Shown: piece after piece, positions 1 to 64,000 of the stretch
How positions within the stretch are numbered: position 1 is the first letter of the stretch
How the letters are laid out: each line of letters opens with the position of its first letter
NCBI RefSeq assembly: GCF_038025025.1
Contig: NW_027117340.1
Location: forward strand, 1,116,001-1,180,000
Length of the DNA: 64,000 bases
Source: Phyllosticta citribraziliensis
Lineage: Eukaryota
Direction: 5' to 3'
Notes under the pieces: generated by a model
What the model was told of the DNA's origin: nothing
Database searches by the model: none
What the model saw: the letters and a program-made list of their open reading frames with translations, nothing else
Made by a program: the position numbers and the translations under genes

Positions 1-439
1 AGAAATGGTGTACACTCTCTGGTTCTCCCTCGAGTTGACTTGGCTACCGACACTCATCTTTCGGATCGTCCTGCATCTGGAATTATTTCCGCATCTTTCA
101 CCGTTGTCTTTTTACATGCAGCGCTTCAAGATTGGCGGTTGGCACGGAGAGATGACGACAGTCTCATCACTCAAGGAAACTGGTGCTGAGAACCCTCAAA
201 GTCAATTAACGCCACCAAACGCCAGACTCATGCAACGGAGCCGTGGCTTGCAAAGCAGCGACGCCGTACTCCAGAACAATTCCCAAGGGGTATATTGCCA
301 ACACCAAACAAAAATCACAAAGGTAAACCAAGAAACCAATGAAGAAGTGAAGGGAGAAACAGAAAAAGTACCTATTGCCCAGAGGCGACGGCCCAAAACC
401 AACCAAAAAAAAACTCCTTTCCATCCCGTTCCACCTGGC

Positions 440-1630
440 TCAAGCTGGGCTCGAGTTCTTCCTGCCGACCAGGCGCTGGAACCCTTTCGAAATGGACTCG
501 CGCGCCGAGTCCATCCGCATCCTCAGCCTTCCACCCCTCTCGTCAGGTCCGTCTCCCTCGGCGACCGCGCTGCTCTCTTCCTCCTCCTCCTGGCCCCACG
601 TGCGCAGGTCGAACACACTGTGCGGGCGTTCGACGAAATAGGCCTCGCGGCTCGGATCCCTGTGCGGACGCTGCTGGTCCATCTCGAAGCGCGCACCGTT
701 GACCGCCTCGCGCGGGAGAGACCAAGTCGTAGCACGGTTGGTTTCAAGGTCCCTGAGCCATGTGGACGAGCCCGGATTCGAGATCAACGCCTTTGTTGCT
801 GCACCGACGGGAAAGTACTGAGGCTTTGGCTCAGGGAAACAGAGGCTTGTTCTCGGCGAGCCGTCTGGCAGCGATGCTGAGGCTCCCGTGCTCGTCCCAG
901 GAGGCGTCGCTTCGTTTGAAGTGTTCCAAGAGAAGGTGAGACCGAAGAAGGGGTTGAAGGGACGAAAGAAGAATGGGAAGCCATCAGCGGTAGGGGAAGA
1001 GCCGGAGCAAGGTTTGCCGTCGCGTGCACAGGCAGCAGCAGCCTTGGATGGCTGGCTTCGAGAACGGAGGCCTTGGTCGGAGATGTGGTCAAAGGGTACG
1101 TCTCGGTCGGCTGACTTGGGCCGGACTCGAGAGCGAGAGAATGGTTTGCGGACTTGCTCGAGCACAGCAACGCTGAACCGACGGTCTGCTTGGCGAGAGG
1201 CCTCGGTTTGCTCTTTGTTGGTGTCGAACAGCAGCGGACGTTGGCCTTCCCAGTCGTCTGTGGTGGCGGTGCGGCTCACCAGTGATATGGTGGACCGGCG
1301 GTAGGGGGTGGTGCTGTCAGGCTCGGTCTCCCCGCGTCTCAAGGAGGGCTTGTTGTCGCTGCTGGATTTCGGCCGACGAATCGCGTCGTCTCCGCTGATT
1401 GTGCTCCTCCTGACTGGGCACTTTGGCTTGGGCTCGTCTCTTGTTGGCTTCTTGCCCTCGCGGATCCTTCGCTTCTCCCACAGAGTGTACGGTGAGAACG
1501 AGTTGTTCTTTGGGTCGCGCTTCCATTTGATGGTATGCGGAGAGCCGGGGCGGAGGGGCGGCGGTTGGATTGCTGGTCTGGGTGGATCAAAGGGACCATA
1601 TTCTGGCTTCGGAAACGGGTCCTCGTCCAT
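440..1630 (-). CDS. Hypothetical protein (396 aa, Pro/Arg/Ser-rich, likely disordered)
   Basis: Longest uninterrupted ORF in the region, ATG in an AAAATGG context; no recognisable domain. Confidence 0.55.
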   Translation of the reverse strand: MDEDPFPKPEYGPFDPPRPAIQPPPLRPGSPHTIKWKRDPKNNSFSPYTLWEKRRIREGKKPTRDEPKPKCPVRRSTISGDDAIRRPKSSSDNKPSLRRGETEPDSTTPYRRSTISLVSRTATTDDWEGQRPLLFDTNKEQTEASRQADRRFSVAVLEQVRKPFSRSRVRPKSADRDVPFDHISDQGLRSRSQPSKAAAACARDGKPCSGSSPTADGFPFFFRPFNPFFGLTFSWNTSNEATPPGTSTGASASLPDGSPRTSLCFPEPKPQYFPVGAATKALISNPGSSTWLRDLETNRATTWSLPREAVNGARFEMDQQRPHRDPSREAYFVERPHSVFDLRTWGQEEEEESSAVAEGDGPDERGGRLRMRMDSARESISKGFQRLVGRKNSSPA

Positions 1631-4600
1631 TTTTGCGTAGTTCCAAATGAACGGGCTGGCGTTGGGAAAGGAGTGTGAGATGGTTGATGGGAGTTGGCGA
1701 CAGCAGAGGTGGATAAAATAGTCCAGCGAGGGGCTCTTGAGCCTGCCCCGGAGCGCAAGCTAGGGGCATCGCGGTGGAAAAGAGGAAGTGACGGCCTAGC
1801 TATCTCGACATGTTCGGACTCAAATTAACACCACCAAAATCACTTGAGATGAGGAACTTGCAGACGATGAACAACAACCGATCGAGTACGCACGATACAA
1901 TGACATTGAATTGAGGGCCTTCTTGTGTTTCTACAGATTCTGTGCGCCTTCGGCCTGTTGCTCCAGGCGTTGCGGTGGTGGTTGAGGTTCCGGATTCTGT
2001 GCCCACCAGGCTGATCATGTGGCGGTAGGCGCTCCTTGATCGCCGGATTGAACATGAATTGGCCATTGACGAATCGCGCTTGTATTCGTACCGGAAAATT
2101 TCTGGACTTCCTGTCTGATGGTTTGCCTCTTGATCCAGGCCACGAGCAGCGAGCCGGCGCCCATGTCAACCATGGCACGACTCAAATCCGGGGATTGGCT
2201 GGGCCTTCGATCCGGGCTTGAAGCCTTGCTACGTCATACTCCTACTCCTATGCTTCTTCTCCGCAGTATCAAAAAGGCCAACGCAGCCGAGGGTCTAGAC
2301 TGTGCAGACTGCGATTTCAACAAGCAAAGTCCGGTGTCAATAACGGACATTCGCAGCACACTGGCCGACCGGCGCACCAAAATGTAGGAGGAGCAGTTCA
2401 TGCATAACAGAGCCAGCACCGGGCTAGCTTCATGACCGGGCTGCAGCTCCAACGGTGGAGTTACGTCAGTCCGAACACTGGCGCCCGTATCCATTTATTG
2501 ACAGTGAGCTGCAGCTCTCCCAATTGGGCAATGTCAGCGTCGAGAGACAACATTGTCCATCTACGAGTGATTAATTTGCAGATAAGCTGCAGCAATGAAC
2601 GCTTGGCTCCCTTAGCCTAGTATAGGCGAAATTGGACAACGGTGAAGGGCAGGAATGCTTGGTCTTCTGGGCAACCTTTTGTTCGGTTGTTGTTCCAATT
2701 TCCCGCTGCAATGTGGCGGCATTTCGGGAGAAGAAAGACAAAAGTGGTCACAACAGTCTGGACTCGATTAGACTTTCTTTCGACTTGAGGTTGAACACTT
2801 GTTTCTGAGCCTCTGATCTGTCGTAGTTGGGAGGAGCTATGGCCACATCGCACACCTCGTGGTCCTCAAACAGCACCCGGCTTACTTCGACTCCACTTGG
2901 TCGCGCCTCCAGACTGTGGACCATGATCAATCGAGTCTTTCCCGCGATGGCTCATCAAGCTCGAACCGTCCGCAACTCTCCTCTGTGCCGCTGAAGGTCT
3001 CATGGCGAACCGTACGAATAGACCCACGATGCCGCCGGTCATCGCAGATGCTCCGTCAATTTATCAAAATTTTGCACGCGACTAACCAGGACCACGCAGA
3101 CGACGCTCTTATCCCCTCCCTGCAAGCCGCTTCTATTCCTGTCCATCTCGCGCAAAACTACAGCACTACTCGGCCGTCTCGTGTGCCCGTCTAGAGCCCG
3201 CCAGTCACACCTCCCTGTCTGAAACAGCAGCATCCTGGCCAACTCGAAAACCCGCCCGCTCACTCGCCCAAAGAAAATGCTCCTGGAAGAAAGCGTCCCG
3301 TAGCGGCGGAAGAAGGCGGGCGGGGCGCGGGATGGAATCCACGCGTGCCCGCCCGCCCTCCACTGCAGCGCATCCACGTCACTACTGAGGTCCGTCCGAC
3401 TGTCCGACGCGGGCCGGCCCTTGAGCGTGTGTATTTGTGTGTCGAGGCTTCGCAAGTGCTTGCTACGGAGACGACGGTGATGAGAGCTACATGACCGGAT
3501 TTTGCAACACGTCGAATCGAGCTGAGAGTCGGCAGTCTCCACTTGCAAATTTCCCCTTTCGCTTTGAGCTGGCGCCATCATGGGTGCAGCCACTCTATCG
3601 TGTCTCACAATTTCGATGTCTACTTTGGAATCGGCCCATCTCAAACTACCTCATCAGCTCAGCAGACAGAGCATCAGCTGGACAAATGTCTTCTTGGATA
3701 GACAGCCCCAGTGCATCTTCGAGAACTTGCAAGAGAAGGATTGAAAATCGATGTGGTGGAAAAAAGAGCGAAGGTTGTCGGTCATTGAGTGCCCACCTAA
3801 CACGTCTCTGCCCAAAAGAGGACAGCATTGGTTAGACCGTTCCCCGCAACGAAACGCAAAACGCGAAACAAAACGGGGACCAGGACCTCCCTGCCATTAG
3901 CTTGCCTCTCCCAAAGAGCCCCTGTATCCCTGCATCACGGATCAAGGCTATCCCTTTCTTCTCGTCCCGCGCCAAACTCCGGAAAAACCAACCTGTGGCT
4001 GTGCTGCTTCGCTCAGCTTTCCTTTTGATCTACCCACATCCCAGCACCCTACCTTCCGCTTCGGTAGAGCCAGAGCCTCAAAACAAGCAGCACCCCAGCC
4101 CGGAGTGCCTCTATCGAGCCCGCCAACTCGAGCTCCGTTGGCTTAGGAGGCACGACGCCAATGAATCGTGCAGGCCCCGCGGCGCCGGGGAGGGCGCCCA
4201 CTGAGCGGGGCAACGCGCGGTAAGCATATACAGTAATGCATTTCCTCTCTCGTTCCCGCATCCGGCAGACGTGCTGGCATGATTGCGACATTTGTGGTGG
4301 TGGTGGCCCCGCCGCGGCTGCCAGAAGAGGTCAAAAAGAAGTTAAGGCACGTAGATCATCTCATCTCCGGCAAATCTTGAGCAAAAGGTAAAGGGGGTTA
4401 AGCGTATCGCTTGTGTCGTGACTTTAGTTTGACTTGCCCTCTTGCCCGCGTGAGACGTGTGTGGATGTGATGCGCGCGACACCGGGCGCGCGTTCGCTGT
4501 TGCTAGTTGGAGACTTGTTTATTATCTTGTGTGAGACGCGCGTGTGCGCTGCGCAGTGCATGTGCGCGGGAGGTTGCTGGGCGCGGGGCGAGACAACAGG

Positions 4601-5551
4601 CAGACGGGCAGTGGTAGGGCGACCTGGCGAACGGGATTGGTCGCGCGCGCGTGGGTTTGCTGAGTCGTGCTGAGTGGAGGTAGGTAGGAGGCGGCTGGCT
4701 TGATGGACGGGCTGGTTGGCGAGCCACTCATCCTCAATTCTGAGTCCAGGTGGATATGTGGACATGTCGACAGATGGTTGCGGTGCGATGGCGACAGGGG
4801 CACGACGAGAAACCTTGCACCGCTGACGCCGCAGCGACTCCTAGAGTCAAGAAAATCGTCAAGCATCTGACGCGTGTTTAGCTTGCGTACATACCCAATC
4901 TATGCACAGTCGAGAAGAAGACAATTAACCGGACAACGACATGAGAATAGAACCCCTCTTTGCTGCTGCGCCTACTCCGCAGTTTTGCTCCCATTATCCC
5001 AGATGCAAACAAGGACATGCCGCGATTTTTGTTTTTGTGGGGAAAAAGTCCGCCATGAGTCTGTGTGTCGTGCATGCAAAGGTACGTGTGAAGAGGGGGA
5101 AGGATTTGAGTGAAGAGAAAAGGAAACATTAAGCGTGAACAAAGGCAGCGCATGAAATCCAAACGCCAGGACCCCTCATGTCCGTACCATTGCAACCTGT
5201 CCAATCCAAGATTAGATGCCATCCATCTCAATGGAAGGAGAAGGGAAACACGTTGGATAAGGCAGTCGAGTAGCAGCAAGAAAAGGATTAGACCGAGGAC
5301 GGCGAGTGAAAATGAACAGGGATCGGAGACTTGTGCGCAAGGGGCATCTGTACAGTAAACAAAAAGGCGACGAAAATAGCAGCTGAATGCGCAAAGCGAG
5401 GTGGTATCGTAGACGGAGGAATCCGAGCAATTGTTGTCGCTTCACAGACCAGAGGACGGGAATCCAAACGGAAAAACGGAGCGGCCCTCGAGCGACACAA
5501 AGCAACTCGATGCCGGCCTGGGTATCAGCAACCCCTCGAGTCCGACGAGGC

Positions 5552-7708
5552 TCACATGACGACACACTCTTTGTCGTCCTTGCTTCCCCTCTTCTTGATC
5601 TTGTTATTCTCGGCCGCCAGCGCGGCCTTGGGGTTTTCGCCCGATGCCGCCGCACGAATCATAGTGAGACGCTGCCTCGCGCGCTCGTCGCCCTTTTCTG
5701 CGGCCTTGACGTACCAGACGTTGGCTTCGAGTATGTCGCGGCGGCAGCCGATGCCCATTTCGGTAAAGTAGCCCACGGCGTACTCGGCTTTGAGAAGACC
5801 TACATGGCGGCGTGACGCGTACGCCTCGTGGTTAGAGTCATGCGTTGCCAGAAACGTGCGGAACGAACGAAAGCGGACGGAAGGGATACGTAAATGTGCA
5901 TGGGTAGTAGAGTTAAGCTTACCGAATTCTGCGGCGCGCTTCGCCCACTCATAAGCCTCGTTCTCGTCCTTTGCCAATGCCGGCGGCGCGCCCATCATGT
6001 ACCACGCGCAAAGGTTCATCATAGCCTCTGGAATATTTGCCACGGCCGCGCCCGTGTAAAAATGCACAGAGAGGGGCGGATCCCTGGGACAGCCGAGCAA
6101 GCCGTGCTCGTAGACTTCGCCCATCTTCTGGCAAGCCCGCGGATGGCCGAGCTCCGCCGCTTGAGTGTAGAGTTCCAGAGCATATGCCTCGTCCTTGAAG
6201 CAGTCGGCGCCATAGCCAGTCTCGTGTAACTGTGCCAGGATGAAAGGGGCACTGTTGTATTGCTCATCCGCGGACTCACAGCCGCGTTTGAGCCACTTGA
6301 GCCCCTCACGATCACGGCGCCCAAGACCAAGCTGGCCGTAGACGCACGCCTCGCCTAGGCGTGCGGAGGCTCCCGGGTGGTACTTTGACGCGGACGCGCG
6401 GTAAAACTGCTCAGCCTTTGCAAGATCTTTGCGGCAGCCCGAACCAAATTCGTACATGACTCCAACGCGGAAGCCAGCCTCGGCATGGCCGTGCTTGCTT
6501 GCCGCTACGAGTAGCGGAAGCGCCTTTTCCGGGTCCCTTTTGCCCTTGTTGAAGAATCCGGTGTAGTATCCGTCGGCCAGCATGTACTGAGCAAAAGGGT
6601 AGCTGCGGTCTGAGAGGCGTTGGAAAATTGCGCGCGCTTCCTTGATCATGACGGTCTCGGCGTATTCCTTTTTGCTGGCATCCCCAGAACGGACAAAGGC
6701 CTTTGCAGAGTTGACCAAAAAGACTCCAAATTCGTACTGGGCAATGGCGTCTGGCGTCTTTTTGACGTTTGCGAGATACATGTCCACCGTCTTTTGTGTG
6801 TCCAGCAGAGATGCGTCTTCACCCACCAATTGGCGCAGGGCATCCTGAGTAAGGTCATAGGTGCGGGCGTGTTGCTGTGCGTAGGGTATATTGTGAAGCA
6901 GATCGACATAGGAATATCGGCTTTCAGGAGATTTGCGATTTTGAGCCACGGACCGATTGTACGGCGCTGGAGAAGGAGTGGGTGACGGAGCAAGGTGGTT
7001 GACTGAGAGAGGAGACGGGTTGCGCTGAGGCACCTGCAAATCTGCACCTAGTGAGAGAGCCAGCGCACTTTGACCAACGGCGACTGATCCATTCGAGGAA
7101 CCCTGAGAGTCCGAATAGGTCGATTGTCGCTCTTGACCTTCTGGCTTTTCAACCTTGACAGGCAGGGGATTGTAAGGTACGTGGAAATACTGCGGCATCT
7201 CGAACTCAGGCTCTTCGACCTTGTACTTTTTCGGGCCTAACCTCTTCTCCTCCTCCTCCTGCTTGGCCTTGAGCTCACTAGTCACCTTGGCTTGCTCAAT
7301 CAAGTCGTCGGCGGTAAAAGAGAATTGCCTTTCAGGATCATTTGATTCGGAGTGGGCTTTGACAGAGTCATCGGGGGCAGTCGATGCTGGTGTCTCGGAG
7401 CCGACGAGAGCTTCGGGATCGTTGTTTTCTGCGTCGGTGGAGTCGCCCGAGAGCATGGCGAAGCTCGAAATGGAGGCTCGCGATTGCGTTGAGCTGTTGT
7501 CTTTGTGATTGCTGGCCAGGTCGCCATGGACGGAATCCAGGGGGGGTTTTGACAGGGAAATGACAGGCTGGGCTCGACTTGTTGATGGAACATTTTTACG
7601 GCGGATAGCCTTGGACGAGGGAGCAGAGGCGGAGTCGTTCAGAGCGGAAAAGCGGTGGGGTGGAGGAGGAGGGACGCTCTCGACGTGGATGGCGTCTGAG
7701 TAGGCCAT
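5552..7708 (-). CDS. SKT5: Chitin synthase activator, Sel1-like repeat protein (Skt5/Chs4-type), C-terminal CaaX
   Basis: Multiple Sel1 repeats (AQYMLADGY, AGFRVGVMYEFG, AMMNLCAWY, AEYAVGYFTEMGIGC); ends in CVVM prenylation motif; one intron 5922-5800 (GTAAGC...TAG) joining EF-G-LLKAEYAVG. Confidence 0.92.
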   Translation of the reverse strand: MAYSDAIHVESVPPPPPHRFSALNDSASAPSSKAIRRKNVPSTSRAQPVISLSKPPLDSVHGDLASNHKDNSSTQSRASISSFAMLSGDSTDAENNDPEALVGSETPASTAPDDSVKAHSESNDPERQFSFTADDLIEQAKVTSELKAKQEEEEKRLGPKKYKVEEPEFEMPQYFHVPYNPLPVKVEKPEGQERQSTYSDSQGSSNGSVAVGQSALALSLGADLQVPQRNPSPLSVNHLAPSPTPSPAPYNRSVAQNRKSPESRYSYVDLLHNIPYAQQHARTYDLTQDALRQLVGEDASLLDTQKTVDMYLANVKKTPDAIAQYEFGVFLVNSAKAFVRSGDASKKEYAETVMIKEARAIFQRLSDRSYPFAQYMLADGYYTGFFNKGKRDPEKALPLLVAASKHGHAEAGFRVGVMYEFGSGCRKDLAKAEQFYRASASKYHPGASARLGEACVYGQLGLGRRDREGLKWLKRGCESADEQYNSAPFILAQLHETGYGADCFKDEAYALELYTQAAELGHPRACQKMGEVYEHGLLGCPRDPPLSVHFYTGAAVANIPEAMMNLCAWYMMGAPPALAKDENEAYEWAKRAAEFGKLNSTTHAHLRIPSVRFRSFRTFLATHDSNHEAYASRRHVGLLKAEYAVGYFTEMGIGCRRDILEANVWYVKAAEKGDERARQRLTMIRAAASGENPKAALAAENNKIKKRGSKDDKECVVM

Positions 7709-9406
7709 GACGAAAGAGCAGAGCGAGTGGGTATTTGCTTTTGGTGCAGTGGACCCCAGAACCGTGCCGCAGGCTTATCCGTATCCTTGACAGTGCGCCC
7801 TGACGATAGCGACGGAGGTAGGACGGTGGGCGGCAGATCGACAGACAGGGCGTCTGCGGGAGTCGAGGATCAATGCGTTGTCGGGAAAGAGGGCGAAGGG
7901 GGGGTGGTGGTGGTGAGCGAGCGAGGGGGGGTTTGGATAGGGATTGGGATTGGGATTGGAGAAGAAGAAAAGCGTGTGTGTGGGAGTGTGAGGGCCTGAG
8001 TGAAAGAGAGACACGCCCGGGCAGTCGAGAAGGCAGGTACAGTGGTAGCTCCGATAGCTCCGGCTGGTTGGCGTGAGCCAGGGATGAAAGAAGGCGAAGC
8101 AACAGGAGCTACAGTGCTCCTACAGTACAGTAGATGCTGCGAACAAGAAAGAGGAGGAATACTGACTATACAAGAGGAGCTGACAGCGTGTCAGAGTCTG
8201 GAGAGGCGCGCGAGCCGACCCTTGCGGACAGGTGCAAAGGATGGCGTTGCTAATGCTCGTACGGGGGCTCTTGGCGACGCCGGCGCTTTCGTTTTTATGC
8301 CCAGGCAGTCCAGTCCACGCAGAGCTCTCGAGCAATGCAGTGCAGTCATGTCATATAGCCGGGTGCAGTGGAGGCAGACTGGAGGCTGTGGGGACGCCCG
8401 GCGGCTGAGGCTCCGCGTGATGAGCGAGAGACTGCCTGCTTCCCTCGGAGTCTTCAGAATCCCCCAGAGCACCATGGATCAGGACCAGACGACCGTAGAC
8501 GGCATCAGTGCAAATTGCCATGCCCAGGCGCCCCGTGGTCCGTCTCCCGTGCGTGAGGAAACATCCGGCCGGTTTCAGGCTGCGCACGACTGGGGATCTT
8601 TCTCTTCGACACGCTTCTGCATCTGCATCTGTTCGTTCAGGCACCCGGGCGCAGGCAGTCCAATACGGGCAGCGGAGAGGCTGTGGCGGCGACGCGAGAG
8701 GACAGGACAGCACAGCACAGCACAGGACGCGGGCGTTGCGGCTCACTATTGGGAGGCGCATTGCCGTCATCAGAAATAGCGAGAGCCTCCCCATCGCTTG
8801 GGCTGCCCGAGACCGAGTGCAGTGCGGGATTGCTCGAGCAACGGAACGGCGAACCGAACCTAGAAGCTAAACCCAAGCCACATGTTAGGCTGTTGTAGCC
8901 ATCCATGACCCTGCCCGGTCCAGGACAAGGAAAGCTAAAAAAGCACCGTCAGCTGTCAATCGTCGCGACCAGGGGCATCCCGGCGGCTCGTTGATCCAAC
9001 AACCCTCACTTCCACCCACCACCCACCCAACCAACCATCCGCCTTTCCAGTTCGGCCTCCCCACGCTGCGTGCGCTGCTTCTACCATCACACCTCTGTCG
9101 CTGCTCTGGTCGCGCTGCTGTGCGACGCCCTCGCTCGCTACCGGAATTCGACTTCGCCTTGACGCAATAATCTGCATCTCCCCGGCCCAAGCTGTACACA
9201 CCAAACACCGCGCCCACACTACCCACTCGACCGTCCCTCGTTTCGTCAACGCCCGACTGACTGACTAACCTACTCCTCCAACACCACACGTCCCCTCCTC
9301 TTCCTTCTTCCGGCCGGCCGCGCCCAACGGACCAGCCTGGTCCCTTCGTCAGTATTTGTTTCGCCCAGCCTTGAGGAATGCCAGCTAACCGTCGCCAGGA
9401 GGCAAC

Positions 9407-12400
9407 ATGTCGGCACCGCACAGGTCCCAGCCCTCCTCGCCCAGGCGCCGCGACCATACCCACTCGCGCCGCCCTTCGCACACGAGGTCGTCTCACCGCG
9501 AAACTTCCTCCAGGCGTCGCAGACCTTCAGACATTGACGCTCGTCCTTCTCACGATTCGCGCCCCTCCAGGTCCTCTCCACGGAGAGACCAACCCCGCCA
9601 CCACCATCACTCACCCTCTTCTCCCCGCACTCCCACCCACACCGAGCACGATCCAATGGTGCTACCCGCAACCGAGCTGCGCCAGAAGAAGAGCCTGGTC
9701 CGTCCCGAGCGAAGTCGCATTGATCGAGACCACCCAAACTATTACTACCGCCAACATGCCCAGCATATGGATGTTCAGCCTTCGACCACCGGAATCGACC
9801 CTCTGATTCAAAACACTGACGACGCTGAGACGGCGAGTTCTGGAAGCACCGAAATCAAAAATCTCCACCCTGGAGTCCAGCACACGAGCTCGGGCAACAG
9901 CTACAATGAAAAGTCCCCAAAAATCCACAAGCGGAATCCCAGTGAGCGCCGTCTTGAGAAAAGATCGCGAAAGAGGTCCCACCAGGAGACTGCCGAAGAA
10001 AAAGCACGCAGGCGCGCCCTCGAAGGCGCAAGACCACCCAGCTTGTGGAGCATCTACTGCGCCATCATTACCTTTTGGTGTCCAAATTGCTGTCTCAAGG
10101 TCTTGGGTAAGCCAGCAAAAGCCCAGCAACAAGCGTGGCGCGAAAAGATTGGTCTTATTAGCATCATCTTGCTCATTTGCGCATTCGTCGGATTCTTGAC
10201 CTTTGGCTTCACGCAGACCGTTTGTCCCAATGGCGGCCCCATGCGACTGCGTGTCAACAAGGTCGACAGAGGATACATGATTTTCCACGGCCAAGCCTAC
10301 GATCTTTCGGAATCGCGCCACCCGGCCGCTATTGGCATTCCTGCAAACACCAACATCTTGTTTGACTTGCCGGACAAGTTTGGCGGTCAAGACGGCAGCT
10401 TTTTGTTTCAAAACGTCAACGGTCACTGCAAAGGATTGATTACGGCCGCTCCAGACTCGGATGTCCCCACCCAAAACGACGGCTCCGAGCTCGCATGGTA
10501 TTTTCCCTGCAACACGTTCAACCAAGACGGATCCTCCAAACCAAACTTCACCACCCCCTATTATTTGGGCTATGCCTGTCACACGGCGGCCAATGGAAGA
10601 GATGCTTTTTATTCTCTCAGGAGTAGCGGAGACGTCTACTTCACATGGGAAGACGTCAAGAATTCAAGTCGCAACCTGATGGTCTACAACGGCGATGTTC
10701 TCGACCTCAATCTCCTGGATTGGTTCAACAAAACACAAGTTTCTTATCCTACCAAGTTTGACGAGATTCGCAACAACACCGACTTGCGCGGAATCGACGT
10801 CACTCGTTCATTTTCTTCTTCCGAGGACAGGAAAATTGCCCTCTGCCTGAGCGAGACCATCAAAGTGGGCTCGATTGACACGGAAACCATTGGCTGCATT
10901 GCCTCCAAAGTTGTCCTTTACGTCTCGTTGGCCTTCATCCTGTCTATCGTGGTTGCCAAGTTCGTCCTTGCTTTGTGGTTCCAGTGGTTTTTCTCCAAAA
11001 AGTATGCTGCTGACAGGTCAAGCCTCGGCATTGATTCGAAGAAGAGAAAGCAAGAAATTGAAGACTGGGCCGAAGACATTTACCGCCCTCCGCCAAAGTT
11101 GATTGATGCTGCGCAGCCATCGCCAGATCGCAACAGTAAGCGCGGCAGCAGGTTTTTGCCCAACACGTCGCGCTTCACCAGCCCTTATGCAATCGACTCC
11201 CGCAAATCCCGGCCGGCGCCAACAACAATGGCAAGCCAGAGCTCCTCTGCGCGGCTCATGCAGCCCGCATTTCGTGGCGGAAATCGCAGCGAGCTCACCG
11301 TCGGCTACGACTCGAGCAGGCCCGGCAGCGATAGCCGTGTCAGCTTGATGGCCCCGCCGACTTCAGACCAGAGGAACACTAGCTACATGGGCGATTCGGA
11401 GGGATCCGGCCCTGCTGGCTTCATACACGAGGCTGTTGTGCCACAACCCCCTGCAGAGTGGCAGCCGTTTGGCTACCCTCTGGCGCACGCAATCTGTCTG
11501 GTGACTTGCTACTCTGAAGGCGAGGAGGGAATACGGTCAACGCTCGATTCGATTGCCACCACAGAGTACCCCAACAGCCACAAGCTGATTCTCGTCATCT
11601 GCGATGGCATCATCAAGGGCAAGGGCGAGAAGCTGTCGACCCCGGACGTGTGCCTTGGCATGATGAAAGACCATGCGATACTACCCGAAGAGGTCCAGCC
11701 ATACTCGTACGTGGCCGTCGCGAGCGGCTCCAAGCGACACAACATGGCCAAGATTTACTCTGGGTTTTACGATTACGGGCACACTTCGCGGGTGCCGCAC
11801 GAGAAGCAGCAACGCGTGCCAATGGTGGTGGTGGTCAAGTGCGGAACTCCAGACGAAGCCAACAAGGCGAAGCCGGGCAACCGCGGCAAGCGCGACAGCC
11901 AAATCATCCTCATGTCGTTTCTCCAAAAGGTCATGTTTGACGAGCGCATGACGGAGCTCGAGTACGAAATGTTCAACGGCATCTGGAAAATTACGGGCAT
12001 TTCGCCCGACTTTTACGAAACGGTGCTCATGGTGGATGCCGATACGAAGGTGTTCCCCGACAGCCTGACGCACATGATCTCCGCCATGGTCAAAGACCCT
12101 GAAATTATGGGCCTTTGCGGTGAAACCAAGATCGCCAACAAGCGACAATCGTGGGTGTCGATGATTCAAGTGTTCGAGTAAGTGTGCGGCCTGTGCTTTT
12201 CGGAGGCCCGCAAATTTCCCTAACGAGCAACAGGTACTTCATCTCTCATCATCAGGCCAAGTCTTTTGAATCCGTGTTTGGCGGTGTCACCTGTCTCCCT
12301 GGATGCTTCTGCATGTACCGGATCAAGGCGCCCAAGGGCGGGCAGAACTACTGGGTGCCAATCCTGGCAAATCCCGACGTCGTCGAGCACTATTCGGAGA

Positions 12401-13289
12401 ACGTGGTGGACACGCTGCACAAGAAGAACTTGCTTCTTCTCGGTGAAGACCGTTATCTGTCGACGTTGATGCTCAAGACTTTTCCGAAACGCAAGCAGGT
12501 GTTTGTACCCCAGGCGGTATGCAAGACGACGGTTCCCGACGAGTTCAGGGTGCTGCTCTCGCAACGGCGACGATGGATCAACAGCACCGTCCACAACTTG
12601 ATGGAGCTCGTGCTTGTGCGGGACCTGTGCGGGACGTTTTGCTTTAGCATGCAATTCGTCGTCTTCATTGAGTTGGTCGGCACGTTGGTGCTGCCGGCAG
12701 CCATTTCGTTTACCATTTACCTGAGTAAGTCTCTTCTTGTGGGGATTTCCGAGGTCCCATTCTGACAGAGCATAGTCGTGGCGGCCATCATGGCGGCCAT
12801 CAACCACACCGAAGTGCCGACAATCCCGCTGGTGCTTCTTGCCCTAATTCTCGGTCTGCCGGCCGTCTTGATTGTTCTCACGGCTCACCGCTGGTCTTAC
12901 GTGGCATGGATGATGATCTACTTGGTCTCACTGCCCATCTGGAACTTCGTGCTCCCGACGTACGCCTACTGGAAGTTTGACGACTTCAGCTGGGGTGACA
13001 CGCGCAAGACGGCGGGAGAGAAGACGAAGAAGGCGGGCATCGAGTACGAGGGCGAGTTTGACAGCAGCAAGATTACAATGAAGCGGTGGACAGACTTTGA
13101 AGCTGGTAAGTCGTGAATATTTCGTGGAAAACGAGAGGGTAGCTGGGCAGAGGTTTGCTAACAAGGTTGGCGCCAGAACGACGGCTCAAAGGATCCACGG
13201 CGGGATGGACGCAACAGACGAGTTCGGCGGGCTGGGCGTCGGCACAGCAGCAACACTCGCAGTGGCAGCAGCAGCAGGGGTACGATTGA
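9407..13289 (+). CDS. CHS3: Chitin synthase, class IV (yeast Chs3-type), GT2 family
   Basis: Motifs LVRPER, QAWREK, cytochrome-b5-like segment, [29 protein letters not shown]. Exons 9407-12177, 12234-12724, 12776-13105, 13177-13289, all GT-AG with frame preserved. Confidence 0.96.
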
Positions 13290-14510
13290 GTAGAAGCGGC
13301 GCATGGTGGCGTTTTTGATGCTCTGATATGAACAGGAGAGGAAGAATTTTTTTTTTTTTTTTTCATTTTGCTTTGGCATTTCGATTTTACCATTTGCCGT
13401 AGCACAAGGCGGCTGTTTGTTGCATGGATTGCAGGAGCGGTGCATTTGAGCGAGGGTGATTGGGCAACAGGGGTACAGGAGGCATGGTCCGACTTGAAGC
13501 GTAGAAGAGTGCATCAACGTGGGCGGTCACACGGATGACACGAACGGGGGGCGCCGAGCTGACGGGCGGAGGGTTGATGAAGAGGGCGTAGCGCAACGAG
13601 GGCATGCAGGGGCTGGGGTGGCCATGGTGTTGATCAGCATTGGGTGATGCAGCGCAGCGGAGAGTGAGGGAGACAGCGGCTGTAGTAATTTGGGGAAGCA
13701 TCGGATCAGCAATATGGAGAGCGAGCGAGCCAGCGGGAAAACGCAAAGGGCCATGCCATGACCATTTGGGGATATGCAAGCGACTGGAAGCAGACGACGC
13801 CGGTGGACGCGTTCGGAAGACGAGCGAGGACGACGTGGTTGCACAGCCGTTTGGCCCTGGGCCCGCGGCATGACACACGGCCGAGACGAGGCGAGGCCGA
13901 CCTAACGGCTGAGAGAGGCGACTGAGGCCCGAGCCCGAGCCAGCTGGCCACGCGATGGCTGTTCAGCGAGCGGTGGTGGTGGTGGTGGTGTTGTCGTGAG
14001 CGAGAGAATTGATTCAGTACCGGTACGGCACATACATAGTTGGTGAAGAGATGCTGCTCGTGTGTATGTACATTATTACATTAGCCTGCCCTGTCGGCTA
14101 GCGCCAGCCGCCCCCCATGGATGGCTCGCTCCCCTCCCCTCCTCTCCACTCTCACCTAAACCTCGATCCCATCACGGCGCATTCACCCCAGCGCCAGCAC
14201 CAGCATCCTCCGCCCCTCATGCGTCCATGATTGTACCACCCCCTCCGCTTCCCCTACCGTTGCCTGCACGAGGCCTGTGCCCCTCCGAGACACCCTCTCC
14301 GCATCAACCTCGCTCCTCTTGCCATGCGCCCTGCCTAACCCACCACCCCTCGCTCGCTCTGCTGTACATACATGTAGTTGGCCAACCGCCTTTCGTGCCT
14401 GCTTGTCCTGTCCTGCACATACGCCGTTGTTGACTTCTTCGCATATCCTTCCCCATTTCTAGCCCCCTCTCAATATTTCTACGCCGCGCCGCGCCCACGC
14501 TCGACACCAA

Positions 14511-16640
14511 ATGTCAACCCTCGGCCATGCCATCACCTCCCATGCCGCCTCTGTCACGGACCAGTTCCCAGCTTCTACTTCGTCGTCCGATTCCCCGCCC
14601 TCACTCCTCCACCGCCTGACCCATCAGTCTTCGCACTCTGCCATGCTGCTTGCCTCTCAGGACCCTGCCTACCTCGCCGACATTGACGACCACCTGGACA
14701 TGCCGCCCCACGATGACGATTCAGACATGGACGACGCCGCATGGATCCCACAAACGCACCCTCACTTGGCATCAGCCGGGCCACCGCACTTTGCTCCGCC
14801 CGCGCCATCAGGCCCCGCACAGCCTGCCGTCGACGACTCTCTGTTCAACAATGACGGAAATGCCTCGTGGCAATCCCAAAATATCTTCATACCATCGGGC
14901 AGCGCCTTTGCCATGTCTGCCAGCGCCAACGACGACGCAGTTGCGGGGACCGCAATGTCCAGTCTGGGACACGCCCTTTTCATGACGCCGTCATACCTGG
15001 ACGATGTTGCGGCCAACACGCCATCCATCGACGACTATTCATTCAAGCCCGACATTTGCAGATTCGTCGAGCATTGGAGGGTACTTTCCCAGCTCAAGGA
15101 ATACCGCAGCTTGCCCAAGGTTGGCCCCGAGGCTTCAAGACTCAGACATTCGCAACGGCCAAGGAGCATCACGAGGGATGATCTGCGGGGCAACAGCCAC
15201 GATCTACAGGGTATCAATTGGGAAAAGCTCGAAACCACCCGGGAGCAGGCCAGGAACGCGAGGTCGGGGCTCTACCGTCTCACGGGACAGAGCTTCGTCC
15301 ATGGAGGAACGGCTTCACAACTACAAGGCACCGAGAGATATGTCGACTTTCGGAGAATGAACACCAACCATCACGCCCTCATCGCTCACTTTCAGCTCCG
15401 CAACCTGATTTCTGCGACCTCGCGCCAAGATATTTATTATGCCGGCCGCTCGCGCATAATGCGCACTGATTCCCTTGGTCAGTCGACCAACTGTGTCATG
15501 GACCTGGCACGGACTTCTTTTTCCCCGCTGCATTCGGCAACATTTGACATAACGTCCATGGCCACCTCGGCTGCGGACAATCTCCTTATTGCTGGTGGTT
15601 TCCACGGCGAATTTGCCCTGACGTCGCTCTCTGCCACGCATGGAACCAAGCCCACACAGGGCTTCATCACGCACAATGCCAATGGCATTACCAACCACGT
15701 ACACATCTTTCCCGCCCGCACTGCTGGCTCTGTTCCAACGGCCGCCTTTTCGTCCAACGACTGCCGCCTACGACTCCTCGACTGTAATACTGCGACCCTC
15801 ACCGCTACGCACGAGTACGAGGAGGCCATCAATTGCGCCGCAACTGCCCCGGATGCGCGTCTTCGCGTCCTCGTCGGTGACTTTGAGGAAGGCCTCATCA
15901 CCGATGCCGACTCTGGCGCCATTCTGCAGCGCCTGCCTCGCGTACACGGCGACCACGCCTTTGCATGCGACTGGGCCGACGACGGAATCCACGTTGCGAC
16001 GGGCGCTCAGGACTCGACGATCGCCATCTGGGACGCGCGCAACTGGTCGCAACCCTTGACGTCGTTCACCTCGAGTATGGCATGCCCGCGCAGCCTGCAC
16101 TTTTCTCCCGTCGGCGGCGGCCGGCGCGTGCTGCTGGCCGCCGAGGCGGACGACGTAGTCAATGTCATTGACGCCGTGAGCTTCCAAAAGAGCCAGAAGG
16201 TCGACTTCTTCGGCCCCATCGCAGGCGTTAGCTGGGTTCCTGACGGGTCGAGCTTCTTCGTCGCCAACGCTGACGCTAAATTTGGTGGCATCATGGAGTT
16301 TGAACGCAGTGGATGGGGCGAGGCTGAGCAGTTTTCCATGGCGGGCTCGTCGTCGCCGCCGACGTTACATCACGAACTTCGACAAGGGCAGGGTCAAGTG
16401 CAGGGGCAGAGTGGCGCCAGCGCAAAAGTTGGCGGCGGTGCTTGTCGCCGCGGGCGTAGCTCAAAAGCCATGCCTTTGCGTAGCCACCAAAAAATGGAAA
16501 AGAGCAGGGACAGGGAGAGGTATCGGGCCGTGCCGTTGGAGTGGATTGAGGAGCATCGCATGGAGGGCGAGACGCGGGTTAGACTCACCGAAACGCAGAG
16601 GCGGCGGCGAGGGATGGGTTTGGGAGAGCTCCTGGTGTAG
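14511..16640 (+). CDS. WD40-repeat protein with C-terminal DUF2415-like region
   Basis: Intronless 709-aa ORF with HFQLRNL, AFACDWADDG..VATGAQDSTIAIWDAR and VDFFGPIAGVSWVPDG..FGGIMEFER, typical of this WD family. Confidence 0.85.
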   Translation: MSTLGHAITSHAASVTDQFPASTSSSDSPPSLLHRLTHQSSHSAMLLASQDPAYLADIDDHLDMPPHDDDSDMDDAAWIPQTHPHLASAGPPHFAPPAPSGPAQPAVDDSLFNNDGNASWQSQNIFIPSGSAFAMSASANDDAVAGTAMSSLGHALFMTPSYLDDVAANTPSIDDYSFKPDICRFVEHWRVLSQLKEYRSLPKVGPEASRLRHSQRPRSITRDDLRGNSHDLQGINWEKLETTREQARNARSGLYRLTGQSFVHGGTASQLQGTERYVDFRRMNTNHHALIAHFQLRNLISATSRQDIYYAGRSRIMRTDSLGQSTNCVMDLARTSFSPLHSATFDITSMATSAADNLLIAGGFHGEFALTSLSATHGTKPTQGFITHNANGITNHVHIFPARTAGSVPTAAFSSNDCRLRLLDCNTATLTATHEYEEAINCAATAPDARLRVLVGDFEEGLITDADSGAILQRLPRVHGDHAFACDWADDGIHVATGAQDSTIAIWDARNWSQPLTSFTSSMACPRSLHFSPVGGGRRVLLAAEADDVVNVIDAVSFQKSQKVDFFGPIAGVSWVPDGSSFFVANADAKFGGIMEFERSGWGEAEQFSMAGSSSPPTLHHELRQGQGQVQGQSGASAKVGGGACRRGRSSKAMPLRSHQKMEKSRDRERYRAVPLEWIEEHRMEGETRVRLTETQRRRRGMGLGELLV

Positions 16641-16940
16641 AGCGGCCCCTCCTCTATCGCGCCGCTGTCGCCCAGATACCTGGACGTGCTGGTAGCAACG
16701 CACCGGACGATAAACGAAAGGACCTGAATCATAACACCACCTCCTCTCCATTCCACCAACAAGCCATGGACTCAACCTCCCCCCACTTCATCATCAGCAA
16801 ACGACGCATACGACCCCTTGAAAATATACGAAACACACGAAGAGACGAATACGATGGAAGCATGAAGAATGAGACGCATGAGAGCATGACGCATGAAGAA
16901 CGACGACGACGCAACACGACATGACGATGCATCATCTATC

Positions 16941-19400
16941 TATTCACGGTAGTGGAGTGGAACGAATGAGCATCCAGCATTCCATGCATTTTTGCAATAC
17001 CCATGCGTGCGTTTTTGCAACCAGCCAGCCACGCACGCATTTAGAGATGCGGTGAGTCAAGGGAATCCCCCCCTCGGCAATATGGACGAGTGGGCCAAGG
17101 AAGGGCTCGCGAGTTGCGATATAGAGAAAGAGAGAGAGAGAGAGAGAGAGAAGGAAAGAACACGATTGGCGGCACACTTTGCTTTGCATTTTCCTGCATC
17201 TTGTCGGATTGATTGATTGATGGGTTGATTGAGAGCTCTGGTTGAGCCTTTTTGCTTTCGGGTCACCCGGTCGGTTGCGGTTGTCTTGTTGCTTCTTGTT
17301 GTTGTTGTCTTTTGGGCTGCCTGTCCGTGTGTGGCTTTGACTTTGTTTGCTCTGCTTTTGCTCCTTCTTCTTCTTACTGTTACTTGCTCGCATGTGAGAG
17401 GGGAGAGGGGAGAGGTGTGCTGTTTGTTTGTTGGTCTGTCTGCTGCTGCTTTCTCTGTTCGTTGGTGGGTTTGCCGGTTTGCTGTTTTACTCGCATTTGC
17501 GTGGTGTGTCGAGAAGGGAGAGCAAGAGACAAGGCGTCGTTTGTAGCATGTGTGAGAGCAGTATACCATCCACACGCCTTCCAAATTCTCGAAACGCACG
17601 ACGGAAAGCTTTCCTGTCGTCCACCTTTCTCATCTGGGTACTTCCATTCACGCCTCGTCTTGTCGAATTGGGTTGTGTCGGGCAGGCTGCGTGGTGGATA
17701 AATGGACGATGGGGCAACCGATACGAGAAAGACGAGGAGGAGGACAGAGGAGGTGAGGGCTAGCTGTGTTGTCGAGAGACGCGTGTTGCCAGTGTGGTGT
17801 TGCTGCGTTCATTGTTCTTTCTGCCGATTCAAATTTTGGCGTTTTCTGCTCTATACCTCCCTCCCTCCGCCCAACTATTGTCTGGTTGTGTCTGTCTATC
17901 CATCATCTGCCTATTAATAGGAGCAATGAGTATCATCGGAGTTGTTCTACTGTCATGAATGTCAGCAAGCATCATCATCATCGTCATCGTCATAATCATC
18001 TCACCCAGTCTGTTGTCGATCTATCTGTCCACGTCGAGCAAGCAAGTGAGGAGCAAGCGAGGAGGAACTGGCTGGCTGGCTGGCTGCGATGCGATGAGTC
18101 AACAACCGTGGTGGCTAAACCTTGTGGTCCGCGTCTGCCCTTGACTGCTAACTGACTGCCCTAGCCTCTCATATCTCTCTCTTTCTCTCTCTCTCTCTCC
18201 CTCTCTCACAAACTGCTTGCTGCAATGCTTCCTTCTTCTTCTTCTTCTCCTCCGCCTCGTCCACCCGTCACACCCATCATCCTTCAAAGCTCTTCGGCGT
18301 GGTAGATTGCCCAATCGAGAAAAAGACGCGCAAGTATTCATCCACTCCATTTGTCACTCCAAGCTCTCCACTCATACAAACAACAGAGCAAGTGACCACG
18401 ATGATAAAGGGGAGCATTGTAGGTTCATAATCATATATATTGTACGAGTGGGGGATATGTAAAGCGGGGGCGGGCCTATGCTGACTGACTGACTAACTAC
18501 ATGAAGGGGAGAGAGAGGGGGGAGAATACTGAAAATCCGAACATGTGAGCATTGAAGCCGTAACCGAAATCAAAAGAGGGCGAAGACCCTGTCATCCAAA
18601 TCCCATCCAAGCTAAAACGAACCGCTCAAGCGTATCAACAACCTCCCCCACATCATCATACATGTGCATGCCAATGCCCAATCGACGACCATCACCACCA
18701 CCAAAGGGGAAGGAGGAAACGAAATTAAAAAAAAAAGATGGGAAAGGAGGCGGCGCTAGGTCAAAGAATGCGAATGCGGGCGCTTGCGAACAAAAAAGAA
18801 ATGGAGATTGGAGGGAGAAAATCGAGAGGAACCGAAATAGAAGAAACGATGCGAATGATCAAGCAAAAGTACGCAACCAAGAAAGCTTGCATGCATGCAT
18901 CAAAACGACGGAGACACACGGCCAACCAAACCCACGAGTTGTTGCCAAAACCTGTGTCGTCGCTGCACGCTGTCCGAGTGGAGCTTCCGATTCAGCTCGA
19001 CTTGGCTGAAGAGCATAAGAGCTTGTTCGGCTGTTCAGCTGCGTCGTACGTCGTACGTTCGTGGTTTTTGTTTTGTTGACGTGTCAGTGTCGTTGGCGTT
19101 GGCGTTGACGTCTTCTGAGCTGAGAGGAGGCTCAGCTGAGACAGGCAGGCAGGCAGACAGACAGGCAGACGAGAAGACGGGTAGATGCGTGCGTGTGTAC
19201 AACGCATGCATGAATACATACATCTGCAGCCGCAAGCTGGACAGCCCCCGTGGTAGGTAGGCCTGCTGTGGCGTTTGATGGTTGTGGTGGAGGCGCAATT
19301 TTGCACGGTGGTGGTGGTGGTGGTGGTGGTGGTGGTGGTGTGTTGGTGGTGGCCTAGTGGTAGTAGTGGCGATGAGAGAGAGAGGAAAGCGCTCATTGTC
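16941..19400. repeat. Microsatellite-rich non-coding region between two convergent genes
   Basis: (GA)n ~17130-17150, (GTT)/(CTT) tracts ~17280-17375, (CT)n ~18175-18205, (CTT)n ~18232-18248, (GGT)n ~19306-19340. Confidence 0.8.
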
Positions 19401-19585
19401 CGTATCGCTGCCACGCTGGCTCTTACTCCAGTTCAAGAAGCAGCTCCCAATGCAAACAAGCTTAGAAATGCTGGACGTGGCCATTCCGTTCCTTCTCTTC
19501 CTCGTCGTGACTTACGCTGGAGACACGCGCGCACGCGCGGGCCCCCTTCATCAGCTCCCCCTGTCTGCCTCCGCTCTACAGTGAC

Positions 19586-21855
19586 TTATGCGAACAACCC
19601 CCCTCCAACCCCCTTGGCACCAAGGCCGTGGCGGCCGTGGCTCCACGCCCGGCTCACCTGTCGAAAGTGGACGCCCGCCTCGACCACCTCATCGACGTCG
19701 ACGGCGGCACCACGCACGCCAGCCGCGAGCACCAAGTTCCTCACCTCTCTCGCGTCCGCATCACGGTCCACGTCGGATGTAGAGATGGAGCTGGCCGCCG
19801 CCCACGGGGTGCGGTGCTCGCTGTCGCTGCGGCGCGGGCGCACAAACGGAATCTCGATGGGCTGGCACACGGTGCCGGCGGCCGGCAGCGTGCCGTTGTG
19901 TAGGTAGGCGCGCAGGGCGGCCACGGTGCACGGGCTGTAGGCGGCGAGCGACGTGTGGCCCGGCGAGTCTTGGGTCAGGACGACGGAGTCGGGGAAGAGA
20001 TCTGCCATTTTCTGTGCACTGGAGGGAATGCCGTGTTAGTATGAGACAGCGTGGATCAAGGGGACAGGGGCACGTCAGGGGAGACCGCACTTGATGACCG
20101 GCGTCACTGGATCTGCCGTGTTGCCAATCCAGAGGATAGGGTGGGCCGTCTCGCCTCCAAATGACCCGTTGAATCTGTACACTGGGCGGATCCGCCACCC
20201 CGCGCAATTCATGCGATGCCTGGCCCACATGGCGCCCGCCGTCGGGCTCAGGGCGTCGAGCTCATGCCAAAACCGGTCAAAGGCCGTGATGTTGAGAAAG
20301 TCCTGCGGGTCACCGTCCCCACACATGATGGCCTGGAGGGCTTCGCCATCGACGGGCGCGCCCTGGGTATCGTTGCCATTTCCACCACCTCCTCCGCTGC
20401 CGCCATTCGGGGGCGCGGCGCATGCGTAAAAGTGTTTGGACGACAGATACTCTGCCATGCGGGCCGAAGCGTCGGCCTGCTGTAGCGTGTTCAGCATCTT
20501 GGCCATGGCAGGGAAGCCCTCCATGGGCCCGTACAGGGCCATGAAGATGAAGAGCCGCACGTCGGACCACGTTATGACCTCTGGGAAGAGCTCGTGCGCG
20601 ACAGGCAGCGGGTTTTGGTAGAGATTGCCCAGGATGGCAGCCACCGTGGCTTCGATGTCGGCGGCTGTGGCGTTGGGCGTTGCCAGCTCGCAGGACGAAG
20701 GGCCCCCTTCGGCGCACCGGCTGTAGAAGTTTGCCATTTCTTTTTCCGTGTCCAGCAAGTTGTCAAACCAAAGCGTCTTGGTATAATCAGACCCGTGCAC
20801 AACGCCGTCAAACATTAGCCGCCCCACCCTTGACGGGTACATGGATGCAAAGGTGCTGCCCAGGAGTGTGCCGTACGAAAAGCCCCAATACTGGACTTTC
20901 TCGGTGCCGGGCTCGTATGCGTAGGGCGTGGCAGAAGCTGGGAGAGGCCGACGCTGACACTTGACCGAGTGGTGGATGAGGCGCTTGCTCTCCAGCTCGC
21001 GGTGCTGGCCAAACAACTCGGCGAGCTCGAGCATGTCACGCGCCACCGACGCCGTCGACACATAGTGCTTGACGTCAAATTCGTTGGCAGTGGCGGCGCA
21101 GTTTTCTCCCAGCGCGTTGATCATGGACCAGCGCTGACCAAGGACGGCATCGGAGCTCCCCAAGATGCCCTGCGCGTCAAGGCGTAGCTCCCACGATTCG
21201 CGAATCGACCCGACTTCGAAGCAGTGGGCTCCCGGGGAGCTGTGTCCAACGCCTCTGGGATCAAAACCAACCACGGTGTAATACTTGGCCGTGGTTGCGT
21301 TGGTGGTGGCGGGGTCGAGAGGAGAGTCGACTATATTCTGAATGGAATGGCCAGCCTCGAGAACGAGATCTACGCCAGATCCTCCAGGTCCGCCGGGATT
21401 GACGAGCAAGGGCCCTCCATAGCGTGGATCTGTTATGGGGACTTTGGCGGGAAGCACGGCCACGGCCAAGCTGATTTTCCCATCTGTGGTGCCATTAAAG
21501 TAGTCGAGCGGGAGCTCCACTTTGGTGCACCGATAGTCGCCATGGCAAGGCACAAGTGAAATCTTTTTCGTGGTCGGAATCTGCCATGTGTCAGACAAGG
21601 AACGAGCATAAAGCAGGTGGTGAAGATTTCAGATTGAGACAAAAGATGACGGTTCCTTACAGAGTTCCACGAAAAGGGCGTGGGTTCTAAATGCTGCGCG
21701 CTGATTGGCCCGGCAGTGAAGCTGAACAGATGCAGGCCGCCGAGGGTCCAAAAGGCAAGGCCAGCGCACAGGATCAGAGCCACGGCGCGGCGCGCCAGGG
21801 ACGGGCTGGACGAAGGCGGCGCGACGTGCTGCTCAGCCGTGGAGAAACCTTTCAT
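19586..21855 (-). CDS. TAP-like alpha/beta hydrolase (peptidase S33-like) with N-terminal membrane anchor
   Basis: NPGGPGGSG, GFDPRGVG, nucleophile GFSYG, ADPVTP (Asp), PGH (His). Exons 21855-21661, 21580-20091, 20018-19586. Confidence 0.88.
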
Positions 21856-22745
21856 CGTGAAGCCGACCTGACCTGGACGAGATGGAGGAGCAAAAACGGG
21901 GCGAGCAGCTTGGGCGCAGCATCGGTTGAAAAAGCACCAACAACGGCGATAAGGCTTCAGCGGAGGGGTGGGGGGCTATCTTGGGCGACGCAGCTCTCGC
22001 GCAACGGACATTGGTCCATGGCAGCAGAGGCCATGGAGCTGGATGGCCTGCTGACCGCCGTCTTGGAAGCTGCCCTGAGGAATTTCCACCTCAGCTGGCA
22101 GCTTTTCGTCACGTGGGCTGCGACAGTCCGCCGGTCTTCGCTGCGGAAAGCTACGGTGTTGACCAGCAGTCAAGAGCCGAAAGGTTAACCAAGGTCCAAA
22201 TAATTTTCCGGTTAAGCTTGCTCGCCCACCGAAGCTTCTTCGGATGCTGGTCTCGCGGCGAGCGACCGGCCCGTCTGCCTGTCCCCTGTCGCCAATCAGA
22301 CCAGAGCTCATGTTGTACAGTACGCCCTCTGAGCTTCAAGTCTCGCCATTTGCTTCACCAAACATGTGTGTCCGGCCCATGCAGCGTGCGACATGCGCCT
22401 CGTCTGCAGGCGCCAAGGGCCCACCTCTGCATGATCACGACATGTCAACCGTCGTTTGTCCTTCAAAACCCATCAAAGATTGCGACAATCCATTCGGGGT
22501 ATCATCCAGGGTGCGGTCATAGAGCAGCATGCAGGTTTTCGTTATCTTCTTTCCTCGAACCCGGTCATCCAGCCCCCAATGCATGCAATCAATCAATCTT
22601 GGTAAACAAAATCCAAGCCGCCCGTCCTTGCGCCCTGGCAGAGCCTCCCGGCGCCCGCAAAGAGTGTGGGTATCACTCCGGTGGTCTTGTCATCAAAGAC
22701 CAGCCGGTCTGACGCGAACAGCAGAAAAAGGACGGGGAATCCCAA

Positions 22746-23668
22746 TTACCAGCCGCCCTGAGGACCCTGGCCTTGGCCCTGGCCCTGGTCCCAGCCGGGC
22801 TGGCCTCCGTAGGGCTGCTGCTGGCCGCCGTAGCCTCCAGCGCCGCCGGCGGGACCCCACGAAGGAACGTTGGAAGGGTAGCCTGAGAAGAAACGTCAGC
22901 GTTGGATTCTTTGTTGTTGTTGTTGAGTGAGCTGCGTGCTTACCGCCCTGGCCGCGCGCATAGCCGCCACCTGCAAACGACATGTCAGAATAAAAGCTGG
23001 GGAGGTTGTTTGACGCGTGTAAGAAGCCTGCTCGGGCCGGCGGACCGAAGGGGTAGCCAGAATAGGTCTGGGCTCCGACATGCAAGGAGCATTGGCAGGC
23101 AGGACTCTGCTGGCCGCACTGGGGACAATGAACGTAAGTGAAGGACTGACCATAGCCGCCACCATAGCCGCCGCCACGAGGAGCGCCATAACCACCGCGG
23201 AAGCCACCGCCACCACCACCGGAGCGCTCAGAAGCCTTGTCGACGCGGATGGTACGGCCATCGAATCTGTCGCGCGGTAAGCAAAAGAAGAGGGCGTCGG
23301 GAATGCGAGCAGCATGTCGCGATGCCGGAGCGCAGCGGAACTTACTCGACGTTGTTCATGGACTGGATGGCAGCCTCAGCGTCAGTCTCCTGGGTGAAGC
23401 GGACGAAGCCGAAGCCGCGGCTGCGACCAGTGTCGCGGTCCTTGACGACAACCTGTAGAGAGAGAGGGCGCGCGTCAGAAAGCGCATTGAAGCGCGGGGG
23501 CACGCGATGAGGGTGACTCACGGCTTCTTCGACCTGGCCGAACTCTTCGAACTTTTGGCGAAGAGTGGCATCGTCAGTGTGCCAGGCGAGGCCACTGCGG
23601 TGAGGTCAGCGGGGGCATGTTGAAATCTGGAGCGGGGGCAGAGATTACCCGATGAAAAGCTTGGACAT
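22746..23668 (-). CDS. Glycine-rich RNA-binding protein (single RRM plus Gly-rich tail)
   Basis: Assembled by hand: [50 protein letters not shown] (RNP2/RNP1)...[26 protein letters not shown]... Exons 23668-23649, 23594-23522, 23452-23346, 23266-23151, 22970-22944, 22882-22746. Confidence 0.92.
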
Positions 23669-23701
23669 GGCGGTGTTTTGTTGGAGTGAGACTGGCAGGA
23701 G

Positions 23702-23887
23702 CTGTCGCGTTAGCATGCCGACACCAGGGAGACGAGTCAACCATGGACACGCGACGGCGCGAAGAGAGGGTTTTGCGTGGACCAGGGCAGGGCAGGGCAG
23801 GGCAAGGGCGCGGGCAGTAGGGTCCAGTCCAGTGCAGTCCAGGCCAGGCCAGGGACCTGGTGCTAGATTAGGAAGGAAGGGACTTAC
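23702..23887 (-). other. Probable 5'-UTR intron of the glycine-rich RNA-binding gene
   Basis: Minus-strand GTAAGT donor at 23887, GCTAAC branch point ~23710-23715 and CAG acceptor at 23704-23702, just upstream of the ATG at 23668. Confidence 0.55.
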
Positions 23888-25229
23888 AGTTGGGTGGACA
23901 GACTTTTGGAAAAGACCGACGAGAGAGGGTTAGGGAGACGGACGCGCGGAGCGGGCGAGGCGAGCGGGGACGAACAGGGCAGGCAGGTGGCGGACGAGCA
24001 GAGAATTTGCAGTCGTCGGTCAGGTCGCAGGTTGTGTTGCGGGTGCGAGTGGAGTGGGAGGGAGGAGAGGGAGGGCGACGTCGAGGTGGACGAGAGGAGA
24101 GCGGGCTGCGTGTTGGTTAATCGACGGGACGCGGACGCGGCGGCGGGGCAGTCAGGTAGCTACTGTGGGCTAGCAGCAAATGGGAAGAAATTTGATTGAA
24201 CCGACGGGACTGACGGTAAGGAATCGATGAATGGAGGGCGCCTGGCCTGGCTGGCTGGCTGGCTGTCCCGTGTTCGCAACATCATGCGGCCCAGCAACTA
24301 AGCTCGCCCTATAAGGCCCAATGGAAGCCCAGCTGCACCCTCATCGCGCCCGTTATCATCTCCTTCACCATCCTCACCACGCCCTCCCGTCGTCGTCCAG
24401 CAGCCCTGCGCTCAGCGACGGGGCTGGCCTGGCCGGGGCTGGCCTGCTGCTCCCTGCCCTGCCCTGCCCTGCACCTCAGCTGTGCGCGCTGCAGTGTCCC
24501 ATCGCGAGCCTGGGAACAACAGAGTCACACGCTTTTACTGTGCCCTCACCTCCAATCCGCGTTGGCTCTGGGGATCCCCAGCTCCGTGTGCCGTGCGAAC
24601 ATGCCAATTCCCTGCCCGTAGCCTTTGCGACCATCGAGCCTGCGCTTTCTTCCGTCCGTGGCCGCTCGACTCCCTCCACACCATTCGCCTGCGCCGCCAT
24701 CCACCACCAGTCATGATTTCTATGCATCGAATTGCGCCCATTTTCGACGTGTGCGCTGCGCTGGCCCGGCCTGCCCTGTCCTGGGAAGCGGGCGCTGCGG
24801 CCGACGGGACCGTCTGATTAACTGATGCCCTCGTCCCTCTGCACCTCCAAACCACTGCCTTCCCTATTCCAGAAATCTCTGTCCGTAGCCGGTGCCGCCT
24901 GACTCTCTGAAAACCACTTCCAGCGCCCTCCTTGCCACCAATCGCCGTCCTCCCTCCATCCAGCCTCATCCACTCTCTTCACCACTTCTGCTGTCGCCCG
25001 ATACCGCGCCCACCATCGCCATTCTACCAGCGACCAGACCCTCTGCCGCCGTGTCACCGCATTGCCATCCCCCGTCTCTTTCGCCTTTCAACCCCGCCGC
25101 CGTCAAGCCCTCGACGACGACAGTTTAGCCTGACCACTGCCATGTGCCCGCTGCTGTACCACTGCTGGAGAGAGTCGGTGAACGTTTGAGCTTGCTCGAC
25201 TCCCCCACGGCCAGCAGCCACCGACGTAC

Positions 25230-27404
25230 ATGGACGTTTGCAAGTGGCTAGAAGAGACCGTTGGCCCTGGTCCTCCTGCAACTTTGACTCTGCCCCCAGC
25301 CCGCGACGCAAGGGAAGAGCCGGTCCACCAAAACGACAGACCATCATTCCACCAGACGCGCGGATGCAACCACCTCTTCTCAGACAGCTCACTTCTCCAT
25401 GTGGTCCGCTCTGGCAACGTTCAAGGATTCTCTGCGCACAATCCAGACCACATTCAGCGCCCGCCGCGGCAATTTCTGGACGAGGACAGACCCACCACCG
25501 CTCCCTCTGACGCCTCCGACCCCCACCAACAAGATGGTGCCGACCCGTACACTCGTAGGCCCCGGCGCAGGACGAGGCCCGAGATGTACGAGCCTAAACT
25601 GGGGGGCGACAGGGAAAGGACGAAGCAAAGACGCAAGAGGGAAAAAGAAAAGTCGGGGAAGAAGGGGTCCAAGCCCAAGCCCCGGCCCAAGGCTGCAAAG
25701 GACAAGCCATCACACCGTGCGCACGCCTTCCAGGCCCAGAATGTTTCCACGGAAAGGCTTACCGTACGGTAGACTGTCGTTTGGTGCCGTCTACATACTC
25801 TGACTGACGCGGGCACAGATGAAGCCCAACCGGAGCATTGGTCTCTTCACAAAGGGTCGAGCATCAACTCCAGTCAAAGGACGTGGCTGTGAGTGAAGAC
25901 TTACTTGGCACGCCAGACTCATGCCAGACTTCTAATGTCCTACGTAGTACCTGATCTGGTATTCTCCGAGATGCGGTTCTTGCAGAAGCAGGATGACACA
26001 AGGGAAAAGAACCAAGAAGAGACACGTAACAAACGAAAAAGAAAGGACCCGACCCATGTCCAGGGGCAAGAGATTTCTGCTTACTTTGGTGCCAAACGGC
26101 CACCCCTCGCCGACAAGGATCAGAACATCCAACGGAAGCCATCAGAGCATCGTTCTAGGTCCACGAGCCTCCGTCAGAGATCTCACAGCCGATCTTCAAC
26201 GCGCTTCGAGTCGGCTAGGCCACCCATAGAGCTCCCCGATAAGCCATACTTGGGATTCGGAAGTCGGGGTGTCGATCCAGTTGCATCGGATCCCACCCAT
26301 TATATCCCTTGGTCGGAGTCGGTACGGAATGCCAGTCATCAGGAATACCAGCCGTCTGAGGCACCGCTGCCACCGATCCAGCCATCACTTCGGCCTTACA
26401 AACAGAGTGCGAAGGCACATGGCTCGGTTGGGGGACAGTCTGGTCGCGACTCTGGCGCGTCCGGAGAAGGCGAATGGTCGCAAAGGGGTGGTCAAATCGC
26501 CGCGCGATCCACAAGTGACAGATGTCGCAATTCAAAGGTCATTCCTGAGGGCGTTGGGCGTCGCGAGAGCGGCTCGAGTCCGAAGGCAATCGCTGAGCGT
26601 TCAGTGTCCTCGACATCCAATCAGTCGACGGTCCCAAGACACGAGCCACGACTGAGAAAAGAATCTCCTCGATTCAACGGCCGATTCGACAAAAGTGTCC
26701 TGACTGCTAACCTCGAGAAAGAAACAGTTGATGGTGCAGTGAAAGCAGACAACCATCGTGAGCCAAATCGAAGCGTCCCCAACCAAGTCCCGGATTGCCG
26801 TGTTGAAAGAAGGAAAATGCGCACCGAGAACGCCGTGTTCCTGAACGCTGATTCTAACGAGATCGACCCTGCAAAAGTTCCAACTCCAAGATCTTCGTCG
26901 CCGCTGGGCATATTGCTACGCAATTGTGAGAACGCTTGCAACGAGTCGTATTCTGACACGGGTAGCCTGTCATCGGCGATCCCAGTCTCCAACAGCCCAC
27001 CGGCCACTAAGAAGGTCCTGACATATCAGCGGGACGAAGTACACCGCCCAACGATGCCTCAACGCTGGGCCTCTGGCCATGGACCTGGTCGTCCAAGTTT
27101 CTACGAAAGGCAGTGGTCGGAAGTTGGAGTTGACGAGGTACCATGTGAGAATTTGGAAGGAGAGGACGACGTTGACGCGGGCAATTATGCCAACGTGACG
27201 GGAAATGCTTACACCGACATTGACTTCGGAGGGTCCGGGTGCTGGGCCGGCGACGACCCTGAAGTGCCAGGGGCTTGGAATAGAGGGTACGGCGATGGGT
27301 TTGAGGACTTTCCAGGTCCGTCGGCAGAGGATGTTGCAGCCAAAACGAGAGCAAGCGTCGGAGGAGAAGTCGAATGGACCTGGAGGCGCCACAAGCTGTA
27401 TTAG
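25230..27404 (+). CDS. Conserved-looking fungal hypothetical protein
   Basis: Exons 25230-25763, 25819-25888, 25948-27404 splice in frame to give FQAQNVSTERLT-MKP...GLFTKGRASTPVKGRG-LPDLVFSEMRFL; the rest is low complexity. Confidence 0.72.
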
Positions 27405-27605
27405 TAGTGTAAATGTCAATTTGATACACCCCGGCCATTGGATTACGTGGTGGCCGGTACGGTACGGCGGAGATCGGATGGTCTTGAGGCGGCTGGCGTA
27501 GGTTTTCCGACCGACAAGAATTCATGACCTCGGTCGACCACCACCGCCCTATTGGCTTTTTGATAGCTAGCCATCCATCCGAACCACGCTCGCAAGACGT
27601 ACTGA

Positions 27606-28955
27606 ATGCGCGCTGCCATTGTCCCGTCGTGTACAAGGACTTTGAGCCGTGGTCTGCACATTTCGCCCGCACTCGGCCTCCGGCAGGCAGTCTCGCGCAG
27701 ACCGCCCGCCCTGACGTTCGCAACGCTGGCGGCGCCTAAAAATCCACCCAACCCCTCCATCTCCCGCAACCCCACCACCCTCGACACCACAATTCAACGA
27801 CGCACTCATCTCGTCGCGGGTCATCTTCATTTCTCATCAACTCGATCCACCGCCACCATGTCTCCCGTCTACACCTCCAGGAAGATTGGTGCTCCCCACA
27901 CCCTGGAGCACCGCATCTACATCGAGAAGGACGGCCAGCCCATTTCGCCCTTCCACGACCTCCCCCTCTACGCCAATGACTCCCAGACGGTCCTCAACAT
28001 GATTGTTGAGGTCCCCCGCTGGACCAATGCGAAGATGGAGGCAAGTTGCGACGCCGTTCTTCGCTGCCGCGCGCGTTTCGTTGGCTAACCCCCTGGCAAT
28101 GGACAGATCTCCAAGGAGGAGACCCTCAACCCCATCAAGCAGGACACCAAGAAGGGCAAGCTTCGCTACGTCCGCAACTGCTTCCCCCACAAGGGCTACC
28201 TCTGGAACTACGGTGCCTTCCCCCAGGTACGCTTCCTGCCCACCGTCGCAAACGCCTCTGGTGCTGATTGTCACAACAGACCTGGGAGGACCCCAACACC
28301 GTCCACCCCGAGACCAAGGCCAAGGGTGACAACGACCCGCTCGACGTCTGCGAGATTGGTGAGCTCGTCGCCAAGCCCGGTGAGGTCAAGCAGGTCAAGG
28401 TCCTCGGTGTCATGGCCCTCCTCGACGAGGAGGAGACCGACTGGAAGGTCATTGTCATCGATGTCAACGACCCTCTGGCTCCCAAGCTCAACGACATTGA
28501 GGACGTTGAGAGGCACCTGCCCGGTCTTCTGAGGGCCACCAACGAGTGGTTCCGCATCTACAAGATCCCCGACGGCAAGCCCGAGAACCAGTTCGCCTTC
28601 TCTGGCGAGTGCAAGAACAAGAAGTACGTATCGTCGAGGGCACGAGTCGGTCCTTTACTGACTTTTCTCAACCAGGTACGCCATGGACGTCATCCGCGAG
28701 TGCGCCGAGGCCTGGGACCGCCTTATTGTTGGCAAGACCCCCAAGGGCGACATTGCTCTGTAAGTTTCAAGACCGCGCGGGTTTCTTTTCTCATTGGCGC
28801 TAACATTGTGCAGTACCAACACCACCGTCTCCAACTCCCCCGACCGCGTTGAGCCCAGCTCCGTCAACGTTCCCAAGGGTGAGAACCACTCTCCTGCTCC
28901 CATCGACCCCAGCATCGACAAGTGGTTCTTCATCTCTGGTGCTCCCACCCAGTAA
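27606..28955 (+). CDS. IPP1: Inorganic pyrophosphatase (family I); cytosolic start at 27858, upstream in-frame ATG at 27606
   Basis: [42 protein letters not shown] motifs. Introns 28041-28106 (GC-AG), 28227-28279, 28624-28675, 28760-28813. Confidence 0.96.
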
Positions 28956-29164
28956 GCGGGTGTAAACTTGCTCAGCCAAACTACGCTCCGCATTTCGCCC
29001 TTTGGGTGACGATTTGATGGCCTTTACATAGTCGCAGTTGCAGAGACGGTATAGACAAAAGCACAACAACAAAGTGCCATTGGGCATGCTGCCCGGGGAC
29101 TCTTTTGGCCACAACTCCGTGAAATGCATGACCAAACTTCGTGACAATGTCTCGCCGATTATCC

Positions 29165-29517
29165 TTAACCCTGAAGCTCATCTGCTCTCGCGAGCATGCG
29201 CGAGTGACGGTTAACCTCTTCCTGCACGTCTCTGATCTGGAGCTTGGAGAGGTCCAAGTTCATCTCTTTGCCATCCTCTGCCGCCCTCGTTAGCCAAAAC
29301 CGCCTGGTCCCATAGCGGATTATGTAAACAACATACTGAATTTGAGGCTCAGTGGCGTGTCCTGGTCGGTGTAGCGCTGTAGCAGCTTTGCATCTATTTT
29401 CATGCCATCTTGCCTTGCATTCGGCGGCAGCAGCGCCAAAAAGTTGCGCGCGACCTTGCCCGTCTTGCTAAAGGGATTGAACTTCAACGACACCTCGGTC
29501 AGGTAGCGGGTGATCAT
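29165..29517 (-). CDS. MRPL44: Mitochondrial large-subunit ribosomal protein mL53 (MRPL44)
   Basis: MITRYLTEVSLKFNPFS...LKF|KDGKEMNLDLSKLQIRDVQEEVNRHSRMLARADELQG; exons 29517-29337 and 29277-29165. Confidence 0.88.
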
Positions 29518-29879
29518 TTCGACGACTAAGGGTGCGTGTCTCGGACTGGCGGGCTGGATGCGGAAGTTGCGCTGCCGGCTGGTTTGGAAGGCAAAGGAAG
29601 AGTCTTTCTAGACCTCCGCACTATTGTCAGGCACGAGTTACGCAGTGGGGTGTTGGAAAACGCACTCGACGGAGAAGTCTGCAGAGATTGGACGGGCAGT
29701 GGTCGTGTTGGAGCTCTACAGAAGTTCGCGCGGGCCCTCTGGTCTCTCTCAGGGCAGCAATAATGGAGGAGTCGCTGGCGCGGCATTTTCCGCTCCGCCG
29801 ATCGACCGCCCATGACATCGCCAGCTGGGCAGCTAAGAACCCGTCCACCGCGTCCGCCGCTCTTCCGCGCTTCTGCAGC

Positions 29880-31295
29880 ATGACAACCACACAAGCCCTC
29901 GCCACGCGCCTATCGAGCCTGTCCGACCAGAACAAGCAGACCGTCCAGCTCATCCACCGCCTCGCAAAGCTCCAGTTCCAACCGGGAAGCGCCCCGCTAG
30001 ACGGCGACGAGGGCGACGTTCGCATCGAACTCAGTTCCGAAATACACGACAGCTTGAAGCTGCAGGAAGAGGAATTGGAGCTTTTCAGACAAGAGGTCGA
30101 GGAGCTTATTGGCAGCCGGGTAATTCGTACCGGGACAAAGGAAAGCGACAAGGAGCGGGAAAAGAGCCGCCTGAGCATTCAGGTTGCGCGGTTGGAAGAA
30201 GACCTTAAACAGTAAGAGGACACGTTCTTCATCGCAGACAGTCAAGACCTAACAACCTCCCGCAGAGCACGAAGCCAGTTCCGCAAAGCCCAACTCCAAG
30301 CCAAGCGCAACGCCGAAGCTGCCAAGCAGAAAGAACGCGAGCTCCTCTTTGCCGGCATCCAAGAAGGCAGCACACTCCCCTCAGCAGGCCGACGGCGCGA
30401 CGCAAATTCGAAGCTCACCCAGGACGAAATCGTTGCGGCCGCCTCGTCCGACGTGACCGCCGCCCTGCGCCGAACCCACCATTTGATGACATCGGAGCTA
30501 TCACGCTCGCGCTTCGCTCAAGAGACACTCGACCAAAGCACCGCGGCCCTCGCCGAGCTGGGCGAACGCTACACCGACCTCAACACACTCCTCTCCAGCT
30601 CCAAGACTCTAGTCAACACCCTTCTTCGGAGCCAAAAGACCGACACGTGGTACCTGGAGACCACACTCTACATACTCCTCACGACACTTGTTTGGCTCCT
30701 GTACCGCCGCCTCCTCTACGGCCCTACCTGGTGGCTCATCTGGCTGCCTCTCAAGCTCACCTACAAGCTCGTATTTGCCGTACTTGCAGCCGTCGGGCTC
30801 TCGGGTTCCGCACCCAACACCACTGCCCCAGCAACCAGCTCGTTGTCAACGTCTTCGAGCCTAATTGTCAAGCCTTCCGCATCGAACAGACCGCCACCCC
30901 GCCAGTCAGGCCAGCAAGCACGCTTTGTTCGCGCAGGCGCAGGCGGCTCTGGTGTCAAAGCGGGCGATCCTCAGCCCCAGGAACCCTACCAACCACAGCA
31001 CTATCAAAAAGAGCAAGACCCCAGTCCCGAGGGCAGCATGTCACAGCACGTTGGTCGCATGGCTGAGGCAGCTGGATCTCAGCGGGAGCAAGACCAGCAA
31101 GGACAGGGAGATGATGTGCCCCGCCGCGGCGACGGCCAGCCGTTGCAGCAGTCGGATCAGCCGCGCAATCCCAAGAAGCGCATGATGGATGTAGGAGTGG
31201 AGCAGGAGCGTATGGCGAGAGAGGAGGCGGAGCAGCAGCAACAACACGTGGTAAAAGACATGGAAGAGGGCGAGAGGAAAAGGGATGAGTTGTGA
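29880..31295 (+). CDS. SEC20: ER t-SNARE Sec20 with lumenal RDEL tail
   Basis: Coiled coil VTAALRRTHHLMTSELSRS...STAAL, KTDTWYL plus TM helix (LVWLLYRRLLY), C-terminal RDEL; intron 30212-30265; alternative in-frame ATG at 29763. Confidence 0.88.
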
Positions 31296-32027
31296 GTGAT
31301 CGTGTGGGAGCGTTGACGCCCAAAGTGGAATTTGGGGTATCTCTTGCTTATTGTTGTGAGTTTGGACCGTTGGAGCATAGCGTACTCTTGAAATTTTTCA
31401 TGTGTCTTTCATCTCATTTGCATTCTTGTTCTTGGCGCTCGAACATGAGGAACCTACTCACATGCTCGTGCAGACTGCGGCCTGCTATCGATGTCATCCT
31501 TGGAAAGAGGATACCACAGAAAATGTCACCTCCCACCTAGTACTACGAATACGCTACGCGTAGGGGGACTGTCGTTCAGCAATTCTGAATTAAATTAGGA
31601 AGCTGCCATGTCTTTTGACACAAGGTGCCCGCAATTTTCCAAGACAAGCAATCCTATCACGGCTTTGACAACATAGTCTTGCATTGCAGCAAGTCCAGGG
31701 CAAAGTCTTTGAGTTCAGGAGATTGTTGTGACCAACCGTGGTTTGGATTTGGAGAGAACCAGTTCTACCTCTTCTCCCTTGCCACATCTCCCTCAAGTAC
31801 CTCCTGCAATGGTCCTACGCTGCGCGCGAATACATGTGTTGTCCTTGTCGCCGATTTCTGGCCTTCTCTCGCTCGACTCATTCCCCTCCTTCTCTCTTAC
31901 TTCGTTGCTCCATCTTCTTCTTCTTCTTCTTCTTCTTCTTCTTCCGGGTTGACGAGAGGACCAAAGGATTAGAATACTCCAACATTCTTCCCTGCAAAAG
32001 TCCCTGCTGGAGCGCCCAACATCCACC

Positions 32028-33255
32028 ATGCAACTCTATCAACTGGCCGTCATCTTCGGCCTGGTCGTCCTGCCACCGCTCAGCACGGCACAACTCCCCA
32101 ACCCCCCCTGCAACCCGATGAAGGCGCCGCAGCAATCGCCATGTCCGCTGATGCCAGGGCTCAACAACCCGAGGAAAATCACGTTCGACTTTGCGCACGA
32201 GGCCAAGCCGGCGACGGTGGGAGGCTGGAACGCTCTCAACAATTCGAGCGGCGTCGCCTGGACGAAGGACGGCGCCGAGTTCACCGTCTCCAAGCGTGGC
32301 GACAGGCCGACGATCGAGCTGGACTCGTACATCTGGTACGGCCGCGTCGACGTCGAGATGCAGGCTGCGAAGGGAAGCGATGTCCTCAATGCCATCAGCA
32401 TCGTGAGCGACACGGGCGACGAGATCAACTGGGTAAGTGTTCAGACTCGGGCCCTCACTCTGTATGCAGATTGAAATCGAAATTGAAATACTGACCACTC
32501 CTCCTCCTCCTGCACAGCAAATGTCGGGCAGCGAACTGCGAATGCCAAAGAGCGGCTACGCTGGCCAGGGCGTCCAAGGCCGCAGGAGAGACCACCTGCC
32601 CATGTCCACTTCGACCTACGACAACGAGCCCATCTACCACACGTACTCGATCGACTGGAGCGAGGAGCGCATCCAGTGGGAGGTCGACAACGAAGTCGTG
32701 CGCACCATGGTCCCCCAGGAGACCTCCGGCGGTGCCGTCTACCCCCAGACTCCGTCCAGAGTGCGCATCGGCGTCACGGCCGACGGCGGCGCCGCAGTGA
32801 ACGCGAGCGCCACCGCGCCGCTGAAGATGTACGTGCGCAAGGTCATGGTCAAGAACGACTACCATTCCCAGTACTACGAGTTTGTGGACCGCTCGGGAAA
32901 GGTGGGCAGTAGCAGCAGCAGCAGCAGCAACAACAACTCGAGCAATCGCCACACGCTTGGAGCCAAGAAACCAAAAGGGGGCCTCTTCAACATTCACAAG
33001 TTCGACTCGTTTGACGACCGCATGAATCGAAAGCACAACAAGCATCACAAGAAGCACGACAATCTCGCCGCGAAATCGACTCCTGTACGCTACTTTGAGC
33101 CAACTGGGATTCACGAGTTTGACTCGCCTTCGGAGCTGTCCCGCCCTAATCACCAGCACTTGAAGGCCCCTTTGTCCAATCCTGCAGCGGGACTGGCGGT
33201 CCCGAATGCCTTTCTGCCCCTCCTGGTTTTGGGCGGTCTTGCGGTTGTGGTGTAA
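32028..33255 (+). CDS. GH16 Crh/Utr2-like cell-wall protein, secreted and probably GPI-anchored, with a degenerate catalytic motif
   Basis: Signal peptide, CNP..CP, YIWYGRVDVEMQAAKG, HTYSIDW..ERIQWEVD, YPQTP, hydrophobic C-terminus; intron 32433-32517; motif reads DEINWQ. Confidence 0.85.
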
Positions 33256-33512
33256 AGTCTGACTGAGCTGTCGTGCCTGGTTGTCGTTGCTTTGGACACT
33301 GACAGAGCCAGGGCATGACAAAGTTCACGTTTTGTTCATCTTTGATTTGTCAGAAAGGGTTGGCTGTCCGTGGAGTACATGTAATAATTAAATTTTGCTT
33401 CCAGAGCTGCCGCGAGCTGAAGATAATAAATCGACGTCGTTGCTGACCTTGTTCTTCGAATTAGTTGACGAGGGATTCTTTTTGGCATTGCGAGAGAGAG
33501 AGAGAGAGAGGC

Positions 33513-34334
33513 TCAAACAACATTCTCCTTCAGCCACGCGTCCCACTGCTCGCCGGTGAAGCTGCTCGAGATGCTGTTCTCGACGACGCCCTGTGTTTCT
33601 TGTCAGTTTGACCGCGTAGTGGAAAACAAAGAGTGATCTAGAGAGGGGGAGAGAGAAGGAGAGATCTCACATTGAACACAACCGTCGGCGTGACATGAAT
33701 GCCAACCAGACGGTTCGTCTTGACCATGACCTTAATATCATTGGTCACCTTGTTGCCCACGTTCAACGCGTCGCCCTCGGCCTTGTCCGGTATCTCGAGC
33801 AAGCCATACACCTCCTTCTCGTCGACGCCGACGCTCCCCGCGATCTTGGCCAGCCGCTTGTACGTGTTGTTGCGCGTCTCGTTGACGACGGGCACGTCGA
33901 AGAAGGCCGTCTGCTGCTCGAACAGCGCCTTGCTGAAGTCGTAGAAGCGGTCCGGCGCCAGCCGCAGCACCGCCGCGCCCGCCTCGTGCACCAGCGTGCT
34001 GGACGGGTGCCACGGCTGGATCTGCTGCCGGAAGATGACCTGGAGGGACGAGGCGTAGCGGGTCTTGACCGTGGGCAGGACGTGCTCGTAGACTGTGTTG
34101 AACATCTTTTTGGAGAACTGCGGGACGTGGGGTTAGCGGGCGGGGTGTTGCCGCGCATGGCAGGCTGAAACTTGCTTACTGGACAGACGTAGTCGAGATC
34201 TGTGATGGATTCCATGGTCAGAACTGCGTTCTTTTGACGAGCTTCGTGCGGTGCTTACAGAGCTCGAGGGTGTGGACGGTCTTGATGCCCGACCCAGCGA
34301 CCTTTTGGCCGGCGAACTTGGGAGCCAATGCCAT
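33513..34334 (-). CDS. DsbA/thioredoxin-fold protein
   Basis: LELYLDYVCPFSKKMF, QIQPWHPSS, cis-Pro loop GIHVTPTVVFNG; exons 34334-34259, 34199-34180, 34117-33671, 33590-33513. Confidence 0.85.
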
Positions 34335-37300
34335 GATTTTTGACGGTGTGTTTGTGAGCAACTCGATTGAAGCTTTCCGGGAGTAGTCTGAAGTAGGGGA
34401 AGTGTTGAGGAGGTGGCGTTGGAGCTGTCGTTATCGTGGATCGCGATGGTTGCAATTGATTGAGCCAGTGATTGCGGATGACCCCGCGATGACGACATCC
34501 AGTTTCGCGGCGATTCTGGAACACCTGCATGCATCATCCATCTCACTGAGCACATCAACCATTCGCATGAGAATGCATATGGGTCTCTTCAATATATTTA
34601 CGAGGACCACCGTTCAGTCATGAAAAAGAAATGTTTAAATCGCCAATCGGAACTGGAAGTTTCTTGGGAGCAGGAGTCCAACATCATTCAAGAGCGGACA
34701 GTCGCAGCCCTTGGGAATAGGAACTTTTCTGTCCTTGAATAACAAGCTTTGCTGGACCGAGAATCCAATGGGCATTTGGGCGAATTGAACCTGGCGTCGT
34801 TGTAACTTGGCGGCGCTCTGCGATAGATACTTTGGCGCAAGCCGCTAACCTCAAAGAGCAAAACCAAAACTAAAGCCCCCTGACGTTGGTTTTGATTTTA
34901 TTTGAACAACACGGCGCGAAGGCATCACGAAACAAAGCATCAAAACGGGACCGGCTACGAGTTGCTGCTCGGCCGTCGTAGTAGACATGTCAAAGGGAGC
35001 AAATTGAAGACCAGGAACGAAGCGAAACCGTTGTCTCAACACCAAAGTCCAGAAAGCACAGCGCCCAACTTTCCCCATCTCCCCGAGCCACAAGAATCAT
35101 GACTCGTGCCCTTCCATCAATGGCCTGGGTCTCAGAATCGTAGCGCCATTCTGGAGCCGCCGAGTGAGATTGATCAACAAGACAAGACCGACGACGCAGT
35201 TCAGGGGACGCAAGAAAGAAGGGCCCAAAAGAATGAGTCGTGAATGCTCCCAATGACAACGGCACGGAAAGGCGGGCATGGCGTCCCGAAATTGGCGGGG
35301 GGAGAACGGAAAGGAAACGAGGCACGCACGCAGCGCTTAGAAAACGCCACGAGGTTGTCGTGCTACCGGTGGCCGACGGACGGGCTCTTGTGCTACGTAC
35401 GTACGAACCTGCCGGCATGGAAGCAAGCTGGGTGTAGTTGTGCATATCTTTGGTTCGCAATTTAGTGGCATGAAGGGATGAGAGTGGCGGAAGAAGAGTC
35501 TGCTAGCTTTTCATGCGCAGGTTGGTGTGTCTTGAATGTGCTGGTCCTGGGCTGGGTGGTTTAGGGGGGCGAGACGCAACGGTACGCCGTGCTCAAAGAC
35601 ATGTCTCTTCTGCGCATGAATCCAACTCTGCTGGCTGATGTTTAGACCGTTGCAAAGTCTAGGAGCGACGAGAAGTGATCGAATCGGAAAATGGCCTTCG
35701 CAATGCCCTTGACACATGGCGTAAATGCGCATCCAACGCTTCGCCCCCTGCGTCCAATCCCCCAGAACAGCTGAAAAGAACATTGCAACAAGTGCGGCAT
35801 GTGAGGATGAAGGGCCGGAGGGGAGGAGGGCCGCCTAGTAGGTAACGCAGACTTGAACATCAGTCCGCGTTTTGGGGCCGTGCGGTGGACCTTCCATGCC
35901 GACACCAGGTTGTTTGCTGCTATACTTGGGAGGAGTGCCAGAAACTCAAGAAACATTCTGGCGCGCAAGCATCGAGCCCGCCAACCAATCAGCCAGCCAG
36001 CCATCCACGAGCACTGCACAGCCCATAAGTCCATGGTTTCCACGCCGCCCGTAGCAGTCTATGCGCGCGCATTGCATGGCATGACAGAGCATGGCATGAA
36101 ACCAAGCATGTTTCCTCCCTGCGCAAGTAGGCGGGCGCGAGCGAGCAAGGGCGCAGGCATGTATGTATCCCAAGCTCGAAGGGGAGACAAGAGGCGGGGG
36201 CCAAGAGGCAAGAAGCGGGAGCAAGCGGGCGCAATAGAAGCAGGAGATGGGTGGTGCAGTGTGTGGTGCAGGGAGAAATAGGAAAGGGTAGACGAATGGA
36301 TGGATCGTCTTGGTGTGCCCTGAGATGGACTTGGGGTTGGGATTGCATTCAACAAGGCCTCAATCTTGTTTCTCATGCGTGTGACGCTGAGCGCGCGGGT
36401 GAGGGGGTGAGCTCAGGGGTCGTTGGACTCGTCTCATCTCATCATCGTGCTTGCGTCGATGACAGCAGGCCCGCCCGGTTGAATGCTGAGCTTGAGCCAC
36501 TCGAACCAATGCGACATCCCGTCTGCACAGCGGAGATGGTGATGACGGGGCACGAAGGATCCATAGAGCAAGGCCATCATCGCTCAAGAATCCGTCCCCT
36601 GTCAAATGGGTTTCCCACCAGCTCCACAGAAACAAAAGAAAGGAAGAGGCAGGTAATCTGCATGAAAGATTGACCGTACACCACGGCCACCCATAGATCT
36701 TTGCGAAGCAAGCAAGACGTTCGCCGTCACACTCGCGCCCTACGGCGGAGCTCACGCAGCACCAATTTTTCTTTTGCTTCCTTCGCGCGTGGTTACATTG
36801 CGGCGCGATGCATCGGAGAAGCTGCAGGATGTGGTCAAGGCATGGCGGCAACTCCGGCACGTGGCAAAGATGCCTGCCAGGCAGTCCGCCGCCAGCCAGA
36901 GCCGGAGGAGAGAAGGACGGACGCATCTTGCGGCGTGAGCATCATGTACTTTCGAGTATGTAGAGGTCCAAAGCCAAGGCGGTAGATTGGGTCCAGCACG
37001 CGCTCACCCTTCAATGTGTAGTTCTGGACCGCAACATGCATACAGCGGGTGGAGCGAGCAGAAAATCCATCTGTCTGCGACCGCTGAACCAGGGGTTCGA
37101 CAGCCCAGAAGACGGGGAATGAGGCAAATGAAAGAGTAGGAGAGGTCGACTCCCCACCTTTACGCGCCAAACGTGGTACAGAGTGCAGCGGTTGAGAGGC
37201 ATTTGGAGCACACCCTCTCCTCTCTCCACCCCCACAAGCCGAGCCTGAATACCGCCCGTCGGCTCTCCGGGTCCAGCATCCAAGGCACTGCGGCCAGCCA

Positions 37301-37379
37301 AGACCACGGCTGGTCTATTGGGAGGCCAGGTTTGGTAAACGCGCTGGTCGTCGTCAACCCCACCAGAAAAGATGGACAA

Positions 37380-37403
37380 GGGGGGGGGGGGGGGGGGGGG
37401 GGG
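37380..37403 (+). repeat. G24 homopolymer
   Basis: 24 consecutive G. Confidence 0.9.
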
Positions 37404-40400
37404 CTTGGGAAGGAGAGATCAAGGAGCATCGAAATTAGGCGACGGAAGAAACCTCGCTCGCTCGCGTGGGTGGTGCCGTACCGTGCACCGGTGCGTCGTC
37501 GAGCGTGGGTAAAAATGGGTGGGTGGGTAGAGTGGTGCTCGCGCGCCGGCCGGGGAGAGGATGTGGGCGGGTGGCGGACGGCGGCCCTCTCCGCATGGTG
37601 GCGTCGACGATGGGGGATGAGAGTGGTGTGAGGACGGGTGGCTGCGTGGCTGGCAAACATGTCCATGATTGTGGGCGTCGTGGTCTAGATACAGACTGGC
37701 GTGTTGCTCGTGGTTCATGCTGCTGCCCGCATAAAGTTGCCCGTACTCAAACGACACGTGCGAGCAGCGCAGTGGCATGGCATGGCATGGCGTGGCGTTT
37801 TCGAATTATCTCCGCTGGGCTCATCCCATCGCGGCTACATAGCACTGCTGTGAAAACATGTGGTCTGAACGGTGGTGGGTTGGCCAAGGGGGCTTCAGAG
37901 GCGCAGTGGTGATATCAGAATGACCCGTCTTCCCTGCTCTGGCAAGAATACGCAAGATGCGGGACGAGTCGATTCCCGGATCCGACGGCTGGATGATCTG
38001 CGCGCTGCACATCTATCCGTCCGTCTGCTTTCGTCCACGGTGAAAGACTTCTTGTATCGGGAATTCAACGCTGGGCAGGAGACAGCTCCGAGTTGTAGGG
38101 CGCCCTGATCCATCGCTGCGAGAAGAGGCAGGGAGGACGGCTCAGGCAAGCCCCAGGCCCGTGGTTTCGTCATGGTCCACGGAGCGGAAGGCGGGCGCCA
38201 GCACCACGATGCTGGGTTGATTCCATCGACATGACTTTCTTCAAACCGGCCAGCGTCTTGTCATCGCTCAGGGTCAATCAACGCGTATGACGGACATGTT
38301 CCGTGGCTCGCGGATTTAGTTGGGGTCAGTGTCCGAGCCAACATAGCTATCTATAAGCAGGAGCTCGGCAGAGGGCCTCGGCCTCTTCCCCGGCACAAAC
38401 CACCCGGCCGCCTCAGGACGCTCCATGCTCTTCCTCTCGCCGCTCACGCTCCCGCCGCCGCGGGGGACTGAGTTGGCCCGTTCAGCGCCTACGAACAGAC
38501 CATCTTTGCACAGACAACACGAAGGCGTGCTCCGTGAGACATCGTCGACGCTACGCGCGTGCTTCCTGCAGCAGTTGGAAGCGCGTTCCCAGTTAGCCGC
38601 GTTACGCTGCAGACGTTTCTCCGTGGACCATAGCAAGCGATGCTCATTATCTCTAGGCTGCGCAGGTGGTCGAGTGTAGATTGTTTTCCTCGCAGCACAA
38701 GTCCAAGTCCAGCGCCAATGTCGCAAAAGTCCGGATTCGCCAACCGCTGCTTGTGGAGCCAGACGTTTCAATGTCCTCTGCTGACCGCTGACAGCCGATT
38801 ATAAATCAGGGAGTGCTTGAGGTGCATACGGGTGCAGGGCGAAAACATCTCTCCGCCACACGTTTTTGTCTTATTTTTATTTTTCGTTTTCGAGGACAGA
38901 CAGGGAGTGCGAGTGGGACAGGGAGGACCCCAGTGCTGCAGCCATCAGAAATAGGAACCAGAACAGAAGTCGATGGGTTCTGGGGTTGGAATCTGGGTGC
39001 TGGTCGTTGACTGCTGAGAGGGGGATCCAACAGCCACAACTGCTGTAATTGGTCAACTTCAGGATCGCATCGTCTGCTGTCGTCGACGTACGACAAAAGC
39101 CTCCCTTGTCAAGCCCGCCCATAATTGATTCCCGTTGGTGGCTGGTTTGTGCATATCAAAGATGCCCAACAAAGCACCGAGACAAGGCATTTCGATGCGC
39201 AGTTGGAAAATCCCGCGACAATCGCTGAATGTACGAACGTACAAATCAAATCCACTGCTGCTGGTCAAAAGTCAATTAAACCATGACGGCAGCCTTGTAA
39301 CTTGGTCTAATCGTGCCTGTGCTCTACCGGCATTTGCGGGTAGACCAGAAAGATGTGCAGTTCTAGAGCGAATAGTGGTCAAGTTCGGGCTCTGCCGCTG
39401 CGGGACGGCGCACATCTCTACCTCTTCTGGGTTGGAGTTCAAGAGTAACACGTGAGGTTGTATCTGTGCCCTGCCTCAAGAGACACACCGTTACATCCTA
39501 CGGATGTCAGCCGTTTTGGCGCTTGCCAGCGTCAGGGCACGGTGTTGTTTCTTCAATAGGGTTTGATATAGGAGATCCATCTTCAGCAGCAGTCAAGCCA
39601 CGAACTCTGCACGACGTCAAACATGGTGTTGATGATGCAACTCGAAAGGGCGCGGCAGAAATACGGACAAGCGAAGAGGGACTGGAGATCGAAACCCTGA
39701 CGTGACCAGACTCCAGGCCGACTCCACAGTCACCCTATATTCGGGCTTGATGGTGGATTCCAGCTTTTTGTCGGAGCGCCCAGGGCTCGTGAGACCGGTT
39801 TTTGCCGTATTTTACTGTCTGCCAATCCTGAGGGGCGTGAGGCGAGAAGTGAAACGAATCATGTTGACAGATCCCGACGTACTCGCTTAGTCCAGGATCC
39901 TGGCTGGGTGCATGGCTTTGGTGGACTTGAGTTGGGCACTATTGCGCCGATCGGTCAGTGCTCGGCAATGGTAGGCCTGTTTCCGTGTCAGTGCCGCATG
40001 GCCGCAGAGCTCTCTCGCTTCGCTTCTTGTCGTCTCTCCAGCGAACGGGTAACGTTGTCCGGGACGTAGCCAGACTCTACCCCCTGAATGACTTGCAGAT
40101 GATCTGCTCAGAAAAAAGACGTCTGAAAGTGGCTTGTTTGCTCAACGCCGGTGTTTCGCTTTGCCGGCGTCAGCCAGGGGCAACTTGTATGGAAACTTGC
40201 GTAACTGAAAGCAAGGGGGACTTACGACTTCTTGTGAGAGGAGCGCAAAGGGGCGTGTGTGTATATATTGCCCTGCCGAACGCGGAAAGAGGGCTTGCAG
40301 GATAGGAAAGAGTCGCACGTAGACGCGGCAGCTATTTTGCAAATCCTTCGTGTGCTGCCAATACAGCGCTGCACTTCTTGCTATATTTGTCTTGCAAGGC

Positions 40401-40490
40401 CCCTTCTCTAATACTCTCTCGGCACTACTACATGTTGACGCTTGCTCTTCCAATCCCAGCCGCTCATTCATTCATGGTGGGCATGAGTCG

Positions 40491-41141
40491 TTATTGGCAG
40501 GTAGAGAGCATCTTTCGAATGACGCCCATGAGGGTACCGTTTTCCAGGGCCGCGGCAACTCTTTCCTTGTCGCCGAGTTGCTTGTTCACGGCTTCGTCTG
40601 TGCTGTGGGTGCCCTTTTTGATCCGCACGTCTACGCGAAAGCGGGGTGGTAGCGCCTGCTCCAGACGTACCCGCACGCCCAAGCCAATGACGGTGGCGAG
40701 TGAGCAGTGGGTGATGGTCGGGGTGATTTCCACGACGACGGTGCTAATGGGAGACTTGGGGGAAGATGGGGGAAGGATGTGAATATCTGGAAGATTGACA
40801 ACGGCAAGTGAACCTAGAGATAGAGGGTGCTCAGGGTCTGAGATGGATGAGATGAGATCTGGGACGAGTGCGTCAGCAACCGGACTTGAGATGACAAGGG
40901 GGGCCGGAGGCGTACCATAGATTTCCTGCTCATCGATATCTTGCACCGAGTCGTCGTCAGAGTCGGATGACGAGAGGGGCTGGTCAAAGGGATCGCTGAG
41001 ATGGGTGTAGTCCGGAATGAGGTTGTCAAACAGGCCGACGCCGGCACCCTCGCGGTTCTTGACGGTCGACTCTCGACGTCGCGAGGGGAGGTCAGAGGGG
41101 TTCAAGATGGTGGGGTTCGCATTATCCTTGTCGGGATCCAT
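40491..41141 (-). CDS. CIA2: Cytosolic Fe-S assembly protein Cia2/MIP18 (FAM96B)
   Basis: NANP, EIY|DLISSISDPEHPLSL, TPTITHCSLATVIGL, GTH, NKQLGDKERVAAALEN; intron 40915-40859. Confidence 0.93.
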   Translation of the reverse strand: MDPDKDNANPTILNPSDLPSRRRESTVKNREGAGVGLFDNLIPDYTHLSDPFDQPLSSSDSDDDSVQDIDEQEIYGTPPAPLVISSPVADALVPDLISSISDPEHPLSLGSLAVVNLPDIHILPPSSPKSPISTVVVEITPTITHCSLATVIGLGVRVRLEQALPPRFRVDVRIKKGTHSTDEAVNKQLGDKERVAAALENGTLMGVIRKMLSTCQ

Positions 41142-42532
41142 TTTGCGAAGGCTGGTGAGTGTCCAGAATCGCAGAGACGTGAGATGATGTCTCGAGCAAC
41201 CTTGAATGAGAGGAGGATGTGCAAGGCTCTTGGCGCGGCGGATCGGAAGAACAAGAGGGCGGCGGAAAAGCACCGCGGGCAGAAGCCTGAGGCGAACTAA
41301 GCCAACCTGCCCGGAACCCAGCCCAATGGCAACGTCTCGACCCACCCGCAGAGCAGCGCAGCAGATCGCACAGAAAACAGCGAAATCGCCGAGACAGCCC
41401 AACGCCAGGCTGCGCAACGAACGCCAACGATCTCCCTTCGCTACCACTTCCCGTCAACACAGGACGCGGGGAAGAGCGTGGCAGAGAGACGTCGGCCGCC
41501 GACGTTGGCGCAGGTGGAGGCCATCTCGACGTCGCCCTTTTTTTTTTTTTTTTTTCCTTCTTCTTTTCCTTATTCGCCTCTCGTCTCGTTTCGAGCAGAC
41601 GTCACAGTCGAGCTGATTGGATGACAGATGGCCCCCATCAACGTCTTGTATACACGGCTGTCTGGTCAGAAGATCACTTTCACACACATGGCCCCATGCT
41701 TTTGCCAATGCATTGCCGCCGCAGGGTTACCTCGTTCGCTTCGCTAGGACCACATGCGGCATAGTGGCTGATGCAGCATGCATACCACCATCAAAACTCG
41801 GCTTGGCTTGACTGTCTTGACGACGACGACTCTGCTGCACACGACGACTGCTGTTTGCGACTCGGGTCAGGCACGGCGCGCCCCCGCAAAGCAGAAGGTA
41901 GTCGGTCGACCAGGCGGCTGACTCGAGCCCGAGATCGTCGATAGAGAGGATCCCCTGCAGGCCAGGCACGCGGCCATCGCCGAGCCGCGCCCTCCCCTGT
42001 CAGGGCTCTGTCGTCGAACCAAGGCCCCGGGAACCGTTTCATGATTCTTCTTGAGCAGGCGCCGGACGTGTGGTTCTTTCACCCGCATGGCAGCAAAAAG
42101 GAAACAGAAGGTGATGGGTTGGCCACATACGTGCGTTGTCGGGCGGGAAGAGCCGCCTCATCAAAAGCCTCGTACTCGGGCTGACGTTGGTCTGTCTCGA
42201 GAGCGTCCTACTCGGCCAAAAAACGTTTCAGAAGGTCCGGGCAGGCTTCGAGTCGACGAGGCGGAGGGCGCCGACGACGGGTGGGCACCGTCGGCTAGCA
42301 GCCTCTTTGTATAAAGGACTAGTACATGGTGTATGTGATGGCATTGCAGTTCGGGTTGCGCGTCTCAGGTCGGAGAGGGCCATGGCATGGGGCGGGAGCA
42401 TGTCGGTCATTACCGAAAGAGCGGAAAGGTCGCCTCTATATTGGCGTTCCTGCATTCATGGCGAGGTGGACGACAAGGCTGACGAGTTGGAATCTGACAG
42501 CGCATGCATGATTATTTGTGTGGTTGATGGTC

Positions 42533-42534
<2 letters not shown>

Positions 42535-42563
<29 letters not shown>

Positions 42564-42815
42564 GCATATTCGAGTGGCCGGCGAATCGGCATTGTGGAGG
42601 CGTGGTGTGGGGCGTCAGGTCTCTCCCCTCCCCTCGGCAGGTTGATGTTGCGGCGCAGCGCGCTGAGCTGAGTCGGGGGGAGGGGGGAGAGAGAGGGAAG
42701 AAAAAAAAAAAAAAAAAAAAAGCGACTGTTAGTGATGCTCAGGTAATTCATGCTGCTTGCTTGCTGCAGGCCGACGTGCGTACAGACACAGACAGACAGA
42801 CAGACAGACAGACAG
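42535..42815. repeat. Simple repeats (GA)n, poly-A, (GACA)n in the CIA2/transcription-factor divergent intergenic region
   Basis: (GA)n ~42535-42562, A-run ~42701-42721, (CAGA)n ~42790-42815. Confidence 0.8.
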
Positions 42816-43440
42816 CGAAGTCGGTCCAAACTTCGTTCCAGTGGCCACCGCCACGCCACCAGGGTTATCGTCCGTCCGTCGACGTTTGAGTTTCCACCGT
42901 GCATTTGTGCTTGGCGCCTGACTCTTGTTCGCTGTGAAGGTATCCCCACTCTCTGGTCCAGTCCAGTCGAGTCTCCCTGCCTGCGGATGGAAGCCAGCTT
43001 CTCTGTGCCGCTGGACCAGGCGTCTGCGCGCTCCTGATTCCTCGACCTCCGCTCCCCGTTGGCGGCTCCACCCTTCATCTCAATGCGCGTGGATCGCTTG
43101 CCGTCGCTTCTCGCTCAGCCCTCCCGTCACATCCTACTTACACGCAACATTCCCGTCACGTCTGCCACAAAGACAAAGCCAGACCCAAGTCCGCCTCCGA
43201 CTCGACGCGGCTTCGTGGCGGTGATCACTGCTAGTCCCTCGGCCACCCACTCCACTCGTACCTAGCTAGCTGCCCACCGCTTACCGATTGGCGCCCGCCG
43301 TCTGCATCTCCTCAGCTTCTCCCGCATTCAGCAATCCTCCGCCGAAAATTCACCTCCGCCTCGCCCTGCCCGCGCCAACCAAGCTCCAGGCCAACGGCGT
43401 CGGCCCACGACCTATTTCCAACAACACCGGCCGCTGAGAC

Positions 43441-46400
43441 ATGGCCGGCGAGTCCACCGCAAGGCCGCTCCTGCCCCAGATTGCACAGATGCAGAACTTT
43501 CCTTTTGCGCCGCCCTCGCTGGCTCCGCGCGAGAACCAGCGCAGTACGCCTGCCCGACTCCATCTGAAAAAATAATTGTCAACTAACCCCAACTGCCAGA
43601 CTATGTCTTTGTCGATGAGCACAATCGCCACAAGCGCCTCAAGGGTAAGCTCCTCTTGTCCCCTCTCCTTTATTGCCGCGTGCCCTGGCTCACCAAAATC
43701 CCCCAGTTATGCGCGCTTGTGAGGGATGTAGAAGACGCAAAATCAAGTGCGATGCTGCCACCACCAATTCGTGGCCCTGCGGAGCTTGCGTCCGTCTCAA
43801 GCTCACCTGCGTTCCGCCAACTGTGAGCTACGAAAACAAGGACCTCGCTTCGGGCTCTCAAACGTACGAAGGGAGCCATGACCAGCAAGATCAGACTTCA
43901 TCTTTCCACAGCGTACCCCTTCCCAGCGACTATCCAAGGCACCACTCGATTGCGCATCCGGGAATGGCTGGCGATGTCGGCCCAACCTTGGGGCACCCCA
44001 TTCAAGCGACGTACGCGGATGCTGCTCGCATCTACCAAACCGCACCCTACGCCATGCAGGCTCCCCCGACCCAGGAGAACATGCACTATGGAGCGATGCA
44101 ACCAACTCCGCTCCCGAGCTCTGAGCAACTCAAGTACCAGCATCAACCAATGCAATCTCAGACCATGTATCCGCTCCAGCAGCCCGCGCCCATGGCAGCT
44201 CCGGCGGAGCCTGAACCTGTGTGGCGAAACAACCTCGAGACCTCACAGCTCACCGACGCTCTGGGAGAACTCAAGATTGACCACACAGCCGTCGGTAAGC
44301 CTCAATTTCGAATTTCCTTGTTTTGTGCCAGTTCTGATTTGCAAAAGCGCCCTACATCGCCAACCAGAAGAAGTCCTTGGCAAATGCTCCGGCAGTTGAG
44401 GAATACGAAGTGCAGCTTCCCGAGGACCACAATCCCGACATGACAATCAGGATTCCACCAGACATGATGCCGTCTGATCAGCAAGCTCTCGAATATTTCG
44501 ACTACTTCTTCAACAATATCCATCCTTACGCTCCGGTCGTTAATCGTCACTTTTTCTACCAACAATGGAACACCAACCGTCAAGCAATCTCGCCCCTGAT
44601 TTTGGAAGCCATCTTTGCTTGCGCATCTCTGATGCTCGGAGACCAACACCAGGGAAACAAGTGGCTTGCGCTCATGTCGAGTCAGTATTTTGATTCTAAT
44701 TGGAAGAGACTGGAGAGCTGACTTGAGAACAGAGCACGAGGAAAGCTTCAAAGATGTCCCTCGACTGAGCACCATCCAGGCCATGATTCTTGGCCTCAAG
44801 GCCCGCGAGGCTGTTCCAAAGCGCGGCTATTTTTACCGGTCATGGATGACCGTAGTCAACTGCGTGGTCATGGGCAAGGATCTCGACTTGGACACTCACT
44901 TTGAGCAGCATCAGATGGGCAAGCCCTGCGGGTCTTCCTCTCAAGAATGCATCACCAAGACAAGAGTATGGCACCTTCTTTTCCAACTCGAGGTCATGGT
45001 TGGTGGTCCTCAGGGTAAGTTTAAGCACATTCTATTTGTCCAGCGCTTGCTAATGGACCTAGGACGCACGGATTTTGGGGTTCAGGAAGACACTGTTGAT
45101 TTCAACGTTCCACGCCCCATGTCAAGCCAGGACGACGTGGAGAACACCCTTTCTCGTCAGTTTGCCTACATGTTGCGAATCGTCAAAAACGTCAAAAAGA
45201 CGACCGTACTCCATGGAACCCTGAGAAAGAAGACCAAGGATTGGGCGGTTGACCCGGAATTCGTGCAACTCAACGAAGGCTACGCCGCGTGGCTGCGAGA
45301 CCTCCCGCGCGATTTACAGATTGGATATCCTGAAGATGGCTCGGCCCCGTGGATTCCTTCGCACTATCTTGCAAACATGCACAGCTACCACTACCTGGGA
45401 ATCATCATGCACCACAGGCCGCAACTACATTTTTACCATGAGAATTTCAACCCCGTGTGGAAGCAGCACATGCTCCTGTGCTACTCTGCAGCCAAGAGCA
45501 TGTGCCGGCTCCAGGAGGCCATTCTTCACAACTACGGTCTACCTGGACTGCTTTGCATGCAACGTGGCATCAGCTTCACGATTTATGCGGTGCTGACCTG
45601 CACCATGCTCCACCTGGTAAGTTGATGGCGACGTCCTGAAATCATTTCGGGTTCCTAATTCTGTCGTAGGTTGCTATCACTTCGCCAGACCCAGAGCTCA
45701 ACAGCGATGCCCGGGATTACTTTGTACGCCACATGCGTATTCTGGAGCAATGCATGTCAAGCTGGCCCATGCCGGAGGTGCAAGCGCAAGTCAACAACCT
45801 GCGAGAGGCCTTTTCTGCGGACACGGCCAAACCATTCGAGCTCAAGCCATCATTCCCGTTCGGCAGCCCCTCCGTCCACAACAACCCGAGTCCGATCAGC
45901 GACGGTGGCTACCGTCACCGAGGCTCCGCCCAAGATCCTTCCCTCGAGCAACCAGGTCAAGTCAACTATACTACCCATCCTATTTCGCCACCGATCTCGT
46001 CGAGCGACTCGGACCCCAAGGCTGACTCTCCCGTAGGAGTCCAGTCGCTGGTCATGATGGCTGCGGGTCAAAGGCAACCTCAACCACAGGCATCAATGCA
46101 ACCCCAGGAGCCCGTTCAATGGAATCCGGGTAGGATCTTCGAGTCAGTATACATTCGTTCTCATTTGAAAGTTTCTGCTAACTGGCCTTCAGTCAATGGA
46201 ATGCAGCCTTTGGTACGCCCCCTCCAAATACAGCATCCCACACCTCTCCTCCTCTAAAACCGGCGCCGATAGGATCATCCTACGAGCTCCGGACACCACA
46301 GCAAGAAACACAACAGCCAAACTTCTATCAAGCTTCCAGTGTCTCGCCGCACACCCAGCAAGTTCCAAACATGGCAACGCAATTACCACCGCCAGTATCC

Positions 46401-46547
46401 TATTCGGCTCCAACTCAACCTTATGTCACACCGAGCATGTGGCAAGATGTCGTTGCCAGCTCATTTAGCGATGGCTCCTTGAAGCGGAGGTGGAACGACT
46501 ATGGGTCGCACGGCATCATGGACCAAGTGTCGAAAAGATCCAGGTGA
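43441..46547 (+). CDS. Zn(II)2Cys6 transcription factor with fungal-specific middle homology domain
   Basis: RACEGCRRRKIKCD....PCGACVRLKLTC; YFFNNIHPYAPVV; RLSTIQA. Seven introns: 43544-43599, 43645-43706, 44295-44347, 44681-44732, 45015-45062, 45617-45669, 46143-46192. Confidence 0.92.
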
Positions 46548-48587
46548 ACGGAATGAAGCTATTGCTTCGCCACAAAGGTTTCAACCACATCGATCGACCA
46601 AGTGGCACCATTCAAACGTCAGCGCACCGCCAATATCCGCATCCCACCCGCTTCAAGAAGGAGGCGACCCGCGGAATCCAATCCGAGCGCCAACAGGCCG
46701 TACTCGTGCGATCCGCTTACTCGACTTTGATCCGTCACATCACGGCAAGATTGTCTCACAACGCCTCATGAAGCTTCATTTCGGATACTCGAGCATTCAA
46801 ACTCAACCAAGACGAGGTCCCAGTACTTTGACTACGACACATGCAAGATTGAGAAGAGAGACTGCCAATGCTGGCATCTGTGGCAAGGCTAGTGATTGGC
46901 GTCCTTGATCCATTACATTGCGACCTGTAACTATTTCGCCACGCATTTTGGCGCCGAAGGTTTCGGTTGAAAAGTCCCGCAAAAACGATTCATCGGACAA
47001 TACCGCTTAGGAGTAACAAGGGATAGGCTTGGGTAGGTAGATGGTTTGTCGTTATACTTCCTCTGCCCAATGGGCAGCAGCATGTTTTTCAGATTTGAGA
47101 TCTTTGGGTTGCGGACTTTCGGAGTCGGAGTCGGCGTCGGCGTGGTAGAGGTGCAAGGGAAACAGAAGACGGCCACACTCAAGATGCATGTCGAGTCTTT
47201 TTTTCGGTTCAGAATTTTTTGAGTTTTTTCCTTGCTCGGCTTCGCGTGCACAAAGAATGCGGATCAAACCGCCAAAGTGTCCAGCCCTTTGCACACCGTT
47301 TGTACAGCATCTATCAGCATTACGTTATACTCGTACCTCGTTTCGATCTTGTTTGCTACATAGACCCCAGCCAGCGGGAAGGCGTATGTGGACCGCAAGG
47401 GGCTCTGATCTGACATGGTTCATTGGTCTCGAGTGGGGGTTGTTTGTTTCTACTCCTAGCCAGCAATAGCACCGTGGCGGCAGAACATGGCACTCCTTGG
47501 CTGCTGCTAGGGCCCGGACCGTACATACGGCTGCAGGTTCTTTTTTTGTGCGTTGACTATACCCCTTCATCCGCAAATGGAAAGTTTGATCAACCAGAAA
47601 TGAGCCACAAACGATGCAAGACGAATTCCCATTGGTCTATATGCAGAGCTGCCTGACGTCACTTGTCAGTCTACGGTGGCTAGCGTTGGAGCACTCGAAC
47701 TTGGGTATTCGGAGTTTGGGTCCTCCCGTCCGTCAGGGAGGCTTAGACAAGGTTAAACTGTGCCCATTGCACGCGGACCGTCCGCAGCTAAGTTTTTCTC
47801 GATTGCAGCCGAGGTGCCCGTCTGGCCGGTCCCTTGACGCTGGGTGGCGGCCACGGCGACCCCGGCCGCGGGCGGTCAAACCGTCTGTCTGGCCTCAACG
47901 GCGGCTCTTTCGGACATGGAGGCCCTGGGTATATCGATTCAGCTCCCAAACTGACAAATGATTAGAAATTCCCCGCGTCGGCCTCATTGATTTTGCGCCG
48001 TTGAGTGGCTGATGCCCTGGCTGATCTGCTCGGACCCGCGTCGTTGGCATGGCCGACACCTGCTCATGGTCGTGATGGCAAACGCGCGCGACGTCGCTTT
48101 CAATCTGGAGGCAATAAAGTCATTTTGATAGCCGGACTATTTTTACAGCTGCGTCCGCATGTCGTTTCTTTTTCCGCGCCAGCAGCAATTTCCGATGAGC
48201 CTGAACAGCCACCAATCGAAGTGACGCGTCTGGCCGCTGTCAGATGGTGACGAATTTCCAGATGTAGTTCGGGCTTTGAATTGTGCAACTGCGGCTCAAG
48301 AATGCCCCGAGCAGCACTTTGTGTTGCTCGAGCATCTCGGCATCGTCATGGACAGCTTGGACAGCCAATAATTAGTAAAACACTGTTCTGGCTGTGGTGT
48401 ACTGAGAAACAAAGCGTCTCTATTCATCCCTGTCAGCTTCCTAAAACGGAAACAAGCATTACCTGACCGCCCGCGATTCTGCCGCCACTTTTTTGACTTT
48501 TGCGCCGCGTCTTCTTTTCGCAACACCATATCGCAACCCCTCACCATCTTTTGACCCTCCGTCACACTGCGAGTCGAGCCGGGCGCC

Positions 48588-49799
48588 ATGGCAGACGCGC
48601 AAACTCAGCCACCCCTCAAATTCACGGGCGCCAAATACCTCACCCAACGCCTTGTCCTTGCAACCCTCACCGGCCGTCCCATCCGCATTTCCCAGATTCG
48701 CAGCAAGCACGCCAACCCCGGCCTGCTCCCGCACGAAGTCTCGTTCATCCGGCTCCTTGATTCGATCACCAATGGCTCCACGATTGAATTCTCGTATACG
48801 GGAACCACGCTAGTCTACCGGCCTGGTCTCATCACTGGCTGTGCGCCGGGCCACGGTGCCAACATCCACGGTGTCATCAAACATGAAATCCCGAGAGAGT
48901 GTACGCGCGGCGTCGCCTACTATCTCATCCCGCTCTGCCTCCTAGCGCCCTTTTCCAAAGAAAAGATCAATGTCTTGTTCTCGGGACCCGGCGTCATTAC
49001 CTCGTCAACACCAACAGGCGACGTGTCGGCCGACACGGTGCGCACCGCCATACTTCCGCTGTACCGCCAATTCGGTATCCTGGCCAACATGGAGCTGAGA
49101 ATCTTGCGGCGGTCGAATCCGGGGCCCGGCGGACGCGGCGGTGGCGGCGAGGTCCAGCTGCTCTTCGGGCACCAGGTGCGACTTCCAAAGACCATCCACA
49201 CACTTGCTCCCGGCCGTGTCAAGCAGATTCGTGGCGTGGCGTACGCGACGGGTGTCACCGGTGCCAACAACGCGCGCATGATCGAGACCGCTCGTGGCGT
49301 CTTGAACGAGTTCGTCCCTGACACTTATATCTTCTCCGACGTGAGCTCGGCGCCGCTCGTGCCCGCGCCGACAAACGACAACCCGAGCGCCAAGAAAAAG
49401 ATTGGCGTGGGCTTTGGTATAAGTCTGGTCGCTGAGACGTCGACGGGCGCGCTATTCTCAGCCGACGTAGCCAGCCCGCCGCAGGGAGGCGAGCCGCCGG
49501 AGGACGTGGGCCGCAAGTGCGCCTACCAGCTGCTGGATAACATTGCCACGGGCGGCTGCGTGTCGAAGCTTGCGGCGCCGACAGTGTTGACGCTCATGGC
49601 CATGGGCTCCGAGGACGTAGGCCGGTTGCAGATGGGCAGAGACGTTGTGGGCAGCGAAGAGATTATCCAACTAGGACGAGACTTGAGGGCGTTGGGAGGC
49701 ACAGGTTGGGGGTTGAGGGACGCGGGCAATGAGGAGGGGGACATTGTTGTCAGTGTCGTGGGACGGGGGGTCGGCAATGTTGGCAGGAAGATTGCATGA
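48588..49799 (+). CDS. RCL1: RNA 3'-terminal phosphate cyclase-like 18S rRNA biogenesis protein
   Basis: RLVLATLTGRPIRISQIRS..NPGL..HEVSF.RLL..ITNGS, PG.V..IRGVAY, PED.G, C-terminal G.G..N..RKIA; intronless. Confidence 0.93.
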   Translation: MADAQTQPPLKFTGAKYLTQRLVLATLTGRPIRISQIRSKHANPGLLPHEVSFIRLLDSITNGSTIEFSYTGTTLVYRPGLITGCAPGHGANIHGVIKHEIPRECTRGVAYYLIPLCLLAPFSKEKINVLFSGPGVITSSTPTGDVSADTVRTAILPLYRQFGILANMELRILRRSNPGPGGRGGGGEVQLLFGHQVRLPKTIHTLAPGRVKQIRGVAYATGVTGANNARMIETARGVLNEFVPDTYIFSDVSSAPLVPAPTNDNPSAKKKIGVGFGISLVAETSTGALFSADVASPPQGGEPPEDVGRKCAYQLLDNIATGGCVSKLAAPTVLTLMAMGSEDVGRLQMGRDVVGSEEIIQLGRDLRALGGTGWGLRDAGNEEGDIVVSVVGRGVGNVGRKIA

Positions 49800-50139
49800 G
49801 ATGTGATGTTTTGGTTTGTATGCATATACGGATGGACGGATGGCAGACAGGCGTTAGGCGGATGGGAAAAAGCCCTTGCATTGAATATACCCTGCTTCTT
49901 TTTTTGGTTCCTCCACAATCCTAGATTACTCGTCCATGAAGGCTTGAGGCATGTGAACCTGATCGCACGCGAAAGCGGGCAAGGACATATCCGTTGTTGA
50001 TTGGAATTGGCGGGAGGTTGAGCTTTCCTCCATGAGACCCATACTCGCATCATGAGTTTTGCGATTCATCGCGCGTGGTGGTAGATGACATTGAAGCTGC
50101 ACGAGAGAACCTGGAACTTAGATCAGGGGGTGCTCTTCG

Positions 50140-50283
50140 AGGGACAGGGTGGATTCAGACATTGGTAAAAATTGGAGGGCGGGTTCAGTATTTTGGTCGA
50201 AATGAGAGTGTGGATTTTGTAACTTTTTCACAATTGAGGGTGGATTCAGAAATTTTTTCAAAATTGCAAGATGGATTCAATCC
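50140..50283 (+). repeat. Degenerate tandem repeat, about 5 units of 30-31 bp
   Basis: GGATTC/GGGTTC/GGATTT cores at 50151, 50181, 50212, 50242, 50273; approximate consensus ATTG.AGGGTGGATTCAG.AATTTTTTCAAA. Confidence 0.7.
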
Positions 50284-50888
50284 AGATGGATGGTGTTGTC
50301 TTGGTGAAAGTTGCATCGATACATGTATGTACTGGTGCTGCTTAATTCAATGAATTTACGCGCAAATTCACCGAATTTGTGCACAAAATGAGGGCGCGAA
50401 ACACGCTTTCGCGGCGCGTGTCGGCGGCGCGTCTTCCACGCCTTACTCACCAACCCAACCAACCCGCACGCCTGCACGCCTGCTCGCCCGCATTCGTCGA
50501 CAGGTTGGAAGTGGGACATTGGCGCCTCTTGGTCTGTCTGTTGCTGGCAGGTAAATTGAGTTACGGCCAGAGAAGAGCAGTCACCCAGCTCCGTCACTCC
50601 AGCCGCGCGAGCCGTGGCTTCACCCCGCCTCTTACAGAATCAACCTGGCGGAGTTTTCTCCCAGTCTTTTCCGCTACTCTGCCAAACGAAGCTGCGTCGC
50701 GGGCAGTTCGCCTCGCCGCATTTCCGTCGCTGGCTAGATCCCGCCTCCCTGGCGTCCTCACCCACCATCCTGGAGCCGAGACATTGGATTGGAGCTAGGT
50801 ACCTTACAGTACCTTACCTAAGTACCTGCATTCGGCTAGTAGCAGAAAGAAAGTGAGGCAGGTGCAGACTGCGGAACGGCTGCCGAAC

Positions 50889-52517
50889 ATGGACTTGCAG
50901 TACAAACCGAGGCGCGTCGGCCTAAGCAGAACAAACGCGCCCGCCGCCACGACCTCCAAACAACCATCAACAAACGTTGCTTCCTCACCGCAGAAACGGT
51001 CATCTTCTTCAACCGCGCAGCCAGCACGGCGAGAGCTGACGCAGGCTGAAATCGAAGCTGATCCTGCCAGTTCACCCGGCGAGGAGGAGGACGAGGATGA
51101 ATCGCCCAAGATGAAGCGATACAGCGAGATGCTGAGACCAAACCAGACGCCGCTCAAAGCCCCACGGGTGACGCCAAGGAAAGATGGTCCGAAAGATTCG
51201 GTTGTTACCAGCGGGACCAAGGCCAGCCTGAAGAGATTGTCGGAGAATGACTTCGACATGGAATTTGGTGACCCCAAAGCAAACAAGAAGAGCAAAGGCT
51301 ACGGTTCCAAGGACAACTCCAGTCGCCCAAACAGTAAACCAACTTTCTCACGACCAGAGAATTTCCATGCGCAGCCAAAGAGGGGCATCAATGGCAAGAG
51401 TAAGTGAATCCAGCACTGCGAACCCTTCTACTTCTCTTTCACTGAAGACTTATATCTTAATACAGGTGGCGCGAAACGTGACGAGGATACCAGCGACTCA
51501 GACGCAGAATCGCAATCAGCTTCCGCACGTAAACCAGTACTTAACACGATGGATAATTACAAATCTAAATCACCGTCGACACCACAGAGAGCTGGCAAAA
51601 CCAAGGGCCCAGCCGCCAAACTCCACATCATACATGACCTCGATTCCTTGAGCGCTCCGGTGTCATCATTCGACTCCAACGGCGTCTCGCCCGTAAGATC
51701 AATCAAGCTGGAGAACCAAGGAACCCCCAACTCGGATCTGAGCTCGCCGCCATCCTCGGCTCAGTTAGCAGCCGACGAATTGGATCTAGAAGACGAGCTC
51801 GAAAACAATACAAATGGCAACTACGATCCTCCTGCCAATTGTCCCATGTGCGGAGATCCAGTGGATGCAGACGAGCTGTCAGACTGGCAGCGCCGCGTGG
51901 GGAGAAAGAGCATGCGACTTAGGGACCAAATTCTGTTTTGCGATGCGCATAAGACGGCGGCAGCGCGCCAGGAATATCATGTTCACGGCTACCCAGAAAT
52001 TGATTTCAAAGAGCTGCCCGCACGCATCGCGCACTTCCGCAACGACATAATCGGCATTCTGCAAGAGACAAGGCCCTCGCACTTTCGAGAACGCCTCAAC
52101 GGTGCAATATCCGAGGGCCGGGGTCGCACACTTGCCGCAGTGCATAGGGAAAAACAGATGCACGGCATGACAACCGGATACTACGGGCCACGCGGACGGC
52201 GAATCATGGAGGAGTGGCTGTCCACCAACATGGCAGACGCCATCCGGGAGCGCGCCGGTAGCGACAAGCTGATAGGCTTCAAGACTGTTTCGGGGTTTGT
52301 ACAAGAAGTTCTTGTGCCCGAGCTTTCCACGTGGCTAGTGATGGAAGACATGCGCCAGAGTGAGGACGGTGAAGAAACTGGCGAGGCGAGAGCCAGAGAA
52401 ATATTGGGAGAAAGCGCCGCGATTGGGGAAATAGTAAATGCGATCAAAGAGGAAGAGGTCGCGAGTGCTTCTTTGCTCAAAGAGATCAAGGTGGACGACG
52501 ACGGCGAGGACTACTGA
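50889..52517 (+). CDS. RTC4-like domain protein
   Basis: CPMCG, FC.AH, GYPEID..L..RI, TGYYGPRG, FVQEVLVPEL...LVMEDM; intron 51400-51465 joins the two ORFs in frame. Start codon uncertain. Confidence 0.8.
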
Positions 52518-52901
52518 GGTTGTTGTCGGCCATGCCCGCCGCCCCCTAGTATTTTTTCTTCGACATAGCGGCATGTAAGGCGCTGGTTTGGCGTTGGGGC
52601 TCTGCTTCTGGTTTTTGCGGTGGGATACGGCGATCTTGTTGTCCTTTGCTCTGTCGCATATTTCTTGAATGGAGAATCAGGTGACAATAGGTGATTCGGG
52701 AATCTCAAAGAAAAGCTCAAGTATTTCCATATCAGGGTCAAAGACGCGAACAAAACCTCACAATTTTCCCGCCTCGAGATCAAACAAACACAACCAGGCA
52801 ACTCAGCCCTTAATCCTCTCTGCGTCGCACCCTTTTTGTTTTCTCAGTCCCCCTCCGCATTTACACATCTTTCAATTCTTGTGTCTTCCCTTTCAACCAT
52901 T

Positions 52902-53459
52902 CTATCTCGTCCTGTTCGCGTACGCCATGCCAAAGTTGAACAAGCCGTAGGTAGCCAGCAAGCTCAGACCAATGGGCAGGGGCTTGGCCGTCTTGATGGC
53001 GCGCGGGATGCTCGAGCCGGCCAGCACGACCGACGCCAGCAGCGCCAGCTCTACGCCATACGGCTGGCGGTTGGCGATGCGGTAGCCGCCGAGACCGTAC
53101 TGTTCCCACACCATTCGTCAGTCTACTATTTCTTGTTCGGGGAGTGTGGGGTTTCGAAGGTGAAAATTCGAGGATTCGAGGGGGGAGAGTAGGAGGTAGT
53201 TTGGAGAGGGGGCGGACGAACCAGCGAGCCAACCGTCAGTCCGGCAGCGATGGACGGGATCGAGCCGGTGCGCGCGTAGCCCGTTATGCCGCCGCCGGCG
53301 GTCAGGGTGGCGAGGACGTAGGCGATGGTTTCGAGGCTCTGGGGGCACGCGACAGGTTGTTAGCTTCTGAGAACAGTAACAGGTGGGCTGAGCGAAGTAG
53401 ATGGTCGCAGAGGATGGGTTCAAGGTGGGACGCGGGGCAGGTCGTGTGCGCCATACCAT
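52902..53459 (-). CDS. TMEM14 (UPF0136) family small membrane protein
   Basis: M|SLETIAYVLATLTAGGGITGYARTGSIPSIAAGLTVGSL|YGLGGY...SSIPRAIKTAKPLP; exons 53459-53457, 53338-53222, 53099-52902. Confidence 0.87.
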
Positions 53460-53953
53460 GGTGTGTTTGTTGCGCGGGGGTGCAGCGAGAATTGGAGAGT
53501 CAATTGGCTTCGATGCTTCCGGTGCGGATTCTTTGTCGCGCAGAGAAGATGGAGTGAAGACTGAGAGGAGATGTTGTAGCTGACATATAGCTCAGCCCGG
53601 AGCGTTCGAGAGCCTCGGGTCCGCTCGCTCTATGACGCTCAGGTCCCGATCGCAGCTCCGTCCCGTCCCCCGCCCGCGGCGGAACTCCTGCCCAGCCAAG
53701 CTTTTCCGCCGCCTCTCTCACCGCTGAGCGGAGCACTACCTGTCGGGTACTATGGGCGGGCGCCGCGCATACACCTGGCCCGAGCTCCCAAGGTGTCTCC
53801 GTCCAACTGGCCTCAATCCAAGCTACGGAACATAACCACCAGCAATCTTCACCACCACAACTGTGAGGGCACCAATTCGACACCACCTTGCCTTCAGTCC
53901 CGCCAGCCGTCGTCTAGCATCCTCCTGCTTTCTCTCCCTCTCGTCCCTCGACC

Positions 53954-54695
53954 ATGCCGCCCCGCAAACAAGCCACGAGTCCCGCCGCGGCACCTCCCTC
54001 CGCCGCCGCAGCCACGTCCGGCTTCCCCAGCGCCGCGGGCTCCAACGCTGCTCCTCCTTCTACGGCGACCAAGGCGGCGAGCTCTGCGTCTGGACAGGCA
54101 AAGATCCAGGGCAACGACGCGCAGGCCATTGCTGCGGGCATCTGGCGCAACTACCAGGCCAAGACGGACCAGCGCACCAAGCTCCTCGATGTCTTCATGG
54201 CGTTTCTGGTTGTCGTGGGCGCGCTGCAATTCATCTACTGCGTTATCGGGGGCAACTACGTAAGTCGAGTCTTTCTCGTGGGGATTTGGGTTGAGAAGGG
54301 TGTGGCCGAGAAGGGAGGATCGAATGGGATGGATGGATGGATGGATGGATGGAAAGGCAACATTGGGGACAGCAAGATCTTTGTGCTGGATTCGAGCGCT
54401 AACTGGTGTTTCCGACAGCCCTTCAACGCTTTCCTCTCCGGCTTTTCGGCCACCGTCGGCCAGTTTGTGCTCACGGCGAGCTTGCGTATCCAGACCAACC
54501 CGGAAAACAAGGCAGACTTTGAGAGCATCTCGCACGAGCGGTACGTTACACTTGGAAGAAGAGGCCCTCCTGTCCATCGGACATTTTGGCCCGAGACCCC
54601 GACAACGGCTGACGCAGCTTCCTTGCAGTGCCTTCGCAGATTACATCTTCGGCAGCGTGATTCTGCACTTTTTCTGCGTCAACTTCATCAACTAG
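53954..54695 (+). CDS. OST2: Oligosaccharyltransferase subunit DAD1/Ost2
   Basis: KLLDVFMAFL..GALQFIYC..GNY|PFNAFLSGF.ATVGQFVL..SLRIQ...SHE|RAFADY.....LHFFCVNFIN; introns 54260-54418 and 54541-54628. Confidence 0.94.
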
Positions 54696-54922
54696 ATATC
54701 CCCGTCACTGTTTCTTCCTTCCGACGTCACGACCTTGTATCCCCAAAAAAGTAGTCAAATTTCCAATTCTATGCAACACACTTGCCAACCGAATCTATTT
54801 ATCCAAAAGGGTACCAAGCGCTCAGGTCAAAAAATCATGCGTAAAATGGCGACTGCTCATGAGTCATTGGAAGCATCCAAATGCTGTACATCGCTTAAAT
54901 CTTTTCAAGGAAAGATCGAAAT

Positions 54923-56701
54923 TCAGTTCTTGAGCTTGAAGCTCTCCCTGATGGCGTCGCCAAAGCGGTGGATGGCCTCCTGGATTTTGTCGGCCGGAGC
55001 GGCAGCGAACGTGGCGCGGAAGAACATGGTGTCGTGGGCGGCGTCGGGCTCGGCGTAGAACCAGCTGCCCTTCATGACGAGCGCGCCGTGTTCGATGATG
55101 AGCTGGAAGATATCGTCTTCCAGCTCAGTGAGCGACTTGGTCGACGCGTGAGGGTGCTTGCGCCAGTCGATTTGAAGCCAGTGCTTAGCAGTTGTTAGTG
55201 TCGATAATTCTCGAATGGAGGCTCTGTCAAGAATCACTTACGAACATGCCTGCCATGGGCGGCTTCCAGCTCACCACGTCCTTTGGCAGGAACTTGTCGC
55301 AGGCCCGGAGCATCACGTCGCGGCGGTGCGTGTACTCCTTGCGAATGTGAATCAGCCAGTCAATGTATCCCGAGTGTCCCCAGTGCTCGTCGAGGAGCTT
55401 GAACAGGATCAACTGGCTCATGCCGCTCGGGCCCTGCGTCGACACGTCCGCGTGCTTCGAGTACCGCTCTACGATCTGCTGGGCGCCCGTGATCCAGCCA
55501 ACTCTGCTGCCCGGCGACACAACCTTGGAGAAGGAATCCATGCGCAGGACGCGACCGTCAACGTCCATGCTCAGCAGCGAGGGGACGATCTCCTTCAAAA
55601 ACTCGGCGTGGGAGGCTGGCGGCTCCGGCGTGGCGGCGTCCGGACCGCCGTAAGGGTCCATCTGCAGAAAGTAATACGGCTCGTCCTCGAAAATGTAGAG
55701 GTCGTGTTTCTGCGCCACCTTGTAGATCTCCCGCCGACGCTCTGCGCCCTGCGTGGCGCCCGTGGGGTTCTGGCCAGAGGGCACAGTGTACAGGACGAAC
55801 GGCTTACGAGCGCCACCCCTGGCGGCAGAGTCCCAGTTTGTGAGCACCTGGTCTAGGCTATCGGGAAGCAGGCCTTGGTCGTCCATCTTTACGCCTGCGA
55901 CCTTTACTCCCATTGGCGCTGCCGTCTCGATTGCCGTCGCGAATGTGTAGTCCTCGGACAGGATGTAGTCACCGGGCTGAGTGAAGATGCGCAGCGACAT
56001 TTCCAGGGCAGAAGTGCTGCCAATGGTCATGTGGCACGCCCAATCAGCGTAGGGAGGGTTGTGGATGAGCTCTGTGTGCTCAGTGACCCAGCGCAGCAAT
56101 TGCGCCGCGCCGTGACCCTGGCCATAGTTGAAGGCCGTGGCAATGTCGAAAATGCTCTTGTCCTCGGCCAAATCATGCTTGCCTACGTGGACCTTGACGC
56201 CCTCCTCCTTGGTCTCTTGCTCACTGTACTTGCCCACGGACGGCATGGTCAAATCGAGGCTGTCGAATGGGAAATACTCGGACGAGGGCAGGCCTCCTCC
56301 GAGAGAAATCAGACCGGGCTTGCCCAGGTATTTGGCGGCATTCTTGAGCGAGTTGCCCTTTCGCGACTTGGACTCGGTGCTAATGTAGTCTAGACAGGCC
56401 AATTGCGTAGATTAGCATCCGTATCACGCAATGGCCGCTCAATTGCTATGGCAGAGAGACATTGAGAGGCAGGGCGCATTACGGACTTACGATCCCACCT
56501 CTTCGCCTTGGGCTTGTGACTGTGCGAGTAGCTCTTGAAGCGCTCGCTGTTTGCGGGGGCCGCGACGCCCCACGTCGACTTCTCAGCCTTCTTGCGGCGG
56601 CCCCGAATGTCGTTGATGGGCATGGGAGCCGCCAGCGGATCCGGTAGCGGCACACCCGTGGTGTCGGTAATTGCTTCGACCTCGACGTTGTGGGGGGCCA
56701 T
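54923..56701 (-). CDS. ARO8: Aromatic amino acid / 2-aminoadipate aminotransferase (PLP-dependent, class I)
   Basis: ISLGGGLP, YTVPSGQNPTG, EDEPYYFLQM, PLP-lysine DSFSK, PGSRVGW, FFRATFAAA; exons 56701-56491, 56389-55242, 55183-54923. Confidence 0.92.
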
Positions 56702-56805
56702 GGCGGTTGTAGAGTAGCAATTGGATGCGAGGGAACGATGCTGGAGCTGCGAGATGCAAGACAAATGAGGCGCGACGCTAGATATTTGTAAGTGGGATGG
56801 ACGCG

Positions 56806-56812
56806 GAGTCAT
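56806..56812 (-). promoter_or_regulatory. Putative Gcn4/CpcA-type element upstream of ARO8
   Basis: ATGACTC on the minus strand ~105 bp upstream of the ATG; a second ATGACTC on the plus strand at 57190-57196. Confidence 0.35.
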
Positions 56813-58500
56813 TTGTATGCAAGGGCCTCTTGTCGCAGGGCGCGCGACATGCCCGAGGGAGGGCTGAACGAGATGGTCGCTTATCACCGGTTTACGGCCC
56901 GACGAGCTTCTCGAAGCGGCATGGCGCTGATCTGCGCCTGGGATTAGTTCGCTTGTCAGACCTGACCAACCGACCTCATCTCTTCGTCATTACGACAAAA
57001 AACCCTGGATTCGTCCATTGCTCTGCAACCCTTTGTGAACAGCTCTCCAGATACTATCGTGTGAGTACTGAGGAAGCATCACTGGCTTACCTCTCATGAT
57101 GGCGACGCTGCATGCGCATAGCGTCCCCGCTTACCGCATCGACCGGTTTTCGAAGAGCTGCGGCAAGGTGATGACTGCATAGAGTCCAGATGACTCTTCC
57201 AGGAACCTCTTTGAATTGTACAAAATCACGCCGGCTCAAAAAGACCAATCCGATGAGCGCACATGGACCAGGCCAAGAAGAGCGATATCGCCCAATGTAT
57301 GACTTGGGGTCTCTCCCAAGGGAATGCTCTTGATCTGGATTGTCAGTTTCTTGAGTAGGATGCCATCTTCGTGCTGGTTATTTGACACCAGTCGTCTTCA
57401 TTCAAGCATCTTCTCAAGACTTACAAGGCTTCTGTGCGGGAACTCGTCTCACACAAGACCGGGGTAACAATCAAACGCCCATGAATTCTCACCAACCGAC
57501 TTTTGTTTGAAAGCTTTGGTATTCCTCACCATCTGGCGAAACATTTCGGCCAGGAGCGACGCGACAGGAATCTGAAGAAAATTCCCAAATGACAGCAGCG
57601 AACAAATGATCCGAAAGGTGGACTGATGCTCAACGATCAAGATCCGAAAACTTCTCCTGGGCTCTCCGGCATCCTGGGTTCATCTAGCACATCAGCAGAA
57701 ACATCTCTCCCGGTCCAATATCAAAACTGGTTCTCGCGTTCTCAAAATTGCAACGACACTGAAAGCTTCGAGCAAGCATACACCCCCGCGATCTCTGTCG
57801 GTAGACAATCCGTTGCTCCTTGTATTCATTCGTATCAGGGGTAATGAGATTTGCCTTCATCAGTTCTTCCGCTCCCAAAAAGTTTCAGTCTCGGCCCTGA
57901 TGGTTACCACGGATACCGTGGGGAGCTGGGCAGGCGAATATCGCAGCCCGAAATTGCATCCGTACCGTAGCGGCCCGCTCCGCCACGCGCTTACGCCCGC
58001 CACGCAGATTATTTCTGCTCGCTTATCTACGTAGCACTGGGAAGATCGGTGCTGGTGAGCGCCCTCTGTCTGCTTCTGGAAATGCCGAGAGCTGACCCGA
58101 CACAGATGCAGCAGGTAGGCGTATAGCTGTCTCTCGTCCCTTGTTGATCCTCGATTCCTACTCATAGTAGCATACATGGTACCTTCCTCTCCATCTCAAT
58201 TCTACGACTATCATTCACGCTTTTTTTCGCCGCCCACCGGTGAAGATTATTGCGGACATACATCACTGACACCAAACAGTCCCGGCGCAAAAAGCGAAAA
58301 TGCAGACAGCTGCAGACAGCCGCAAGCTGAGGCGAGACGCCTTCCGTCTTTATCTTCCGTCTTCGTGCGTTTCATATGGTCCAACAGCTCCTAGAATACC
58401 GCAAGCGCGCATCGCCAGCCCCGGGGACGTGCTTCGGTACCACTCTGCAAGATACAGCGAGCAGCAAGAAAGAAAGGCCTTCAAAACGTCTCCAGTCAAT

Positions 58501-58581
58501 AGATTGGCCAGAAATTGAACCTGGGACTTACCGTGGATGCGACTGTAGCCACGGCACGCGTTTCTACTACACCACCAACCC
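58501..58581 (-). ncRNA. Non-canonical tRNA-like element, copy 1 (pseudo-tRNA or tRNA-derived RNA)
   Basis: GGGTTGG TG GTGT AGTAGAA ACGC G TGCCGTGG CTACAGTCGCAT CCACGGTA AGTC CCAGG TTCAATT TCTGG CCAATCT (A): complete cloverleaf with A/B-box-like sequences. Confidence 0.75.
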
Positions 58582-58750
58582 AGTACTACTGTGAGAGCAG
58601 CATGTTTACCTGACACACCCACAAAGCCTTACTTTCTCAACCACTCCGCAAACAGGTCTCGCGCTGATTAGGATCCTTGACTTTCCCTTTCCTGAGACTC
58701 GCTACCACTCTCTTCTGCAGAGCAAAAAGAAATCAGGTAAAAAGAATCGC

Positions 58751-58831
58751 AGATTGGCCAGGACTTGAGCCTAGGACTCGCCATGGGCGCGACTGTAGCC
58801 ACGGCGCATGTTTCCACTACCCCACCAACCC
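58751..58831 (-). ncRNA. Non-canonical tRNA-like element, copy 2 (pseudo-tRNA or tRNA-derived RNA)
   Basis: GGGTTGG TG GGGT AGTGGAA ACAT G CGCCGTGG CTACAGTCGCGC CCATGGCG AGTC CTAGG CTCAAGT CCTGG CCAATCT (G); T5 tracts 3' of it at 58743-58739 and 58728-58724 (Pol III terminator-like). Confidence 0.75.
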
Positions 58832-59229
58832 GTTTCGGCTCGTTTTGGCTACATGGCGCAGCACCGACATTCTAAATATAAATCGTCGCTGTCAACAACG
58901 CAGTAAAAGGACCGGATGCCCCAAAGTGGGTTTCCGGAGGTGAGAGATCGATCCTCCGCCGGCTTTCATGGCGGCGCCCGACGCACCCACGTGCCAACGT
59001 TTTGCCTAATCATCATTTTCCGGCAGCTGTAATGAGTAATGATTGTTGGCCCTGTGTCCAAATGGTCCCGGCTGCTAGCAATGTAGGCTCCACCTTCGTG
59101 GAACTCGATTTCCAGGCGTGCGGGGTTGCTGGCAGGGTTGTCGGCAACAGAGAACAGCTCGCTTTGCTTTCGCCAACTCATCTCTCAATTTCTCTGGTGG
59201 AAAGCTCAAGAGGTACAGAGTAACAAAAT

Positions 59230-60064
59230 ATGGAAGGAAAAGTCGTTGCTATTACTGGTGGTGCTCAAGGCATTGGCTTTGAAACCGCCAAGACGCTGGT
59301 CTCGCGTGGGGCCAGGGTATCAATCGGTGATATCGACAAAGCCGAACTCGAGAAGGCTGAGGAGTACTTCAAATCCATTGGTAAAGGAGGAGACACTTTT
59401 TTTCAAAGGTTGGATATCACAAATCGACAAAATGTGGACCACTGGATGGACAACACTGTCCAGTGGGCTGGGAAGTTGGACGCCGCCGTCAACTCTGCGG
59501 GGAGAAATTGCTCGGAATCTGGTGCGCCAAAGATTGAAGACACTTCGGACGAGCGCTGGGATACACTTCTTCATACCAACCTCTCGGTTCGTTTGGCGTT
59601 TCCTGTTTGGCGCAAACGTCTTTGACTGACGGACTCTAGGGCACTTTCTACTCTCTCCGTGCAGAGCTCCGAAACATCAAGGACGGAGGAAGCATCGTCT
59701 GCCTCTCCAGCGTTCAAGGTCGGCTCGGGTTCCCAACTTCAGCCGCCTACTCTGCAGCGAAGCACGGCGTCATCGGCCTGGTGAGGAGTGCGGCCAAAGA
59801 AAACGGCGCGAGAAATGTGCGCGTCAACGCCGTTGCACCGTATGTCGAACCCAGTCGATTCCAACTCTCGGCGTACTGACTGTGATCAGGGGCGCCATAG
59901 ACACCAGAATGGTTCAGCTTGAGCACAAGAACGAGATCCAAACGCCCATCAAGCGCATAGGCACGCCTCAAGAGGTTGCAGGCCTCATCGCCTATTTGCT
60001 TAGCGACGAGGCTGGCTTCATCACAGGAGCGACGTATTCGATTGACGGCGGTTGGGCATGTTGA
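59230..60064 (+). CDS. Classical short-chain dehydrogenase/reductase
   Basis: [13 protein letters not shown], catalytic S and YSAAK, VNAVAP|GAIDT, IDGGW; introns 59587-59639 and 59840-59889. Confidence 0.92.
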
Positions 60065-60546
60065 AGTGCCTTCAGTGGACTGTGTAGTGCTCAAATCTTC
60101 GGGTGCTCATTCTCTTCTAGGATCGTATTCTGGGAGCGAAATTTGATTTGTCGATAGACTTGCTGCAGGGCAATTCCAGGCACGGGACTTCAAGGGTCTC
60201 CCTTGCCTTTCCACGAACCAGTCGTCTGTCACTCTAAGACCCTTGAATGTTCCTAGTCTCTGTTCTTTTACTGGGACCGAATGCTTCCATGCAGCACCCA
60301 TTTTTCACATGCGTTTCGGGGTGGCAGCTCAACATTCAAACTTTTTCTCACCTGTGCCTTCTCGAAGTCGCGAACTGTTCCATACGACAAATGTTCCAAT
60401 TCCAGGGTACGCGACAACTTTGTCACCAAGCCTCGGAACCAGAGCCTCGGCTATCCCACCCCGCCGTCGATCTCCCGCTTCCCAGATTGCTTTCCACGAG
60501 CAGCTAAGGGCGTCCATCTTTGCGCAAAGCTTACAACGCTGTCACC

Positions 60547-61692
60547 ATGAAAGCGATCTTAATAGATCATTGGGTCAAAGTAAGCCGATTTGGGTTCAAA
60601 ATCTTCACCGTCCTGACTCGACGTGCAGAGTCTCTCCGACCTCAGCGCCTCTACCATTCCGTCTCCTCCATGTGGAACCAACAAGTTGCGCATCCGCGTC
60701 ACGCACGCCGCCATAACGCACGTCGATCTACTCTACGCTCAAGGCCGCCACCAGAACAACCGCCGTCATGTCAAGCCGCCATTCGTCCTCGGAACTGAGT
60801 TTGCCGGCGTTGTGTTGTGCGCTTCCCGCACCTCGTCGTTTCGACCCGGCACCCGCGTTTTTGGCTTCGGCCTCGGCAGCTTCGCAGAGGAGATTTGTGT
60901 CGATGAGTTGCAGGTCAAGCCTGTTCCGCAACGGTGGACTAATGCCGAAGCGTGCGCGGTCGGTGGGAGCGCTGCCGTTGCGTATGGGGCGTTAGGAGAT
61001 GGCTGTGGTCATGTAAGTGCAGGGCAGAGTGTCTTAGTGCTTGGTGCAAGTGGCGGCTTGGGAGTTGCCGCTATCCAAGTGGCGCAAGCGTTAGGAGCGA
61101 CCGTCGTTGGTGTTGCAGGTGGCTCAGAGAAAGAAGCCGTGGTGAAAAGCTTGGGAGCCAAGTCGGTAAACTACAGGCACGACAAGTGGCAGGAAAAGGT
61201 GTTGGAGCTGACAGGAGGCTCTGGGGTGGATGTGATTTTCGATCCGATCGGAGCTGTCGAAGATGGGTTGAAGTGTTTGAAGTATGGCGGGAAGATCCTG
61301 GTGATAGGTTTTGCTGCGAGAGAAGGTATCATGGAGAAGGTGAGCATGAACAAAGTCTTGCTCAAGGGCGCGAGCGTGATTGGATATGTAAGTGCACACC
61401 TCAACCCTTTCAAGCTTCTCTCCTACTCATGTTCAATTTTCCTCCGCAGCGGTTCGGAGAGCAGTCTCGCCGCAACCCTGCAGCAACTTCCGCCATATGG
61501 GAAAGTACTATGGCATTAATATCACAAAACAAGATCCGGCCAGTTGTTTACAAACAAGTCTATGGAGGCTTAGACAGTGTGCCGAAGGCTTTGCAGGATG
61601 TTGATGAAAGAAAAATTTGGGGAAGAGCGGTAGTTTCAGTGTCGGAAGAGGACAGTTTAAACGGTACTCGCGGGAGGGCTACACGGCTTTGA
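60547..61692 (+). CDS. MDR-family NADPH:quinone oxidoreductase-like (zeta-crystallin-type) protein
   Basis: MKAIL, PPFVLGTEFAGVV, GQSVLVLGASGGLG, GVDVIFDPIG, GFAA, WGRAVV; introns 60580-60628 and 61388-61449. Confidence 0.9.
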
Positions 61693-61855
61693 GATCGCCA
61701 TATTTGCGTGGTAAGCACTCTTTTTCCTATTTGGGACATAACCTCATCAATTTTTCCAGACAGACGCCGCAATGATGGCCGAAGCGCTGTTGATAAGCGC
61801 CGCTGCGCTGTGCCGCACTTCAAATCAAACAACACTGTCAACAACGACAACCATC

Positions 61856-63031
61856 ATGGGGCTCCTCAAGCTCGCCACGCTGTCCATCATCCTCCCAGCT
61901 ACATCTTATTTTTGCATTTTGGGCTTGCTGATTGCTTTCCCGAGTCTCCAAACACACGCGTTTTATCTCCACCGCGTATCTCTCACATGGTTCAAAGACC
62001 TCAATGTCCCAGAGGCCTTCGGATTCCTCCCAAATCAAGTCAAATCTTTCTCAATACAAACCTCAGACGGCGAGAAGCTCCATGCATGGCATGTTCTTCC
62101 ACTTGGAGTCTACAGTCGGAATCAAGAGCATCTCCTCGCAGCGCCTTCTGGTTCTGATCTCGCCTTGAAACTCCTTCGAGATGATCCTGAGTCACGTCTT
62201 GTGATCTATTTCCATGGTACTGCAGGCTGCCTTGCTTCCGGATGGCGACCTGACAGTTACCGCGGGATATCTTCTGCTTCTCCTGACAAGATTCACGTCT
62301 TGACTGCAGACTACCGCGGCTACGGCCAAAGTACGGGGATGCCATCAGAGGATGGCCTTTTGCTCGATGGCATCGCAATGGTCGACTGGGCCATTCACCA
62401 AGCGGGAATTCCGGCTTCGCGAATTGTCATTTTCGGGCAATCTTTAGGCACTGCGGTAGCCATCTCCCTCATTCGACACTACGCCTCCGAAATACCAGCG
62501 GTCTCCTTCTCTGGCACAGTCCTGGTCGCGTCCTTCTCTGACGTGGCAACTCTGACAGCAACTTATCGGATTGGCGGCGTCATTCCAGTACTCTCACCAC
62601 TCTCGCGAGTACCACCCCTCCTGGCCTTTTTCAACTCATTTCTCCGGAGCACCTGGATGAGCAAAGACCGTATTGGCGAGTTCATACGGAGAAGTGAAAG
62701 CGATGCCATCGCACAAAAATACCACCTCACATTTATTCATGCTGAGGATGACACTGACATCGATTGCCTCCACACCGACGTTTTGTTCTGGCATGCAGTG
62801 AATGCAACCAAATCGATAGGCATTGGGTATGAGGAGCTCGAGCACGAGAAACAGCTCATGAAGAAAGAATGGGGTTCAGGGGGCTGGACTGTGGAATGGC
62901 GGACGGACAAAGGGCTGATTCGGCAGGAAATGTTGAAGTATGGCGTCCATGACAGGCTCATGGCTTATCCTGCAACGTCGCTTGCAATTTTGAAGGCTTT
63001 CCAGGCGACCGATCCTGGATTTGGAAGATAA
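61856..63031 (+). CDS. ABHD12-like alpha/beta hydrolase with N-terminal membrane anchor
   Basis: TSDGEKLHAW, YFHGTAG, DYRGYGQSTG.PSEDG, GQSLG, HAEDD, YGVHD; intronless. An upstream in-frame ATG at 61772 is possible. Confidence 0.88.
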   Translation: MGLLKLATLSIILPATSYFCILGLLIAFPSLQTHAFYLHRVSLTWFKDLNVPEAFGFLPNQVKSFSIQTSDGEKLHAWHVLPLGVYSRNQEHLLAAPSGSDLALKLLRDDPESRLVIYFHGTAGCLASGWRPDSYRGISSASPDKIHVLTADYRGYGQSTGMPSEDGLLLDGIAMVDWAIHQAGIPASRIVIFGQSLGTAVAISLIRHYASEIPAVSFSGTVLVASFSDVATLTATYRIGGVIPVLSPLSRVPPLLAFFNSFLRSTWMSKDRIGEFIRRSESDAIAQKYHLTFIHAEDDTDIDCLHTDVLFWHAVNATKSIGIGYEELEHEKQLMKKEWGSGGWTVEWRTDKGLIRQEMLKYGVHDRLMAYPATSLAILKAFQATDPGFGR

Positions 63032-63791
63032 ATTGCACAAGACTTGCGCAAAGCGTCTTGTCGCACATAGAAAAATCTCACGGGTTGATGGAAGCGTTTG
63101 GATGCTCCCCATACATACCTATTCGTTTTGATTGATTGACTGCTTCTTATTCAATAATGCGCAAATACTTGATTTTTACAGAAAGACAAGTTTGGCCCCG
63201 AACTCAAGCCCACAATCTGCTCCTTCCGCGGTTCTGATATCTTCGTTTGATTGTCCTAGGTCCAAAACAAGACAGCGGTTCCTGAAGCCACGACGATTCC
63301 GCGTATAGCTTATGAGAGCTGTGCTGACAGGCAGAGCCTGTTCAGCCTCCAAGAAGCCTGCTGGCGGTCTAACATCTCGTTAGCAATGAATCTTGAATTT
63401 TCCCTGCAAATATTGGCATATGGGAAGTCAGAAGACAACTAATTGCTCAAGAATTCTGGTTCTGAATGTCCAAAATCAGGGAAATTACAATTTCGACCAA
63501 TCCGCAGTGCCAGCACTTGCCCTTGTGTTTCTTGGAAGCTGAATGAAAACGAACAAGCGATACCGCGCGGAGGACGATCCATGTAGAACAAAGAGATGTG
63601 GTGTGTGCTAGATCAAGGAACCTGCACTGAACAATGAGGACCAAGTGTCATGCAGACTGCACCTTTCTTAGAGCTCTCTTACTTGTGCGGACGCACTGGT
63701 CCTGCCGAACACCATAAATTTGTATAAGAGGGAGCAGAAGTAGCATTATTCATTCAGCATCTTTCACTCACGAACTATTTCTACAGCGAAC

Positions 63792-64000
63792 ATGGGTAGT
63801 TTCAGGAAGAAGATTTACAATCTGTGTCGCGCTATGGTGGGCGGCACCAACTACAAGAAGCTAACCACGGTAACGGTCGGTCCTGGCATTACTGCACTTC
63901 CGAAAGGCGAAACAAAGCTGCTGCAGTGGGGGATTCGACTCGATTTCTCCAGGGAAGTTGATGTCGACGGTGTCATCCATAACGAATTCAAGCTTCAGCC
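63792..64000 (+). CDS. Partial hypothetical protein running off the window end
   Basis: ATG at 63792 (AACATGG) with TATAAG at 63723; frame open to the end: MGSFRKKIYNLCRAMVGGTNYKKLTTVTVGPGITALPKGETKLLQWGIRLDFSREVDVDGVIHNEFKLQP. Confidence 0.5.
   Translation, partial: MGSFRKKIYNLCRAMVGGTNYKKLTTVTVGPGITALPKGETKLLQWGIRLDFSREVDVDGVIHNEFKLQ

Follow-up and report, generated by a model that had tools for sequence, protein, structure and literature searches.

Two tandem tRNA-type elements with a remodelled anticodon arm in Phyllosticta citribraziliensis and their possible place in a tRNA-derived family

Two 81-nt elements of tRNA type, which lie in tandem on the minus strand of the window (the whole stretch of 64 kb that was analysed), are tentatively explained as old paralogues of a lineage-specific, multi-copy, tRNA-derived family of the Pol III type, the RNA of which would be tRNA-like and not a standard decoder. 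Within such a family, the pair in the window has the look of weak members, or of members on the way out.

Structure of the two elements

The elements, the arms by which they differ from a common tRNA, and the features downstream of them are the following.

58581..58501, minus strand: copy 1, an 81-nt tRNA-type element with acceptor GGGTTGG/CCAATCT, including G1:U72 and G3:U70; the base after the acceptor stem (A73 position) is A
58831..58751, minus strand: copy 2, an 81-nt paralogue with pair 11/23 broken and a C at T-loop position 54; the base after the acceptor stem is G
58529..58556, minus strand: anticodon arm of copy 1, an 8-bp helix with a 12-nt loop, 11 nt above a normal arm
58779..58806, minus strand: anticodon arm of copy 2, the same 8-bp helix with pair 26/53 C-G instead of U-A, and a 12-nt loop
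58483..58486, minus strand: T4 run, 15 nt past copy 1, a weak candidate Pol III terminator
58739..58743, minus strand: T5 run, 8 nt past copy 2, a candidate Pol III terminator
58434..58475, minus strand: downstream flank patch of copy 1, with weak similarity to that of copy 2, a pyrimidine-rich stretch followed by GAGTGGTA-CGA; local alignment score 22, reached by 4 of 300 shuffles
58699..58732, minus strand: matching downstream flank patch of copy 2, from the same local alignment

An earlier note, made from the sequence alone, had described two 81-nt minus-strand elements at a distance of 250 bp, with 14 differences of which 12 were transitions, and all of this was confirmed by alignment (starts 250 bp apart, no indels, 83% identity). 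Both copies possess a 7-bp acceptor stem, a 4-bp D stem and a 5-bp T stem with a 7-nt loop, as in the body of a tRNA, as well as a variable region of 4 nt; this body presumably resembles that of glycine or alanine tRNAs. The shared 8-bp helix closing a 12-nt loop, also put forward in the earlier note, was retrieved in both copies. Similarly, its statement that the stem differences keep pairing, with one break in the D stem of copy 2, held when the two copies were laid on its cloverleaf, standard pairs being present in 47 of the 48 pair cells. Pair 26/53 is altered on both sides (U-A versus C-G), five pairs show one-sided changes to or from G:U, and the sole broken pair is 11/23 in the D stem of copy 2. 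Pair 3/79, which corresponds to the G3:U70 wobble of tRNA-Ala, is G:U in both copies. The view that both elements fold as cloverleafs stood in part, as the pairing fits both, but the minimum-energy structure is exactly the cloverleaf for copy 1 only, that of copy 2 being different; the folding stability was no better than that of shuffled sequences (z of -1.0 and -0.5 for the two copies). The T4 and T5 runs were found at the positions given by the earlier note, and so were the lesions in the promoter boxes, namely a D-loop AG and T61 in copy 1 and C54 in copy 2, which were judged against the general A- and B-box consensus.

Each of three sub-motifs of the elements occurred at these two sites only in the 64 kb, with 0.00 to 0.20 matches expected, so that, by these counts, the repeat of the elements is far beyond chance. 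A covariance model built from the pair (R1) gave copy 2 a score of 104.6 bits and found no third copy in the 64-kb window, the next best score being 11.5 bits (E 0.97), and local alignment of 57700-58450 did not reveal a third copy either.

Structural constraint on the pair

Outside the elements, the two units can hardly be aligned, except for the downstream patch of about 40 nt listed above, and their similarity fades within about 70 nt downstream. In a neutral simulation with 12 transitions and 2 transversions, a mean of 3.6 pairs were broken, versus one observed; the probability of one broken pair or fewer was 0.067, and 0.034 given nine stem hits. A pair-shuffle control, in which the observed score was reached by 242 of 500 shuffles, is powerless with two sequences. 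Seven of the 12 transitions fall at sites that are CpG in one of the copies. A structure-preserving constraint on the pair is suggested and weakly supported (P of about 0.03-0.07), and the structural selection proposed in the earlier note is to be read at that strength.

Recognition by tRNA models

When offered as a 96-nt stretch, copy 1 matched the Rfam tRNA model (RF00005) over model positions 1-71 with 32.9 bits (threshold 29, E 7.8e-06), the alignment placing 17 nt where the model has 6 and thus locating the 11 extra nucleotides in the anticodon loop. Copy 2, likewise as a 96-nt stretch, gave no match with the Rfam tRNA model at E<=10. Rfam at gathering thresholds returned nothing across the 64 kb, and no tRNA on an 801-nt stretch; copy 1 was missed in both of these scans because it was lost by the speed filters, which are lax at 96 nt. 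Formally, copy 1 is a tRNA with 11 extra nucleotides, and copy 2 has drifted below recognition. Rfam scoring, a check named by the earlier note, hence divides the pair, in that copy 1 exceeds the tRNA threshold. Because it does so, the wording 'rather than an ordinary tRNA' in that note was too strong and hinges on the anticodon arm only. Other interrupted tRNA genes of the same genome may be missed likewise at window scale.

ARAGORN in default mode reported no tRNA genes in the window. With introns allowed, it returned a hybrid spanning both copies with a 255-nt 'intron', and with lowered thresholds a forced Gly(ACC) or Cys(ACA) tRNA, its intron being 5 nt long, among 5-51 plainly false calls in the window; both outcomes were set aside as uninformative. 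Two pattern scans outside the fungus led to chance matches only. Built on the 3' half, a degenerate pattern of 28 nt hit two loci in a metagenome scan, both inside bacterial coding DNA, and a gapped pattern of the loop and T arm hit 22 loci in prokaryote contigs, a number about as estimated beforehand; among these 22 loci, ARAGORN found no tRNAs and the best R1 score was 15.3 bits.

Other members of the family in public runs

Contigs of four public runs were aligned with the stretch around the elements, two being RNA runs of the same organism (X1, 29 contigs; X3, 11 contigs) and two coming from relatives (X5, 43 contigs; X9, 17 contigs). Such contigs carry neither strand nor end information, and their depth is a measure neither of expression nor of copy number; the view of the family given here is a partial one, based on the 32 pieces listed. 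As to likeness, one of the 29 X1 contigs was at least 99% alike, six were 95-99%, 12 were 90-95% and 10 were below 90%. Overall, many contigs show a likeness of 80-99% to copy 1. One X1 contig (record 3) covers 58511-58579 of copy 1 with 7 mismatches, and two others (records 5 and 6) span 58524-58579, each with 6; all three run across the odd arm without a gap. Beyond the 3' end of the acceptor stem, the loose ends of contigs in all four runs continue with 10-12 unrelated nucleotides and then T-rich runs, which amount to T7-T16 in X1, X3 and X5 and are short and interrupted in X9. These loose ends, which differ right past the acceptor stem, show that the gapless contigs stem from other loci. 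As read from these alignments, the odd, ungapped anticodon arm is a trait of the family and not private to the pair, in agreement with the word 'family' in the earlier note.

Loose ends at 58542 and 58546 show that the 5' part of the loop varies, TTAAACA or TTCAAACAG standing there versus CTACAG, followed by a common TCGCAT; one variant 5' piece is the same in X1 and X9 over 28 nt. The acceptor ends vary too, at least one member of a relative ending in CCGACCT (G3-C70) and another in CCAACAT, so that G3:U70 is not family-wide; the 3' helix strands, anticodon regions and acceptor stems of the other members were read in part only. The earlier note had counted near-identical copies elsewhere, together with a high-scoring call as a normal tRNA, as speaking against its reading, and such copies were found part-way, in that the six X1 contigs of 95-99% likeness reach this level somewhere on the aligned stretch. 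In the open-access full texts searched, no description of a tRNA-derived fungal family of this kind was found.

Persistence in relatives

One contig of relative X9 (record 26, 2424 nt), which aligns over 58693-59800 (123 mismatches, 8 gaps), shares synteny with the dehydrogenase gene described below; it holds copy 2 and, with the spacing unchanged, the 5' part of copy 1. The spacer in between (58592-58692) has the same length in this contig and has diverged beyond 80% likeness. Going by this contig, the tandem pair is old, as copy 2 and a 5' portion of copy 1 have stayed in place in one relative. A second X9 contig carries a copy-1-like element (6 mismatches over 74 nt) linked to a further element 394 nt away. 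In relative X5, one contig (record 17) includes copy 2, aligning over 173 nt with 19 mismatches, and its joints that go back along the aligned stretch suggest a third element; another (record 15, of low depth, 12.4) skips 58456-58637 and so is without copy 1. At 58821, all X5 (six) and X9 (two) contigs present there carry the base that restores pair 11/23 of copy 2. To judge from these contigs, the break in this pair is specific to the genome studied here, the pair being intact in both relatives. The region 58693-59230 aligns between species as a whole, the part upstream of copy 2 included, and the conservation of the elements does not clearly exceed that of everything around them.

Downstream of copy 1, at 58186-58455, the relatives appear to carry a third element that the window lacks, and for this reason the local copy number is apparently not fixed.

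The locus and the transcript over the elements

The window belongs to the nuclear genome of a filamentous ascomycete; among its genes are those for a chitin synthase, a Sel1-repeat protein (Chs4-type) and an RNA cyclase. The elements sit in a 2.5-kb gap between two divergent genes, over part of which an RNA contig runs.

start near 56701, minus strand: aminotransferase gene, neighbour of the gap
59230..59586, plus strand: first coding exon of a short-chain dehydrogenase (Pfam adh_short, 1.1e-21); intron 59587-59639, spliced in X1 and X3
58277..59585, plus strand as inferred from splice motifs: cover by an X1 RNA contig with no mismatches, which carries the spliced intron of the neighbour

Contigs of X1 and X3 join 59585 to 59639 across the GT..AG intron of the dehydrogenase gene. 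The X1 record is the one RNA contig matching the locus without mismatch, and it leaves the stretch beside a CTGAC...CAG acceptor-like motif on the plus strand ending at 58279. Because this same contig is joined to the spliced plus-strand mRNA, its cover probably reads the elements antisense, and 58277-59585 probably belongs, as an exon, to a long transcript of the plus strand, antisense to both of them. The X1 cover over the elements does not prove their own expression. In X3, no mismatch-free contig spans both copies, this absence of cover being evidence neither way, and the dehydrogenase contig starts at 59205, 25 nt upstream of the start codon. The contigs suggest an alternative distal promoter of the dehydrogenase gene, with a long 5' leader that would include both elements in antisense orientation. 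On the minus strand, splice-like motifs at copy 1 (cag|gtaaac upstream; a pyrimidine tract and cag downstream) were discarded, having no supporting joint in any run.

Some further observations concern the gap itself. The X1 dehydrogenase contig reaches about 950 nt upstream of the start codon (58277-59229), and its first 1068 nt lie off the aligned stretch and may map to 56902-58276 or further. The latter region, about 1.4 kb of the gap, has no Pfam-bearing open reading frame and short stop-to-stop frames only. About 125 nt upstream of copy 2, at 58955-59027 on the minus strand, a stretch resembles a C/D-box snoRNA, with GCCGG/CCGGC terminal pairing, a C box AUGAUGA and ATGA at the place expected for the D box (CUGA); its match with Rfam snoZ206 is weak (19.7 bits versus a threshold of 50, E 0.69).

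The anticodon arm and the competing readings

A eukaryotic pre-tRNA intron is situated directly 3' of position 37, with its 3' splice site in a bulge and a base pair between anticodon and intron. The arm of the two elements departs from this arrangement. The outer 5-bp stem encloses 18 nt, and all eight contiguous removals of 11 nt leave a G or C at position 33; none of them produced U33, and with it the 5-bp stem, 7-nt loop, U33 and purine 37 of a decoder. The canonical cut after position 37 gives the loop U-G-GCU-A-A, and the would-be 3' splice junction, instead of falling in a bulge, lies inside the continuous 8-bp helix. At -3 of this putative intron, copy 1 has a T and copy 2 a C, and because this base, 3 nt before the 3' splice site, is a pyrimidine, the anticodon-intron pair cannot form. 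The sole canonical-looking loop, Y-U-CGC-A-U, requires that 5 nt within the 12-nt loop be left out of account, and the stem stays at 8 bp; it agrees with the G3:U70 alanine mark and, in copy 1, with the A that follows the stem. CGC is followed by A-U in copy 1 and by G-C in copy 2. A bulge-helix-bulge intron was also considered and rejected, as such an intron would take more than 11-12 extra nucleotides and the helix is without bulges.

It is improbable that the elements are normal genes for a decoding tRNA with an intron, or recent pseudogenes of such genes, in which the 11 nt would be an intron cut at 37/38 to leave a serine-type GCU anticodon with G33. Rfam does align copy 1 end to end with the extra nucleotides exactly in the anticodon loop, members with strong T-runs are present in RNA contigs, and A37 and A38 after U36 suit decoders of ANN codons; however, the 3' splice site would lie within the continuous helix, where an anticodon-intron pair is impossible, the variable region has 4 nt where a serine tRNA needs a long variable arm, the acceptor stem contains G3:U70, and the anticodons would differ between members (GCU versus GUU in a related one) despite a common 'intron' end. 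ARAGORN likewise offered nothing in default mode and only hybrid or forced low-threshold calls when introns were allowed. The G33 in place of the near-universal U33 also tells against this reading, although it is not fatal to decoding by itself, because the tRNA-Ser(CAG) of Candida (PMC8178436) is a functional tRNA with G33. If instead a piece of 5-8 nt after position 32 or 33 were removed by an undescribed route, the genes would encode a tRNA-Ala(CGC) with the loop Y-U-CGC-A-U. The Y-U start and CGC-A-U end are found in copy 1 and in two members with differing 5' parts of the loop, the variable part of the loop is exactly the part to be removed, and both copies have G3:U70, copy 1 with an A after the stem. 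This is nevertheless highly doubtful, as no eukaryotic splicing system is known for pieces of 5-8 nt at that position, copy 2 has G-C and not A-U after CGC, and no contig with such a deletion occurs among the indel rows listed from the RNA runs; in addition, the deletion was chosen by the analyst, which raises the odds of a canonical-looking loop arising by chance. The stem would moreover stay at 8 bp, where a review, in its part on anticodon stems (PMC7609411), gives 5 bp as the rule and 6 bp for the known exceptions and names no active tRNA beyond 6 bp.

An explanation of another kind, which we regard as unlikely, holds that the elements are functionless tRNA-derived pseudogenes in transition-biased drift (CpG or repeat-induced), their conservation coming from a plus-strand 5' exon or promoter of the neighbouring gene. 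Under transition bias (12 of the 14 differences, 7 at CpG sites), G:U pairs would be kept by accident, and a P no better than 0.03-0.07 for the preservation of pairs leaves room for this. Each copy has a promoter-box lesion and a short T-run, copy 2 lacks a tRNA score, copy 1 is missing from one contig of a relative, and copy number varies among relatives. Furthermore, the sole mismatch-free RNA contig at the locus is joined to plus-strand mRNA, and 58693-59230 aligns between species throughout and not in the elements alone. Simple decay is at odds, however, with the persistence of copy 2 and the 5' part of copy 1 in a relative in which the intervening spacer has passed beyond 80% likeness, and with the 83% identity of the elements between flanks that can hardly be aligned. 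Similarly, the one pair that is broken here is intact in the two relatives, and pair 26/53 represents one true two-sided compensatory change.

A model for the family RNA

In the preferred explanation as a tRNA-derived family, the 'top' of the molecule would stay that of a normal tRNA, with a 7-bp acceptor, D arm, T arm and internal A/B-box promoter, and because this top is kept, the family RNA should be made by Pol III and processed at its ends as a tRNA. The anticodon arm would be remodelled throughout the family into an 8-bp helix with a loop of 12-15 nt that starts with Y-U and ends with CGC-A-U. By no known tRNA-splicing rule would an arm of 8 bp with a 12-nt loop become one with U33, a 7-nt loop and a stem of 5 bp; the family RNA is therefore read as tRNA-like and predicted not to act as a standard decoder. 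It may bear the alanine acceptor mark (G3:U70, and the A after the stem in copy 1) and hence be charged with alanine. The local copies would be weaker members, with one promoter-box lesion each, short T4 and T5 runs and, for copy 2, a lost Rfam score. A more far-reaching version, namely a conserved, abundantly transcribed and alanine-marked family of tRNA-shaped Pol III RNAs with the lengthened arm in a group of filamentous ascomycetes, acting either as a micro-excised tRNA-Ala(CGC) or as a chargeable, non-decoding mimic (amino-acid donor, sensor or decoy), is rather unlikely.

Comparison with known systems

Among tRNA-derived Pol III RNAs, the rodent BC1/ID RNAs derive from tRNA-Ala. With these RNAs and with the heads of SINEs, the elements have in common their tRNA descent, a retained Pol III promoter, the loss of anticodon-arm geometry and the formation of a genomic family. 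Unlike SINE heads, they are without an unrelated body or A-rich tail, have T-runs 8-15 nt past the acceptor stem, and keep both the cloverleaf and orthologous positions between species; a tRNA-derived SINE was rejected, as the members share no unrelated body and diverge past the acceptor stem into T-runs. In yeast, tRNA genes (tDNA insulators) or partial tRNA genes (ETC sites) serve as TFIIIC-bound boundaries between divergent genes. The elements also lie between divergent genes and have kept a B-box-like sequence while other parts degraded, but the whole cloverleaf is retained and not the B box alone.

The mammalian mascRNA and the Arabidopsis GUT15 tRNA-like are tRNA-like RNAs released from Pol II transcripts. 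As here, each is a tRNA-shaped module with an abnormal anticodon arm, located in the region of a longer transcript of Pol II. Both are sense modules, whereas the host-type contig found here is most likely antisense and the members have T-runs of their own.

Fungal intron-containing tRNA genes (RF00005) resemble the elements in the cloverleaf, the A and B boxes, the downstream T-run and extra nucleotides confined to the anticodon loop, as well as in being multi-copy, the family described here having conserved orthologues. They differ in that the elements have no U33 after removal of 11 nt, that the extra nucleotides extend the stem by a continuous 3 bp without a bulge, and that copy 2 is not recognised by the tRNA model. 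The Candida tRNA-Ser(CAG) (PMC8178436) is a working fungal tRNA with G33 and mixed identity marks, a combination that would be implied here if the elements were spliced canonically; it differs by its 5-bp stem, 7-nt loop, long variable arm and documented decoding.

Implications

If the extra nucleotides are neither removed nor kept in a stable RNA, the pair would represent a slowly decaying duplicate of a tRNA gene, of a kind that window-scale tRNA and Rfam scans miss through their speed filters. If they are removed, the product would be a G33 decoder with mixed identity marks, or the outcome of a new tRNA processing. If, as in the preferred explanation, the family RNA is stable with its long arm, nothing like it would have been described so far among nuclear tRNA mimics of eukaryotes: a molecule in which the top half of a tRNA is joined to an arm unable to reach the decoding site, and it would provide a testable case in fungi of a chargeable tRNA-like RNA used outside translation.
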